Position numbers and translations under genes: made by a program. A DNA stretch of 64,000 nucleotides. Origin: a virus. Taxonomy: Duplodnaviria; Caudoviricetes. The notes beneath the pieces were generated by a model. The model searched no databases, was not told the DNA's origin, and saw only the letters and a list, made by a program, of their open reading frames with translations. Of this stretch, positions 1 to 64,000 are shown piece after piece (the stretch's first letter is position 1; every line of letters begins with the position of its first letter). The stretch lies in the IMG/VR virus record IMGVR_UViG_3300019742_000001; one strand, given 5' to 3'.

Positions 1-195
1 TAAATCCTTCACAGCACTTTTAATACTAGCAGTAACCTCGTTCAAAATATTACTTGGATACGATTGAGTGTTAATCCGAAAAATTAACACGCTACCATTC
101 TCTACATCTTCTTTATTAATTGAACCAACAAACTCAATAATTTCTGAGGATGCTGGTGTAGGATTTAACTTGAATTCACTTTTTTCAGTAGCCAT
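1..195 (-). CDS. hypothetical protein, truncated by window edge
   Basis: ATG at 195 next to the stop of ORF 197..562; frame reads MATEKSEFKLNPTP... and is open to position 1. Confidence 0.5.
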   Translation of the reverse strand, partial: MATEKSEFKLNPTPASSEIIEFVGSINKEDVENGSVLIFRINTQSYPSNILNEVTASIKSAVKDL

Positions 196-196
196 T

Positions 197-562
197 TTAT
201 CTCTTCTCCTGTTTTATATTTTTTAATCGTTCTTTTTCAATTTGTAATGTTTGCACAAAAGCATCTATCTGATCTTCTCCACGAAAAATAAAGGCTCCTT
301 CCACTTCAATATCTCCACGGAATAGAACCCTAAAAGCACCCTTTATTCGTCGCCATATTGTCCGTAATCGTCTATTCCATCTAGGGGTATCCCATACTTC
401 ATATACTGACCTACAACCAATCCAGACCTCTAAATAGATATCTTTACATTCTTTGTCAGTACACACCTGAAATGTAAGTGCATCATCACCCATACAAGCA
501 CAGGATGTTCTCCATACATTGTCATCACCAAGTTTACTAATTTTCTCTATTTCATTTGACAA
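197..562 (-). CDS. hypothetical protein
   Basis: 121-aa ORF, TTG start preceded by GGGG-type RBS, co-oriented with the operon. Confidence 0.65.
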   Translation of the reverse strand: MSNEIEKISKLGDDNVWRTSCACMGDDALTFQVCTDKECKDIYLEVWIGCRSVYEVWDTPRWNRRLRTIWRRIKGAFRVLFRGDIEVEGAFIFRGEDQIDAFVQTLQIEKERLKNIKQEKR

Positions 563-699
563 TTAAGTTTCCCCTTATCCGCTATTTCAATATACTCAAT
601 TATATCACCAACATAAAACTCTTCCACCCCATTGAATTGTTTAAAAAAATCATACAGTTCTCGTAGTTTTACATCTTTGATTTCATTTTCATTTGCCAA
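547..699 (-). CDS. small hypothetical protein (about 50 aa, not in ORF track)
   Basis: Manual translation: TTG at 699 after GAGGG, MANENEIKDVKLRELYDFFKQFNG..., TAG at 547-549; fills the 562-689 gap. Confidence 0.4.
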   Translation of the reverse strand: MANENEIKDVKLRELYDFFKQFNGVEEFYVGDIIEYIEIADKGKLNCQMK

Positions 700-1108
700 T
701 TAAGTTTCCCTCCAATGTCTCTTCAAACACCAAACACGGTTTCTTTAACTTATCCATTTGTTGTATCATATTCTTTGATCCAGCAGTTCCACCACAACTC
801 ATAAAGACCATTGCAATATCAGTGTATTTTGCCATATCACCATTTCTAAGATGACCTGCTCGTTTACCATGTCGATCCCAATCAGCAGGAAATTTGGTCA
901 ATTTCAAACCATACTTCTCTGCTAATTGTTCACCAATAGTATCAACACCTCTTGCTGTTCCACTTACGATTTCAGTAATCTTACCACACCATTCACATGA
1001 CGTAAACATGTCATCTATTAGTTTACACTCATCCAAGGTCATCTGAACTTTTTGGTTATTTACTGTTTTTAATCCAAGATCTCTACTACCAGCAATTATA
1101 CATTTCAT
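689..1108 (-). CDS. DUF2493/YspA-like SLOG-family protein
   Basis: Motifs IIAGSRD, IVSGTARGVD, FPADWDRHGKRAGHLRN. Confidence 0.8.
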   Translation of the reverse strand: MKCIIAGSRDLGLKTVNNQKVQMTLDECKLIDDMFTSCEWCGKITEIVSGTARGVDTIGEQLAEKYGLKLTKFPADWDRHGKRAGHLRNGDMAKYTDIAMVFMSCGGTAGSKNMIQQMDKLKKPCLVFEETLEGNLIGK

Positions 1109-1392
1109 ATTTCAAATAGATCCTTATCTTCTTTAAAATGGTCATCTGATGTCGTAATAGGTAAAGGTAAACCACTATCAATATCGTCATATATGGCATG
1201 AAACCAACCACCAGATCTAAATGGTGATGTTTCAGGTAAACCAAAATCTGACATACCACCACACTCAAGAACTACCTCCCTACAAGGATTTTCTCCAACA
1301 TTGATAATTTCCCCATCATTATCAACAATATACATTTTTCCGTCAAACATTTTTCCGTCAAAAGTATTGAAATACCTATCACCCGCCATCAT
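1105..1392 (-). CDS. hypothetical protein ending HFKEDKDLFEI
   Basis: 95-aa ORF with ATGA overlaps at both ends. Confidence 0.7.
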   Translation of the reverse strand: MMAGDRYFNTFDGKMFDGKMYIVDNDGEIINVGENPCREVVLECGGMSDFGLPETSPFRSGGWFHAIYDDIDSGLPLPITTSDDHFKEDKDLFEI

Positions 1393-1583
1393 ATCTGAAA
1401 TAGATCCTCTTCATCTTCAAAATGTTCTGGTACAATAGGTTCTTCTGGTATTGTTGATTTCTGACCAAACATACCTGACAATACATCACCAGAAATTGGT
1501 TGTACTGAAGTAATTTCTGTCATAATAGTTGGATACATATCATACAAGTGATCTGTTCCATAAAGATCAAACTCGTCCATCAC
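1389..1583 (-). CDS. hypothetical protein ending HFEDEEDLFQI
   Basis: 64-aa ORF, ATGA-coupled to gp46. Confidence 0.65.
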   Translation of the reverse strand: MMDEFDLYGTDHLYDMYPTIMTEITSVQPISGDVLSGMFGQKSTIPEEPIVPEHFEDEEDLFQI

Positions 1584-3820
1584 ACCACCTCTATTGTACT
1601 GAAACCATCTTCCTTCGTAACTTTGTATGTCCCATCAACACCAAAGTCAGCAACTTCTTCTCTATGTGACACAACAAACACCTTCAAATTATCTTCTCGT
1701 TGTTTCATTCGGATAATATCAAATGTCTTTTCAATACCATGTGAATCAATGGAACTATCCAACAACTCATCCAACACTAGGATGTCAAGATAGGAACCAG
1801 CTTGTCGCCTCGCCACATCCATCATGGCGAACTTTAATGCCAAATCTATAGACTTACCCTCTCCACCTGACATATTACCAAACTCACAGTCTCCTACTCC
1901 ATATCCCTTGATTGTTCCATCTAACCATGCATCAAGCTCAATGTAATAATTATGACCTGTTTCACTCAGATAATGATTCGTCTGTTGTTGTAGGAAAGGA
2001 ATTATATTACCGATAGCATATTGTTTGACATTAGTATCTTTCAATGTCTCTTTAATATACTCAAGGTAATCCTTCATCACATTCAATTTCTTTGTTTCAC
2101 CATTAAATACAGATACTTCTGACTCTAATTGTGTCTTTGTTGTGACATTAGTTTCGTATTCAAGTTCAATCCTATCACAAATTTCCTTCTGACTGTTATA
2201 AATTCGTGTTTCTGTTTCAAACTTGGTCGTTAATCGTTCTTTATCTCTCTGTAGATCCTTGTACTGATCATACATTGACTGTTTCTCATCAATCACACTC
2301 TGAACAATACTAATATCAGATTCAATTACATACTTGTCATTGTCCAATTCTTCAAGTTCTTTTTCAATCTCTGGTATCTCAACGAATTTTATACCTTCAA
2401 TTCGCTTGTCGTTCTCATCAAATTCTTTCTGTTTCTCTTCCACACCAGAAAGGGCAACAAGATGTTTCTCAAGTTGTCGTTTCTTAACAATCTTTTCATT
2501 GATTGTTTTTAACGACACCTCAAACTCTTCTCTATCATTCTTGTTCGTTGCGATCAAATCTTCCAATTCACCACGATTTACCTTAACCAAATTGATCTGT
2601 TCGGTTAGTTCTCCAACCAATTTGTCGATGTGGTCTTTGATGTGTTCAGGATCAACCTCTTGAAAACAGGTGGGACATGTTGTCTCTTCGGTTACAGTAT
2701 GATCTGTCCATTTAGACAACTCCTTCTCCAATCGTGACATTTCATTGGTAAATGTCACATACTCACCCATCAACTTACTACCTGTTTCTTTCAAAACATC
2801 AATGTTTTCAGTCAGTTCTGTTGACATATTTTCAATATTGTCAAGTTTTTCAAGAACCTTTTGGATCTTAACCAACTTCTCACGCTGTTCTGTAAGGTCA
2901 CCAATGGTTTCATTACGTTTCTCTAATGATGTGATCTCACCCTGTAACAGACTTATTTTTTGTGTCACCTGACCTATTTTTGTAGTCAGTTCTGTTTTTT
3001 TATCCATCAACCCTTGTCGTTCGGTCTTTTTATCACCAATCTGACTCTCAAGTATCGGACCCTCTGTGAATAACTGCTCGTTATCTACATTCAACTGACA
3101 CAATTTCAGATTCGCTTCGTCTACAGAGTTCTTATATTCAGACATGTTTGGGACAACACTCTCTGAGATTATCATTTCAAGTTCTTCTACACGTTTTTGT
3201 TTGAACCCGATCTCCATATCAATCTCAGATAATCGTTTTGTCACACCACCAAGTTTTGTGTTGGTATGTTCTGTCATCTTAGAATAAATCTCAAGATTAA
3301 AGAATTTTTCAATGAACTTTCGTTTTTCTGCTTTAGGTGTATTGAAGATAGACACCATATTATTAGCATTCTGAAACAAGATTGCTTGAGCCGCCTTGAA
3401 GTCCATACCTATAAGGTCGTGTTCCAGTTCCATTTGAAACACACGTTTATCTGACAATTTTGGAACTGGAACACCATCTTTAACAAGTTCTAATATTCCC
3501 GGTTTAATACCTCGGTGGATCATATATGAAATTCCATCCTTCTCAAAATGAAACTTCACTTCACACTGTTTACCATTCTTCCAATTTATGATTTTTGGTA
3601 GAGGAACGCCTTTACTGGTCTGACCAAACAATGCAAAAGGTATGGCTTCAAGAAAACTTGTCTTTCCTGCACCATTTGAACGGTCTTTGTCCTTATCGTG
3701 ACCTAAGACTAAGTTAACCCCTTCTTCCAGATTGATCGTTTGCCATTGACCCCCATAAGAGAAAAAGTTCTTTAATTCCAACTTCTTACATATAATTTTA
3801 CTCATTTGTTTCTCCATCAC
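1580..3820 (-). CDS. 46: recombination endonuclease ATPase subunit (gp46, SbcC/Rad50-like)
   Basis: LKNFFSYG, Walker A SNGAGKTS, long coiled coil, zinc hook CPTC, signature MSGGE, Walker B LVLDE, VVSH. Confidence 0.95.
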   Translation of the reverse strand: MMEKQMSKIICKKLELKNFFSYGGQWQTINLEEGVNLVLGHDKDKDRSNGAGKTSFLEAIPFALFGQTSKGVPLPKIINWKNGKQCEVKFHFEKDGISYMIHRGIKPGILELVKDGVPVPKLSDKRVFQMELEHDLIGMDFKAAQAILFQNANNMVSIFNTPKAEKRKFIEKFFNLEIYSKMTEHTNTKLGGVTKRLSEIDMEIGFKQKRVEELEMIISESVVPNMSEYKNSVDEANLKLCQLNVDNEQLFTEGPILESQIGDKKTERQGLMDKKTELTTKIGQVTQKISLLQGEITSLEKRNETIGDLTEQREKLVKIQKVLEKLDNIENMSTELTENIDVLKETGSKLMGEYVTFTNEMSRLEKELSKWTDHTVTEETTCPTCFQEVDPEHIKDHIDKLVGELTEQINLVKVNRGELEDLIATNKNDREEFEVSLKTINEKIVKKRQLEKHLVALSGVEEKQKEFDENDKRIEGIKFVEIPEIEKELEELDNDKYVIESDISIVQSVIDEKQSMYDQYKDLQRDKERLTTKFETETRIYNSQKEICDRIELEYETNVTTKTQLESEVSVFNGETKKLNVMKDYLEYIKETLKDTNVKQYAIGNIIPFLQQQTNHYLSETGHNYYIELDAWLDGTIKGYGVGDCEFGNMSGGEGKSIDLALKFAMMDVARRQAGSYLDILVLDELLDSSIDSHGIEKTFDIIRMKQREDNLKVFVVSHREEVADFGVDGTYKVTKEDGFSTIEVV

Positions 3821-3974
3821 CGTAAAGATACGATTTTATCTCATTAACCACATCATGTCCTTTGTGACCAATCGAATATCGGTGTTTACCACTCATATCC
3901 AAATGCACTACTTTAAGACACAAATCAAGTTTTCGTAACAACCTTTCAGCTTCAGACTCTCTATCAATCATCAT
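3798..3974 (-). CDS. small hypothetical protein
   Basis: Likely start ATGATG at 3974, next to the upstream stop; the track ORF extends to 4043. Confidence 0.5.
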   Translation of the reverse strand: MMIDRESEAERLLRKLDLCLKVVHLDMSGKHRYSIGHKGHDVVNEIKSYLYGDGETNE

Positions 3975-4290
3975 CCCCACCTGAATATGGTTGTATTGAA
4001 CGAATCTCAATAGCCTTAATTTGTTCAGAATCAAGATTACCATCTTCGTCTTCGTAATCTAACAACTTCCTACTGGTAGTAGCGTCAGCAATAAGTTTGT
4101 CAGCAGACATCTTAATATAAGAATGTACCTTATACTCATTACTCTCAACAAAATCATCCAATGTTCTACGATAAACTTCTGTCCAATGTTCTGGACATAA
4201 ATGATAAACTCTGTCAATCACTTCTCCCTTTGTAAAAACCTCACATTGAACACCTTCGGTAATACCACAAACATCACATTTATCTTCCAT
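3964..4290 (-). CDS. hypothetical protein with putative Zn-binding CxxC/CxxH
   Basis: CDVCG...HLCPEHW; AGGAG RBS. Confidence 0.65.
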   Translation of the reverse strand: MEDKCDVCGITEGVQCEVFTKGEVIDRVYHLCPEHWTEVYRRTLDDFVESNEYKVHSYIKMSADKLIADATTSRKLLDYEDEDGNLDSEQIKAIEIRSIQPYSGGDDD

Positions 4291-4299
4291 TTTATCTCC

Positions 4300-4815
4300 T
4301 TAGTCTATCTCAAATATTTTTTCATCAAAATGTTGTACTGGTTTCTTTTCTTCTACAAGTTCTTTTATATCTACATTTGGTGGTGTTCGTATAATAAGAC
4401 TTTCCATATGATGCATTGATTCATAATAATCTCTTCCATCCATCGATCTTGTGTTCAACCGTGAGTAAAATTCTTCACCTTCTGATACTCCAAACATACC
4501 ACTCATATCAGTGCCTTGTAACACCTGAAAATAACTTATGAATCTATTGTAATACCCAAACGATCTTCCACCTCTTTCATACTCTTCCACCCAATACATT
4601 GTAACCAAACGATGTGATTCAAATACTATCTGATCTACAACATAATCAGTCGATCCATAATTCAAACCAGAAGCATAATTCATTGTCATTGGTTGTGCCA
4701 CCCGAACCGCATGGTAATCATCCCTCAATCTTTCATTCAAATCCGTATCATAAGGTCCACGAATCTCCTGTTTTGGTAGACTTGTGTTTTGGTGTTGTAC
4801 TATATAGGTTTTCAT
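4300..4815 (-). CDS. hypothetical protein ending HFDEKIFEID
   Basis: 171-aa ORF, ATGA-coupled. Confidence 0.7.
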   Translation of the reverse strand: MKTYIVQHQNTSLPKQEIRGPYDTDLNERLRDDYHAVRVAQPMTMNYASGLNYGSTDYVVDQIVFESHRLVTMYWVEEYERGGRSFGYYNRFISYFQVLQGTDMSGMFGVSEGEEFYSRLNTRSMDGRDYYESMHHMESLIIRTPPNVDIKELVEEKKPVQHFDEKIFEID

Positions 4816-5183
4816 ATACTAAATAACTCGTCATCAAAGTGTGTTTTCGGTTTAGGATATACAACAAAGTTCGGTGGATAATCCACAATATGATCTATAC
4901 TAAAGACCAGATGCCACTTAGGATAGAAATAGTCATAATCAACATCACAACTCTTCAAATAACATCCTTTGTATTTCTTCGTATCAAATTTATTTCGACC
5001 AATATCAGATATAAAATCTTCCAATTTATAACCAAAATCATTTTCCCCAACAACTAACACACCCTCTATGACACGATTTGTTGTTACATCATATCGAAAA
5101 CTTAATGTTGATATTTGGGTAGTTTCTTGGTGTATATTTACCTCCAAATAATCATCAATATAATCTGATATATCGTTACCCAT
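4812..5183 (-). CDS. hypothetical protein ending HFDDELFSI
   Basis: 123-aa ORF overlapping the gp47 stop. Confidence 0.7.
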   Translation of the reverse strand: MGNDISDYIDDYLEVNIHQETTQISTLSFRYDVTTNRVIEGVLVVGENDFGYKLEDFISDIGRNKFDTKKYKGCYLKSCDVDYDYFYPKWHLVFSIDHIVDYPPNFVVYPKPKTHFDDELFSI

Positions 5184-6207
5184 CTATTTCCTCATACAAC
5201 TGATCAATGATTTTATCTAATACCACCCTCTTTAAATGTTGAGGAATCTCTCCATTCTTAACAAAATCCTTATGGATCTCAACAGGTCCCATTAATTCAA
5301 CACTATCATCTACATTATCACCTGTCATAGAATGTGTAAACTTATATTCTACAAATAATTGATGTGGTTCGGTATTCTGTGCATCATGAATTATTTGGTT
5401 GTTGATAGTTGTTCCGAAATCTTCTTCAAAAACTATCTTAACAACTTGACCTTTGAATTCTTCACCAAAAACATAGTCTGGCACAGCAACCCATTGAAAG
5501 AACTTAGGGTATCCGTTCCATTCAATGAATTCAAGTTCTCCTGTTTCACCATCAAATACATAGAACCCACGTGTACCATTGTCATTGAATGTCATATGAT
5601 ACGGGGCACCTAAGTATTGAACATTGTTGGGGTAATCACCTTTTGTATGGAAGTGTCCAGAAAATGTCTTCTTGAATTTTGAGAAGTCACTATTAGACCA
5701 TTCACCATCAGATACTACCTGACCTGATTGGTTCATTGCAGCACCATTAATCTCCCAATGACCAAGACAATACTCGGCTGTAGAATCTTTCATCCGTTGT
5801 TTGTAACCTTGAACAACATCTTCGTCTTCAATCATCCAAGGCACAAGTAGACAGTTATTAACCTGTGTTGGTTCATCTACAACAATTATATTATCCATTG
5901 ATCCAAAAACTTGATTTGAATTGGGCAGGTATCGGTCTTTGTAGAAAATGTCATGGTTACCTAATATCATGTAACTACAATCAAATCTCTTCTGTAAGGT
6001 TGAACCGATTCTTCGTGCATAGAATAATGTCTTTAGTGACATATTCTTTCGATTATCAAAGAAATCACCAAGGTGGATCAGTTCTTTGATTTCGTTCTCT
6101 TCGGCATAATCAGCGATATCCTCAAACAATTGGTTGACTGTTTCAAGATAAAAATCATTGGCTTTTTTTATACCTAAATGTGTGTCTGTTACTAAAATAT
6201 ATTTCAC
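5176..6207 (-). CDS. 47: recombination endonuclease nuclease subunit (gp47, SbcD/Mre11-like)
   Basis: Metallophosphoesterase motifs TDTHLG, HLGDFFD, LGNHD, SGHFH; GTG start with GGAG. Confidence 0.95.
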   Translation of the reverse strand: MKYILVTDTHLGIKKANDFYLETVNQLFEDIADYAEENEIKELIHLGDFFDNRKNMSLKTLFYARRIGSTLQKRFDCSYMILGNHDIFYKDRYLPNSNQVFGSMDNIIVVDEPTQVNNCLLVPWMIEDEDVVQGYKQRMKDSTAEYCLGHWEINGAAMNQSGQVVSDGEWSNSDFSKFKKTFSGHFHTKGDYPNNVQYLGAPYHMTFNDNGTRGFYVFDGETGELEFIEWNGYPKFFQWVAVPDYVFGEEFKGQVVKIVFEEDFGTTINNQIIHDAQNTEPHQLFVEYKFTHSMTGDNVDDSVELMGPVEIHKDFVKNGEIPQHLKRVVLDKIIDQLYEEIDG

Positions 6208-6215
6208 AAATAAAA

Positions 6216-6247
6216 ACTCCCTGTATAGATTATTCCATACAAGGAGT
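6216..6247 (-). terminator. hairpin/terminator that includes the gp47 RBS
   Basis: Minus strand ACTCCTTGTAT-N10-ATACAGGGAGT followed by TTTT; 11-bp stem with one G-U pair. Confidence 0.6.
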
Positions 6248-6274
6248 ATATTACATTATATTGTATATGTAAAC
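6245..6274 (-). promoter_or_regulatory. sigma70/T4-early-type promoter for gp47-gp46
   Basis: GTTTACA-N17-TATACT on the minus strand. Confidence 0.65.
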
Positions 6275-6275
6275 T

Positions 6276-7013
6276 TTACAGAACAGGACTATCACTGTGA
6301 AATGACATCGTAAGATTTTCTATAACTATAGACAAACCACCATTCACACGAACATTCATCTTGAACTTATCACCAACTTCAACTACGTATCTGAACGATG
6401 ACGAAAAATATCCAACAGTTAACCCCTCAAACTCACGATAACTTCTTGATTCCTCTATAACATTATATGTCAACCCACCATCTTTGGAAACTTTTATCCC
6501 AATTTCCATTATCTCTCCAGCAGGGGAACCATCAGCAGCAACAGAAATCCCCCAATTAAGTGTGTGACTTTTAGGATAATCAATATCATACGAAAACACT
6601 TTTGTCGTATCGTCATATGACCACCCACAGTCACTTCTTGCATAATAACTTAAAGCGAAATCAAGGTCTTGAAATGTATCAGCAGGGTCAGCAAAGGTTC
6701 TACTTCTGGGACTTGACACCGTAACTTTTTTGTCATCCAAGTCAGTTACAATCGTAGTCTCGGTTGTTGTAATTGTGTCTCCGGGATTTGTTACTGTAGT
6801 TATTGTTGCTACCGTGTAATCACCATCATTAGTACCAACTCCATCATCAACCCTCACGGATATAGTTTCACCAACATCAAAATACTCATTAAAATCAACC
6901 TTCCCACCAGATGTTATGGTGCTAGTTGATGTAAATGAAATGTCATCAGATGTTATCATTCTTAATCTTGCCTGTATACAAAAATTCTTATATATATCAG
7001 ATAGTAATGTCAT
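6276..7013 (-). CDS. putative virion protein, possible C-terminal jelly-roll (C1q-like) domain
   Basis: Thr/Asp-rich beta-type sequence downstream of a fibre gene; fold call is by eye. Confidence 0.45.
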   Translation of the reverse strand: MTLLSDIYKNFCIQARLRMITSDDISFTSTSTITSGGKVDFNEYFDVGETISVRVDDGVGTNDGDYTVATITTVTNPGDTITTTETTIVTDLDDKKVTVSSPRSRTFADPADTFQDLDFALSYYARSDCGWSYDDTTKVFSYDIDYPKSHTLNWGISVAADGSPAGEIMEIGIKVSKDGGLTYNVIEESRSYREFEGLTVGYFSSSFRYVVEVGDKFKMNVRVNGGLSIVIENLTMSFHSDSPVL

Positions 7014-7025
7014 TATTATTCTCCA

Positions 7026-10000
7026 TTAATTTACCTTTATTCTCCATCCATAAGTCTCGTCAACATACACCATCGTAACTTGTCCAGAACTTATATTAAT
7101 AATCATGTCTTGTGAAGTAACACCCTCAATAGTAAGTGTGTTTGCTCCACCAGCACCCTGAATAGTGATGTTGTTTATAGATGATTGTTTCATATAATCA
7201 TCTACCACAATTGTATCACCGATAACAGGTGTTGATCCTAGAACCAATGTGACTGGACCTGCCGTGGCATCAACAAAATATGATTTATTGAATTCCAAAT
7301 CACCAGACACCCAAACTTCCCATACATCACTTGGCTGTGCCGACTCAGTTATTTGGGTTATATGACCCCATTTATCAAAAGTTATACCAGAAATCACATT
7401 TCCTATAGACACTGTAAAATCATCATCATATAACGCAACAGGTGTTGTTGGTGAAATATGATGTGAGAATTTTAATTTCTCATTTATTGGATTATGGAAT
7501 ATCAATTCCGTAGTACCCAAATCGGTTGTTCCAGTTCCAGAAACAGTAAATGATGCCTTTGTTGCCTCTGTTAGTGTGTATTCAGTTAATGCATATCCTG
7601 TACCGAAATCACCATCATAAAAATCAAACCCCTTGATTGTTCCTGTAATGTAAGGTCTTAATGTGAACGTACCAACTACACCACTAATTGAAGTTACATC
7701 ATATGCAACTGAATACCCTAAACCAACAACAGCACTAACTTGTTGTATACTTGTTATAACATCGGATACAACGGTAACCGACCACACGGATCTATTTAAA
7801 TCTGGTACATTACCATTAACTATAAATTCGTATGTACCATCAGTAGTCCCAGAAAGTGTTTGGTCTATTATCTGAAAGTATGACACATTACCTTGAACAG
7901 AAGATACACGAATGTCAACACTAGACCCAGCACCATCATTAGGTGGATACATCACTGTTTCTGTGATACTTTGACCACCTGTACCACTTACATCAAATAC
8001 ATCAGTATCAAATGTTGATGGTGTCCATGTATCACCACTTGTATCAAATACAAAGAAACCAACTCCACCATCAACAACCTCAACTCTTGAAATCAAACCA
8101 TAGAGTTCTGTTGTCTTATCAACATCAACCCCTGTGTCAACACCATTACAAATAGAGGTTGTTGTCAATAAATCATTTGTCTCAATTTTCGTATCAAAAT
8201 ATTCAAGTAAACCATCGCCACTTGATACACAAAATCGTTTAAAGTTTGAGTCAACATAATCTTTGTTTACCAATAAATTACCAGTTGACTCAATGAATGG
8301 ATCTAATTCGGATATTGGTTGGTAATATTGATCCGAATTCATTGAGTGTCTACCATAAATATCAACGTAGTCTAGTAGTTCGACAGAAGACTGTGATGAA
8401 ACTACACTGTCAACATACTGTTTAGTTGTTAAATCCCATAGATCAGAAGGTGATCCATCAGGGACGATACCATTATTTGATACTCTTGGAAAATACGAAG
8501 TTATGTCAAAGGGACGTCTACCATCAACATGACTATATTGTGTGTGGTCATCACCATCCAATCCATCCAAATCTGAATGGTATGTAGAAGGAATCAAACT
8601 ATCAACATAACCTTTAGTTGTTAATATATCATCGGTGTCACTATCTACTGTCGCAACACCACCAATTTTACCAGTAAATGATCTGGTACCATCAACTAAT
8701 ATATATTGTGTGTGGTCATCAACAGATAGTCCTGATAACTCACCGTGGTCAATTGAACCACCCAATAATAAACTAGAAACATACTCAACTGTTACCAGAT
8801 GATATGACTCAGAAGGTCCAATGTCAGGATCGCCATCAGTACTTGCTACTTGTGGCATACCTGTAAACGCAATAGAACCATCTTTTACAATATGAATGTC
8901 AGTGACATCAGTTATTACTGATTCAATATATGTCTTTGTTACAAAATCATCACCAATCGCAGAATCAACAATAGTTCCGTTGTCATACCCTATTGGTTGT
9001 GTGAAATTTCTAGTACCGTCAACCAAAATATATTGGGTGTGGTCATCATCACCTAATCCATCAAATCCACCATGATCATTGTTATCCGAAACTACACCAT
9101 CAACATATTTCTTTGATGTTATGTGATATGGTAGTGTTGGTGTGATATCAGGGACACCACCTGTATTAACAAATCCCGGAATACCTGTGAATAAAATCGT
9201 GGCATCTTTCCTTATATGAACATTTGTGGCTTTGTTTAATATCTCAGTATCTACATAATTTTTGGTTGTCAAATGACTTGAACTAACGGGATCAACCCCA
9301 CCGATAGCACCAGTAAATGGTCGTGTTCCATCAATAAAAATATAGTCAGTGTGAATACGAGACTCTGCCGCTCCTACCAAGGAATCATGTTCCTCTGTCT
9401 CCCCAACTAACGAATCAACATATTTCTTTGTTGTTAGATTCCAATCATCAGAAGGTATTACATCAGGAACCCCACCTGTATTTGTAACAGAAGGTAATGA
9501 TGTGAATAGTGTTGATCCATCACGAACAATAATATCTTCTGATAATTTACCACCAATATAGTTAGCATTTAGTCCTGTACACATAGTCGTACTAGAAACT
9601 GTTATTGGTGCCGTTCCTGTACTAACTATTGACGTTATCGGTTCGTTTGTATATAATTCTTTTGTTAGAGTAATTTTTGTTGATCCAATAGAAATATCAA
9701 TCGATCCTGATTCATATCCTATTTGTAGACCCGACCCATTACCAACGACATCATTAACCAATATTTTATTTCCAGACTCTATTACAACGTCTTCCATAAA
9801 ATGTGACTGTGACACCATTAACCAACGACCTGTTGTGACAACATCATCAGGTACTATTACTGTTGGATAATCCTCTGATAAACTTGAGCTACTACTATAT
9901 TTGTAAAAGTGTATTGATTTCAGTGTGTTATCCATAGCAATAGCAATATCACCATCAGTTATAACAGAAATACTAATATCATCTAACGCACCTGATGACC

Positions 10001-10043
10001 CACCACTTGTAGATATCGCACCAAATATTCTATTAACAGCCAT
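7026..10043 (-). CDS. fibre/virion decoration protein with internal repeats
   Basis: Repeated (D/S)HTQY.LVDGTR.FT and LTTK.YVD motifs; C-terminal YFVDATAGPVTLVL...GDTIVVDDY...LVY.DE..GW-type module common in T4-like fibre proteins. Confidence 0.7.
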   Translation of the reverse strand: MAVNRIFGAISTSGGSSGALDDISISVITDGDIAIAMDNTLKSIHFYKYSSSSSLSEDYPTVIVPDDVVTTGRWLMVSQSHFMEDVVIESGNKILVNDVVGNGSGLQIGYESGSIDISIGSTKITLTKELYTNEPITSIVSTGTAPITVSSTTMCTGLNANYIGGKLSEDIIVRDGSTLFTSLPSVTNTGGVPDVIPSDDWNLTTKKYVDSLVGETEEHDSLVGAAESRIHTDYIFIDGTRPFTGAIGGVDPVSSSHLTTKNYVDTEILNKATNVHIRKDATILFTGIPGFVNTGGVPDITPTLPYHITSKKYVDGVVSDNNDHGGFDGLGDDDHTQYILVDGTRNFTQPIGYDNGTIVDSAIGDDFVTKTYIESVITDVTDIHIVKDGSIAFTGMPQVASTDGDPDIGPSESYHLVTVEYVSSLLLGGSIDHGELSGLSVDDHTQYILVDGTRSFTGKIGGVATVDSDTDDILTTKGYVDSLIPSTYHSDLDGLDGDDHTQYSHVDGRRPFDITSYFPRVSNNGIVPDGSPSDLWDLTTKQYVDSVVSSQSSVELLDYVDIYGRHSMNSDQYYQPISELDPFIESTGNLLVNKDYVDSNFKRFCVSSGDGLLEYFDTKIETNDLLTTTSICNGVDTGVDVDKTTELYGLISRVEVVDGGVGFFVFDTSGDTWTPSTFDTDVFDVSGTGGQSITETVMYPPNDGAGSSVDIRVSSVQGNVSYFQIIDQTLSGTTDGTYEFIVNGNVPDLNRSVWSVTVVSDVITSIQQVSAVVGLGYSVAYDVTSISGVVGTFTLRPYITGTIKGFDFYDGDFGTGYALTEYTLTEATKASFTVSGTGTTDLGTTELIFHNPINEKLKFSHHISPTTPVALYDDDFTVSIGNVISGITFDKWGHITQITESAQPSDVWEVWVSGDLEFNKSYFVDATAGPVTLVLGSTPVIGDTIVVDDYMKQSSINNITIQGAGGANTLTIEGVTSQDMIINISSGQVTMVYVDETYGWRIKVN

Positions 10044-10062
10044 TTATTCCTCCAAATTGAAA

Positions 10063-10554
10063 CTATTTCTTCTTTTTCTTCTTTTTCTCTGTTGACATAA
10101 TGGTATAATCAATCGCCTTGGTTGACAATGACAACGTTTCGTCTTCAACAAGATATGTTCTGTTATTGAAACAACTATCCTTGATATCACTATGTCTTTT
10201 CTGTCTATTGATGTAATTCACAAAAGAATGATTACAGATTGTTGTTATGTACGCAAACGGATTCCTTGACTTTTCCAAATCAAAGTTTTTGAGGTATTTA
10301 CAACAAGTCAATACCGCCTCTTGAATCATATCCTCTTTCCATGTATAATTTATAAAATTTCCTTTATTAGATAGATTCTTTGCTATCAACAACAACATTC
10401 TCCCTAATTCCTCAGACATCAACCCATCATTTAACCTCATGGTTTCTATCTCTGGAATAAGATCTTTGTTCCTAACGTAATATACAGGTGATTCGGGATC
10501 GACACCTTTTATTATCTCAATTACTGTCGTATCACCCGTTTTCTGTTCTACCAT
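10063..10554 (-). CDS. 55: late transcription sigma factor (gp55)
   Basis: YYVRNKDL, NFINYTWKEDMIQEAV, NFDLEKSRNPFAYITTI. Confidence 0.93.
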   Translation of the reverse strand: MVEQKTGDTTVIEIIKGVDPESPVYYVRNKDLIPEIETMRLNDGLMSEELGRMLLLIAKNLSNKGNFINYTWKEDMIQEAVLTCCKYLKNFDLEKSRNPFAYITTICNHSFVNYINRQKRHSDIKDSCFNNRTYLVEDETLSLSTKAIDYTIMSTEKKKKKKK

Positions 10555-10588
10555 GTAATTCCTCCATTGTAACTATATAATGTATTAT

Positions 10589-10618
10589 ATATTACAATTA
10601 AAAACTACTTTTGTAAAC
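10589..10618 (-). promoter_or_regulatory. putative sigma70/T4-early-type promoter for gp55
   Basis: GTTTACA-N17-TAATAT; same -35 as at 6268-6274; overlaps AT-rich hairpin 10566-10598. Confidence 0.5.
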
Positions 10619-10976
10619 CCTTTCTCATACATTTCTCAAAAGATATCTGTATGTTAGACAATTCATCATTGAACTTAAACCATTTTTCTTTTAATTGTCC
10701 AATCTTCTTTCGTCCCATTTTTGTGTCTTGTAAGGACTTTCCCTGTTCTTCTAAACAAAAATCAAATCTTAATTTACCTCTATACATTTCCTTTAACTCC
10801 TTGTTTGCCTTCTCAAGAAGCATCATTGCTGTATCATCCAACATATACTTTTCTGTTATTCGTCTAACCAAATCAGAATTTCCTGTATCAGACTCAACCA
10901 AGTCAAGGTTCAGTGAACGAAATACACTCTCTTCGTTATCACCACTAGATATTGATAAAAAATTATATAATCTCAT
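10605..10976 (-). CDS. hypothetical protein
   Basis: 123-aa ORF coupled to the upstream stop. Confidence 0.6.
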   Translation of the reverse strand: MRLYNFLSISSGDNEESVFRSLNLDLVESDTGNSDLVRRITEKYMLDDTAMMLLEKANKELKEMYRGKLRFDFCLEEQGKSLQDTKMGRKKIGQLKEKWFKFNDELSNIQISFEKCMRKGLQK

Positions 10977-10977
10977 A

Positions 10978-12093
10978 TTACCAACTCAATCTCACAAATG
11001 TACTGACAGCGGGATCTGTGTATAAATGGATTTCAACCTCTACACCTGTATATACAGATTCAAGTGGCATGATCTCAGAATTTGATTGCCATACCGTAAC
11101 TGTTGGTGGGGTTGCATGTGTAATTGGACTAAGATTCATCGGTATATCATATCTATACGAACCACTAGCATCAAGTGTCCACGATCCTGTTGGAATAGTT
11201 ACTTCAATTCTCTGTCCATCTTGGTATTCTTTGGTAACAAAATCATCATCTCCAACAGTTAATACGATACTTCCATTAGAATAACCAACACCTGCGGTAT
11301 AATCACGTCTACCATCCAAATGACTATATTGAGTGTGTTCATCAAGTGCGGTGTTTGTTCTGTGGTCATGCCATTGTTTTGCTAGTGCATTTGATATTAG
11401 ACGATTCGTTCCACTATCAGTACTTGATACATCAACAAAGTCTATTCCGTGGGGATTTCCGGGTGCCCCATCAATCTCAGGCAAAACTGGATATGTATTA
11501 TGACCATCAACAGTATAATACCAAGAATTTGTATCAGAATTATAATATGACCCTCGGTGTGATGCCCATCCATTAGCAATAACGTTACTAATCAACTTAT
11601 TATATTTTGTGTTCTCTAATACTGTGTCGTCATACATGAATTCATCGACAATTGTTATCCCATGAATTTCTAATACACTGTCTTCAAACAATACAAGATT
11701 CTTGTGGTCCTCCCACCCTTTTGCTAGGAAGTTGGAAACCGCCTTATTTCTCAATGTATCAGTGCTTGTCTCATCAACCTCAGCAACCGATGTAGAAAAA
11801 ACATCAATATAATCAATGAATCCAGCGGAAACTCCGGGAGATTGCCAAGCAATCTTGAACTTTTGATTGTAAAAATACCCATCATCTTCGGTAGTATCAG
11901 CTATCCAAAACTCAAAATAACCTTTTCTACTGGTTCTTGTTTGTGGGGCAGTCCTAGTAGCACTACCACCAATTTCATCCAGATAAACATTTGCAGTGTC
12001 TTCTGTACCAGCTATATAAACCGTAATTTCAGCATTTTCTATTGGATTACCTTCATCAGTAACCAAAAACTGCCAATAATGTCTTCTTGCCAT
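10978..12093 (-). CDS. putative virion structural protein
   Basis: Three N.(L/A)(I/V)SN..A..W..H repeats plus one HTQY..LDG.R/DFVTK.Y repeat shared with 7026..10043; CATAAATA upstream. Confidence 0.6.
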   Translation of the reverse strand: MARRHYWQFLVTDEGNPIENAEITVYIAGTEDTANVYLDEIGGSATRTAPQTRTSRKGYFEFWIADTTEDDGYFYNQKFKIAWQSPGVSAGFIDYIDVFSTSVAEVDETSTDTLRNKAVSNFLAKGWEDHKNLVLFEDSVLEIHGITIVDEFMYDDTVLENTKYNKLISNVIANGWASHRGSYYNSDTNSWYYTVDGHNTYPVLPEIDGAPGNPHGIDFVDVSSTDSGTNRLISNALAKQWHDHRTNTALDEHTQYSHLDGRRDYTAGVGYSNGSIVLTVGDDDFVTKEYQDGQRIEVTIPTGSWTLDASGSYRYDIPMNLSPITHATPPTVTVWQSNSEIMPLESVYTGVEVEIHLYTDPAVSTFVRLSW

Positions 12094-12140
12094 AAATATC
12101 TCCCGTTTTTTAATGTCTCTTGTATTTATGATTTAATCTG

Positions 12141-12734
12141 TTACAATGACTCATATATATCTATTATCTTTTTACCTAATTCCATATATTCTTTTAATGT
12201 GACATTTGTTGATGTGGATAATGTATAATCACCCCATAAATCTTCTATTGTAAGCAAATTTATCCTATCTAATGTCAACCAATCAGTTGTCTTGAAACAA
12301 TCATATATACCATTATCTCTTGTAACAACGATCAATATCTCATCATTGTTTGTGTTATTGTAAAATAATTTAGGTGAATAAGATCTAATGTTAGACCTTA
12401 TAACATCCGTTGATATTATCTCATACGTTTTGTCATCAAAATGTCTTACTGTCAGTTCATCGTTCTCTATCGTCACGACATTATACTTTCCTGTGGTATG
12501 TGATACACTGAACCCATCATATACCCCCTCAAACCAAAATATTTCAATCGCACCACCTATCCCATCCTCAAACTCTACATCGTCGATTAGGTCGTAATTG
12601 AGTTCGTGCATATTGAATAAATATTTACCTTCTCCAATATAATCAACCCAAAAACACATTAGTTCATTGTAGGGGATACCTTTCAATATCCCCTGTGAAA
12701 TTCCTTTATATGATATTCTTTTATTAAATCCCAT
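12141..12734 (-). CDS. hypothetical protein
   Basis: 197-aa ORF directly after the fibre gene. Confidence 0.6.
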   Translation of the reverse strand: MGFNKRISYKGISQGILKGIPYNELMCFWVDYIGEGKYLFNMHELNYDLIDDVEFEDGIGGAIEIFWFEGVYDGFSVSHTTGKYNVVTIENDELTVRHFDDKTYEIISTDVIRSNIRSYSPKLFYNNTNNDEILIVVTRDNGIYDCFKTTDWLTLDRINLLTIEDLWGDYTLSTSTNVTLKEYMELGKKIIDIYESL

Positions 12735-12740
12735 AATTAA

Positions 12741-15700
12741 TTACCATGTCCTATAGATTGCAATATATGTAAAGTCAACTTTGTGACTAACACCAGCAGG
12801 TGATGGTGTTATAATACCTGTTTCGTCATCCAACATAAATTCATTGTCACCAACAAACTCTGTTACTAATGTTGCTGGTTGTTCTGAGGATAATGTCACA
12901 CCACTACCAGTTGATGGTGTCAATGTAAACGAAGACTCTAATTCAAATGTTTTATTGTAGTCATCAAATCTAAGTATCTTTCTATTTTCACCCAAGTATC
13001 TCAAATACTTACCTTTATAATAATCATAAGTTATAGCAAGTTGATCTGAATCTATTTTAAGTGTTATGCCACCATCAGTTGTTGTTATTGTTTCGTCAAC
13101 AGTGAATGTTAAAATATCATCAAAATAAATATAACTGTCTGTTGTATTGTTCTTGTAATACAATTTATACAATTCTGGGTATCCATCATCAACAGAGTGA
13201 AATTTGATATCAGCAGTTTCACTTACTTCATGTGTTGATGCTGGTGTAAATACATCATTGTGTTTCTCTGCTCTTGTCCAATACATTAAATGACTAAACC
13301 CTGTTACATATTGTTGGTTGTCATTTGCAATAGAATCTTGATTAATATAACAAGTATAATAATCATCCGTTGATAGTGTATTTGATGGACTTGTAGTCAA
13401 TTCATTAAATCTAACCTGTACATCAGCAGAAAATGGATGAAGACTATCAAATGTACTATGTGTTGGTTTACCTGTAATCAAAGTTTCTACTATTTCATAC
13501 CCCTCACTATCACGTAATCTATAATCCATATCAACTTTAACATTATCCGATCCAATAACATAATTTGGTACCAGTTTCCATGATGACAACTCTGTATCCC
13601 ACGTGTAATTGAATTTCGAAAGTCTAATAAAGTGGTCAGACAAAAATTCACGTGACCCGTAACTAATAGCACCTATCCATTGTTTATTCCACGGAGTTAC
13701 ACAAGTAATCCATTCAGGTTTCTGTGCAATAGATGAATACATGAATTCAGGGGTGTTGTGAGATGTGTCAACCACCTCTCCTGACACTGGACATATACTG
13801 AAATATGATGTTAATGGTTGTCCACCAGAAAGACGTTTATACACATTACTCCTTCTATCATAGGAATAATCCGTTGTGTAAGAAGCTGGCCAACTGTTAC
13901 TATATAACACAACCCCACCAAGAGCATCACCTGATAGGTCAAGATCATCAAACTTAATATATGCTTGATTATAATCGTGGTCAAGTATAGTTGACTTATA
14001 TGTATCTCCTTTTGGTAAAAACCACTCATTTCTTTTCAACTCTAATGTGGTTGCATCATATACACGACACATATACTTATACAATACAAATATCTCATTC
14101 TTGTCTGTATAACATGCCATACCATCTTTTGATGTAGAGAATGGATCTTCAAACTGACCAATCTCAGGTTCAAATGAATCATCAGATTCTATCATTTTAG
14201 GTAAAGCCAACACTTTCCTATCAATTGTGCCAGAATTTATGGTATATTTCAACAAATCTGTTGTAAACGATTGGTATACCTCACCGCTATTAGTATATAT
14301 GGCAACTAATGCATTACCTGTTATAACATTACTTGAAATCCCTGAATTAACTTCAACCCATGATGACCAAGTAATACCATTAAACATAGAATAATATGTT
14401 TGTATTTCATCTAACACATTTCTCACCACTTTTAACTTACCGTGAGGTTTTGTGATATCAATATCAGTAACATTTACCAGTGTTGTATCAAATGAATTTA
14501 TTGTGTCATATGTTTCATTAATATCAATATCAAAGCCTCTCACATTAAAATCATACACAGAAATGTCTTCGTTTATACTATTATAATCAAAATCTGAACT
14601 GAATAAAATATTGTCTATTAGATATTTTCCCGATGCGTCTGAATAACTATTAGTGTCAAGACCAAACCTTATTGTTATGTTTTGGGTTCCAACAGGAATT
14701 GGTATCCCATCTGTAGTTTTCCATCCATAATCAATATACACCGAAGGTCTGAAATCAAACATCGATGTCCCATCAACATACACAGTAAGATTGGATGCAT
14801 AATTATTGCCATTAACAATATACAGGTAATAATCTAACGTTAAAACTAATGGTTCTGTTTGAACTGGAATATCAAGTGAGATATATCCAAAATTATCATG
14901 AATATATTGAGTGTAGTCGAATACACCAAACCGAATTACGTTTGTGCGACCACCTCCATCAGTCAAATATTTCCACGTAGAACCGTTCGTTACCGCACCA
15001 TCACTGTGATACATTGAAATTGTTGTTCCTGACATAAGACCAGAATCTAATGTCCATGTGGCTTGGTCTGGTGTTGATGGATTAACATATGACCCATCAA
15101 CTATTGGATCACCAGTTAAAACATCCACATCAAATGATTCTCCACCAGTAGATCCGATAGTTGATGTTTCCGTTGATGATGTGGTAAATCCTATATATCT
15201 TCCGGGTAACATACCATCTAATGTCGTAGATTCATCATACATATCAGATGTATCCATTACAGATAATCCAACAATATGACCATATAAGAACGGTTTGATG
15301 TTGTCCAATTCTATCTCAACATCAAACTCACCTGACTCCATCACAAACCCACATAATGAAGTTGTTTGTGTCGATTCACCACCAGATTTAACCGTGGAAC
15401 TACTATAAATGGGTGACTTTAGAGTTAGGGTGTTTAGTGTATCATCTTTTGTATATGATCCACCAACACCACCATTCTTGAGATAAGACCAACATGTATA
15501 AGATGAATACAGGTCAACATCACCTGTAACTCCATCCACGACAACATTATTAACATCAGTTAAACCATCTATTGACATTATTTGAGCACAATCAGTTGAA
15601 ACCAATATGATACTATCCGTTGGTCTGTGATAACTACCCCATGTAACTAAATTGGTGTTATTATTCACACCAAGTTGTTTACCAAAATCGGTAATCCACC

Positions 15701-17252
15701 AATCTTCCCATAACTTTGTTTCCATATCAATCATTTGAAATTGAGTTGAACCCAAATCTGGTATTTGTGTTAATATCTTTGCACTACCATTGTAATCAAT
15801 TACTTGTGCGTGAACTGGATGTTTATGGTCAACAGTATCAACTTCGTGTGTTGTGTAATCTGACCAAAAATCGGTATCATCTTCAAACTCAAATATTAAA
15901 AACTTGTAACGATCAATTGTCGATGGGTACGCGTCACACAACTGACAAAGATATTTTGGAGCAATACCATCATCATGACAAATGTATCCACCACCAAACA
16001 TAGGACCTACAGCAGCATACTCATCAGACTCCAAATCATACATCACCGTAGACAGAGCAGTATCATACCCCGAAGGATCGTTACTATCTGTTCTTCGAGC
16101 ACTCTTAATAACCAAAGTACGACCAAATTTCTCCATTACTTCAATATTTTTGTTGTCACCGTTACCGTAACCACTCGGATTACCGGTGTTCAAAATTTCT
16201 CCAGCGGTTAAAAACAGTGTGTTCAATTCTGTAGAATAAACATAGTTTGAAACACCTAAACCACCACTAACCAACGGATAAATTGAAAATTTGTTTGACG
16301 ACTTCCAGTGAAAATCATCATCTGTTACAGATCTAAAATTAACCGACTTCCACCAACCCGAAGGAATTGCTTCTATTGAACTATCAAACCAATCAGCCGT
16401 TGACCAACGATTTTTAATCCATGTTCTTCCGATGAATTTACCAGAAAACTTTGTCACTCCTCCCCAATAAGCCACGGAAATACCTGTTATCGCAGGAGAA
16501 GTATATCCAGATAAATCACCCGACGAACCAAAAGATTGGTTTTTTATAAACCTTCTATATTTCGTACTTGATATTTCCAACCCTGTCCCTGGCCAGTTAG
16601 TATCAGTGGAACATCCACCTGCAACAACGGAGTAGTTATCTACTGGACTAACATACTTCGTATTTGATATTGTGGGGATGAGGTTCTTATAATAACCATA
16701 GGTATCATTTTGGCCATTACATGTAGAATTTTTACCCTGAAATGGAACAAACTCTTTCCATCTATCAGCCTCATATTTTGATATACCACTTGAAAAACCA
16801 AAATCAACATACACATAATAATATATATAAATAATCTGCCCTTCTAACTGAACATATGGTTCGGTTAATGTAGTACAACAATACGCAGATGTACCAGTAC
16901 TTCCATAAGACAAACCTATTCTATTAAAAGTTCTATCTGCCGATTGAAATACACCACCAAATTTATGTCTACTGTATTCTTCTTCGTATGTCCTAGTAGG
17001 TGAAATATTTGTAACATACCCTGTACTAATATCTGTTGTTTTGTATGTATATTCAGTGATTTCATCATTAACCAGAACCATATATACACCATGACCATTA
17101 ATGAAATTAGTTAGTCCTTGGTCAAACCACATATTAGACTGTTTGTGACTATATATTTCTTCGCCTGTCAATTCATCTACTACTGTAAATTCAACCTCAC
17201 CCCTCATACTTGGTGACATTTGTGTTGTTATATCATTGAATCTATCTATCAT
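12741..17252 (-). CDS. large tail fibre/receptor-binding protein, copy A
   Basis: 1503 aa; N-terminal baseplate-attachment-like domain; paralog of 18405..22904. Confidence 0.65.
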   Translation of the reverse strand: MIDRFNDITTQMSPSMRGEVEFTVVDELTGEEIYSHKQSNMWFDQGLTNFINGHGVYMVLVNDEITEYTYKTTDISTGYVTNISPTRTYEEEYSRHKFGGVFQSADRTFNRIGLSYGSTGTSAYCCTTLTEPYVQLEGQIIYIYYYVYVDFGFSSGISKYEADRWKEFVPFQGKNSTCNGQNDTYGYYKNLIPTISNTKYVSPVDNYSVVAGGCSTDTNWPGTGLEISSTKYRRFIKNQSFGSSGDLSGYTSPAITGISVAYWGGVTKFSGKFIGRTWIKNRWSTADWFDSSIEAIPSGWWKSVNFRSVTDDDFHWKSSNKFSIYPLVSGGLGVSNYVYSTELNTLFLTAGEILNTGNPSGYGNGDNKNIEVMEKFGRTLVIKSARRTDSNDPSGYDTALSTVMYDLESDEYAAVGPMFGGGYICHDDGIAPKYLCQLCDAYPSTIDRYKFLIFEFEDDTDFWSDYTTHEVDTVDHKHPVHAQVIDYNGSAKILTQIPDLGSTQFQMIDMETKLWEDWWITDFGKQLGVNNNTNLVTWGSYHRPTDSIILVSTDCAQIMSIDGLTDVNNVVVDGVTGDVDLYSSYTCWSYLKNGGVGGSYTKDDTLNTLTLKSPIYSSSTVKSGGESTQTTSLCGFVMESGEFDVEIELDNIKPFLYGHIVGLSVMDTSDMYDESTTLDGMLPGRYIGFTTSSTETSTIGSTGGESFDVDVLTGDPIVDGSYVNPSTPDQATWTLDSGLMSGTTISMYHSDGAVTNGSTWKYLTDGGGRTNVIRFGVFDYTQYIHDNFGYISLDIPVQTEPLVLTLDYYLYIVNGNNYASNLTVYVDGTSMFDFRPSVYIDYGWKTTDGIPIPVGTQNITIRFGLDTNSYSDASGKYLIDNILFSSDFDYNSINEDISVYDFNVRGFDIDINETYDTINSFDTTLVNVTDIDITKPHGKLKVVRNVLDEIQTYYSMFNGITWSSWVEVNSGISSNVITGNALVAIYTNSGEVYQSFTTDLLKYTINSGTIDRKVLALPKMIESDDSFEPEIGQFEDPFSTSKDGMACYTDKNEIFVLYKYMCRVYDATTLELKRNEWFLPKGDTYKSTILDHDYNQAYIKFDDLDLSGDALGGVVLYSNSWPASYTTDYSYDRRSNVYKRLSGGQPLTSYFSICPVSGEVVDTSHNTPEFMYSSIAQKPEWITCVTPWNKQWIGAISYGSREFLSDHFIRLSKFNYTWDTELSSWKLVPNYVIGSDNVKVDMDYRLRDSEGYEIVETLITGKPTHSTFDSLHPFSADVQVRFNELTTSPSNTLSTDDYYTCYINQDSIANDNQQYVTGFSHLMYWTRAEKHNDVFTPASTHEVSETADIKFHSVDDGYPELYKLYYKNNTTDSYIYFDDILTFTVDETITTTDGGITLKIDSDQLAITYDYYKGKYLRYLGENRKILRFDDYNKTFELESSFTLTPSTGSGVTLSSEQPATLVTEFVGDNEFMLDDETGIITPSPAGVSHKVDFTYIAIYRTW

Positions 17253-17263
17253 ACATATTCTCC

Positions 17264-18349
17264 TTAAACTATAAAGTTACCAAAATAATCTGTGTATACA
17301 AATGTGTCAGGTTCGATACTAACAACAAAATTGGTGCTCACTTCACTCTCTATATATTCTATTTCATCGGTATACAACTCAGTAAATACTGGTATTATAT
17401 CTATTCTTGTATCAACAGACACCAAACCAAAATTAGAATAGCAACCAGACTCATTAGTATTTATAATTATGGTTTGTGTTGTTACTGGTATAAAGGTAGA
17501 ATAATCATATTGAAACGGTGTATATATTGGTCTTGTGTCATAAAAACTAAATGTGTTATTGGCACTATCATCACCAACATCAGGAATAAACAACGAAACT
17601 GTTTGTGGTATTGTATCAACACCATATGACTGATTTCCAGAAAAGTAATCACGACGAGTACTTATAAATGTATCAGAAGGACTCCATATATGTTCAAATA
17701 TAGCCTCTATTGAATATGTTTTGTTCGCCTTTAAGTCATAAATAGCAAGTGTGTCTCTGTCAACTTCTAATATGAAAATATCATCTTCATAAATTCTATA
17801 TTTTATTGTATCAGGGTTTAATGTAGAAGCTACTATAGTTGGAACATTCCAATCAAATTCCATACCTTCCGCGATGAAATTTATCGGTGCTGGTGGTATC
17901 TGTTGTTGGTCATAAACTCTAAGACCTGACCCTAATTCATTATTAGTATAATAATCACCATTCTTATTAATGGGGGTTACGTTGATTTCTTTGTGTATTG
18001 GTGAAAATTCCCAATTCAGAATACCATCCCATAGGTCAACTGGTTGTTGTTTTATACCAGTTACGATATCAGTATACAGAACATCCAATTGTTGTGACTT
18101 CTCATTAAATATATACTCCAATACTACATAATCACCATCACGTGTTGGGGAAGCACTTGTACCGTCAACCAACACAAACGCATCAGTAAATGTATCACTA
18201 TCATTTGAGTATATGGTTGAGTATATAGAGTTATCTTTTTCAATAAAGACGATAGTTTCATTAGTTTCTGTCCATTCCAATAATGAATATATAATTCCTG
18301 CATCACTAAGGTCTTTGAATAGGTCTTTTGTTAATCTTTTATATAACAT
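17264..18349 (-). CDS. fibre-associated protein, copy A
   Basis: First ~105 aa near-identical to 22917..23981. Confidence 0.6.
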   Translation of the reverse strand: MLYKRLTKDLFKDLSDAGIIYSLLEWTETNETIVFIEKDNSIYSTIYSNDSDTFTDAFVLVDGTSASPTRDGDYVVLEYIFNEKSQQLDVLYTDIVTGIKQQPVDLWDGILNWEFSPIHKEINVTPINKNGDYYTNNELGSGLRVYDQQQIPPAPINFIAEGMEFDWNVPTIVASTLNPDTIKYRIYEDDIFILEVDRDTLAIYDLKANKTYSIEAIFEHIWSPSDTFISTRRDYFSGNQSYGVDTIPQTVSLFIPDVGDDSANNTFSFYDTRPIYTPFQYDYSTFIPVTTQTIIINTNESGCYSNFGLVSVDTRIDIIPVFTELYTDEIEYIESEVSTNFVVSIEPDTFVYTDYFGNFIV

Positions 18350-18404
18350 TAATACTCACATTAATAGTTGGAGGAGACGTTAACCCCCTCCAACCCATAT
18401 TTTA

Positions 18405-21400
18405 TTACCATGTTCTATATATTGCAATGTATGTAAAGTCAACTTTGTGACTAACACCATCAGGTGATGGTGTTATAATACCTGTTTCGTCATCTAACAT
18501 GAATTCATTATCACCAACAAACTCAGTAACCAATGTTGCTGGTTGTTCTACTACGAGTTCCACACCATTTCCTGTTGTCGGTGTTAATGTGAACGCGGAA
18601 TCCAATACAAATGTCTTGTAGAAATGATCATATTCAAGTATTGTCCTTGTTTCACCAAGATATCTCAAGTGCTTGCCTTTGTAGATATCATAAGTTGGAT
18701 CTAATAAATCATTTTCTATTTTTAATGTAATACCACCATCAGTTGTTGTTATAGTATCACCAGCATCAAATTCAACGACCACATCAAAATACTTGTGTCT
18801 ATCTGTGATGTTGTCTTTGTAGAAAAACTTATACATCAAAGGGTCACCGTTATCAATAGAGTGAAATTTGATATCAGCAGTTTCACTTACTTCGTGTGTT
18901 GCTGCTGGCGTAAATACATCATTGTGCCTTTCTGCTCTTGTCCAATACATTATATGACTGAATCCAGTGATATATTGTTGATTATCCTTTGAAATACCAT
19001 CCTGTGTGAAATAAGTGGTATAGTAATCATCTGGTGATAACGTATTCGATGGACTAGATGACAATTCATTAAACCTAACCTGTATATCAGCAGAGAATGG
19101 GTGTAATTCCTGAAAATCTGCATGTGATGGTTTTGGTGTAATCAAAGATGTCATATCATAATCAACATCGTCTCTAATTCTGGTGTCTAACAATGTATCG
19201 TAATTTTTACTGTTTAATCCATATGTTGGTCTTAACACCCATTTACTCAGACCAGAATCCCACGAAAATTTGAAATTAGTCATAGTTCTAAAATTTTCCG
19301 TTATAGTAGTTGTTGAAGACCAACATACACCATGCATCATAATCCATCCTTTTTTATAAGGTATTGCAGCCGAATAATTGTCGAGGGTATCCTCTTGAGA
19401 ATTATATGGTGAGTAAGTCGGAATATTGTATGATGTATCAACAACAGAACCATTAACCGGATCTATAGTAAAAATCTTAAATAACGACTGTATATAGTGG
19501 TATGCTTGGTCGTCACGAACATGCTTATTGCTTCGTTTTGTATTATCTGTGTACCCCGAAGTATAAAACCTTCTTGGGTAATTATTAGCATACAATACTA
19601 TCCCACCTAATGCATCACCAGTAAGATCAAAATCATCGAACTTTATATACCCTTCATTATAATCACGAGGCAACCCATTAAAACTATTTGTCTCTGGTAA
19701 GAAAACCTCATTTCTTTTCAACTCAAATGTAGTTGCGTCATAAACACGACACATATACCTATATAACACATATATCTCATTCTTATCAGTATAACATGCC
19801 ATACCATCTTTTGATGTCGAATATGCATCTCCAAACACACCATAGTCATGAATATGTTCATCTGTAATCTCTACCATCTTAGGTAACGCCAATACTTTTC
19901 TGTCAATTGTACCTGAATTTATGGTATAGTTTAATAAATCTGTTGTGAATGATTTCAAATTACCATCACCATTCTTCATATACAATGCGACATATGCATT
20001 ACCTGTGATCACATTACTTGAAATCCCTGAATTAAGTTCTATCCATACTGACCAACTAACACCATTCCATGTAGCATAATATGTTTGTATTTCATTTAAC
20101 GCATTTCTTACAACTTTTAACTTACCGTGTGGTTTTGTTTCGTCGATATCAGTAACATGTACAAGTGTTGTAGAAGTTGGGTTGATAGTGTCATAAGGAT
20201 CTACATTACTAATATCATAACTTTCAACATTAAAATCATATGTAGAAATATCTTCATTTATACTATCATAATCAAATGAATGTATATCTGTTTCATGAAA
20301 CGTGAAATTACTATATGCAATATATGAATCTATTTCAGTATTATTGTCATTTTCTGTTCGATATACAATTCTAATATTTGTTACATTAGGTGGTATGCCA
20401 ATATACGGTGATGTATGCCAAACAGTATCATTATATAATGGACGCCAACTAAACCTTGAAACACCCTGTACATAAGTATATGCATAATTATTATCATCAT
20501 TACCACTATCAAGAATGTTATGTTTGTAATCATATGAAAAAAATCTAAATTCCTCAGAGGGAGGAAACTCTATCTCCACATACGAATAGTCATATACATC
20601 ATAATGATAAAGGGATGTGACATTATTCTGAATATACGTTCTCTCTCCATCAACACCCATCTGCCATTGTGGTGTACTCCAACTATTATACAATTTAATT
20701 TCTGTTCCTGTCATAACACCAGAATCATATGTCCATGATGCTTCATTTGGGTTATTAACATCAATAACATCACCATCAGAAAAACTAGACCCTGTGACGG
20801 GATTAATATCAAACGATTCCAGTACATAAGTTGATGTTATATTATCAACATTACCCGCCCATTCTACAGAATCAACATCAGATGATGTGGTAAATCCTAT
20901 ATATCTTCCGGGTAAATGTCCTGATAATATTGGTGATTCATCGTAAATATCAGATGTGTCCATTACAGACAATCCTATTGACTGACCACTTAAAAATGGT
21001 TTAATGTTATCTAACTCAATTTCTATGTCAAACTCACCATCTTCTATCATAAATCCATACAATGTTGATGATGAATCCAAAAATCCTCCTGTGGATGACA
21101 GTAATCTACTACAAGAACTTAATTTTAGTGAATCAACACCCTTTACATACTTTGACCCATTTAACTGTCTGGTTTTTGACCAACATCTATAAGATGAGTA
21201 TATATCAACATCACCAGTAACTCCATCAACAACTACATTATTAACATCAGTTAATCCATCAATTGACATTATTTGGGTACAATCATCAGACACCAATATG
21301 AAACTATCAGTTGATTTGTTATAATTACCCCATACAACATTAGTATTTGATTGAACATTTGTACCAAGTTGTTTACCAAAATCGGTAATCCACCAATCTT

Positions 21401-22904
21401 CCCATAACTTTGTTGTCATATCCAACATTTTGTATTGTGGTGAAGAACTGTCAAGTTGGGTTAATATTTTTGGTGACCCATTGTAATCTATCATTTGTGC
21501 ATGATAAACATCACGTTGATCTGGGGTATCAACTTCATATGTTGTATAATCAGAGTACATATTATTTACATCATCGAATTCAAATATTTCAACTAAATAT
21601 CTTGAGTTGTAGTAAGGATGCCCTTCATGTACCTGACACACATAATCAGTTATATCATCATGTATAACATACCCACCTCTGTTAACATCACCAATGTTAT
21701 TATATTCATCAGAATCAAGATCATACATCAACAACCCACTTGGTGGTGCATATTTATACGTTGAACTTGATCCTCTCACCAACAACTTCCTACCAAATCG
21801 AACCATAGTCTCAAGATTTCTTGTTCCATTATTGTGGTAATTTGAACTACCAGACTCAGCCAACATAAAATCATACGCCCCTGATTGTCCATATACATAT
21901 GATGAATTAGTTATATCACCACCATCTATAGGATAAATAGAAATTTTATTTGAAGCCTTCCAACTAAAATCATCTGAAGTTGTTGATCTCAAATCAACTG
22001 CCTGCCACCAACCAGAAGGTATCGCTTCAAGTGAACTATCAAAATATGCCGCAGATGACCAACGATTTTTTATCCATGTTCTTCCCGCATATTTACCTTT
22101 AAACTTTGTCCATCCACCCCAATTGTATACACCTATCCCTGTTATCGCACTATATGCATATGAGCTCAGACTACCAGAATCCCCCAAAGATTGATTTTTG
22201 ACATGTCTTCTATATTTTGTTGGTGATATTGTTGGATCAGACCAGTTACTTGACAAATTTATACAATCTCCGGTATAACCATAATACCCAAGCAATTCTC
22301 CTCTATTTTTTGTATTCAACACTGTGAGTATATTATCTCTACATAGAGTATAATAATCGTTTTGTCCATTATATACAGAATTTTTGGTTTGAAATGGAAC
22401 AAACTCTTTCCATCTATCCACCTCATATGATGATATTCCAGTAGAAAATCCAACATCAACATACACATAGTAATAAACATATAGTATCTGACCTTCTAAT
22501 TGGGTGTATGGTTCTGTTAATGTCGTACAACAATACGCAGATGTTCCCGTACTACTTGCAGCCAAACCTATTCTATTAAAAGTTCTGTTTGCCGATGCAA
22601 ATACACCACCAAATTTATGTCTATTATATGCCGATTCCCATGTTCTCGACGGTGTTGTTGAAGTGACACGACCAACATCAATGGCAGTGGTTCTGTATGT
22701 ATATTCAGTAACCTCATCGTTAACTAGAATCATGGATGCACCTAACCCATTAATGAAATTAGTTAGTCCTTGGTCAAACCACATATTAGACTGTTTGTGA
22801 CTATATATTTCCTCACCCGTTAGTTCATCTACTACTTTAAATTCAACCTCACCTCTCATACTTGGTGACATTTGTGTTGTTATATTATCAAAATTATCTA
22901 TCAT
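18405..22904 (-). CDS. large tail fibre/receptor-binding protein, copy B
   Basis: 1499 aa; same N-terminus and same C-terminal KVDFTYIAIYRTW as copy A. Confidence 0.65.
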   Translation of the reverse strand: MIDNFDNITTQMSPSMRGEVEFKVVDELTGEEIYSHKQSNMWFDQGLTNFINGLGASMILVNDEVTEYTYRTTAIDVGRVTSTTPSRTWESAYNRHKFGGVFASANRTFNRIGLAASSTGTSAYCCTTLTEPYTQLEGQILYVYYYVYVDVGFSTGISSYEVDRWKEFVPFQTKNSVYNGQNDYYTLCRDNILTVLNTKNRGELLGYYGYTGDCINLSSNWSDPTISPTKYRRHVKNQSLGDSGSLSSYAYSAITGIGVYNWGGWTKFKGKYAGRTWIKNRWSSAAYFDSSLEAIPSGWWQAVDLRSTTSDDFSWKASNKISIYPIDGGDITNSSYVYGQSGAYDFMLAESGSSNYHNNGTRNLETMVRFGRKLLVRGSSSTYKYAPPSGLLMYDLDSDEYNNIGDVNRGGYVIHDDITDYVCQVHEGHPYYNSRYLVEIFEFDDVNNMYSDYTTYEVDTPDQRDVYHAQMIDYNGSPKILTQLDSSSPQYKMLDMTTKLWEDWWITDFGKQLGTNVQSNTNVVWGNYNKSTDSFILVSDDCTQIMSIDGLTDVNNVVVDGVTGDVDIYSSYRCWSKTRQLNGSKYVKGVDSLKLSSCSRLLSSTGGFLDSSSTLYGFMIEDGEFDIEIELDNIKPFLSGQSIGLSVMDTSDIYDESPILSGHLPGRYIGFTTSSDVDSVEWAGNVDNITSTYVLESFDINPVTGSSFSDGDVIDVNNPNEASWTYDSGVMTGTEIKLYNSWSTPQWQMGVDGERTYIQNNVTSLYHYDVYDYSYVEIEFPPSEEFRFFSYDYKHNILDSGNDDNNYAYTYVQGVSRFSWRPLYNDTVWHTSPYIGIPPNVTNIRIVYRTENDNNTEIDSYIAYSNFTFHETDIHSFDYDSINEDISTYDFNVESYDISNVDPYDTINPTSTTLVHVTDIDETKPHGKLKVVRNALNEIQTYYATWNGVSWSVWIELNSGISSNVITGNAYVALYMKNGDGNLKSFTTDLLNYTINSGTIDRKVLALPKMVEITDEHIHDYGVFGDAYSTSKDGMACYTDKNEIYVLYRYMCRVYDATTFELKRNEVFLPETNSFNGLPRDYNEGYIKFDDFDLTGDALGGIVLYANNYPRRFYTSGYTDNTKRSNKHVRDDQAYHYIQSLFKIFTIDPVNGSVVDTSYNIPTYSPYNSQEDTLDNYSAAIPYKKGWIMMHGVCWSSTTTITENFRTMTNFKFSWDSGLSKWVLRPTYGLNSKNYDTLLDTRIRDDVDYDMTSLITPKPSHADFQELHPFSADIQVRFNELSSSPSNTLSPDDYYTTYFTQDGISKDNQQYITGFSHIMYWTRAERHNDVFTPAATHEVSETADIKFHSIDNGDPLMYKFFYKDNITDRHKYFDVVVEFDAGDTITTTDGGITLKIENDLLDPTYDIYKGKHLRYLGETRTILEYDHFYKTFVLDSAFTLTPTTGNGVELVVEQPATLVTEFVGDNEFMLDDETGIITPSPDGVSHKVDFTYIAIYRTW

Positions 22905-22916
22905 ATATTTTCTCCT

Positions 22917-23981
22917 TTAAAGTATAAAGTTTCCGTAGTAATTTACTATTATTAATTCCGTGTCTTCGTTTGATATCAAATAACCAAAATCACTACTTGT
23001 AACCAAAGATGGTGATTCAATTTCCGATGTATACAATTCAGTAAAGAACGATATTACCTCAACCCTTGTGTTATATGCAGTCAATCCAAAATCCGAACTT
23101 GTACTTGTAACAGTTGTATTTATGTTTATTGGATCAACAGAAGAAAAAGAATTTGTTACACTGTCATTCGGGAATGGTTGTAAAAACACAGGTCTTGTGT
23201 TATACCTAACATAATCTACACTACTATCAATTCCTGACGTAACAAAAGGATGATAATCTATACCAGTAGTCTGATAACCAGAATTTATAGTAACACCAAT
23301 ACTCTCAAGTTTTTCGTGTGGAGGAAACACTACAGCATAATTTCCGGTTATTGTATACTCTGTATCAGGTTTTACATCCAGATATAATAATAATAAATCA
23401 TCAGTTTCACCTATTAAAATACCTTCTTCGTATATTTTATATGATGTTCCATAGTCTACGGCTGTTAGTGATGTTGTTGTGGCAACCCACTTAAACTCTA
23501 TACCCTCAACAACGAAACCGGATGGTGGTGGTCTTCTGGTTAGAGGTGAATATGTAAATAATGAATCACCACCAGAAGAATGTTTAACTCCATCAGGAGA
23601 ATACAAACCACGATCCAAATCAATATCAACACTTGATGTTTCCCATGGCAATAAACCATCCCACAAATCAACTTCTTGTTGTTTAATACCAAGAACAACA
23701 TCAGTATACAGAACATCAACTTGTTGTGACTTCTCATTAAATATATACTCCAATACTACATAATCACCATCACGTGTAGGGGAAGCACTTGTACCGTCAA
23801 CCAGTATAAACGCATCAGTAAATGTATCACTGTCATTTGAATATATTGTTGAGTATATAGAGTTATCTTTTTCAATAAAAACTATAGTTTCATTGGTATC
23901 CGACCATTCTAATAATGAATATATGATTCCTGCATCACTAAGGTCTTTGAATAGGTCTTTTGTTAATCTTTTATATAACAT
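22917..23981 (-). CDS. fibre-associated protein, copy B
   Basis: MLYKRLTKDLFKDLSDAGIIYSLLEW start identical to copy A. Confidence 0.6.
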   Translation of the reverse strand: MLYKRLTKDLFKDLSDAGIIYSLLEWSDTNETIVFIEKDNSIYSTIYSNDSDTFTDAFILVDGTSASPTRDGDYVVLEYIFNEKSQQVDVLYTDVVLGIKQQEVDLWDGLLPWETSSVDIDLDRGLYSPDGVKHSSGGDSLFTYSPLTRRPPPSGFVVEGIEFKWVATTTSLTAVDYGTSYKIYEEGILIGETDDLLLLYLDVKPDTEYTITGNYAVVFPPHEKLESIGVTINSGYQTTGIDYHPFVTSGIDSSVDYVRYNTRPVFLQPFPNDSVTNSFSSVDPININTTVTSTSSDFGLTAYNTRVEVISFFTELYTSEIESPSLVTSSDFGYLISNEDTELIIVNYYGNFIL

Positions 23982-24673
23982 TAATACTCACCCCAAACGA
24001 TAGATCCATATACTTCACTGACCGCACAATCAGATGTAAATCTATAAATGTACATCATACCATCATCACCATAATACGATATATCGGTTCCATCAGGTAT
24101 TCTTATCTCACCACCATTCATACTAAATACTGGAGCATTTATTCCATTATGAACTATTTTTAATATCAACACCCAATTCAAATCTGTTGGTGATGTATCT
24201 GGTAATTGTATATTAACGTCACCTGACATTGTTAGTCTTTGTACATTTCCTTGTGATATGTATATAGGAACATCACCACTAACAGACCCCAAATCGTGTT
24301 CTGTTTCTGTATAACCACCTATAGACATATTATTATCGTCTATCCAGTTAACAGTATCAAACACCAATGATTGTCCAACAACAGGATTTGTTGTTGTCAC
24401 GTCTCCTATATCGGTAATACTTAATATATATTCTAATGTGTTTTCCCAAACACTACCGGTATACACAAGTAATTGATTTTCGACTTCACTTTCCAAAGTA
24501 ACATCTAATAGATCACCAACAGACAGACCATTCAATAAAGGTAGAATAACACCTGTTTTTACGTGATCAAATGTTGATGTTTTACTAATACCTTCTTGTC
24601 TTACTATAAAAATCTCATCACCAACCAATGTTCCTGCTGGTGTATATTCTGTTATGTCATAAAACTTAGCCAT
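23981..24673 (-). CDS. virion collar/fibre-type protein, paralog 3 of 3
   Basis: MAKFYD start, DL.DV...L.Y.GSVW.N repeats. Confidence 0.6.
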   Translation of the reverse strand: MAKFYDITEYTPAGTLVGDEIFIVRQEGISKTSTFDHVKTGVILPLLNGLSVGDLLDVTLESEVENQLLVYTGSVWENTLEYILSITDIGDVTTTNPVVGQSLVFDTVNWIDDNNMSIGGYTETEHDLGSVSGDVPIYISQGNVQRLTMSGDVNIQLPDTSPTDLNWVLILKIVHNGINAPVFSMNGGEIRIPDGTDISYYGDDGMMYIYRFTSDCAVSEVYGSIVWGEY

Positions 24674-24690
24674 TATTCCTCCCTACAATG

Positions 24691-25386
24691 TTAAATTGAT
24701 TCTATTAAATCAAACGTCCCATATACCTGAGACGAAGAGACATCAGAAGTAAACCTGAATATAGTCAAATCTCCATTTTCACCCATATCAGTTGGTGATA
24801 TTCTCTTATACCAAATCAACTCTCCATCATCAGAACTGAAAGTTGGTATATTAGATCCATCAAACAACACTTTCAAAACTAACGTCCAACTATAACCATC
24901 TTCTGGTAATGGAGGAAGGGTAATATCCAACCCTCCTGTGATCTGCAATCGTTGTACATTACCCAACGATAGATCTATAGAATATGTACCAGAGTGCATT
25001 CCCAAATTCGTCTCTGTTTCCTTATACCCTTTGAGTAGGAGACTATTACTATTAGACCATAGATCATCGTTCACAACCAAGATTTGACCCTTTGATGGAG
25101 TAACAGTTGTAACATCTTGTAGTTCGTTTATACTTTCCAAAACGATTTTATTGTTTACCCACACATCACCAGAATAAATCAACACATCACCTCTTGATAT
25201 ATTGGTAATTGTAACATCTGATAATTCTGATATACTCATTTCTGACAACAAAGTTGATAATATACTACCAACTATCGACGAGAAATTTGTTGTTCTACAC
25301 GTATCTTCTTTATGTATAATAAAATACTCATCACCAACTAATTCGTCAGTTAAAGGATATTCTGTTTGATCATAAAATTTAGCCAT
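24691..25386 (-). CDS. virion collar/fibre-type protein, paralog 2 of 3
   Basis: MAKFYD start, aligns over its full length with its neighbours. Confidence 0.6.
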   Translation of the reverse strand: MAKFYDQTEYPLTDELVGDEYFIIHKEDTCRTTNFSSIVGSILSTLLSEMSISELSDVTITNISRGDVLIYSGDVWVNNKIVLESINELQDVTTVTPSKGQILVVNDDLWSNSNSLLLKGYKETETNLGMHSGTYSIDLSLGNVQRLQITGGLDITLPPLPEDGYSWTLVLKVLFDGSNIPTFSSDDGELIWYKRISPTDMGENGDLTIFRFTSDVSSSQVYGTFDLIESI

Positions 25387-25398
25387 TTTTGCTCCCTA

Positions 25399-28300
25399 TT
25401 AATCCAAAACTGTTATAGAATATGTATACACAACACCATATGTACCAAAGATCATTTCACCAGTTATAACCTCTTCCCCTTCAGCGGAAACAACAAAATA
25501 ATTATCAGACATAGCAACAGCAGAACCAAACCAATCATAATAACTGGTACTATATTCATTTGGAGAATCTATTGTTTTTATCAATTCTCCTGTCAAGTTG
25601 TCAAATAGATAAGCCTTTCCTACTGTGTTATAGGAAGAATCATCCTCGTACGAGGCACCAACTACTGTATATAAATTATTACAACTAACTGACCCACCAA
25701 AGTAATCACCATCACTTGTTCCGTATGCATTTGGATTATCTAATGTATGTAACAACTCCCACGTAGAGGTAGAATAAATAAACGCTTTACCTGACTCATC
25801 ACCACCAGCATCACTCTCTTCTGATCCAATTACACAGTAATCACCTGACATCGAAACTGACCTACCGAAAGAATCGTATAGACTCACATCATATGCATTG
25901 GGATTAATCAATGTATGTAACAACAAACCTGTTGTCGTACTAAACACATATACCTTACCAGAACTACTTTCTGGTTCGTCTGCATTAGGACAACAAACAA
26001 CAGCATAATCATCTGACACAACAACCGACTCACCAAATCTGTCATATTGACTCTGGGATAATACATTAGGATTATCTAATGTATGTAGTAATCCACCCGT
26101 TGATGTATCAAATATATACGCTTTTCCTGTATCAGATTGACCAACATCATCCTCACTCCAAGCACTAACTAATGTGTATAAATCAGTGCAACTAACCGAA
26201 TACCCAAATTCATCATTTGTGCTTGTTCCGTATGGATTTGGATTATCTATCGTGTGTAATAACTCCCATGTAGATGTTGAATATACATACACTTTACCCG
26301 ATGATGATCCATCAATATCATCTTCTCGATAAGCACTACACACAGCATATGAATCTGATAATGCGACACTCCAACCAAAATGATCATAATAATGGGTTCC
26401 GTATGGACTAGGATTTTCTAATCTAACCAACAGATCACCTGTTGTGGTGTCATAAACAAAAACGCTACCAGATTTCTCTTCCAATTCGTCATTTTCTGTT
26501 GGAGCACCGACCAAAGTATAATCATCATTTATCGCAATAGATGTTCCATATGCATTTGAATCAATATTAGCCAAACCACCTTCATTTGGATTTGCTATTG
26601 TAAGTAAAGTGTCACCTGTCACAGCATCAATTTTATAAACAACACCAGAATACTCACCTTGTGCATCGTCTTCATACTTTGCACCAGAAATAATTTGGTC
26701 ACCTACCAGACCAACAGACCAACCAAAAAGATCACCGTCCATAGTAAAGTTTGTATTAGGATTTTCTAAAGAATGTGACAAATTACCTGTCACTACATCA
26801 AATATGTAAACAGCCCCAGAACTTGTTCCGTCAATACTATCTTCATATGGAGCACCTACTACAGCATATGTATCAGATATTGCAACCGAAGTTCCATAAA
26901 AATCACCACTTGGTGTGTTATATAGATTTGGGTTAGTGAGTGTATGTAACAAATTACCTGTTACATTATCAAATACATACGCCACACCTGACTCATATCC
27001 AGTTGCATCTCTTTCTTGATTGGTGCCAACTATACTATAAGAATCACTTATAGAAACTTGTTTCCCAAAATCATCACCATAACTCGTACCATAAGAAGTT
27101 GGGTTATCTAATGTGTGAAGGAATCCACCTGTAACTGTATCAAATATATATGCTTTACCTGCGCTGGTTCCACCCGCATCATCTTCGAAAATCGCACCAA
27201 CTATACAATATGTGTCTGTTATTGACACCGAAACACCAAACTGATCACCAGCAACGGTTCCATAGGCATTTGGATTATCTAATGTATGTACTAAATTACC
27301 GGTTAAATTGTCAAAAATATATACTTTACCTGAACTTGTCCCACCTGATTCATCTTCATATTTCGCACCAACTGCACAATATGTATCTGATATTGCAACG
27401 GCATATCCATAATAATCACCTGATGTCGTACCATATGCATTTGGATTAACCAGATTGTGTAGTAGTTCACCTGTCGTTGTACTGTAAACATAAACGGCTC
27501 CTGTATACGTACCACCAGAACCATCTTCTCCATAAGCACCTACTATCGCATATAATTCAGATATTCCAACAGAGTAACCAAAATAATCAGCATATGGTGT
27601 GTTATATATATTTGGGTCAGACAATGAATGTAATAATTCACCTGTTGTAGAATCAAATATATAAGCCATTCCAGATGAATTTGCACTTGACGCACTAACA
27701 ATATCTTCTTCCCATGCACCCGATATGATATAACTACTAGAAAATCCAACAGCAGCACCAAAAGAATCTCTAGTTGACGAATAATATTTCAATGAATCTG
27801 TGTTAGAATAGATATAATCAAATTCTGTTATTTTCTCATTACCAGAAATCCAAGCAAGTGATCCATACACATTATCCAAAAATGCATCAGATAAAAATGT
27901 GTATATCAATGTGTTATCTCTTTCTGTTGTGATCGTAGGTAAAATACCTCTTGACCACATAAGTGTACCATCTATAGACTCAAATGTTGGGATAGTTGAT
28001 GAATTACACACAACCTTTACAGCGAATCCCCAATGCTCGTTTATTGGTGGTAATGATGGAAGTCGTAACGTCAGTCCACCAGACGAAACAACATTTTGTA
28101 CGTTACCGTTGTTTAGATCTATCTCATACGTTCCTGTTGTAACAGGAATGGTATACTCAACTTCGGTAGAACCACATAGAATTGGATCGTTTCCGTTTAC
28201 CCAATCATAACCGTTCCATATTAATGTCTGTCCATCTGTTGGTGTGTGTATTGATACATCACCAACAACAACCCCTAATTTTCCAATGGATGATTCACCG

Positions 28301-28533
28301 TTTGTATAAACACTACCATCAAACAACAATATATCACCGTAAGATGGGGTTACAACCGTTACATCATAGAAATTACTAATAGATAGTCCGTCCAACATCG
28401 GTACAACTACATCAGAAACTATTTGGTCAACTGTGACAACTTTTGTCACATCATCTTGGTATATCATGAAACTCTCTTCACCAAGTAATACATCTGTCTC
28501 AGCGTAAGTGTTTCTATCATAAAACTTTGCCAT
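25399..28533 (-). CDS. virion protein: MAKFYD module plus 14 FG-GAP-like repeats (two beta-propellers)
   Basis: 14 counted D.FG.SV(A/S)IS..YA.VGA..ED...SG..Y.(F/Y)...TG.LLH.L.NP repeats. Confidence 0.8.
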   Translation of the reverse strand: MAKFYDRNTYAETDVLLGEESFMIYQDDVTKVVTVDQIVSDVVVPMLDGLSISNFYDVTVVTPSYGDILLFDGSVYTNGESSIGKLGVVVGDVSIHTPTDGQTLIWNGYDWVNGNDPILCGSTEVEYTIPVTTGTYEIDLNNGNVQNVVSSGGLTLRLPSLPPINEHWGFAVKVVCNSSTIPTFESIDGTLMWSRGILPTITTERDNTLIYTFLSDAFLDNVYGSLAWISGNEKITEFDYIYSNTDSLKYYSSTRDSFGAAVGFSSSYIISGAWEEDIVSASSANSSGMAYIFDSTTGELLHSLSDPNIYNTPYADYFGYSVGISELYAIVGAYGEDGSGGTYTGAVYVYSTTTGELLHNLVNPNAYGTTSGDYYGYAVAISDTYCAVGAKYEDESGGTSSGKVYIFDNLTGNLVHTLDNPNAYGTVAGDQFGVSVSITDTYCIVGAIFEDDAGGTSAGKAYIFDTVTGGFLHTLDNPTSYGTSYGDDFGKQVSISDSYSIVGTNQERDATGYESGVAYVFDNVTGNLLHTLTNPNLYNTPSGDFYGTSVAISDTYAVVGAPYEDSIDGTSSGAVYIFDVVTGNLSHSLENPNTNFTMDGDLFGWSVGLVGDQIISGAKYEDDAQGEYSGVVYKIDAVTGDTLLTIANPNEGGLANIDSNAYGTSIAINDDYTLVGAPTENDELEEKSGSVFVYDTTTGDLLVRLENPSPYGTHYYDHFGWSVALSDSYAVCSAYREDDIDGSSSGKVYVYSTSTWELLHTIDNPNPYGTSTNDEFGYSVSCTDLYTLVSAWSEDDVGQSDTGKAYIFDTSTGGLLHTLDNPNVLSQSQYDRFGESVVVSDDYAVVCCPNADEPESSSGKVYVFSTTTGLLLHTLINPNAYDVSLYDSFGRSVSMSGDYCVIGSEESDAGGDESGKAFIYSTSTWELLHTLDNPNAYGTSDGDYFGGSVSCNNLYTVVGASYEDDSSYNTVGKAYLFDNLTGELIKTIDSPNEYSTSYYDWFGSAVAMSDNYFVVSAEGEEVITGEMIFGTYGVVYTYSITVLD

Positions 28534-28546
28534 TATATATCTCCAA

Positions 28547-30280
28547 TTAATCGTATAGATATTCTTCTATGTTATCTATTAGTGGTTCACCTGTATGGTC
28601 TAATAATATACCATCTAGTATTTTAGCTTCCTTCTTAATCCTAAAATGGGTCACAAAATTCATACCCTCTGGTTTGTAAATACCACTAAGTTTGCTGTAA
28701 ACTATCCTTGTTCTATTAATTCTTTTTACACGATTATTTATCAATTCCACACCGATTATTTTGTAATCTCGGATACCTAATTGTTCAATAGCTTCTGAGG
28801 TAGCCGTAAATGTATAATAATAATTCTTGTCATCCATTTCCTCAAGATCAGTGGTACCTGACACAAATGGTCTATAATCTGGGTTATATGGATCAAAGTA
28901 ATGTATTGTTTTATCCTCTTTACCAACCATCATTGCGATTGCGTCTTTTGAACCTTCAACAAGACTTGTGAAAACTTCATCATCTGTCTCTATTGATAGT
29001 CTCCACTCAACATCCATCATGACACCATCGGCACCTATCGGACAAATACCAAAGAATGACACAACATCACCAACTGGACTTATTGCGGCAAATCCAAGAA
29101 ATGGTATCAACAAATCATCAATATCAAGTGATTCACCCAAAGGATTAACATTGTCTGTTGGACACCAAAGGATTGTGACCTGTGGTAATCCAAGATCATC
29201 CAATTCATCCAACAGAACATGTGTTGGTTGAACCAAATCATTGTCTGGGTTGTAACAATTCACCTGAAATATATTAGAATCTAATGGGTGATCAATTTGC
29301 CATGCAATCCATTCCTGACCTTCATATACATAATCTGTTGTTATCTTTGAAACATCATCGAATATCCAGACTTCCTCTGTTACCTCAACATCATTAACAC
29401 CATCATCATCAGCATCATCATAATATGTTAATGTTAAAGCCTCATGTACATATGCCTGTGAATTTGGATAAACACCGTCGATTTGGTTTGTATTAACGTC
29501 AATACTTATACCATCTTGTGGGAAATACACGGTATTTTCTTCGTCACGTACTTGTGTAATCACCTCTCTACGATTCAAACCATGTCTCATTCGTATGGAA
29601 GTAGGTGACACATAAACCCCACTTGGTGTTGATTTGGATAATAACACTACACCGTTTGTTGGTCTATCAAACCTAACCAACACAGTATTTTTATCTATAA
29701 CTTGCACAAACGATGGTACTTGTTTGTTAAAGTTCTGATCATATGATGTGATAATAAGGTCTTCTGTAAACAATGTATGTCTAACAGACCAACTATCAAA
29801 TTCTTCTCGTTGAATGTGTATAAAACTTTCACTATCAAATTTTAAGTTTACATTTGAATACGAAAGACTTTGTGTTGTATTTGGTCGTTCATATAATGTA
29901 TACACCTTTCCAGTTAAATCACAATAAGGAGAATAAATTATATTATATTCCGCATGTCTATTTACTGGTCGTTGTTGTTCCCAATTCTTATACAAAGCAA
30001 TAGACATTTCTTTAGGAAGTATCTCAAATGTAGTGAATGGTTCAACACTTAAATCAAGTTCTGCCTTGAAATGTGGAGACAACATTTTACCATCAGCGGC
30101 AAGATATCCTTCTGGATAGTTGGCTGAGTTATATTTCGAATACCAGAAGTCACCAGCACCTTTAGACCCATCAGGTCCAGTTTTACCATACAATCCATAA
30201 TAGATATAATCCTCAAATACAACTTCTGGTGTATATGTTTCCATTGATGGTAATGAATAAATTTTTACACTACTTGACAT
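28547..30280 (-). CDS. putative baseplate wedge/fibre-attachment protein
   Basis: Follows the gp7-like gene; own GGGAGA RBS; HGL..REVITQV-type beta repeats. Confidence 0.5.
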   Translation of the reverse strand: MSSSVKIYSLPSMETYTPEVVFEDYIYYGLYGKTGPDGSKGAGDFWYSKYNSANYPEGYLAADGKMLSPHFKAELDLSVEPFTTFEILPKEMSIALYKNWEQQRPVNRHAEYNIIYSPYCDLTGKVYTLYERPNTTQSLSYSNVNLKFDSESFIHIQREEFDSWSVRHTLFTEDLIITSYDQNFNKQVPSFVQVIDKNTVLVRFDRPTNGVVLLSKSTPSGVYVSPTSIRMRHGLNRREVITQVRDEENTVYFPQDGISIDVNTNQIDGVYPNSQAYVHEALTLTYYDDADDDGVNDVEVTEEVWIFDDVSKITTDYVYEGQEWIAWQIDHPLDSNIFQVNCYNPDNDLVQPTHVLLDELDDLGLPQVTILWCPTDNVNPLGESLDIDDLLIPFLGFAAISPVGDVVSFFGICPIGADGVMMDVEWRLSIETDDEVFTSLVEGSKDAIAMMVGKEDKTIHYFDPYNPDYRPFVSGTTDLEEMDDKNYYYTFTATSEAIEQLGIRDYKIIGVELINNRVKRINRTRIVYSKLSGIYKPEGMNFVTHFRIKKEAKILDGILLDHTGEPLIDNIEEYLYD

Positions 30281-30312
30281 TTATAATATTCTCCCGTTTA
30301 TTTCATATAAAA

Positions 30313-32712
30313 CTATAATGGAACAGGTCCAGTTGACTCGGATATGTTGTGTGTAAATCCAAAGAAAGTGTTTGATATCGCAACCTGACCCGCCAGTTCC
30401 GTATCAAAGTCATTGTCATCAGTATCTTCTATAACCATGATCAGTTCCCATGTAGATGTGTCATAAACATATGCTTTACCTCTATGATCATAATTACTTG
30501 TATATGCATCTGGGGAACCAATTATCGCATGTGTATCTGATATTGCAACAGATGATCCAAAATAATCTTTGTATGTACCCTGTATGTTTGTATTTTGTAT
30601 TGTCTGTACCAACAAACCAGTAACAACATCAAATATATACGCTGCTCCTGCATTATATGAATCACCAACCCCTTCTTCATAGTGAGCACCAACTATCGCA
30701 TATGTGTCTGATATATCAACAGACCACCCAAATTCATCATAATTTGGTGTGTCTTGGTCGTTTGGATTTTCAATTGAATGTAATAATGCACCTGTTTTAG
30801 TGTCATAAATGTAAACATAACCAGAAGTCAAACCTTCTCTATACGCACCAACTATTGCATAATTATCTGTTATTCCAACACTCCAACCAAAATAATCATA
30901 TTCATACCCTGAACTACCTCTTGGATCTTCAAGTGACCACAACAATGTACCAGTATTGACATCAAATATATATGCCGCCCCAACATACCAATGATTCAAC
31001 TGACTTTCTTCGTATGCACCAACGATCAAATAATTCTCTGATAACGCAACACTTGTACCAAACTCATCTGAATCACTTGTATCAAACATATTGGGATCAT
31101 CTAACGTATACAATAATTCCCCTGTTGATGGATTAAATACATATACTTTACCTGCATATGAACCATCGGCATCATCTTCCATCCACGCACCGACTGCGGC
31201 ATGTGTGTCAGTTATAGCAACACTATGACCAAATTCGTCACGATCAGGTGTGTCATATCCATTCGGGTTAATTAATGTATGTAAAGTTTCTCCTGTTTCA
31301 TTTGAGAAAATATACGCTCTACCAGAATTATATGCATCTTGATCGTCACCTTCGGCACCACTTATGGTATATAATGAAGAAACATCAATGTCTACACCAA
31401 AATAGTCAGTATCAACATCAGCAGGGTTATCAAATGTTTGCATCAACTCAAACCCCTCACTACCAGTTGTTATTGGAGCCACATCATCATGCCATCTTTC
31501 CAACACATTAAATATATTTTGTGAGTTTCCACAAAAAACACTGTAAATAATATACATTGAAGCATAAGTACCTTTACGTTTCATCAACCATATCAACTCA
31601 TCGGCATATTCTCTATAGGCATCAACAAACCATGCTGGTATAATGTCTGTCTTTGGTGCATCATACAGTGTAGGAATGTAACCAAGATATTTAGGATCAC
31701 ACTCTCTACCATCACGCAACGACCAAATATCTTTAAGTAATTGATAACCCTCTCCATATACTTGATCAAAATACGTATCTAAAAATTCAACCAAATTAGG
31801 TGTTCTGTTATTTTCAGGTAGTGCCGCCTGAACCCAATCCTTCAATCCATTAAAAACGACATGGTATCTGTTTGGGTCAGATACATTATCCTTTGGTGAA
31901 GTAAAAACTTCCCCGAAATACAAAAATCTCTTGTCTGTATTGACATAGTTTCTAACAACAAAATCGATTTCATATTCTGTCTCGTAATAATCCTCAGCAA
32001 ATTCTTTCATCCAATCGTGGAATGAACTATCCTTTCTGAAATATAATTCAACACCATTTTGGAGGATATCATCAATCTGCAAATTACCCCATTTAATAGG
32101 GCTTATATCAAATTCATAATCTTTTGTCTGGATACTAACAAACTCACTGTCATAATATGGTTCATCAGCTCCATCATCAGAATCATATACTGTAGTATCA
32201 GAACCATCCATTGTAATAGTACTAACTTCAACTAAATCAAACCTAAAGTACTTCTTTTCCTCTGGATCTTCGTATAATGGTTTTAGTCTAACAGGAACAA
32301 AACCGTATTCATCAAGTTTGGCATACATATTTACATATGATCCACCATCAACAACGATTTGACCGTAGTTATCACCACCTCTCAACAATCCAGCATGAGG
32401 CAATGATGTATCAGAATAGTACATTGATACTGGTGACCTATCCATCCAAGCATTCCACACAACATCATTACCTTCAAACTTAATAGCATCATCGGTAACA
32501 GAATCAAATTCTGTGTGTCTATCCAACGTATTTGTAAGTTGTGTACTTGTCTCTATGCTTGTCTCACCACCAACCCAAATGACATCTGTAAACGAAACTC
32601 TGGTGTACATATTTACAACATCTGGAAGTATGTACTCTGTGTCTGCTGGAGAAGTAATTACTTTCATGAAGTCTTTTAGTATAAAATAGGGAGAATCTGA
32701 AAATCTACTCAT
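30313..32712 (-). CDS. baseplate wedge subunit (gp7/tail protein I-like) fused to a 7-repeat FG-GAP propeller
   Basis: Follows gp6; LRDGRECDPKYLGYI...KRKGT motif; seven FG-GAP-like repeats at the C-terminus. Confidence 0.65.
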   Translation of the reverse strand: MSRFSDSPYFILKDFMKVITSPADTEYILPDVVNMYTRVSFTDVIWVGGETSIETSTQLTNTLDRHTEFDSVTDDAIKFEGNDVVWNAWMDRSPVSMYYSDTSLPHAGLLRGGDNYGQIVVDGGSYVNMYAKLDEYGFVPVRLKPLYEDPEEKKYFRFDLVEVSTITMDGSDTTVYDSDDGADEPYYDSEFVSIQTKDYEFDISPIKWGNLQIDDILQNGVELYFRKDSSFHDWMKEFAEDYYETEYEIDFVVRNYVNTDKRFLYFGEVFTSPKDNVSDPNRYHVVFNGLKDWVQAALPENNRTPNLVEFLDTYFDQVYGEGYQLLKDIWSLRDGRECDPKYLGYIPTLYDAPKTDIIPAWFVDAYREYADELIWLMKRKGTYASMYIIYSVFCGNSQNIFNVLERWHDDVAPITTGSEGFELMQTFDNPADVDTDYFGVDIDVSSLYTISGAEGDDQDAYNSGRAYIFSNETGETLHTLINPNGYDTPDRDEFGHSVAITDTHAAVGAWMEDDADGSYAGKVYVFNPSTGELLYTLDDPNMFDTSDSDEFGTSVALSENYLIVGAYEESQLNHWYVGAAYIFDVNTGTLLWSLEDPRGSSGYEYDYFGWSVGITDNYAIVGAYREGLTSGYVYIYDTKTGALLHSIENPNDQDTPNYDEFGWSVDISDTYAIVGAHYEEGVGDSYNAGAAYIFDVVTGLLVQTIQNTNIQGTYKDYFGSSVAISDTHAIIGSPDAYTSNYDHRGKAYVYDTSTWELIMVIEDTDDNDFDTELAGQVAISNTFFGFTHNISESTGPVPL

Positions 32713-32715
32713 ATA

Positions 32716-34983
32716 TTATCCTTCGTTAGTGAATGTACAGAAGTCCGAAGCCAACTGTGGAAATTGATTGTACCCTAACGCTATTGGTTGTAATGTATTA
32801 TACGTTGTATCTATTGTATTCTTTCCGTATCCAGTGTTTTCGTAATGTGGGAAATATCCCGCCACGTTCTCTGGATATATATACATTTCATCTGGTACGA
32901 TAGAACATGTCTCATCCCAAGTACCACCAAAATATACACATCTTGACTCGGTGTCTATAGTTTCCAGTGTAGATGGGTCACGGTAAATTAGAATATCTCT
33001 AATGACCAAACTTGAAATACCTCTAATCATATCAAAATTGTCTGTAGATGAAACATTATTAGTATCCATTATATAATTGTAAACATCCCTAAAGTCAATA
33101 GTTTCACCAAATGACCTGTTACTGTTCTGGAAGTAGTATATTAATTTATTCTTCACAACTTCTTTGACTTTTACAAAACTATAAGTTCTGTTTACCCTCA
33201 AACCGATATCAAATCGGAAGTAGATTAATTCAGGTAAAACAAACTCCTCCCATATACCCAACATCTTACGTGGCTCTAAATATTCCAAAATCTGTGACTG
33301 CCATAACGGATTATATACTGAACTACCCACCGTTTCAACCCAAGCACCAACCTTAACGGTAACACCACCAGTATCACCACCAACCCATTCAACCATATCA
33401 CCAGTAACCCACAGGTAATCTCCTACCAAATACCCACTACCACCTTCTGATACGGCTGTTATTTCTGCGTTACCATTTAAAACCACAACTTGTACTGTAC
33501 ACCCAACACCCAAACCATCTGTTACCGTAACAACATTGTCATAGGTTCCATCAATCAGAGTATCCAGACCGGTTTTGGCGAATGATTTATCCCCAAAAGT
33601 TTCTACATCAGTGTCGTAGGTTTCTATTGGATACTCCAAAGTTTTTAATGTTGTTGTTAGGTTACCACTGAAATCATCACTAACATCAACATCAACCAAG
33701 TTGATATTTCCACTAACACCAGTATCCCATTCCGTGGGTATCAATGCAACATATGCCCTATTGTAATATATAGAGTTTACATCATCATAATTTTGTTCGT
33801 GTTCACCCCATACATTAGCAACGGTTATATCACCTCTCGACTCAAGGTTTCCTTTGTAATCTTTTTTTGTAACATTTCTAAGTTGTGAGTGTGAGTATGA
33901 TTGACCAGCCTCTTTCAGTTCACTTAGTACCTGTGCGTTTGATCCACCAACAGAAGCATTATAATTAACAACAGTATATCTATCCTCTGGTATCACTGTT
34001 GGTTCCGCAGTAGAAATATTTGACAAGAATGCAACATCATCTACTCCCAATATGGTGTCAACTACTGGTTTATTTGAATCACCGAAAACAAGTTTTGCCA
34101 CTTTTCCATTCAAACCCAAAGTTTTTATTGGATATATCTTTATAACCTCATCATCTGTTGGGACATTTCTATTTGAAGAAAATGAAATAACTGTTCTCTT
34201 ATACTTGTCATAATATAATACATACACATTCTCTTCGTCACCACTAAGACCTGAAATGTCATCAAAGAAGTCTGATATTCTTATCCATGCAGTTTCTTCT
34301 GACCCGACAGTAACCAATAATGAATCAAGGGTGTCTTCGTATGGATAAACACCCATATCATAGTCAACCAATGGTAATACGATCTGGTTTGAAATCACAT
34401 CCTCACCTGTATACGTCAATGGTTCTTGTAATGGAACACCTTGTTTCATTACAATATCAAATTCAACATACTCATATGTAGTCTCAAGTTCTTCGTCATA
34501 GTCTGTGCGGAGATTTGTATCAGTGACATCATATATAAAATCTTCTGGTAAACAGTAATATATACTGTTTCCGTCATCATCAGATAGACCGGTATTAATT
34601 TTAAACCATTTCGGTATATATAGTTGACTTCCTTGTTCAAAATATCCTATAGTTTGATCATCATTTCTTCTTCTCACCCTCACAGTCAACGTAACCTCCG
34701 ATGACACAAGACCAGAAGGAACATATCCTTGTTGTCTTGTAAGTGAATGAACAACCTCATATATATTAGCTGTTTCTAAATGAATATTTTGCGCCAATCT
34801 ATTTGTGTAATATGTATTAAGATCTCCTACATATGACAACAATTCCATCAACAATGTAATGTTCGCACCTTCAAAATCATAATCCTTGAACGTGGCTGTT
34901 TTACTAAGAATAGATTTCAATCTGGTAACCAGTGTTTCAAAATCGGCTTCTGTATATTTTGGTACTAATCCAAAGTCACTCAT
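32716..34983 (-). CDS. 6: baseplate wedge subunit gp6 (baseplate J-like)
   Basis: DFETLV, FKDYDFEGANI.LLMELLSY, RNVTKKDY. Confidence 0.9.
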   Translation of the reverse strand: MSDFGLVPKYTEADFETLVTRLKSILSKTATFKDYDFEGANITLLMELLSYVGDLNTYYTNRLAQNIHLETANIYEVVHSLTRQQGYVPSGLVSSEVTLTVRVRRRNDDQTIGYFEQGSQLYIPKWFKINTGLSDDDGNSIYYCLPEDFIYDVTDTNLRTDYDEELETTYEYVEFDIVMKQGVPLQEPLTYTGEDVISNQIVLPLVDYDMGVYPYEDTLDSLLVTVGSEETAWIRISDFFDDISGLSGDEENVYVLYYDKYKRTVISFSSNRNVPTDDEVIKIYPIKTLGLNGKVAKLVFGDSNKPVVDTILGVDDVAFLSNISTAEPTVIPEDRYTVVNYNASVGGSNAQVLSELKEAGQSYSHSQLRNVTKKDYKGNLESRGDITVANVWGEHEQNYDDVNSIYYNRAYVALIPTEWDTGVSGNINLVDVDVSDDFSGNLTTTLKTLEYPIETYDTDVETFGDKSFAKTGLDTLIDGTYDNVVTVTDGLGVGCTVQVVVLNGNAEITAVSEGGSGYLVGDYLWVTGDMVEWVGGDTGGVTVKVGAWVETVGSSVYNPLWQSQILEYLEPRKMLGIWEEFVLPELIYFRFDIGLRVNRTYSFVKVKEVVKNKLIYYFQNSNRSFGETIDFRDVYNYIMDTNNVSSTDNFDMIRGISSLVIRDILIYRDPSTLETIDTESRCVYFGGTWDETCSIVPDEMYIYPENVAGYFPHYENTGYGKNTIDTTYNTLQPIALGYNQFPQLASDFCTFTNEG

Positions 34984-34985
34984 AA

Positions 34986-35375
34986 TTATTTCGCCCTTAT
35001 AATGTTAGTTATTGTTTGTAGACTATCAGCATTACCTGTATTACCGACATAGTAGTTCAAATTCACTTCATACGAATTGTTATCTTCGTCGGCAACAACT
35101 TCCAGACCTTCTATGATTATACGTGTTTCCCATCGTTCTATTGCAGACCAAATCATTTCCGCCAATCTACCAGCAGTATATTCGTCAATAGGTTCAAATA
35201 ATAAATTGTATATCGGGAGAGCAAATTCAGGTTTCATTCTCCTACTTCCCTGCATTGTTTGGAAGATGTTGGTCAGTGAATTAACGATTGCATTATTGTT
35301 TGTCATATCAACAACGTCGCCATTATTTTTCTTTTCTAATTTTATATCTATATCTTTCCAGTAAGTTGTTGTCAT
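34986..35375 (-). CDS. 25: baseplate wedge subunit gp25
   Basis: WKDIDIKL, AIVNSLTNIF.T..GSR.M.PEF, AIERWETRI. Confidence 0.9.
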   Translation of the reverse strand: MTTTYWKDIDIKLEKKNNGDVVDMTNNNAIVNSLTNIFQTMQGSRRMKPEFALPIYNLLFEPIDEYTAGRLAEMIWSAIERWETRIIIEGLEVVADEDNNSYEVNLNYYVGNTGNADSLQTITNIIRAK

Positions 35376-35396
35376 TTAATACCTCTACTATATTTA

Positions 35397-36194
35397 TTAA
35401 AAAAATGATGGTGGTGTAGGTGTTTTCGGAATAGAATCTTTAGCTGTCTGTTTTAACGCTGATATTTTTGACGATGCCGCTGATTTCACCGCATCTGACA
35501 TCTCATTACTCTTCTTTGTCATAACCGCCAACCCATCAGACATCGAATCCGTAAACGATGTGTCTATCCCAGCGTCACTTGCTTTTGATGCCAAATCAGA
35601 TTTCATATTACTATAAAAAGTTTCATCATCAAGTTTACCTGAACTATCCAACCCTAATTCTGAGGTCAATGACGATATCTCACTCTGAACCGAAGATATC
35701 ATTGACGAATCACTCAAACAACCCAATGATGAATTTATATCAGATATCAATCCATCCAATCCCAATGATCCTAAAAATGACCCTATCTGACTATATATAC
35801 CTGATATATCAAACATTTGTGATGGCATACCAGCCAGATCAGAAAACCCACTTAATATATCATCAACCATCCCAAGACCATTATCTGACAAACTTTTTAT
35901 TGACCCAATCGCACCACCAAAACATCCTCCTGTGATATCATCAATATCATCAAGAACTGCCAATTTGGTTGATAACTGAGAATCAAAATCTCCTGCAATA
36001 TCTTCCAAGTCACTCACTGATGGGACATCTGGTAAATTATTATTATCTAATGTCTCCAATATACCATCAATACTACTCGTTTTCTCATTAATTAATCTCT
36101 TTGCGTCACGAACCTTTGACAACTGTGACGCTATACTATTACTTACCCCAGCATCTAAACTCGTAGCACTCTTGACAAATGTCGGTAAAGCCAT
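35397..36194 (-). CDS. hypothetical Ser/Asp/Gly-rich protein between PAAR and gp25
   Basis: 265-aa ORF, no recognisable family. Confidence 0.6.
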   Translation of the reverse strand: MALPTFVKSATSLDAGVSNSIASQLSKVRDAKRLINEKTSSIDGILETLDNNNLPDVPSVSDLEDIAGDFDSQLSTKLAVLDDIDDITGGCFGGAIGSIKSLSDNGLGMVDDILSGFSDLAGMPSQMFDISGIYSQIGSFLGSLGLDGLISDINSSLGCLSDSSMISSVQSEISSLTSELGLDSSGKLDDETFYSNMKSDLASKASDAGIDTSFTDSMSDGLAVMTKKSNEMSDAVKSAASSKISALKQTAKDSIPKTPTPPSFF

Positions 36195-36196
36195 TA

Positions 36197-36490
36197 CTAA
36201 CCTCCTGCGAATACATCACCTGATCCTGTGTCAACGGTTGAACCACAAGATATAGGATCTCCAATACGACCTAATTGTTTTCCGTTTGCAAATACTGTCC
36301 CAGAACCAGCAAGTAATGTAGCTCCGTGTGGTGAAGAACCGGGACATGCGTGTGGTTCCCATGCATCATTCTCTCTATGAACTGGTATCCCATTAGCATA
36401 TACATCACCAGAACCCTCTGACGATGGTCTTGGAGGGGCACCACATGGATCACCTGTACTATAATCACCTAATCTTGTTACTGCGGGCAT
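36197..36490 (-). CDS. 5.4: PAAR spike-tip protein (gp5.4-like)
   Basis: MPAVTRLGD...ANGIPVHRENDAW..H...H...GKQLGRIGDPISCG; GGGAGGGAG RBS. Confidence 0.92.
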   Translation of the reverse strand: MPAVTRLGDYSTGDPCGAPPRPSSEGSGDVYANGIPVHRENDAWEPHACPGSSPHGATLLAGSGTVFANGKQLGRIGDPISCGSTVDTGSGDVFAGG

Positions 36491-36504
36491 ACTCCCTCCC
36501 AATA

Positions 36505-37506
36505 TTAATTAAGATCAATCTGTGCTCCTGTTATTTTAACATTCCCACCAGCAGTGATTGTGATATTACCTGTTACTGATATATCCCAATCACCACCAAC
36601 AGTCTGTGTCTTATCTCCAACTATAGACTGTGTTTCATTGGCACCAACATCTTCTGTTAAATTATTACCAACAGTTATCTTTTGGTCACCATCTATTTTG
36701 TTTGTCTCATCACCTTTGACATAAGATTTCTTATCGACATCAACAGTCTCACTATCGTCACCGAAAATGTGTTTGTTTCTGTCACCTTTAGTTATCTCAA
36801 ATCTATTACCTTCGTTTCTAAAAACAACATTGCCATCAGCATCAATCTCTATGTATGTGTTTGATGGATGAAATATATGTACTCGTTCTGATCCCGTAGT
36901 ACTGTCAATCTCAACCGTTATTCCTCTGTGGGTAGTCAGAACAATATTTTTTGGATACTCTGCAGCAAACGCGGATTCTGGTTCATCCCACGTTTCATCA
37001 TCAGACTGAACGACACCCAAATCAAGATTGTCATTCTTGTGATCAACTATTGTCCCATCAGATATACCTCTGGATAATCTGTGATAATCAGACTCACCTA
37101 ATCTATCACTTCTTGGATAATCTCCATCAGGATCATTAAACCCCTTAGTTGGATCTGATTCCTCTATTGGTAGACCCGGAACTGTAGCGAAATACCTCAA
37201 TGACTCCCAATTTCCACCCTCAAAGAAACAAAAGACATGTGACCCTTGTAACGGTACAGAAAACAAACCATGACCACTCATAGACCCTTCTATGAGTCCG
37301 AGTGCTGGTTCCCCCCACGGTAGGTTGTCGGTTGAAATACCTTCCTGTTGACCTTCTTCTTTTAATTCGTCATGGACACCCCACACCCGTATCTTACACC
37401 TACCCAACTGATCAGGATCATTGTTATTTTCTATTACACCTCTGTAAATAGCACCAAACTTTGATGTACTTGGTTCAAGGTGTCTCATATCTGTTCTTGT
37501 CGCCAT
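36505..37506 (-). CDS. 5: baseplate central spike gp5 (OB-fold plus beta-helix, no lysozyme domain)
   Basis: NNDPDQLGRCKIRVWGVH, LPWGEP, PLQGSHV; C-terminal beta-helix repeats. Confidence 0.9.
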   Translation of the reverse strand: MATRTDMRHLEPSTSKFGAIYRGVIENNNDPDQLGRCKIRVWGVHDELKEEGQQEGISTDNLPWGEPALGLIEGSMSGHGLFSVPLQGSHVFCFFEGGNWESLRYFATVPGLPIEESDPTKGFNDPDGDYPRSDRLGESDYHRLSRGISDGTIVDHKNDNLDLGVVQSDDETWDEPESAFAAEYPKNIVLTTHRGITVEIDSTTGSERVHIFHPSNTYIEIDADGNVVFRNEGNRFEITKGDRNKHIFGDDSETVDVDKKSYVKGDETNKIDGDQKITVGNNLTEDVGANETQSIVGDKTQTVGGDWDISVTGNITITAGGNVKITGAQIDLN

Positions 37507-37515
37507 CGTTTATCC

Positions 37516-38775
37516 TTATATGTTAGTTTTTTTGGATTTAACTAATGTTTTGTTTGACGAATCACTGTAACCATTCTTAATACAAACCAATTTCTGTTTA
37601 TATCCACCAGCCACATCATTACTAAGATAATGTGTCACTGATTTTACCAAATACTTACCATCCATTTGTTTATTCTGGACCTCTTTGACCTCGTTTTTAC
37701 TAGGCCACAAAACTCGTATCAAACCACCAGCACATCTTCTCTCATGTCCCTGTACTGTTATTTCAAGTAATTGTTGTTGACAATACTCTTTTATCCAGTT
37801 ACCATACCATATATTATCTAAAATGTCTTCATTAGAATCACCATCAACTTGTTTTTGTGGTCTTTCTACAACCAATGACTCAGAAAATAAAGTCTTCTTC
37901 CCTAGAATAGTGAATCTATCTATAGCATCAGTATAAGTATAATCTCTCCGCAAAAGTTTCTTACGTTTGATATCATATCCCAACAAGGTACCACCAACTA
38001 ACGACTTTAATGCAGTAAAATCAACGTGTTGTATACTAAAATCTTGAATCTTATTGATATAAATCGGATTTTGTTGGTCAAACCCATATACATTATCATC
38101 ACCTATCGGTTTCATATAATTTGTCTGTGACAACAAAGACTCTAATGTTGTAAACGCATACTTGAAATCCTTCTTATCCCCATACCTATAGAACAAATAC
38201 CCTGATTGTCCTGACTTTAACCCACTCGCTCTATTCATCAACCATACAATACTCTCAGATGGTGTCTTTAAATGAGTATCAAAATGTTCTATAGACTCTT
38301 TTGATTGTTCAAAATTCTCTATCTTGTCTATACCCAAGTGGTTCTCGGCAATGTCTTTTACTATTGTTGATATCTTTTTGTTTGACCATGCCTTACACCA
38401 CTTACTTGAATGGAATTGTTGGAAATGTTCATCCACCAACATTAACTCAATTTTAACATCACCATGCATCTTAGATTTCGCCTCTGGTGTTACTTTGTTG
38501 ATCTTGTATATCTTCATATCAATAGTTCTGTAGTCACCAGAACCAGCAGTGTTACCAAATGTTATTCTGAACGTTTCGTTTCCGTTGATAACACCGAATT
38601 CCATTAGACCTATCCGATCCCAAAAACTTATCTTTCCTGTTATTGACAACGAAAATATATCCTCTATTAGATATACATATTCTACAGCAGACCCTTTCAG
38701 TAGGATTGTATCCTCACTGTCTGTTATTATTTCAACAGAAAAAACCTCTGTACCTAATTGACCACCCAAACTCAT
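37516..38775 (-). CDS. baseplate hub protein (gp27/VgrG-N-like)
   Basis: Position before gp5; EDIFS..I.G.I...D, GKYLVKSVTH. Confidence 0.75.
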   Translation of the reverse strand: MSLGGQLGTEVFSVEIITDSEDTILLKGSAVEYVYLIEDIFSLSITGKISFWDRIGLMEFGVINGNETFRITFGNTAGSGDYRTIDMKIYKINKVTPEAKSKMHGDVKIELMLVDEHFQQFHSSKWCKAWSNKKISTIVKDIAENHLGIDKIENFEQSKESIEHFDTHLKTPSESIVWLMNRASGLKSGQSGYLFYRYGDKKDFKYAFTTLESLLSQTNYMKPIGDDNVYGFDQQNPIYINKIQDFSIQHVDFTALKSLVGGTLLGYDIKRKKLLRRDYTYTDAIDRFTILGKKTLFSESLVVERPQKQVDGDSNEDILDNIWYGNWIKEYCQQQLLEITVQGHERRCAGGLIRVLWPSKNEVKEVQNKQMDGKYLVKSVTHYLSNDVAGGYKQKLVCIKNGYSDSSNKTLVKSKKTNI

Positions 38776-39143
38776 TATAAACCCTCAATTTTAGAAATAT
38801 CATCAAATATTGTATAAATATTGTTGTATTTTAATATACGCAAAACATTACCCTCTTCCAATTCTTCATATGGATTTGTTATCCCATTAAATAAAGCAAC
38901 AACCCACCATAAAAATGGCGTACTATAAAATCTATATGATATATCATCCAACCAATCATCATTTTGTACCATATAATAATCAAACATTATTTCATTGTTA
39001 TATACATCATCGTCAACAACATAGGAACGAAATACGTTCAAGAACACTTCTCTTGTGTCACTATCTTGTAATACAGGATATAACCGTAAACTTGATGATA
39101 CAGGTAAATCCCTATCATAATCAGATAAACTTAATATTGACAT
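38775..39143 (-). CDS. 53: baseplate wedge gp53 (LysM-like)
   Basis: YYMVQNDDWLDDISYRFYSTPFLWWVVALFNGI.NP. Confidence 0.85.
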   Translation of the reverse strand: MSILSLSDYDRDLPVSSSLRLYPVLQDSDTREVFLNVFRSYVVDDDVYNNEIMFDYYMVQNDDWLDDISYRFYSTPFLWWVVALFNGITNPYEELEEGNVLRILKYNNIYTIFDDISKIEGL

Positions 39144-39146
39144 TTA

Positions 39147-39893
39147 CTACCCCCTGCTCGTTGTTGTAGATTTTCTGGTACTCGTTGTCATTTTTTTATT
39201 CTTTTCTGCACTTAAAGTTGATCTGTACAAAGGATTAGCGTCAATAAAATTAATGTCAACCGTAGCCTTTGATGGGTAACCATCAATCCAAGGTCCGTAA
39301 TAAGTTGGGGCGACTGATTGAATAGCAACAGTTTTAACACTTATGATATCAACAGAGTTTCCATCACCTGTGTATGTCTGCAACCTAAAAACATACGGAT
39401 AACTAAACTGTGTACTTCCTGTCATAATTTCAGGACAAGAATATTCAACCAACTTCTGAACTGGAACGTATACATCGTTGTAAGTATCTTGATATACAAC
39501 AAAATCCAATTGAACCTTAAATGCTCGTCTGGTTGAGTTTGTATACAAAATAGGATTATCTGCCTTGTGTCCATCGGTTATAGATACTCCACCCTCACCC
39601 AACAATGAATTGTACTGACTCCCAACCTTAGCCTTTATCTCTTTGAATGCACCTGAAATAGACGACAAGTCTTCCCATGTGTGATCTATATTATAACTCC
39701 ATTCGGTTGGCATCAAAAACCACATAGGACTTTCACCTTTTAACTCGTTTCCGTTAAATGCATCCACCCTTGACCTGATGTTTTCTAAGTTTAGTGCCCG
39801 TGGAATGACCTGTAACCAAAGAGTATCCTTTGATTCAGCCCTTTCTCTATCTATACCGTTTGGATAAAACTGTCCACCAAAATTATTTGCCAT
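39147..39893 (-). CDS. baseplate tail-tube initiator/cap (gp48/gp54-like)
   Basis: Tube-fold-like motifs (YPYVFRL, P.KATVDINF); synteny; start trimmed to MANNF. Confidence 0.55.
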   Translation of the reverse strand: MANNFGGQFYPNGIDRERAESKDTLWLQVIPRALNLENIRSRVDAFNGNELKGESPMWFLMPTEWSYNIDHTWEDLSSISGAFKEIKAKVGSQYNSLLGEGGVSITDGHKADNPILYTNSTRRAFKVQLDFVVYQDTYNDVYVPVQKLVEYSCPEIMTGSTQFSYPYVFRLQTYTGDGNSVDIISVKTVAIQSVAPTYYGPWIDGYPSKATVDINFIDANPLYRSTLSAEKNKKMTTSTRKSTTTSRG

Positions 39894-42103
39894 TATCCAC
39901 CTAACCCCCATGTCTTATTATGTAACATCATACCCATGTTTTCTGGGTCTGTAGGTATATCATTATCTCTACTTTGTATGCTATTCATAATATTAGTTTG
40001 TTGTATTGCATTCCGTTGTCTCTCATCATTCGCTGTTGTCAATGTTGAATTAGTAATATCCAATTTTCTTCCTGTATCCTCAACAGCCGATGTCTGTCTT
40101 CCTGTCTGTTCTGCCCTCGCCCTATCTTTATCAGCAAATGACGGTAACGATGACACAACCTGTTTTTTCGCATCCAACGATGCCATATAAGTGTCAATCT
40201 TCTCAGTTTGCTCCCTGTCCCAAAGATATGCACTACTAGGATATTCTTTTTCTGACCACCCACGACTTGCCAGAAATGCTTCATACTCTTTCCTCATAGT
40301 AGGAATATCTTCTTGTAATTGATCCACGGTCTTTCCACTAGGAGAAGTTCTCAGTGATATTCCATTTACTTCCTCATCAAAAAAACTAACGTCTCTATTT
40401 CCTTTCGAATATCTACTATAATAGGGAGAATATTCTGATTCTTTTTTTACTATACTTGGTGTACGACTTGATGCTGGAGCAGAAACTTCACCATCTTCAT
40501 CATCGTCACCAAAACCGGGAATCCAACTTGTAGCTTTATCCCATATCTTCCCAGCGGCACCCATAAGACCATCTTTTATAGAAGTGAATACCTCACCGAC
40601 TTTCCCAAAAAATCCCATTAACGAATCCCAGATACCACCAATCCATCCTGTAACACCATCATACAGTTCTAATATAGCGTCCTTACCAAAATCAACCTGA
40701 AAATCAACCCCAAACATTTTTAATGCAGTATTAATAAGCCATTCTGGTATCATCAATAATCCATCATAAATATCCGCTATTATCAATCTAGCCATTCCAG
40801 CCCAATCACCATCTTTAAACATCACAGATAACTTATCAAAATCCTTAAATAAATTATAAACAATCTTACCAACTGACATCACAACGGCAATAACACCTAC
40901 GATTATTGGGATTGCTGGAATCAACGTGGTAGTAACAAATGCTGTTATAATTGGAACAACCGCCATTAACATTGGACCGAGCCTCATCAAAGCAGACCAC
41001 ATACCCATACCGACATCCTTAGCCTTACTCAATCCTGCTTTCAATCTTTCCCGTTTATCGGCAAGCCAACGTTTAGCAGTTTCCCGTTTGTCAACAAGCC
41101 AACGTTTAGCAGTCTCATTTTTATCAACAAGCCAACGTTTAGCAGTCTCATTTCTATCAACAATCCAACGTTTGGCAGTCTCATTTTTATCAACAAGCCA
41201 ACGTTTAGCAATCTCTCTTTTCTCAACCATTCTCTCTTGTTTGTCAATAAACCACATACGATAAGTATCTTTTTTGTTCTCCCACCACCGTTTAGTTTCT
41301 TCTTTTCTAGTACCAACCAATTCATTACGAATATCTCTCAAAGAAACAGCAGACTCTTTCTCGTAGTCTGTAGGACCAGAAAATAATGTCTTTCCGATAG
41401 TGAACATTGATTTTGATACAGCAACCAACGGTCCTGTTAGTGCATCAATTGGTGCCATAATAGCACTCATGTGCGTCTTAAAGTGACCACTAATCTCTTG
41501 TATTCCTGTCTTATAGTGTTCCATCATACCATCAGTCATTAACCTACCAAACAACGGAACTGTTGTCAGAACACTTGACCTCCAACTATCCAATGTTCTT
41601 GTAAAACCAGAAATGATTGGATATAGTGAACTACTTCCAGTTTCAACGATTTCATCCATCGAAGATTCGACTTTAACCATCGCATTCTTAATAAACTCTT
41701 TGTTCTCTTTATAAAACTCTTTATTTTTCATGTAACGTTTGATGGTTTCTTGTTTCATCTGATTTACCATAAACTTCTTGTCTTCATCAGAAGCCTTCTC
41801 ATAAGCAAGACGTTTATTGTCATCACGAGCAAACTGAACAGATACATCGTGGGAAATTTCTTTAGCGAACGTATCTTCTTTACCAAGTGCTTTTGATACC
41901 ATCTTGGCTGTCTGTTCAGAAGTCTTTGCATTCTCCAACCTGACTCTGTTCTGAAAACGTTCCAATGCGGCTATCCCATCAGTTGACATTTCCAAATTGG
42001 TCTTTCCAAGATTCACCAACTTCTGTAGATACTCTGATTGTTTCGCCAATTGACTTTGATTAAGTATGCTACTTTTATCTGTATATTTTGTTGTATTCGC
42101 CAT
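39893..42103 (-). CDS. tape measure protein (gp29-like)
   Basis: Helical Ala/Gly-rich protein, central hydrophobic segment, Trp-periodic repeats, follows tube and chaperone genes; start trimmed to MANTT with GGAGA. Confidence 0.75.
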   Translation of the reverse strand: MANTTKYTDKSSILNQSQLAKQSEYLQKLVNLGKTNLEMSTDGIAALERFQNRVRLENAKTSEQTAKMVSKALGKEDTFAKEISHDVSVQFARDDNKRLAYEKASDEDKKFMVNQMKQETIKRYMKNKEFYKENKEFIKNAMVKVESSMDEIVETGSSSLYPIISGFTRTLDSWRSSVLTTVPLFGRLMTDGMMEHYKTGIQEISGHFKTHMSAIMAPIDALTGPLVAVSKSMFTIGKTLFSGPTDYEKESAVSLRDIRNELVGTRKEETKRWWENKKDTYRMWFIDKQERMVEKREIAKRWLVDKNETAKRWIVDRNETAKRWLVDKNETAKRWLVDKRETAKRWLADKRERLKAGLSKAKDVGMGMWSALMRLGPMLMAVVPIITAFVTTTLIPAIPIIVGVIAVVMSVGKIVYNLFKDFDKLSVMFKDGDWAGMARLIIADIYDGLLMIPEWLINTALKMFGVDFQVDFGKDAILELYDGVTGWIGGIWDSLMGFFGKVGEVFTSIKDGLMGAAGKIWDKATSWIPGFGDDDEDGEVSAPASSRTPSIVKKESEYSPYYSRYSKGNRDVSFFDEEVNGISLRTSPSGKTVDQLQEDIPTMRKEYEAFLASRGWSEKEYPSSAYLWDREQTEKIDTYMASLDAKKQVVSSLPSFADKDRARAEQTGRQTSAVEDTGRKLDITNSTLTTANDERQRNAIQQTNIMNSIQSRDNDIPTDPENMGMMLHNKTWGLGG
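41050..41212 (-). repeat. five 33-bp tandem repeats encoding KRWLVDKNETA-type 11-mers
   Basis: Direct inspection of DNA and protein. Confidence 0.9.
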
Positions 42104-42135
42104 TATATTCTCCAAAAAACAAAAGGATCTAAGAG

Positions 42136-42143
42136 TATTTATA
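42136..42143 (-). promoter_or_regulatory. T4-type late promoter TATAAATA in the loop of a 14-bp inverted repeat (42122-42158)
   Basis: AAAGGATCTAAGAG / CTCTTAGATCCTTT flank tatttata; 33 bp upstream of the tape-measure ATG. Confidence 0.7.
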
Positions 42144-42193
42144 TCTCTTAGATCCTTTACGAATCTCATTAGGGTTAATTCCCTAAGATTATG

Positions 42194-42385
42194 TTATTTT
42201 TTATATGCTTCTGATTCTTCTTTCATGTCCTTTGACAACATTCCGACGATCATCTTACGCTCAAATTCTGGCATCGCGTTACTATCCGAAATTGTTATAT
42301 TCGCCCCTCTTGCCAGAAAATACTGTTCTTTCAATATAGAATCAAGTGAACAGTCATTACACAGAACGAATATTAGATAAAAAAA
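42194..42385 (-). CDS. 51: gp51-like baseplate/tail assembly chaperone frame (not in ORF track), probably reached by -1 frameshift
   Basis: Manual translation ...SLDSILKEQYFLARGANITISDSNAMPEFERKMIVGMLSKDMKEE, resembling the gp51 MPxER motif; no ATG or GTG before the conserved part. Confidence 0.65.
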   Translation of the reverse strand, partial: FFYLIFVLCNDCSLDSILKEQYFLARGANITISDSNAMPEFERKMIVGMLSKDMKEESEAYKK

Positions 42386-43122
42386 TCGTTTAATGGTATA
42401 TCAACAACCTTTTCGTTCATACAACTCACACAAGATATGTCCTTCTTGAATACCACTCCAAACTCGTTATCAGTAAACCAATCAGTAAACACATCAAACA
42501 CATCACTTTTGATATTATCAAGAATGTACTGTTTGTCTTCAAATGGAACGTTATCAAGTATACCAGATGGTGTATGAACCAATTTAACACAATTAACCAA
42601 TGTTCCTGTTTGAATATCAATCTGTCTCTCACGCAAACTTAAATTCTTTTCGTTAGACCTACTAACAGCATTTTTCTGACCACCACGTGTCGGGTAATCA
42701 ACTTCAAACTTCAAATCATCATTGATCGGTATAACAGCATCAACCTCTGGTCTTTGAACTACTTCCAGTTTCGTAAGATCAATACTAACCATGTTCTCTA
42801 CACCACATTTAGGACACTTATACGTGAAACGATACATATTACCTTTCGTCACTTTTCTAAGCTCTAATAATAGATTAAACCTATCTTGTAGATAGAGATC
42901 ATCTATATTAAAATCCTCTGTGATCACACAATCGGATATTAACTTGTCTAGTGCCCTCTCAACAACATAAGGATCACTTTCATCCTCATACGCAAGAATC
43001 TTTTTCATTTGACCGGTAGTGATAGGCTTTATCATTAATTCCTGACCACTACCAACCAACTTACAAGGAAATTCATAGGTTTCTATTAGACCTTTGATGT
43101 CCACAAATTTTGACTCACTCAT
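42373..43122 (-). CDS. 26: baseplate hub assembly chaperone gp26
   Basis: LYLQDRFNLLLELRK, CPKC, LKFEVDYPT, C-terminal CVSC...DFF. Confidence 0.85.
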   Translation of the reverse strand: MSESKFVDIKGLIETYEFPCKLVGSGQELMIKPITTGQMKKILAYEDESDPYVVERALDKLISDCVITEDFNIDDLYLQDRFNLLLELRKVTKGNMYRFTYKCPKCGVENMVSIDLTKLEVVQRPEVDAVIPINDDLKFEVDYPTRGGQKNAVSRSNEKNLSLRERQIDIQTGTLVNCVKLVHTPSGILDNVPFEDKQYILDNIKSDVFDVFTDWFTDNEFGVVFKKDISCVSCMNEKVVDIPLNDFFI

Positions 43123-43142
43123 TTATATATCCCCTTTGTTTT

Positions 43143-43682
43143 TTATGCTGACGCTTCTGTAGCAGAAGGTCCAGCTTGAATATCATCAATTACGTGATAT
43201 TGGTATGTAAAGACAACATCAAAAGATGAAATCTCCTTATTACCATAATCCAAACTAATTTCACTTATAGAACTAGGCCATGCTCTGTGTAGACTATAAT
43301 TCATAATTGAATTTCCATCAGAATCTAGTTGGGTCAAATCAACCTGACCAAAATAATCAGATGGTACCCCATGAGCATTACTCACAGGATCATGGATCTT
43401 GTTCATCCATTCCAGAAAATTGGTTCTGAGTGCATTTGCCGTATCAGATTTAAAATTAATGGTAAACTCAGCGAAAGTATTTGTTCCACCAAATTTATAT
43501 TCGGCACCCTGCCATTTAGTTGTAATAGCTTCAATTGTTTGGGTTGGTAATGATGCTGTATTAACTAAATATGGGTGGTCTTTTAAAATCTCTACTGGAC
43601 TGTTAGATATTCTCGCATAAAACAAATACCCTCTTGAAAAATCACTATACGCCCCAATAAAATCATCTATCTTGAATCCCAT
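43143..43682 (-). CDS. 19: tail tube protein gp19
   Basis: ASLP, GGTNTFAEFTINF, AWPSSISEISLDY, FDVVFTYQY. Confidence 0.9.
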   Translation of the reverse strand: MGFKIDDFIGAYSDFSRGYLFYARISNSPVEILKDHPYLVNTASLPTQTIEAITTKWQGAEYKFGGTNTFAEFTINFKSDTANALRTNFLEWMNKIHDPVSNAHGVPSDYFGQVDLTQLDSDGNSIMNYSLHRAWPSSISEISLDYGNKEISSFDVVFTYQYHVIDDIQAGPSATEASA

Positions 43683-43742
43683 GTTTCCTCCTAATATTAT
43701 AAGGTTAAGGGATCAATTAAGACCCCTTAACCAGATTGTTAA

Positions 43743-46016
43743 TTATACTGCCGCTGCAGCTTCTTCAAACGATGCACCTGTTTTAGTTGCAACAAAGTTA
43801 AGAACAATAAATTCTGCTGTTCTTGTTGGTTTGATAAGAATATCACACCATAATTCGTTACGATCAACTCTCTCAGGTGTATTGTTACTATCGTCACAAA
43901 TAACCTTGAAATCATAGATACCTCGTCTTGACTGTACATCCCTCAAGAAAGGGTTAATCATATTCACCAACAAACTTCTGGTAACCTTGTCATTTGGCTC
44001 AAACAAGAAATACTTAGCTGATGTTGAAATAGCTTTCTCTAATGTAATAAACAAACGACGAACATTGACACGGTTGAAAGCAGATGATTTAGCCAACATT
44101 GTCTTCTGACCCCAAACAACCTTACCTTGTCCTGAAAAGGATACGATAGGGTTAAGACCATTTGAGTATAGAATATCTCTGTTACCTTGTTTTGGGTTCC
44201 AAGCTAGTCTACGAACACCAGTAAGAACCGCTCTGTTAAGACCAGCGGGTGCCCACCAAGGATCTGTTACATCATCAGTTTTTGCATAAATCCCACCAAT
44301 GTAACCAGCAGTTGGAATCCAACGATACTTCTGATTGTATTTATCATAAACTTCAATCCAGTTTCCGTAGATAGATGCATATGATGTGTTCTCATTAAAT
44401 CCACCTTGTGAGAATGAACCTGTACCATTTCTCCAATCACGAAGTTGAACTGTCTCGTTACCTTTATTGTTAATAACCAATGTCTTTGGAACATCAAGAA
44501 TTGCCATACAATCAAGACGCTCTTCACACATAGCAATGATATCTGATTTTACTGTTTCTGATTTACCAGAATCAAGGATTAGGTTAACATCAACAGTCTC
44601 AGGATCTTCATACAATCTATAAGCCTCAATGATATCAGCATCAGATGGAGCACCTGTTCCGTCACTACCACCAGCAAATCGATGGAATGTATCTACACAT
44701 AACATAGATGGAAAGTCTTGACCTTCTAATGAAGATACATCAACCGAAATTCTAATGTAAGAAGATTGGTTATTAATGATGTCTTCAACAAATCTCTTAC
44801 CACCTGTTTCATCAAGTGCATTTGGATCTGTTGATACATTAAATGTTTCTTTTGTAACCCATGTTGATTTTCTTTGTGGTTTCTCTTGAACCAATACCAA
44901 GAAATCTGTTGAACTTTCCAACTGTGAATCTATAGATGATAGTGCAGAAAATGCATCACCATATTGAGTTGTATCTAATGTACCATCTAACATACTCTTT
45001 TGTGTATCGTAATCTAAGAATGCAATTCTAATATTATCACCCCAATCACCTCTTGAAGAAGCAATGAACCAGAAATAATCACTTACATTAGTTACTTGTA
45101 CATCATCACCAAAGTCATCAGGATCTTCACTTGGAAGAACACTAAAATCAAGATCTGTTCCATTAATATCAAATGTACCACCACCAGAACTTAAAAGAAC
45201 CTCGTCTGTCTGTAAAACACCGTCAACGATATTCTCAGTGATGTTAACAGTAAAACCAGAACCAGATCCACCAGTTGTCTCAACGTTTATTGCGGTTGAA
45301 TAACCAGTACCACCATCAAGAACCGAGAATGTTAAAACTGTTCCATCTGTATCAACAGTTTCTATGGTAAGTGTTGCGTCTTCATTACCACCTGTTACTG
45401 TAACGATATCCCCTTCAAGATATCCACCAACAGATAACAAATCACTCATTACTGTTGATGTAGTTGTTTCACCAGTTACATCAACACCATAACCACCACC
45501 GCCAGCAACAAGGTCAACTGTAACAACAACCCCATCAATAACATTGGTAACTTGAACAACAGCGTCAACTGAACCTTCTGTGTTCCCATTGATTGTAACC
45601 ATTTCACCGATCTTGTATCCAGTACCACCAACGTTCAATTCCACTTCTGTTACCGAACCTACTGTGTCACCAAATGGTATCGTTACAGTAGTATCTACTG
45701 TTAGACCAACACCACTTCCTGTACCTACTGTTAAACTTGCAAATGTTGCATCTGAGTTTGCCACTCTTGTCGCATACAATTTGTTACCGTATTTCAGAAA
45801 ACCCGCTGATGATAAAATATCTTCATATGATTCATCGGTTGGTTCCCCAAACGCACTGATAAGATCACTCTCATCCGTAACGAGTGTTTGTTTCTTTTCA
45901 GCACCTTTGTATGTTTCTCTAAGGGCAATAACTCCAATACTTGTAGCAACGGCTGGAATAGTCGTAGACAAGTCAATCTCGTTTACATCTACAAGTGGAG
46001 ACAAATAAAAAGCCAT
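43743..46016 (-). CDS. 18: tail sheath protein gp18 with inserted surface domains
   Basis: LSPLVDVNEIDLS, WWAPAG.NR, SAFNRVNVRRLF, AEFIVLNFVATKTG. Confidence 0.97.
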   Translation of the reverse strand: MAFYLSPLVDVNEIDLSTTIPAVATSIGVIALRETYKGAEKKQTLVTDESDLISAFGEPTDESYEDILSSAGFLKYGNKLYATRVANSDATFASLTVGTGSGVGLTVDTTVTIPFGDTVGSVTEVELNVGGTGYKIGEMVTINGNTEGSVDAVVQVTNVIDGVVVTVDLVAGGGGYGVDVTGETTTSTVMSDLLSVGGYLEGDIVTVTGGNEDATLTIETVDTDGTVLTFSVLDGGTGYSTAINVETTGGSGSGFTVNITENIVDGVLQTDEVLLSSGGGTFDINGTDLDFSVLPSEDPDDFGDDVQVTNVSDYFWFIASSRGDWGDNIRIAFLDYDTQKSMLDGTLDTTQYGDAFSALSSIDSQLESSTDFLVLVQEKPQRKSTWVTKETFNVSTDPNALDETGGKRFVEDIINNQSSYIRISVDVSSLEGQDFPSMLCVDTFHRFAGGSDGTGAPSDADIIEAYRLYEDPETVDVNLILDSGKSETVKSDIIAMCEERLDCMAILDVPKTLVINNKGNETVQLRDWRNGTGSFSQGGFNENTSYASIYGNWIEVYDKYNQKYRWIPTAGYIGGIYAKTDDVTDPWWAPAGLNRAVLTGVRRLAWNPKQGNRDILYSNGLNPIVSFSGQGKVVWGQKTMLAKSSAFNRVNVRRLFITLEKAISTSAKYFLFEPNDKVTRSLLVNMINPFLRDVQSRRGIYDFKVICDDSNNTPERVDRNELWCDILIKPTRTAEFIVLNFVATKTGASFEEAAAAV

Positions 46017-46031
46017 AATTGTATAATCCTC

Positions 46032-46535
46032 CTAATTAATATTTCTTATTTCATATCTATCGTAAACTAAGTTCGCAGATGATTCCAAATTTTGCGACCC
46101 TTCACGATAGGTTAAACTTATTTCACCTAACATGTTTATCCAAACTCCTATAAGATCAACAACCATTATTTCTTCCTGAAAATTATCCAAGATTCTTAAT
46201 GTAGCATCTATCTTATATTCGTTTCTTGTTCGACCATATCGGTCACTATTATTATTTATAAAAGTTATCCATTTATAAAGTGTTGACCAGTTATTAAATT
46301 TCGAATCAACGGTGAATGTTACCAACCAAGGTTCGAATGTTATACTTCCTGAGTCCTGATGTATCGTTCCACCCTGCCAATTGATCTCTGTTGTATCAAG
46401 TGTCACAGAAGGGATAACTGTTGTATGGATATTCAAAGTCAACCCCTGCATGTCTCGTATGTTGTCACTTACAGGAATTTTAGGGAAAATTAATTCAAAA
46501 TTACTTGGTGTTGCTTTATTTAAATTAGTTCTCAT
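46032..46535 (-). CDS. 3: tail tube terminator/completion protein gp3
   Basis: IPSVTL, ITFEPWLVTFTVDSKFNNW pattern; lies between gp15 and gp18. Confidence 0.7.
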   Translation of the reverse strand: MRTNLNKATPSNFELIFPKIPVSDNIRDMQGLTLNIHTTVIPSVTLDTTEINWQGGTIHQDSGSITFEPWLVTFTVDSKFNNWSTLYKWITFINNNSDRYGRTRNEYKIDATLRILDNFQEEIMVVDLIGVWINMLGEISLTYREGSQNLESSANLVYDRYEIRNIN

Positions 46536-47384
46536 TTATTTCTCCCCATTAATAACATGTTCGTATTTAAACAATTCTCTTATTGAGTCATCCACTGGCA
46601 CACCTTCTACTGGAATCTCAGTCGCAAATAAATTTCCCTGCATTGACTGATTACCCAATTCACCTATCAACAACTCTGTATCCTCACCCCGATTTTCAAA
46701 AGATGAGTCACTTGTATATATGTTCTGAACAACACTATGAACTCTCTTGGTATCATATGTAGGTGAAAATAAATAACCTTGTACCTTGAATGTTAAATCC
46801 CAACGTAGTACTCTATAACCAGCCTCATCTAAATCAACAGTTGCCTCTTTCGACGCACTTTCATAAACAACACGTAGGTCCAATTTATCCGAACCTGATT
46901 CTCCATCCTCTGACAAACCATCTATGTTTAATTCTGGTATCGTTATTCTTATATATGACTCTGGTGTAAAAAATGGGAATATCTGTTCTACTATTTGTGT
47001 TATATCAACCATATACTCTGATGCAATCATAACTTTGAAAGTAAAATCATATGGCACTGGATTGAAAAATTGTTTGTTACTGGAAGAATCACTTGATAGT
47101 GTTACCTTGTGATTACGGTTTACTTGTCTATCCAGTGCATATTCAACGTTTTCCATCTCTATTGCCATTGTAGGCAACACTTGGTCACGAACATCACCAG
47201 CTTCTTTTAACTCTGTCCAATACCATTGTTTGGTTTTTGGAGCAAAACTCAACGGAACTTTTACATATTTAATAACCTCACCAGTTTCTTCATTGTATCT
47301 AGCAATAACTATGTCATTAAATAGATCAAGAAACTGGATGATGGTTTTTCTCATCACATTATAAAAAAAGTGTTGTTGTGCCAT
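46536..47384 (-). CDS. 15: tail sheath stabiliser/terminator gp15
   Basis: HFFYNVMRKTIIQF.DLFNDI, VPLSFAPK, NPVPYDF, QIVEQIFPFFTP. Confidence 0.92.
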   Translation of the reverse strand: MAQQHFFYNVMRKTIIQFLDLFNDIVIARYNEETGEVIKYVKVPLSFAPKTKQWYWTELKEAGDVRDQVLPTMAIEMENVEYALDRQVNRNHKVTLSSDSSSNKQFFNPVPYDFTFKVMIASEYMVDITQIVEQIFPFFTPESYIRITIPELNIDGLSEDGESGSDKLDLRVVYESASKEATVDLDEAGYRVLRWDLTFKVQGYLFSPTYDTKRVHSVVQNIYTSDSSFENRGEDTELLIGELGNQSMQGNLFATEIPVEGVPVDDSIRELFKYEHVINGEK

Positions 47385-47653
47385 TATTCCTCACATCCCA
47401 TTTCCATCTTAGCAAGTCTTGTGTAATAATCAGGGCATTCGGCAAGATGATCTAAAGCAATTCGTTTGGCTATCTCAGGGTTACTTGTGTGTTCATATTC
47501 AACTTTGATACCCATCTTGAGTTCTTTAGGGTCACAATCTTCTTCTTTAAGACCCTTTTCTTTAGCACGACCTTTATTTAAAAACTCATCTACAAAGTTT
47601 ATGTCACCATCGGCTTCACTAACCAAACCCATAAAATCCATTAATCTTGACAT
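47384..47653 (-). CDS. DUF5661-like phage protein
   Basis: ELKMGIKVEYEHT.NP.IAKRIALDHLAECPDYYTRL. Confidence 0.75.
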   Translation of the reverse strand: MSRLMDFMGLVSEADGDINFVDEFLNKGRAKEKGLKEEDCDPKELKMGIKVEYEHTSNPEIAKRIALDHLAECPDYYTRLAKMEMGCEE

Positions 47654-47707
47654 CTGTATCCTCCATCTGTCTGTTATTCATATTTATCAAAAATATCACG
47701 GTAATCT

Positions 47708-48817
47708 TTATCTAAATAAAATATTATCCAGATCAGTATTGTCTATATAATCTGATTCAACCTCAACCCAATCATTGTCACCATATGTATCTGTAGATCT
47801 ATCCTCTAAAGGTATACCAGTGTCTTCATATGTTGGATGTGGATCTTTGTCATCTTCAACATAAACTTCTGTTTCTAATAGATCATAACTACCATCATCA
47901 TTTTTCTTGTAAGTTGAACCACAATCCAAACTACCAACATCAATATCCAATGTTGAGACTGGTACGTATGTCATTTCATCACCATTAGCATATATTAAAT
48001 CAGCAGTCAAACCGTCAGGACTTATATGAATCTGTGTCCATCCAACTTTACCCGTATGGATTTGTTCAGCCATTAATGATTGTTCACTGTAACGATATGG
48101 CCTAAGAATAAATTCCCATACCAATTTCTTCGCCATAAATATCGATTGTTCTGCACCAACGTCTGCAATTTCATAATTTCTGTTATTCCACAGAGTTTTT
48201 ATGACATCTCCTGCCATTGGAGTGATATCGGAAGTTGTTGTTGTAGAAATAATAAATGATGCGTTACTATCTCCACCAACTATTGTTATAGTGTCACCGA
48301 TAACATAACCAGATCCTTTATTAAAAGAATCTAGTTTTATACTTGTAACTGACCCATTCGATGTGGTTATATCAACAACCAACCCCGTACCAGTACCACC
48401 AGTAGTGGATACTTGGTTTTTTGTTAGATATCCTGTTCCACCAATTGCCCCACCGATAGTCTGAGGAACACCACTTATAACAGCACCTATATCACGTGAA
48501 AATGTTGACTTAGGTATCAAAGAGTATTCTAATGTTTCATCTGATCGTATACCCATCATATCTATCATGTTTGGTTCATCTGATGGTTCATAGTATAATT
48601 TGGTGGTAACTGGATCATGATAATTCTGATTAGCATCTTCACCATAAAGTCTATCCATCTTAGACTTTGCCCTATAATATTGCACAGGGAATCCTGCTAT
48701 GTCTGTATACTCACCAACAACAGACTCATACATACAATATGCTGGGTTATTCTCTGTTACATCATAAAGACTCCACAATGGAGTACCTTTTATGCAATTA
48801 GGAGGACATGTAGACAT
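47708..48817 (-). CDS. 14: neck protein gp14 with inserted GGxGY module
   Basis: DRLYGED, GDVI..LWNNRNYEI; lies between gp13 and gp15. Confidence 0.8.
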   Translation of the reverse strand: MSTCPPNCIKGTPLWSLYDVTENNPAYCMYESVVGEYTDIAGFPVQYYRAKSKMDRLYGEDANQNYHDPVTTKLYYEPSDEPNMIDMMGIRSDETLEYSLIPKSTFSRDIGAVISGVPQTIGGAIGGTGYLTKNQVSTTGGTGTGLVVDITTSNGSVTSIKLDSFNKGSGYVIGDTITIVGGDSNASFIISTTTTSDITPMAGDVIKTLWNNRNYEIADVGAEQSIFMAKKLVWEFILRPYRYSEQSLMAEQIHTGKVGWTQIHISPDGLTADLIYANGDEMTYVPVSTLDIDVGSLDCGSTYKKNDDGSYDLLETEVYVEDDKDPHPTYEDTGIPLEDRSTDTYGDNDWVEVESDYIDNTDLDNILFR

Positions 48818-48827
48818 TTATTACTCC

Positions 48828-49076
48828 TTAAACCGGATCTGGTATTTGAAACCACATATCTCTGGTCATATCTCGTTCTGGATCTTCGATTGGATCACCT
48901 TGTGACAGTGTACGTACCTCTATCTTACTTCCATTTATATATTCAACTCCAACACCTTCCAACACAATATCTTCTCTGATCGATAGATAGTTTGTTATTA
49001 CACCATCAACCTCTTCGGAAATTGTTGTTAGTTTTGTGTCATCAAAGAGTATCCATTTAGCATCTATTTGAGCCAT
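48828..49076 (-). CDS. hypothetical protein
   Basis: 82-aa ORF within the neck operon. Confidence 0.6.
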   Translation of the reverse strand: MAQIDAKWILFDDTKLTTISEEVDGVITNYLSIREDIVLEGVGVEYINGSKIEVRTLSQGDPIEDPERDMTRDMWFQIPDPV

Positions 49077-49327
49077 TATAACCCCCTTCTTTTAATTTCT
49101 TGTTTGATTATTTTTATTTGTAAATCTCTTGGGGTTTTTTTCAAAGTTTTTTCATCTTCTCCCCCAGACAGATTGATTAAATCTTCATCTGACATTTTTC
49201 TGACATTATCCCTAACTTTTTTAGGGTCAGAAAAATCCTTGTCCCACCAAAACATTTTATTGAATTTATCACCCAAAGTATCTTTTTTTGATTCACCAAG
49301 ATATTTTTTCACTATTTCATCAATCAT
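49076..49327 (-). CDS. hypothetical protein
   Basis: 83-aa ORF with GGAG RBS. Confidence 0.6.
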   Translation of the reverse strand: MIDEIVKKYLGESKKDTLGDKFNKMFWWDKDFSDPKKVRDNVRKMSDEDLINLSGGEDEKTLKKTPRDLQIKIIKQEIKRRGL

Positions 49328-49365
49328 TATCAGTCTCCTTTATATCCATCCATAAGTAATTGATT

Positions 49366-51111
49366 TTACATCATTCCTATACTCACACCGTACCCTTCGT
49401 ACGCTTCTTCATCTCTAAGTGTCTGTTCTAAATATTCTTTTTCAGACTGACCTTCTGAGATCAAATCACTACCATCAAGACTAATACCTTGGTTACCCAA
49501 TGAACTGAAATTAGCAAACTTTCTACGAATCAAACCAAGACTCATCTTTGACATTGCTGTAACATAATCAAGAATCCAATCTTCGTCATACATTGCCTCT
49601 TCAACATCTTTCTCAAAAGGTGTTGCTGATGTATAACTCACAACAATATCATCACCAACATTTAATATTAGATTCCCTGATCCATCAACACCATCTAACG
49701 CCAATCCATCCCACGAAACAATAGTAGAATCCTCTAACCTAAAATCAATCCCATAAACACGATCAAACGCACCAACAGTGATTTTCATCCCATCACCAAC
49801 CGATACTGGATCTTCTGTCTCTAATGACTTATTATCAATCTCTTCTTGTGTTAATTTTCTATTCTCTATTCTTGTCGTATACTGTCTTGTTACACTCTTA
49901 TTAGCCTTAGAGTTGTTTGGTCTACGACTCCGAACAGCAACATATGTGATAATAATTTCATCACCTATTCCTAACACCCCATCAAGTCCAAGATCTTTCC
50001 ACGTCAATATTTTCTTGTCATTCGTTTCCATTTTGAAATCTTCTCCAAAATTATGAACGATACCACCAGCAGAAACAGTCACGTTGTCATCCCATACAGG
50101 CCAAGACAATGTAACCTTACCAGTGTCAATATGATTTTGATTAATTCTATATTGTTCAACTTCCTTTGAAGTCGATGTAACATTTGTCCATTCGTCTGGG
50201 TAATATTCTGACTCAAACAATACAGGATATGAAATTGATACTTCATCACCTATAACCAATTGACCATCTAACCCCAACTCAGACCACGTAAGAACACGTC
50301 TATTCGTGTACAGTTGATCAAAGTCAACAAACTTTGTAGTAGTTATTCCATTTACAGTTAATTTAATATCAGATTGTACATTGGTATCAAACTTATCACT
50401 GTAATCAATACAAGGTGTGTGTTTCAACACCAACGACTTATTCAATATATTATTAGTAGTGATTGTTACATCCTCTACTACCGTTTTAACTTCCTTGAGT
50501 ACATCCTTCCATTCTGGTTTATATGTCGGCAGAGTAGATCCCTGTAACACATATGATCGTAATAATACATATCCCGGAGAATCAAAGACATATTCCTTCG
50601 GTAACCCTGTGTCATCATCATTTCCCCACCTATAAACCATACTCTCATTCAATGGTGGTGCTGGATTAATCTCAAGTTGATTTGTTGATCTATGGTATTT
50701 CCAATTATATCTGGATGGTGTATATTTTTCTAATGTCTTTAGGAAATCCAATGCTATATGATAACTTACCAAATCAGGTCCACCACTTATCATGTTCCCA
50801 AACATACCTTGTCCAAACATATAGTTCTCTATTGTGAACAGGGTATTAATACCACCACTACGAATCGCATGATCATCATACTCAATAACCTCACAAACCC
50901 CAGCAGGCAAATCATATAAGGTTTTTCCTCCTTGTAACATAATCGTAAAGTATGCTTCTTGTGTCGCGTTACCAATCGCCCACTTGATCCATTTCTGTCT
51001 GGCATAATCAATGTGCTCGCTTATCTGGTCATCACACATTTCAACCTTGACCATCGGTTCACCTAAACGATTACGAACTTTTTGTATTAATTGACTTCTT
51101 GAGATCGCCAT
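49366..51111 (-). CDS. 13: neck protein gp13 with ~300-aa triple-domain insertion
   Basis: RLGEPMVKVEM.DDQI at the N-terminus; DWILDYVTA..K..LG..R.KF...G.SLDG at the C-terminus. Confidence 0.88.
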   Translation of the reverse strand: MAISRSQLIQKVRNRLGEPMVKVEMCDDQISEHIDYARQKWIKWAIGNATQEAYFTIMLQGGKTLYDLPAGVCEVIEYDDHAIRSGGINTLFTIENYMFGQGMFGNMISGGPDLVSYHIALDFLKTLEKYTPSRYNWKYHRSTNQLEINPAPPLNESMVYRWGNDDDTGLPKEYVFDSPGYVLLRSYVLQGSTLPTYKPEWKDVLKEVKTVVEDVTITTNNILNKSLVLKHTPCIDYSDKFDTNVQSDIKLTVNGITTTKFVDFDQLYTNRRVLTWSELGLDGQLVIGDEVSISYPVLFESEYYPDEWTNVTSTSKEVEQYRINQNHIDTGKVTLSWPVWDDNVTVSAGGIVHNFGEDFKMETNDKKILTWKDLGLDGVLGIGDEIIITYVAVRSRRPNNSKANKSVTRQYTTRIENRKLTQEEIDNKSLETEDPVSVGDGMKITVGAFDRVYGIDFRLEDSTIVSWDGLALDGVDGSGNLILNVGDDIVVSYTSATPFEKDVEEAMYDEDWILDYVTAMSKMSLGLIRRKFANFSSLGNQGISLDGSDLISEGQSEKEYLEQTLRDEEAYEGYGVSIGMM

Positions 51112-51431
51112 TATTCAGATCCTCCATCACCATTATAATTAGGGTCAACATCTGCCTTATTTGGTATTTTATCAAGGACTTCTTGTAGATCCGTATTAAT
51201 AGACTCACCTAATTTCTGTGACATCTTTTGTATCTTCTCTTTTAAATTTATAATGTTCTTTTTTAAATTAACAATGCCTTCTTTCTGTCTCCTACGTCTT
51301 TCGTTATCCTCATCAGGCTTTTCCCCCTTTGCATACTCCAAATCACCCAGAGCAACATTCAAATCGAAAATAGCCTTCTTGTATTCTCTAACCATTTCAT
51401 AATCTTCTTTTATATATCCAAAAAATCTCAT
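51111..51431 (-). CDS. hypothetical protein
   Basis: 106-aa coiled-coil-like ORF behind GATAAATA. Confidence 0.6.
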   Translation of the reverse strand: MRFFGYIKEDYEMVREYKKAIFDLNVALGDLEYAKGEKPDEDNERRRRQKEGIVNLKKNIINLKEKIQKMSQKLGESINTDLQEVLDKIPNKADVDPNYNGDGGSE

Positions 51432-51453
51432 ATTTACACCTCAATGATATTTA

Positions 51454-52536
51454 TCATTTACTGGCCAACCAAGACCAATCCTCTTCCATTGCACCATCCC
51501 CAAAATCTGCCAGAACTCCCCACGCCTCATCCTCATTCTCTTCTGCGACAAATTGATATGATTCATCAAACACTTCTTGTTCTAATACAAATATTGCCCA
51601 GTACAATGCAGATACAAGGTCATCAGCGATATTAACACCAGCATACCTACCGTTACCTACATCTTGAAAGTCGGCTAGTTGTTCAACGGTTCTTGGGTCA
51701 ATAATCTCAACACATTTATCTTCAAGTATCTTTTTCATCAAAAGAACTGCCAGTGTTTTTGATTTTGTTGTAGCTCGTATACCCAAATCTCGTTCTTTAC
51801 TACCTGTATTTATAAGATTTTCGTTCTCGTATTCCCACCACAGTCTATTTACTACCGGAGCACCCTCTCCATTATTCTCACACATTATATGAGCATCATT
51901 ATAATAGTATGAAGTTCGGTTAACAATTGACGCAAAACTGTATACATCTGTATAGTTATCTTCCCATACAGCAACCTGTGTCATCGTTACTGGTGTGATA
52001 CTATCAATCCTAAGTATCTGAATAACTGATGAGTTTTCTCCTGTACCTTTGGCTGTATCAACTCCCATTACATAAGTACAACCAGACTTTGGTTTCTCCC
52101 AAATTCTGAACTTACCTAACATATCAAGGAACTCTGGCTCTTTTCTTCGTTTAAATAATCTCTCAATACAAACAGAATCTATAACTGTATTACTTGAACC
52201 GATAAACTCACAATTGTGGTGAACGAAACCATCACCGTAATACACATCACCACCAGTGACACCCAATAGATCATATACATCTGACCCACCAAGATTAATT
52301 ATCTTTTTTATCTTGACCTCGCCATAATGTCTATGTATGATGGTATCGTTAACAGATAGGTCATCCGCAAACACTTCACCAGAAAGAGTGACAAATCGGT
52401 GACCAACAGAAACTTCACAATACAATCCATTGTCACATTCAAATCTATAACCCTCTTTTTCCAACTTCTGTACACCAACAAAACTTTGAAATCCTGTAGG
52501 TGTCAACACTTTATATTTTGTATTTCCTTTCAACAT
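51454..52536 (-). CDS. 17: terminase large subunit, C-terminal half: IntC plus nuclease domain
   Basis: After ...VHHN/CEFIGSSN come the RNase H-type motifs MGVDTAKG, CENNGEG, DDLVSAL. Confidence 0.93.
   Translation of the reverse strand: MLKGNTKYKVLTPTGFQSFVGVQKLEKEGYRFECDNGLYCEVSVGHRFVTLSGEVFADDLSVNDTIIHRHYGEVKIKKIINLGGSDVYDLLGVTGGDVYYGDGFVHHNCEFIGSSNTVIDSVCIERLFKRRKEPEFLDMLGKFRIWEKPKSGCTYVMGVDTAKGTGENSSVIQILRIDSITPVTMTQVAVWEDNYTDVYSFASIVNRTSYYYNDAHIMCENNGEGAPVVNRLWWEYENENLINTGSKERDLGIRATTKSKTLAVLLMKKILEDKCVEIIDPRTVEQLADFQDVGNGRYAGVNIADDLVSALYWAIFVLEQEVFDESYQFVAEENEDEAWGVLADFGDGAMEEDWSWLASK
52213..52536 (-). mobile_element. split intein C-fragment (108 aa)
   Basis: Block B-like VSVGHRF, block F VYDL, terminal HHN followed by Cys+1. 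Confidence 0.92.
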
Positions 52537-53161
52537 TTTTCCACACCTTACCCTTTATGATCCGTTCAATTTGTTGTGGTGTAACACCATATTCACCTGC
52601 AAACTTCAAACTGAACGCCCTAATGTATGACATTGGTCTTCCATTCTTCATGACTTGACCAACACCTTCTATATATGGCTGGTCTTCAAACATTTCAATG
52701 ATTTGTATAACAATTGATTCTGTCAACTTTGTATTTGGTGGAAGAATCCCCTTACGAGTATCACACCACTTTTTACGCTGTTCTTCGGTGTGATTACATC
52801 CTTTAAATGGGATACCATCACGTTCCACTCTCTTCTTTGCTGACTCACTCATCTTCTGTCTTGATTCTTCTGTATAAATATATCCTCTGGTTGTAAAATC
52901 ATGACAAAGATGGTTACCCTTACCGTCAATTGATTCATTCAATCCATTATTGTAAGTATCATACAACTCTATATAATATTCCTCTCTGACACCAATATGA
53001 GAATAATCATCACTTCTTTCTAATATATCAAATTCAAATGAAAATCCCAAGAACCTATCTGATCTGGAATGGGCTGTCATTCTTCGTTTCAACCCTTTGT
53101 CAAATGTTGTTCCTATATAAAGTTGACCATCACTTCTGGTTATTTTATAAACTATGTACAT
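52511..53161 (-). mobile_element. free-standing GIY-YIG homing endonuclease with NUMOD3-like and HTH tail
   Basis: IVYKIT...LYIGTT, RMTAH, EEYYI, NGLN, TEESRQKMSESAK; GGAGG RBS before MYIVY. Confidence 0.88.
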
Positions 53162-53181
53162 AATTTCCTCCATATATACAG

Positions 53182-53189
53182 TATTTATA
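53182..53189 (-). promoter_or_regulatory. T4-type late promoter TATAAATA for endonuclease and TerL-C
   Basis: Exact octamer in the gap between the TerL-N stop and the endonuclease RBS. Confidence 0.8.
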
Positions 53190-53204
53190 AAATCCTATGA
53201 ATTG

Positions 53205-54050
53205 TCAACCGAAATTATCATACAGATCCGAAATCTTTATGTCCTGTATAATTCCTGTCGATTCATCCTTTATTGTCACCAAAGAATTTTCACCCAAGCA
53301 ACCAAACTCTTGATTAAATTTGACTTTACCAAGGTTAGACATCTGTTCTGCCGCCCACTCTTCATCCCTTCCGGGAACTGCACGATAATCAAAACGAGCG
53401 TGTTTAAATGTATTCTTACCTTCTTCCGCCTTTGAATAAATTTCATGGAACTTATTATACAATCCATTTGGTGTGGAAATTATAATAATCTTTGATTCTT
53501 TTGACGCTGAAATTGTTGGGTAGTTTGATGCCCAAAATTCATCTGCTTTCCATGAAGGTTCAACGAAAGCAAACTCATCACAAATCAACATTCCCATCGG
53601 CTCACCACGAAATGAATCTTTTGATGTCGCCGCAATATAAATCTTTGTATGGTTGTCAAACTCTATGGTAGTCTGTGCCCATCCCGGAACTCCGGGTTTT
53701 AACCAAACTGGTAATAATTCATACATGTATTTCAGTCGTGCCAAAAAGTTCTTTGCGGCATCAGCTTTGTTGGATACGATACCAATATTCTTATGACTGT
53801 GAAAACATGCAAACCATAATGCGTATGCAGCAACAATGGTTGATTTACCTGACTGTCGTGATAACAAACATACATTAAAACGATTGTCTATAAAGTTTTG
53901 TATTAGTTCTCTCTGATAGTCGTATGGTTGAAATGTTTCAACACCACTATCTTGACTAACTATTTTTATATAATGACTAATAAAGTATAATACATCATTC
54001 TTACACCTATTAAGTTCTCTAACTTCCGTTGGAGTATAATCATATTCCAA
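53205..54050 (-). CDS. 17: terminase large subunit, N-terminal half: ATPase plus IntN
   Basis: Walker A SRQSGKS, Walker B LICDEFAFV, IIISTPNG, QEFG followed by intein block A. Confidence 0.95.
   Translation of the reverse strand: MEYDYTPTEVRELNRCKNDVLYFISHYIKIVSQDSGVETFQPYDYQRELIQNFIDNRFNVCLLSRQSGKSTIVAAYALWFACFHSHKNIGIVSNKADAAKNFLARLKYMYELLPVWLKPGVPGWAQTTIEFDNHTKIYIAATSKDSFRGEPMGMLICDEFAFVEPSWKADEFWASNYPTISASKESKIIIISTPNGLYNKFHEIYSKAEEGKNTFKHARFDYRAVPGRDEEWAAEQMSNLGKVKFNQEFGCLGENSLVTIKDESTGIIQDIKISDLYDNFG
53208..53300 (-). mobile_element. split intein N-fragment (31 aa)
   Basis: CLGENSLVTIKDESTGIIQDIKISDLYDNFG then stop. Confidence 0.9.
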
Positions 54051-54111
54051 ATTAGGAGCTTTTACATAGTCATCATATTTGACGTTACCACCAATAACAC
54101 ACCTTCCCTAA

Positions 54112-54145
54112 AATGGGTGACCCCTGTATTTCAGGATCACCCATT
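54112..54145 (-). terminator. hairpin between phoH and terL
   Basis: AATGGGTGATCCTG-AAATA-CAGGGGTCACCCATT followed by TT; TATAAATA at 54153-54160 just upstream. Confidence 0.55.
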
Positions 54146-54155
54146 CACATTTTAT

Positions 54156-55340
54156 TTATAAACCTGTCTCTCTAACCATATCGGCTATTGGACCTCTTGA
54201 TTTGTTTCCACCAAGGACAACATGTCCATAGTTAGGTTGTCCTTTGAATAATCTAACCATCCAATTCAATCCATTATTCTCTGCATTCAAATGAATATTA
54301 TCAATCTGTCGTACATCTCCTGTACAAATAACTTTTACATTATCCCCCATACGAGAAAGAACCGTTCTCATTTCATCTCGTCCAAGGTTCTGAACCTCAT
54401 CAATCAACACAATTGCATCATCAATGTTCATACCCCGTAAAAAGTTTATAGGTAACATTTCAACTGCCTTATGATTCAGTTCCAACTTGTTTGTCTCTAC
54501 ATCTTCCCATGCTCTGTTAGCTGGTCTAAGATCGTGTAATTTTTCCATTAAATCCTGAATAGGTCTAAAATATGGATACATTTTATCACTGACATCTCCG
54601 GGTAAGAACCCAAGTTCATTACCTATTTCGATGTTTGCTTTAAATATAAAAATCTTCTTGTATTTCTTTTTTTCAAATACCTGATCAAACATTGATGCTA
54701 GTGTGATAAAGGTCTTACCGAATCCTGCCTCTGATTGTATCGTCACTAAATCAATCTCTGGGTCTGTAATTAGTTCTATGGCGGCTTTCTGATACTGTGT
54801 CCTTGGTGATACCTTCCATACAGTATTTTCGCCAACTGCTGACTCCTCTCCATACTTGTTATTGAAATATAGTTTCCCTTCATTCCAATAAAAACAGTTC
54901 TTTTCTAATTGTTCTCCCTCATCAACATTAACAAACCCCGTATATCGTTGTGATTCTGATTGAAATGGGTTACTATCTCTAAACTCTTCTGATTCAATAC
55001 CTAATTTCTGTGCCTTAAATCTTAGAAGATTATCGTTTGTAACAAAGATAGCATCTGTAATCTTATCTTGGTTTGATTGGATCTCTCGTAGAATCGAATT
55101 ATCGGGTGATTCGTGTTTTACCCCGTTATGTATAATTGTTACGTATTCAAAATTTTCTCTGATTACATTTATTGCTCTTGTAACTTGATGTCTTTTCTTT
55201 TGGTTTCCTTTTAGTTTATCTAACTCTTCTATAACAGTAGCAGGAATGTATATATTGTTCTCTTCTCCATTCCTTAAAATTTCAATGCAATTTTCATTAT
55301 CCAGTAACACGTTAGTGTCAAGAACGTAATTTTTTTTCAT
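54156..55340 (-). CDS. phoH: PIN-domain PhoH-family ATPase (YlaK/PhoH2-like)
   Basis: YVLDTNVLL PIN start; EAGFGKT; LGFLPGD; FLRGMNI; LIDEVQN; GDVRQID. Confidence 0.92.
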   Translation of the reverse strand: MKKNYVLDTNVLLDNENCIEILRNGEENNIYIPATVIEELDKLKGNQKKRHQVTRAINVIRENFEYVTIIHNGVKHESPDNSILREIQSNQDKITDAIFVTNDNLLRFKAQKLGIESEEFRDSNPFQSESQRYTGFVNVDEGEQLEKNCFYWNEGKLYFNNKYGEESAVGENTVWKVSPRTQYQKAAIELITDPEIDLVTIQSEAGFGKTFITLASMFDQVFEKKKYKKIFIFKANIEIGNELGFLPGDVSDKMYPYFRPIQDLMEKLHDLRPANRAWEDVETNKLELNHKAVEMLPINFLRGMNIDDAIVLIDEVQNLGRDEMRTVLSRMGDNVKVICTGDVRQIDNIHLNAENNGLNWMVRLFKGQPNYGHVVLGGNKSRGPIADMVRETGL

Positions 55341-55376
55341 ATTAGGGAAACTCCTGTATTTTTTAATTTTTATATC

Positions 55377-55961
55377 TTATTCACTTGTTTCTGTACTATC
55401 ATCGATGGGATCATCAATGGTTTCCACACACACCTCCCTTTGTATTTCATCAGCGTGAATCATATCCAACAGATCTTCTCTGGTCATAACCATTACAGTA
55501 TTATTTGTATCTGTACCTGTTCCTGAAACTCTACTCCCAGCTTTCTCTGCGGCTAATGCGGCTTTGACAGCCACTTCTTTTTCCTTTACTTCTACCATCT
55601 TCATATTGTATTCATGTTTCCATAATCCAAACGATGAGTTTTGTACGGATGTTGCTGCTGATGTGATTGAATTGATTAATTGACCACACACTTCATACAT
55701 TCGTGCGTTCGTCTCACCACCATTAAGAATAGCGTTCTGTGCGGTGTCTAATAGGGTGTTGGCTCTCTCAATATTTGTTAAGAGTATGATATCAGGGTCT
55801 TGATCTTTTTGACCTCTTATAACCTCTGCCAGTTGATTTCTCATATCCCTTATTTCTTGGATTTGTTGTTCGTTCTCTTCTGTTGTATCTATATCAAATT
55901 CTTGTTCAAGTATATTTGTGTTTACTTGTGAATTAGCTCTGTCTTCATCATACTGAGACAT
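55377..55961 (-). CDS. 16: terminase small subunit gp16
   Basis: ARMYEVCGQLINSI motif, TNNTVMVMTREDLLDMI tail; start trimmed to MSQYD with AGGAG. Confidence 0.75.
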   Translation of the reverse strand: MSQYDEDRANSQVNTNILEQEFDIDTTEENEQQIQEIRDMRNQLAEVIRGQKDQDPDIILLTNIERANTLLDTAQNAILNGGETNARMYEVCGQLINSITSAATSVQNSSFGLWKHEYNMKMVEVKEKEVAVKAALAAEKAGSRVSGTGTDTNNTVMVMTREDLLDMIHADEIQREVCVETIDDPIDDSTETSE

Positions 55962-56123
55962 ATATTTTATTCTCCTGTTTACATATTTATTGGAATGATT
56001 TAGACTAAGGTTATTAACCGCCGAGGGTAATATGATATATACTACTACACTATCTGTACCAAGTTTCATCCCTATACATTTTATTTCTTCTAATTGTATT
56101 TATGTATTTTATATAGAAGATAG

Positions 56124-56163
56124 AAGAAATATTTACACTGGTTTCTTAGTGTAAATATTTCTT
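56124..56163. repeat. perfect 16-bp inverted repeat
   Basis: AAGAAATATTTACACT-GGTTTCTT-AGTGTAAATATTTCTT. Confidence 0.9.
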
Positions 56164-56183
56164 TATCCGTAGGATGATTATAC

Positions 56184-56212
56184 TTGTAATGGTTAAACCT
56201 ATTTGATATAAT
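56184..56212 (+). promoter_or_regulatory. sigma70-type promoter with extended -10
   Basis: TTGTAA-N17-TATAAT with TG at 56204-56205. Confidence 0.75.
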
Positions 56213-56250
56213 CTTTTTGTTGGTTGACAAAACCCTTGAAAGGATAACTT

Positions 56251-56514
56251 ATGAAAACTGTAACAAAGAAGTTTTTATCAGATGACAATCACGGATGGCT
56301 TTCAGTTAAGAAGAAAGAGTTGTTTGATTTAGGTATTTCACAAGAGATTAGTGGATGGTCATATATGAAAGGTCAATCAGTTTACTTGGAAGAGGATGCT
56401 GATGCTGATATTTACATTAAAGCCCAAAGAAGTATTGGGGTCACTGTGTTGATCATTCGTGGTAAACAATATAAGACTTCTCCAATTCGTAAATATTCAG
56501 GATATAGTGTATAA
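56251..56514 (+). CDS. hypothetical protein, the only convincing plus-strand gene
   Basis: 87 aa, AAGGA RBS, own promoter, fills the gp23-gp16 gap. Confidence 0.75.
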   Translation: MKTVTKKFLSDDNHGWLSVKKKELFDLGISQEISGWSYMKGQSVYLEEDADADIYIKAQRSIGVTVLIIRGKQYKTSPIRKYSGYSV

Positions 56515-56544
56515 AAAAAGGGATACACAATTAAGTGTATCCCT
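56513..56544 (-). terminator. intrinsic terminator after gp23
   Basis: 10-bp stem AGGGATACAC/GTGTATCCCT, T-tract on the minus strand. Confidence 0.85.
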
Positions 56545-56570
56545 AAATTTAACTTATATCAACTTACCGA

Positions 56571-57866
56571 CTAAGGTAGGTTTTGTGCCGCTACATTGAT
56601 GTAGTAGTTTTCAGCACCAAAGATGTGTTGATGAATTGCATAACGACTCATCAAACCAACTGTTGGGTTGAAACTATCCTCAAACACAGCCTTGGAAACC
56701 AATAACTGAATGTAAGGAAGATAGATGATACCAGTATCATACTCACTTGGGCCTTTGTAACCAATTACAACATCATCTTTAGTTGCGAAAGTGTCACGAT
56801 AAACAGTCATACGACCATCAAGTGAACCAATTTTAGCAACACCAGTTACAGCCGCAGTTACGTCAGTAGCAACTGGTTGGATTGTAAATGAAGATGTTGT
56901 TTCAAGTGCTGCACAAATACTAGGTGCGGAAACAACAAAGTTACCAGCTCCACGACGAGTGTCAACTGCGATACGGTTAGCCTTACGAATCAAGAGGTTG
57001 TAGAAGTTACGATATTTCTCAGCTTCCCAACGACCATCAGCAGTAGCATAATCCCATGTAGTTGAAGAAGCGTTATTAGCAGATACACTTCTCATTGTGT
57101 TGATAAGTTCACGGTCAATCTCTGCAGTGATTTCATATGCAAGAACGTCCATCATTTCTTCTTCAAGATCAAGACCATGCATTGCTTTCAAATCCTGTGC
57201 AACCTCAAGTGACCAACGGCTTCTCAACTTACGAGTACCTGCTTCAACTTGAGCTTTTTCAACTGTCATGCTTAGTTCTTTGATTTGTTTACCACTACCG
57301 ATACCCAAACCACGATCACCAACACCCTCACCAGCTTGACCTTGTTGTAGATACCCATCAGCCGAAGTTGATGCTGCGGTATTAGAACCAAGTTCTTCAC
57401 CAGAAATTGTATCCATAGCACGACTGTCTTGGTTATCACCAGTGTAATAAGGATCAATTGTGTTGTAACCTACTTCTGATCCAGTTTGACCAGCATACTC
57501 TTGGTCAGCACGGAAACGGAGTGCAAATGCAAGACCAACAGGACCAGTCATTGGCTGAACACCGACGATATCATGAGCGATTAACTCAGGAAATGTACGA
57601 CGAACCATTGGGATTGCAATTTTGTGAAATTCTGCATTGGAGTGATAGTTACCACTACCTGCATATTGATCATTACCAGCGTCAGGTGCGATGGTACCAC
57701 CGATGCTTGATGTTTCGTTCATGCTTGGAGTCTTACCAGTTAAATAGTTCATCTGGTTTTCAAGCATAACCGCTGTTGCTCTTTTTACTTTGCGATTGGT
57801 AATTTCCTCACCTTCACAAAGAATTTCATCCCACTTAGTTGTGAGATTTTCTACGTATTTACTCAT
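56571..57866 (-). CDS. 23: major capsid protein gp23
   Basis: IPMVRRTFPELIAHDIVGVQPMTGPVGLAFALR, RKLRSRWSLEVAQDLKAMHG. Confidence 0.98.
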   Translation of the reverse strand: MSKYVENLTTKWDEILCEGEEITNRKVKRATAVMLENQMNYLTGKTPSMNETSSIGGTIAPDAGNDQYAGSGNYHSNAEFHKIAIPMVRRTFPELIAHDIVGVQPMTGPVGLAFALRFRADQEYAGQTGSEVGYNTIDPYYTGDNQDSRAMDTISGEELGSNTAASTSADGYLQQGQAGEGVGDRGLGIGSGKQIKELSMTVEKAQVEAGTRKLRSRWSLEVAQDLKAMHGLDLEEEMMDVLAYEITAEIDRELINTMRSVSANNASSTTWDYATADGRWEAEKYRNFYNLLIRKANRIAVDTRRGAGNFVVSAPSICAALETTSSFTIQPVATDVTAAVTGVAKIGSLDGRMTVYRDTFATKDDVVIGYKGPSEYDTGIIYLPYIQLLVSKAVFEDSFNPTVGLMSRYAIHQHIFGAENYYINVAAQNLP

Positions 57867-57893
57867 TAGAATATTCCTCCTATTTTATTATGA

Positions 57894-58691
57894 TTAATCA
57901 AACTTGTTTTCACGAATCATTCTTTTCCATTCTTTCATCATTGGACTAGAACTCTCGCTAACTACTTGTGTTTCTTCTTCCGTAACAACTTCTGTAACCG
58001 AAGTTTGTGTTTCTTCTTCATTGATAATAGTTGATGTCTCGGTATCAACATCAGACTCAGCAATAACTTCTGAGGTTTCTGAACTAATTGATTCAAGAAC
58101 AACATCAAATTTCTTTTCAATTTCTTCTTGACTTGAACCTTCAAGAATATTCATTACATTAGTTTTCTGACTTTCGGTTAGACCATCACACTTCTTACGG
58201 AGTAAAATATGTGTTGCCATTTCCTTAGCATCTTGTTCAAGTTGTAGTTTGGCACCAGTTGCCTCATTAACTTGATCACGTAATGATTGAATTTCACTTT
58301 TAGCTTCTTTCAACATACCTTTAACTTCTGTATCAAGTAGCCCTTCATCAATTGCAAGACGAACTTTGAATTGGTCAATGAGGTCTTCATATAATTCACC
58401 CAAACGAGCATATCGTACGATTTTCTCAGGAATAACCATTTCTTCTTCCAGAATACTATCAACAAAGTTTGAAAATTTGGATGTTACATCCTCTTTATAA
58501 TCCTCAAATTTTGTTTCAAATTCTTCTACAAGCTTTTCCTTCTCTACAACTAATTGTTCATCTACTTTACTTCCAACAAGTTCTTGTGACTTGGTTTCGA
58601 TAATAGTAGTAAGCATTTCCTTGATTTCTGTTTGTTTGGATTCATCGATCTTCCCCACACCCAGCATTTCAAGAACCTTTTCAATATCCAT
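57894..58691 (-). CDS. 22: prohead core scaffold gp22
   Basis: Glu-rich coiled coil between gp21 and gp23; start trimmed to MDIEK with GGAGG. Confidence 0.85.
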   Translation of the reverse strand: MDIEKVLEMLGVGKIDESKQTEIKEMLTTIIETKSQELVGSKVDEQLVVEKEKLVEEFETKFEDYKEDVTSKFSNFVDSILEEEMVIPEKIVRYARLGELYEDLIDQFKVRLAIDEGLLDTEVKGMLKEAKSEIQSLRDQVNEATGAKLQLEQDAKEMATHILLRKKCDGLTESQKTNVMNILEGSSQEEIEKKFDVVLESISSETSEVIAESDVDTETSTIINEEETQTSVTEVVTEEETQVVSESSSPMMKEWKRMIRENKFD

Positions 58692-58822
58692 TCTGTGTTC
58701 CTCCTTCACTTTATTTTTAGGCAGTAAAACCTTTTTCTTACATATATTTAGCAATATATTAAGTCATTTGCACCGACTATGAATATTACCTTTAATATCA
58801 ACAGTTTATAATTGCGCGTTTC

Positions 58823-59461
58823 TTACAAGTTCTTCATTATTTTTTGGATATTTTCCATAATGTAATTGTAATACTCATCTTTTGCGTCACTCTCTGACAT
58901 TATTTGTGAAACTTCATCTTTAACTTCTTGTTCAACATCTGAACCTAATTCCCAAGTCTTTCCTTCAAAAATGCCGTTAACCCACGACGGACCATTTGAT
59001 GGATCTGTTACTAAATCCCATGTAAGTAAATTATAATCTTCGTTAACAGTACCGTCTTCCGATACAGTTCCAAGACCTCTTGAAGAAATACCAATCATCC
59101 CTTCTTTGACAAGAGTCTTTGCGATCTTACCTTGTGGTGTATCTAATATTTTTGCTTTCCCGTACAAGTCTTTCCCGTTCCATTCCAGTGATTCAACTTT
59201 GATGGCGATTTTGTCTGGATTAACTTCTGGGTTAGGTGGATGACCTAATTCACCCCACAGACATTTCTTTTCGATCTTTTCCATGATCTTGTCAACTTCA
59301 CGTTTCATTGTAGATTCTTCGTACACACGGTTGTTATTGTTACGTCTATCGTATGAGGAGAAGATACCAGTTACATACAGATCTCCTCCCTTACTAGATT
59401 CGTTAATTTCAATGTCGTGTGAACATTCTGTAATCAATAATCCTTTCTTCATTTTATTCAC
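58823..59461 (-). CDS. 21: prohead protease gp21
   Basis: NNNNRVYE, WGELGHP, GISSRGLG, WDLVTDPS. Confidence 0.96.
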   Translation of the reverse strand: MNKMKKGLLITECSHDIEINESSKGGDLYVTGIFSSYDRRNNNNRVYEESTMKREVDKIMEKIEKKCLWGELGHPPNPEVNPDKIAIKVESLEWNGKDLYGKAKILDTPQGKIAKTLVKEGMIGISSRGLGTVSEDGTVNEDYNLLTWDLVTDPSNGPSWVNGIFEGKTWELGSDVEQEVKDEVSQIMSESDAKDEYYNYIMENIQKIMKNL

Positions 59462-59468
59462 TCCCTAT

Positions 59469-59687
59469 TTATTCAGAGTCTCCTTCACCACCACCATCAA
59501 CCTCAGTTTCGGTTTCAGTTGGTGTTTCTGTTGGAGGATCTAAATCTCGTTGTAAGTCTAGTTTCTCTTTAAAGTAATCGGTGACAGCACCGTGTATCTC
59601 TTGTTTTAGTGTATCCTTGGCACTTAAAAAATCATCATTTTCAAAATCATCCAAAGCACTCTTAATTTTTTTATCATCTACTGGCAT
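59469..59687 (-). CDS. prohead core protein (gp67-like)
   Basis: Small acidic ORF between gp20 and gp21, as in T4-like phages. Confidence 0.6.
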   Translation of the reverse strand: MPVDDKKIKSALDDFENDDFLSAKDTLKQEIHGAVTDYFKEKLDLQRDLDPPTETPTETETEVDGGGEGDSE

Positions 59688-59719
59688 TTCACATTCTCCT
59701 TGTCACATATTTAATTTAT

Positions 59720-61294
59720 TTAAAATCCGAACCCACCCTCATCATCAGGTAACAATTCTTTGTCTTTCTTAAATCCTTCAGCATTCGCTTGAATATCATC
59801 ATCAGTCCATTTCAAGAACTTCTTTTGTAAATAGTATTTAGAAAATTCTTCATTATTTGATAATGAATTGTAGTTATTAAAACTTGTTTCTAATAATCCT
59901 TGTCTCATATGATCCCTGTATTGATTAGGGGATGTCATTGTCATACGCAATTTATCTTCATCAAGTCCGTATTGTTTCTTTAATCCTTTTAAATCCAAGT
60001 GAACTAAGAACATATTTAACAGTTCCCAACAGAATCTTGTTTGTTGTCTCTCAAGAAACTTAGCCCATTTGATTTCATCACGGGTTATTTCTCCCATTTG
60101 ACCTGATCCAAAGAGTATGTCACCCTCTGTACGGTCTTGTAATGATGATACCCTTGACATAGGATACTTCAACGCCTTATACATCTTACGTTGGAAATAA
60201 TACAAGTCATCCAATTCAGCAAAACCAGATGGGTTACCACCAACAGAATCAACCTGTGAACCACGACCATCAGCAGACTGAGGCAAGAAAAAGTTTTCTA
60301 GTATTGAGAACACTTCTGGATCGTGTGTCAATTTACCTGTCTGTGAATCATATGTTTGTTTCTTGGTAAACTTCTGTTTAATTTTTTCTACATACTTCAT
60401 TGCCTTATCCTTAGGCATATTTCCAGTATCAATACGGAATACAAACCTTTCAGGGGCACGAATCATTCTGTAAATAACGACAGATGTTTCTAACAATCTC
60501 AGATTATTATATGGTTGTTTAACCTTCTCTAAGTAACCAAGAAAGTCACGTTTCGTGTCACCTTGATATCCATAGTGAACTAATGATATTTGGTCAGGAT
60601 AAAAGACAATAATATTAGGGTCTTTCTTCGCATCCTCAACTGTAGGTGGTTTTTGTCTTGGCTTTAATGACAAATACTGGTAATATGCCAGTGTATTGCC
60701 CGTCATAGGGTCATATTCAAAATCCATAGTTTCACATGGTAATTTCTTAATATCTATGATACCTTGTTTTGGTCTGTTCTTATTAATAACGTGTTCAAAA
60801 TAAACCTTACCATCAACAAAATAACTGTACATCAAATCCCACATTTTCCATTTGATCTTTAGTTTTTTGTAGAATAGTTCATTAAACTCATGGTGAATAT
60901 TTTTTGCAATATTGGAATTAGATGATAGTTCGTCATCAGTAATTTCAAGTTTTAATAGTTTTCCTTCGTAATCTTCTTGTGTTGACTCCATAGTGGCATC
61001 TTCAATAACATCAGAAACCTCTGGATACTGAGACATTTCACGGTAATATTTGAGTCGATCCAATTCACTTTGGAACGATTGATTAACGTATGTCTTATAG
61101 AAATTATTAAACCCAAGGGAGTTGTACTGTCCCTGTAAAAGAAAGTCAATGTCCTCAAGACCTTCACCTTGTTTCGCTTTCTTTGTGGTTTCACGTTCCT
61201 TTTTTGGTCTAAATGATTCAATGTGCTCGTCAATCCTTTTCATAGGTTGTTCGTACATTTCACCTAAACCGAACCATTTTCTTTTCTTTTCCAT
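59720..61294 (-). CDS. 20: portal protein gp20
   Basis: YLEKVKQPYNNLRLLETSVVIYR..RAPER.VF.IDTGNMP, ENFFLP. Confidence 0.98.
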   Translation of the reverse strand: MEKKRKWFGLGEMYEQPMKRIDEHIESFRPKKERETTKKAKQGEGLEDIDFLLQGQYNSLGFNNFYKTYVNQSFQSELDRLKYYREMSQYPEVSDVIEDATMESTQEDYEGKLLKLEITDDELSSNSNIAKNIHHEFNELFYKKLKIKWKMWDLMYSYFVDGKVYFEHVINKNRPKQGIIDIKKLPCETMDFEYDPMTGNTLAYYQYLSLKPRQKPPTVEDAKKDPNIIVFYPDQISLVHYGYQGDTKRDFLGYLEKVKQPYNNLRLLETSVVIYRMIRAPERFVFRIDTGNMPKDKAMKYVEKIKQKFTKKQTYDSQTGKLTHDPEVFSILENFFLPQSADGRGSQVDSVGGNPSGFAELDDLYYFQRKMYKALKYPMSRVSSLQDRTEGDILFGSGQMGEITRDEIKWAKFLERQQTRFCWELLNMFLVHLDLKGLKKQYGLDEDKLRMTMTSPNQYRDHMRQGLLETSFNNYNSLSNNEEFSKYYLQKKFLKWTDDDIQANAEGFKKDKELLPDDEGGFGF

Positions 61295-61318
61295 ATAATC
61301 TCCAAGTGTATTCTCTAT

Positions 61319-61326
61319 TATTTATA
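61319..61326 (-). promoter_or_regulatory. T4-type late promoter TATAAATA upstream of gp20
   Basis: Exact octamer 25 bp upstream of the portal ATG. Confidence 0.8.
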
Positions 61327-61876
61327 TATTTTCTACTGGTATTCTTTCCTTTCCGAAAAAAAGATCTATTCCTTCCCTCGTTAGTAGTTGTTTATATACA
61401 AAAAAGTTTTCATTAAAAGGGAAACAAAAACTAGAAATGTTAATGTTATGGGAACGGAAACTGTTCATCATACACTCACATTCATCTTTCGCTTTATTGT
61501 AACCATCCACAACCTTTTTATATTTTATTTTTGGATGGGTGTGACTGTGACCACCTATGAAACAATTATCTGTGTTATATAGTTCTTTGATCTGTGACCA
61601 TTTCATATAATTTGATCTGTCGTTATCTTCTCTATATCGTCTGTGTGATTCGGAACAAGAAACAACATCTTTATTCTGTTCTATATATAATGGACATACG
61701 ATATCCGTGGTAATAAAAAAATATAATGGCTTGTTATATTTTAAAAAGTGTGAGATATTAGTATACTGAGAGTAGAGTCCATCGTCAAATGTGATGATAT
61801 CAAAATCCGACAAATCTTTTGATAAAACATCATCGGTCACCTCATGTATCATTACAACTTTTAACATATCCTCCAC
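61322..61876 (-). CDS. polysaccharide deacetylase (NodB-like)
   Basis: ITFDDG, IGGHSHTHP, FCFPF. Confidence 0.85.
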   Translation of the reverse strand: MEDMLKVVMIHEVTDDVLSKDLSDFDIITFDDGLYSQYTNISHFLKYNKPLYFFITTDIVCPLYIEQNKDVVSCSESHRRYREDNDRSNYMKWSQIKELYNTDNCFIGGHSHTHPKIKYKKVVDGYNKAKDECECMMNSFRSHNINISSFCFPFNENFFVYKQLLTREGIDLFFGKERIPVENI

Positions 61877-62487
61877 ACATCCCTCAATAATTCAATATAA
61901 CCTATTCCATATAATATACCGTCACCACGATTAACATTCCTTATACCAATAAGAGAATTTGGTTTATACCCATCATCACACAACTCAGTTTGATATAAAC
62001 AACACATTTCAATTTTCTCATTAATCACCCCTGTTATATCAACAGCAATATTGAATGTATCATCACCTGAACTACAAGGTATCTTAAATTCTTGTAAAAC
62101 TTTAACATTAGATTTATAAGGTCTACATGCGATACGAGTTGCTTTTGATGTTATAACATGATCTTGGTGTATATCACTAATACTATTTGTTATAACTCTT
62201 TCTGGTTCAAACTTATCAATTTCTTCTTTAATTTGATCTGATAATACATGCAATGGTTTATCAGGTAACGATAAATCATCGTAACCCAATACACTACAAC
62301 TACACCCCAATTTATTCATGTTATTCATAAAAGATGTCTGTCGTTCTATCTTATTTTCAATATCCCTTCCGTTACAAATGGATAACACCTTCACTTGTGT
62401 TGGATCTTCTTGACACAATCTTATAAGTGTCCCACCTAATCCAAATGACTCATCATCCATGTGTGATACCACTACTAAAGTTTTCAT
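61861..62487 (-). CDS. PIG-L/LmbE family deacetylase
   Basis: SHMDDESFGLGGTL, HQDH. Confidence 0.9.
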   Translation of the reverse strand: MKTLVVVSHMDDESFGLGGTLIRLCQEDPTQVKVLSICNGRDIENKIERQTSFMNNMNKLGCSCSVLGYDDLSLPDKPLHVLSDQIKEEIDKFEPERVITNSISDIHQDHVITSKATRIACRPYKSNVKVLQEFKIPCSSGDDTFNIAVDITGVINEKIEMCCLYQTELCDDGYKPNSLIGIRNVNRGDGILYGIGYIELLRDVWRIC

Positions 62488-63401
62488 ATGTTTTTAAAAA
62501 TATCCTCTAAACTATATTTACATTCATAATATTGTTTAATCTTGTTGGTGTTGGGATACCTGACGAATATCTCACCGAAGTTTTCATGAGTGGTCGGTTC
62601 GTATCGTATACTTGATTTCGATTCTAGTGTTCCAATACAAATATCAGCCAGTTCTTTTATGGTACACTTATTTTTGTCGTTACCGATATTATAGATCTCA
62701 CCATCATGTTTTTTGTCAATAAGAATTTTTAACATATCAACAGCATCCCGTATGTCACAGAAACTCCTAATCTGTGTACCAGAACCATTAATTATTAAAT
62801 CAGATCCTCTTTTTGCACTCCGTACAAACCTTGGTACCACATGACCGTAATATGGTAGTTGTGTTGGACCTACTATATTAAAGAACCTTACGATGGTGCT
62901 AGGGAATGTATAAGACCGAATCATAAACTCTGACATGAGTTTAGAACACGCATAACCACCTCTAATTTTATATGGTGATAATATCTCTAACTTGTCTGTC
63001 TCCACAGAACCACTAACAAACTTTGTCTCACCGTAAACCTCTGATGTACTTGCGAAAATTACCTTCTTCTGGTACAATTCAAATAAAGGAAATAAATGAT
63101 TACTGATATTTATGTTGTTTTGTAATGTGATATTTGGATTTGATTGTATCAAATCAACACCTATACTTGCTGCAAAATGATATACAAGATCACACTCTTG
63201 TATTAACCGTTCTGCTTCAATATTAGAATAATCAGAAGTGTCACCTAAATGTATATTGTGACATTTGATACAAGGATCAATGTTTGACTGTTCACCTGTG
63301 GAAAAATTATCTATTAATACAACATCATGTCCATCATCCAATAGTGATTTTGATAATGAACTTCCAATAAACCCAGCACCACCAGTAATAAGTATTTTCA
63401 T
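62484..63401 (-). CDS. NAD-dependent nucleotide-sugar epimerase/dehydratase (extended SDR)
   Basis: ITGGAGFIG, ASTSEVYG, YACSK, RFFNIVGP. Confidence 0.92.
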   Translation of the reverse strand: MKILITGGAGFIGSSLSKSLLDDGHDVVLIDNFSTGEQSNIDPCIKCHNIHLGDTSDYSNIEAERLIQECDLVYHFAASIGVDLIQSNPNITLQNNINISNHLFPLFELYQKKVIFASTSEVYGETKFVSGSVETDKLEILSPYKIRGGYACSKLMSEFMIRSYTFPSTIVRFFNIVGPTQLPYYGHVVPRFVRSAKRGSDLIINGSGTQIRSFCDIRDAVDMLKILIDKKHDGEIYNIGNDKNKCTIKELADICIGTLESKSSIRYEPTTHENFGEIFVRYPNTNKIKQYYECKYSLEDIFKNI

Positions 63402-63967
63402 TTAATATATCTTTCCTTTATTTGAGATATTGTATTTTTACTGTAATCACCAGTATACTGTAATGTACCGTATTCGTCAATATTAGATAAGAACCATTTT
63501 TTGAAAACTTCTATGTCTATATATTCAATCTCGTTTTCATAATCATTGATATCAACTTCATTCATTCTTAATTGTTTCATAAGACCTTTTGTTCTTTTCT
63601 CCCCATAAACTCTAGGGATACGATAGATCAAATGGTTGTCAGTAAGACCTTGTATATAACGTTCAAAGAATAATTTGTATATACCATAATCATTATCTGG
63701 ATGTTCTGCTGCCTCTGAGCTGGCGAATATAAATTTCGCATCGTTATATATGGATTGTTTGAGTATTGATATACTATAATTAACCATAGAAAATGCCATG
63801 TTACTCTTATTTTCAAATTCATACTTATCATTGGGGCTAGCAAAATGTATTACAGTGTCAATGTTGTAATATTGTTTACCGAAATCATAGTGTATAATTT
63901 CTCCTTCCAATTCATCAAGACAATGTGATAGAAGGAACCCTTTTTCACCAGAAACTAAATATCTCAT
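63398..63967 (-). CDS. short SDR epimerase-like protein
   Basis: VSGEKGFL, IFASS, YGIYK, YRIPRVYG. Confidence 0.75.
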   Translation of the reverse strand: MRYLVSGEKGFLLSHCLDELEGEIIHYDFGKQYYNIDTVIHFASPNDKYEFENKSNMAFSMVNYSISILKQSIYNDAKFIFASSEAAEHPDNDYGIYKLFFERYIQGLTDNHLIYRIPRVYGEKRTKGLMKQLRMNEVDINDYENEIEYIDIEVFKKWFLSNIDEYGTLQYTGDYSKNTISQIKERYIK

Positions 63968-64000
63968 ATATACTCCGACGCACTATCTCCCCATATGATT

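Follow-up and report, generated by a model that had tools for sequence, protein, structure and literature searches.

Results

Gene layout and the two halves of TerL

The window analysed here is a stretch of 64,000 nucleotides (IMG/VR record IMGVR_UViG_3300019742_000001) from an uncultured, T4-like phage of about 240 kb from microbial-mat metagenomes. Three neighboring genes lie on its minus strand in three different frames. The first encodes the ATPase half of the large terminase subunit (TerL) with an N-terminal intein part (IntN), the second a GIY-YIG endonuclease with a putative NUMOD3 motif, and the third a C-terminal intein part (IntC) with the nuclease half of TerL. Read from its first TTG, the TerL-N ORF spans 53205..54050 and ends with NQEFG, followed by a 31-residue IntN and a TGA at 53207-53205. 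The endonuclease ORF (52511..53173, 220 aa) occupies its own frame, and the last ORF (51454..52536) comprises a 108-residue IntC ending in HHN and then TerL-C, starting with CEFIGSS. Internal stops or frameshifts occur in none of the three parts. The original prediction of a TerL split at QEFG/C, with a 31-aa IntN and a 108-aa IntC ending at HHN/C, holds at each of these positions.

The N-extein (53301..54095, minus strand) is assigned to the TerL ATPase domain by Pfam Terminase_6N (2.3e-20) and PHROG 5989 (4e-63), and displays a Walker A motif SRQSGKST and a Walker B motif LICDEF. Its translation most likely starts at an ATT at 54095, 45 nt upstream of the TTG at 54050, giving 265 codons instead of 250. 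The frame upstream of the TTG encodes IGGNVKYDDYVKAPN, and we place the predicted start at the ATT because the TerL of relatives begins with MGGNVKYDD... or MAGNVRYDD..., its ATG aligning exactly there. This probable ATT start is an uncommon one, which could point to low expression. The C-extein (51454..52212, minus strand; 252 aa and the stop codon) begins with Cys+1 (CEFIGSS) and harbors the RNase H-like nuclease domain (Pfam Terminase_6C). It matches the nuclease domain of the RB49 terminase (PDB 3C6A, 4.9e-16) and T4 gp17 (1.6e-9), and PHROGs calls both outer genes terminase large subunit.

Removal of IntN and IntC in silico yields a TerL of 502 aa, counted from the TTG. Across the junction NQEFG/CEFIGSS this restored protein aligns with zero gaps to nine contiguous, intein-less homologues at 71-89% identity. 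A syntenic relative (L006) carries a single terL of 520 aa in the same context, terS-like/phoH/terL/gp13. By alignment, the insertion point corresponds to the first hinge residue of gp17, equivalent to the position between T353 and A354 of T4 gp17. In gp17, residues 354-364 form the hinge that links ATPase and nuclease and helps the two domains move relative to each other during translocation (PMC3074133).

The split intein

IntN (53208..53300, minus strand) reads CLGENS...DNFG, with the nucleophile Cys1 as its first residue. It aligns position for position with CatN (PDB 6DSL chain A), albeit at an E value of 0.3, which is not significant alone and is weak because IntN is short. The extein flanks agree with those of the Cat construct as well, with EF before IntN and CE after IntC. 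The length class of IntN and its Cys1 are shared with the relatives L003, L019 and L022 and with Aeromonas phage PX29, and each of the six IntN sequences examined has Cys1.

IntC (52213..52536, minus strand) contains block B (S43-x-x-H46), block F (D89) and block G (H107-N108). A phmmer search aligns residues 1-113 with residues 9-117 of CatC (PDB 6DSL_B) at 36% identity (E 1.6e-9). The AF2 model of IntC alone (pLDDT 84) points in the same direction, with gp41-1 (3.5e-7), Cat (8.1e-7; TM 0.76, 36% identity) and VidaL (3.7e-5) as its best Foldseek matches in the PDB; all 39 matches at E<=1e-3 are intein/HINT structures. The Pfam Intein_splicing profile stays below threshold on IntC (17 bits vs 35.8). 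H46, D89, H107, N108 and C109 (Cys+1) are invariant in 30/30 aligned IntC homologues, and the class 1 residue set is complete: Cys1, block B His, block F Asp, penultimate His, terminal Asn and Cys+1. From these features we infer that the predicted IntN/IntC pair would undergo protein trans-splicing. The pattern as read from the sequence is far beyond chance, considering the E value of IntC against 6DSL_B and the gap-free junction against nine homologues.

The endonuclease

The gene between the halves encodes a predicted free-standing homing endonuclease (52511..53161, minus strand; 216 aa). Its most likely start is the second ATG, at 53161, which has a GGAGG 5 nt upstream and at which every orthologue both starts and aligns. 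Read from this start, the protein matches the whole Pfam GIY-YIG profile (PF01541, positions 1-78) with 26.5 bits against a cut-off of 22.6, whereas the domain is missed in the 220-aa ORF. The GIY-YIG domain (residues 1 to ~75) is followed by a putative NUMOD3 motif (~93-110; 20.4-21.5 bits, cut-off 20.4) and a helical, putatively DNA-binding C-terminal part, which is modelled with a pLDDT of ~90 and has no clear match in the PDB. A match to PHROG 314 (1.4e-18) was also found.

Residues Y5, Y15, G17, R27, H31, E60 and N75 are either invariant among 21 homologues or conserved in 90% or more of them; we take them to be the catalytic positions of I-TevI (Tyr of GIY, Tyr of YIG, Arg, His, Glu, Asn). 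Since phmmer against the PDB sequences returned only noise, a fold search was needed to link the endonuclease with I-TevI, and the three best PDB matches of its AF2 model are the I-TevI catalytic domain. The Pfam score and the I-TevI-like fold confirm the predicted free-standing GIY-YIG endonuclease between the halves, just as the sequence and fold matches of IntC to 6DSL_B bear out the proposed kinship with AceL-TerL and Cat. The 3' end of the endonuclease gene overlaps the start of IntC by 26 nt (52511..52536, minus strand), an overlap of the same length being found in L003 and L019, and the Shine-Dalgarno sequence of IntC (AAGGTGTGG) sits within the endonuclease gene.

Promoter-like motifs and hairpins

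Upstream of terL-N, TATAAATA, which matches the T4-type late-promoter consensus, occurs at 54153..54160 (minus strand) and overlaps the end of a PhoH-like gene, with a GC-rich hairpin downstream at about 54112-54143. The same motif (53182-53189) is contained in the 5' arm of a second hairpin, at the endonuclease start (53142..53193, minus strand), which folds with -16.8 kcal/mol (z -2.7; 1/200 shuffles as good). The GGAGG Shine-Dalgarno (53167-53171) lies in the loop of this hairpin and the AUG (53159-53161) in its 3' arm. Both the motif and the hairpin recur in L019 and L022, while L003 has TATATATA. Since TATAAATA is not enriched across the window (11 found, 9.5 expected), a promoter role rests on its position, its conservation in relatives and analogy; by its consensus match it is a putative late promoter. 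Scans for sigma-70-like promoters and terminator-like elements gave chance-level results, and a search of positions 51000-54500 for group I/II introns or other Rfam families returned none at E<=1.

Assembly support

The 2.9-kb stretch containing the locus is 100% identical between contigs from two runs that were assembled independently, and contigs from three microbial-mat runs span it with zero differences. It is present in several runs, at a k-mer depth of up to about 40x. All runs sharing the stretch are microbial-mat samples, possibly related to the source, so these assemblies are not fully independent. An assembly error at the stop at 53205 would have undone the original prediction; identical DNA in independent assemblies contradicts such a one-off error. 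Megablast of the stretch against 50,697 phage records gave zero matches, indicating that there is no close cultured relative among them, and none of the RNA runs searched contains the stretch. Intein and endonuclease queries over the window revealed no paralogue of either elsewhere, nor did these queries give a second terL-like match.

Relatives, distribution and selection

The three-gene layout is retained in L003, L019 and L022/23 at 47-80% identity, and these relatives carry their own stop codons at the same place as that of TerL-N-IntN. For the endonuclease and IntC we obtained dN/dS values of 0.06-0.16, similar to those of the exteins, although the values are rough because dS is saturated (>1). 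A relative with an unbroken intein at the same site (P0030) displays a cis-version of 133 aa, colinear with IntN and IntC, and the break in the window's intein maps to the linker of this protein.

The residue following the intein correlates with its presence. Cys+1 is found in 40/40 intein-bearing alleles, whereas among the 75 intein-less alleles 33 carry Cys, 39 Val and 3 Ile. In the pair P0032/P0063, one allele with the intein and one without, the C-exteins are identical except at positions +1 and +2 (CK vs VQ). On the C-extein tree, intein-bearing alleles are dispersed, with at least 24 changes in intein presence, 16 of them forced by well-supported branches, and GIY-YIG and Vsr-like endonucleases are swapped at the same split site among relatives. 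At E<=1e-10, the IntC profile retrieves about 1,250 protein clusters at 50% identity; in roughly 70 of the best 150 matching clusters the profile lies at the protein start. The system had been described as known but rare; it is indeed known, but this number of clusters indicates that the arrangement is not rare in metagenomes.

Discussion

A probable fractured terminase gene

Taken together, the sequence features indicate that the terL locus is real and very probably functional. We are highly confident that it represents a 'fractured gene', in which a selfish element, a split intein harboring an endonuclease gene in its gap, divides terL, TerL is restored by trans-splicing and the module is mobile. 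It had been proposed that DNA packaging in this phage depends on trans-splicing, which is supported computationally by the intact catalytic residues and by the tie between Cys+1 and intein presence; purifying selection and the contiguous cis-version at the same site lend further support.

The element probably originated as a class 1 mini-intein of ~139 aa at the start of the ATPase-nuclease hinge, which a GIY-YIG endonuclease gene would have broken ~31 residues in, within a short linker. The locus would then give rise to three products, TerL-N-IntN, the endonuclease and IntC-TerL-C. IntN, which is short and probably disordered, would dock into the nearly complete IntC to form the full HINT fold. 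Splicing would proceed via a thioester at Cys1, attack by Cys+1, cyclisation of Asn108 and an S-to-N shift to a native peptide bond. The expected outcome is a TerL of 517 aa (502 aa from the TTG) with its hinge intact, the intein halves being discarded.

As for mobility, the endonuclease most likely targets the intein-less terL of relatives infecting the same cell and cuts it close to the insertion site, upon which repair would copy the whole module in. Its own expression may be restrained, as the hairpin that buries its start codon probably limits translation on terL mRNA that reads through. Translation would be freed on transcripts starting at TATAAATA within the hairpin.

Alternative and further readings

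Rather than being a mere passenger, the module may set the timing and stoichiometry of the packaging motor and act in competition between phages, a reading that we consider rather unlikely and offer only tentatively. The ATT start would hold back TerL-N, while TerL-C would gain transcription from the endonuclease's own late promoter. The rate of trans-splicing, possibly together with the redox state of Cys1/Cys+1, would gate motor assembly. By cutting the terL of co-infecting intein-less relatives, the endonuclease would both bring its phage an advantage and spread the element. Intein-less relatives at 84-89% identity co-occur in public metagenome data, and if this reading is true, the P0032/P0063 pair is a natural snapshot of such an event.

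Another explanation dispenses with peptide-bond formation altogether: the intein halves could act as non-covalent docking modules that hold TerL together as a heterodimer, similar to the split NrdA of phage Aeh1. Aeh1 nrdA, likewise split with an intervening endonuclease, does work without splicing (cited in Dassa 2009, PMC2677866), and isolated gp17 domains retain partial activities (background in PMC3074133). However, the splicing residues are invariant in 30-40 homologues, and Asn108 and Cys+1 would have no role in mere docking. The strict presence of Cys+1 in intein alleles, at a position that is often Val in intein-less ones, argues against docking too, as do the about 140 extra residues that would occupy the flexible gp17 hinge (354-364, PMC3074133). 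We thus regard this explanation as very unlikely.

A decaying or non-functional terL, whether the phage is defective or a dead-end variant, is highly improbable. Such decay would fit the non-canonical ATT where terL-N should begin and the stop and frame changes that interrupt terL, but the conservation of the layout in relatives down to 47% identity, the low dN/dS in every part, the freedom of each part from stops and frameshifts and the depth to about 40x in several runs all speak against it, together with the lack of a second terL-like match to the intein and HEG queries in the window.

It is hardly credible that the split is an artefact and terL a single ORF, with the endonuclease nested in a cis-intein, or that the endonuclease lies in a group I intron removed from the RNA. 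A similar terL of a Campylobacter phage has been read as intein plus intron (PMC3322345) and cis versions of the intein exist (P0030), but an artefact would need two compensating errors, as three ORFs lie in three frames, the sequence is identical in independent assemblies, relatives carry their own stops at the same place, and the only 43 nt before the endonuclease gene and the 26-nt overlap after it leave no room for a ribozyme core.

With trans-splicing of a fractured gene as the preferred reading, the locus is a natural case of atypical TerL intein splitting that is complete in its context: it has the two intein halves, an endonuclease and regulatory motifs, besides close relatives that are intein-less or carry a cis-intein. 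Short-IntN inteins are useful in protein semisynthesis, and the window's pair, 36% identical to Cat, could serve as an orthogonal partner. The comparative data (the Cys+1 link, the P0032/P0063 pair, the endonuclease exchange and the cis-intein) bear on how such elements move and persist.

Comparison with known systems

Known atypically split TerL inteins are divided after their first ~25-37 residues and have an IntC of 104-115 aa (PMC11766414). With AceL-TerL, GOS-TerL and Cat, the engineered consensus of these inteins, the window's intein shares TerL as host, EF-x before and CE after the intein, and an IntC holding blocks B, F and G; with AceL-TerL and Cat it also shares the Cys1/Cys+1 pair, and with Cat a clear sequence homology and the same fold. 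It differs from AceL-TerL, GOS-TerL and Cat in its 31-aa IntN and 108-aa IntC, in Gly instead of Glu at -1 and in the S-x-x-H of block B, and here the full genomic context is available (endonuclease, promoter-like motif and a 240-kb phage).

The arrangement resembles the 'fractured genes' of Dassa, London, Stoddard and Pietrokovski (2009), which include a terminase locus from Lake Gatun (PMC2677866). In those loci, too, adjacent half-genes on the same strand each carry a split-intein part, with a free-standing GIY-YIG or Vsr-like endonuclease between them, GIY-YIG in the present case (PMC2677866). The endonuclease gene overlaps IntC by 6-69 bp there and by 26 bp here, and the endonuclease start is preceded by a hairpin that contains the late-promoter motif TATAAATA in many, though not all, of those loci and also here (PMC2677866). 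Their terminase intein has an unusually long IntC (122 aa), with only motif N1 missing (PMC2677866). It comes from a partial metagenomic assembly, whereas here the halves, endonuclease and flanks are complete; the two are the same in kind.

A similar split terL has been annotated since 2010 in a cultured T4-like phage, Aeromonas phage PX29 (GU396103; also AsFcp_1/2/4), as 17A, 'putative N-intein', and 17B, 'GIY-YIG endonuclease and C-intein'. The PX29 IntN comprises 33 aa with Cys first, and its IntC ends with THN before the Cys. The best phage-database match of the window's IntC-TerL-C is of this PX29 type, covering 96% at an identity of 29%. In PX29, however, endonuclease and IntC form a single in-frame ORF of 599 aa, the endonuclease is only remotely like the one described here, and by alignment the insertion lies one residue earlier (QQEH/CCRF vs QEFG/CEF).

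In phage Aeh1, mobE in nrdA (Gibb and Edgell; Friedrich et al. 2007) provides a further example of a homing endonuclease splitting an essential phage gene. Translation of mobE is governed by a hairpin with a late promoter, in which the ribosome-binding site is sequestered (Dassa 2009, PMC2677866), and the same design is seen at the window's endonuclease. Aeh1 nrdA differs in that it has no intein, the NrdA halves associate non-covalently and the endonuclease is of the HNH type.

The known picture of split TerL inteins is unchanged by this locus. As an architecture, the supposed new natural variant is already known from the 2009 description and from PX29 (2010); as a sequence, 36% identical to CatC, it is new.

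Organization of the Split terL Locus

Three successive minus-strand ORFs, each in a different frame, make up the terminase large subunit locus. The TerL-N ORF (53205..54050; 281 aa counted from the first TTG) harbors the T4-type terminase ATPase domain (Terminase_6N, 2.3e-20; PHROG 5989, 4e-63), runs to ...NQEFG and continues with CLGENS...DNFG, after which a TGA codon follows. The second ORF (52511..53173, minus; 220 aa) matches homing endonucleases (PHROG 314, 1.4e-18). In the third, IntC-TerL-C (51454..52536, minus; 360 aa), the first 108 residues close with ...FVHHN, and CEFIGSS... then opens the part with the terminase RNase H-like nuclease domain (Pfam, PHROGs). ORF calls and translated ends reproduce the coordinates and residues of the original prediction, and its reading of the locus as a fractured terL with a split intein and a free-standing GIY-YIG endonuclease is real and correct.

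The terL-N frame is open 5' of the TTG, where it reads IGGNVKYDDYVKAPN. Contiguous and split relatives start MGGNV(R/K)YDD(Y/F)VKAPN, and their ATG corresponds to an ATT at 54095, directly preceded by GGAAGGTG; for these reasons, the most likely start is this non-canonical ATT, giving a predicted protein of 296 aa. The endonuclease most likely starts at its second ATG (53161; 216 aa), which has GGAGG 5 nt before it, is also picked by gene callers on one identical contig, and is where all 20 of 20 homologues begin and align.

Within 54048-54160 (minus), a strong hairpin and a TATAAATA lie 5' of ATT 54095, immediately past the PhoH-like gene. This PIN-PhoH fusion gene (54156-55340, minus; 394 aa) separates a terS-like gene (55377-56069, minus; PHROG 445, weak) from terL, an order shared by the related contigs L006, L016 and L019. 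At 49366-51111 (minus) lies the gene for a 581-aa neck/adaptor protein resembling gp13, with PHROG and Pfam T4 gp13 matches only over its first ~160 residues. In the TerL relative P0008 (568 aa; 3.5-kb contig), the IntC-TerL-C ORF extends ~200 unrelated residues beyond the usual TerL C-terminus, which may reflect a fusion or a lost stop.

Identity of the Intein and Its Insertion Site

Fusing the N-extein, which ends ...NQEFG, with the C-extein, which starts CEFIGSS..., yields a TerL of 502 aa counted from the TTG. This protein is 71-89% identical to nine contiguous TerL homologues and aligns to them with no gap at the junction. Identity to the nearest five (P0015, P0017, P0020, P0021 and P0022) is 84-89%; P0022 is encoded by contig L006 as a single 520-aa terL in the same gene setting as in the window, in the order terS-like, PIN-PhoH, terL, 105-aa ORF, gp13-like.

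IntC matches PDB 6DSL chain B ('Consensus engineered intein CatC') over its full length (E 1.6e-9), and IntN, weak alone (E 0.3), is in register with CatN (6DSL chain A). The extein flanks also agree, with EF-x before and CE after the intein. With 30 homologues as input, AlphaFold gives an IntC model (pLDDT 84) that retrieves only inteins among its PDB fold matches, the best being gp41-1 (3.5e-7), Cat (8.1e-7, TM 0.76, 36% identity) and VidaL. Sequence alignment and fold bear out the proposed kinship with AceL-TerL and Cat. All 30 aligned IntC homologues share H46 (block B, S-x-x-H), D89 (block F), H107, N108 and C+1, and each of the six IntN sequences observed carries Cys1. In T4 gp17 the residue aligned with Cys+1 is A354, where the interdomain hinge (354-364) between ATPase subdomain II and nuclease domain begins (PMC3074133), placing the insertion at the first hinge residue.

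Splicing, Docking and the Reality of the Split

The intein halves could in principle be kept merely to dock the two TerL parts, rather than to splice them. Among the best 120 relatives of IntC-TerL-C, position +1 is Cys in all 40 IntC-bearing alleles, and Cys (33), Val (39) or Ile (3) in the 75 contiguous intein-less ones; the relatives are not independent, hence we regard this as a pattern and attach no p-value. The C-exteins of intein-bearing P0032 and intein-less P0063 match at 251 of 253 positions and differ only at +1 and +2 (CK versus VQ), a pattern suggestive of a gain or loss that is very recent, with a conversion tract of two codons. For L003 or L019 compared with the window, dN/dS is 0.14-0.16 for IntC, 0.07-0.12 for the endonuclease and 0.08-0.10 for the C-extein, rough values given saturated dS. 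Together, the Cys+1 tie, the P0032/P0063 pair and dN/dS are evidence that splicing, rather than mere docking, appears to be selected. We infer splicing, as we do an endonuclease target and a promoter, and consider it very likely that the locus is a functional trans-splicing system.

The stop at 53205 is no one-off assembly error, a possibility that the original prediction had raised. A 2,901-nt stretch is 100% identical in separately assembled contigs of two runs and partially present in a third ENA assembly. When contigs of four runs were compared, no substitution, indel or alternative joint appeared in three microbial-mat runs, one of which reaches a k-mer depth of about 40; these matching samples may include the source sample and so count as only partly independent. 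Comparison with relatives is the stronger argument for a real split: L003, L019 and L022/L023 (80%, 65% and 47% identity) each have a stop of their own that closes a 30-33-aa IntN, then a gene for an endonuclease, then one for IntC-TerL-C.

A ribozyme intron around the endonuclease has no space, as 43 nt separate the gene from the TerL-N ORF and 26 nt of overlap join it to the IntC ORF, and no Rfam family, notably group I or II introns, matches in the terL region.

Putative Expression Signals

A perfect TATAAATA (53182-53189) forms part of the 5' arm of a hairpin (-16.8 kcal/mol, z -2.7) that has GGAGG in its loop and the endonuclease AUG in its 3' arm. L019 and L022 share both motif and hairpin, and L003 has TATATATA. 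The same design occurs in many fractured genes and is credited to Gibb and Edgell's mobE work (Dassa 2009). Because TATAAATA is not enriched across the window, we regard it as a putative promoter. IntC-TerL-C has its own AAGGTGTGG 5' of its ATG, within the endonuclease gene, conserved in L003 and L019.

Mobility and Probable Origin of the Fractured State

In a maximum-likelihood phylogeny of 118 C-exteins, computed with position +1 masked, at least 24 changes of intein state are required, of which well-supported branches force 16, and the window's closest neighbor is the intein-less P0015. From its true start, the endonuclease matches Pfam GIY-YIG over the entire profile (26.5 bits, cut-off 22.6), with NUMOD3 at threshold. 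Residues Y5, Y15, G17, R27, H31, E60 and N75, which we take to be the I-TevI catalytic set, are invariant or nearly so in 21 homologues. For the endonuclease model, the top three PDB matches are structures of the I-TevI catalytic domain (probability 1.0, TM about 0.65 on target); the multidomain nature of the model keeps the E-values weak (5e-3). Orthologues occur in L003 and L019 (75% and 69% identical). Two relatives about 71% identical (L004:2-682, L020:2-694), with an IntC 66% identical to the window's, carry not a GIY-YIG but a DUF559/Vsr-like endonuclease in the same gap; here the endonuclease has been swapped and the intein retained. Fractured genes hold both families (Dassa et al. 2009).

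P0030, a metagenomic TerL fragment, has a contiguous 133-aa intein at the same site, colinear with the window's IntN and then IntC. The window break (...DNFG stop / MLKGNTKY...) maps inside its short linker ...ERLGRNKKRNIK..., so the fractured state is most simply explained by an endonuclease gene having inserted into a mini-intein. At its start, at the Walker B motif, P0030 carries another IntC from this family; L015 (719-2365) has another split site near the TerL N-terminus with a Vsr-like endonuclease upstream; and L022/L023 (226-kb contigs; L022:955-2820) additionally carry a LAGLIDADG intein in TerL-N. TerL of this phage group is a hotspot for such elements.

Comparison with Known Systems

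The rarity claimed for such split terL inteins does not hold: of 1.84 billion cluster representatives, the IntC profile matches 4,771 at E<=1e-3, of which 1,249 reach E<=1e-10, and about 70 of the best 150 matches are proteins of roughly 350-410 aa that start with IntC. The locus raises no new question; its value lies in a complete natural example and a possible extra short-IntN intein for protein engineering. Dassa et al. 2009 described this arrangement as the 'fractured gene', and their set already had a terminase with an unusually long IntC that lacks only motif N1. The intein is a member of the atypically split AceL-TerL / GOS-TerL / Cat family (review PMC11766414). In Aeromonas phage PX29 and relatives, annotations dating back to 2010 label gp17A 'N-intein' and gp17B 'GIY-YIG endonuclease and C-intein'. 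In PX29, however, the endonuclease is fused to IntC, whereas it is free-standing in the window, and by alignment the PX29 insertion lies one residue earlier.
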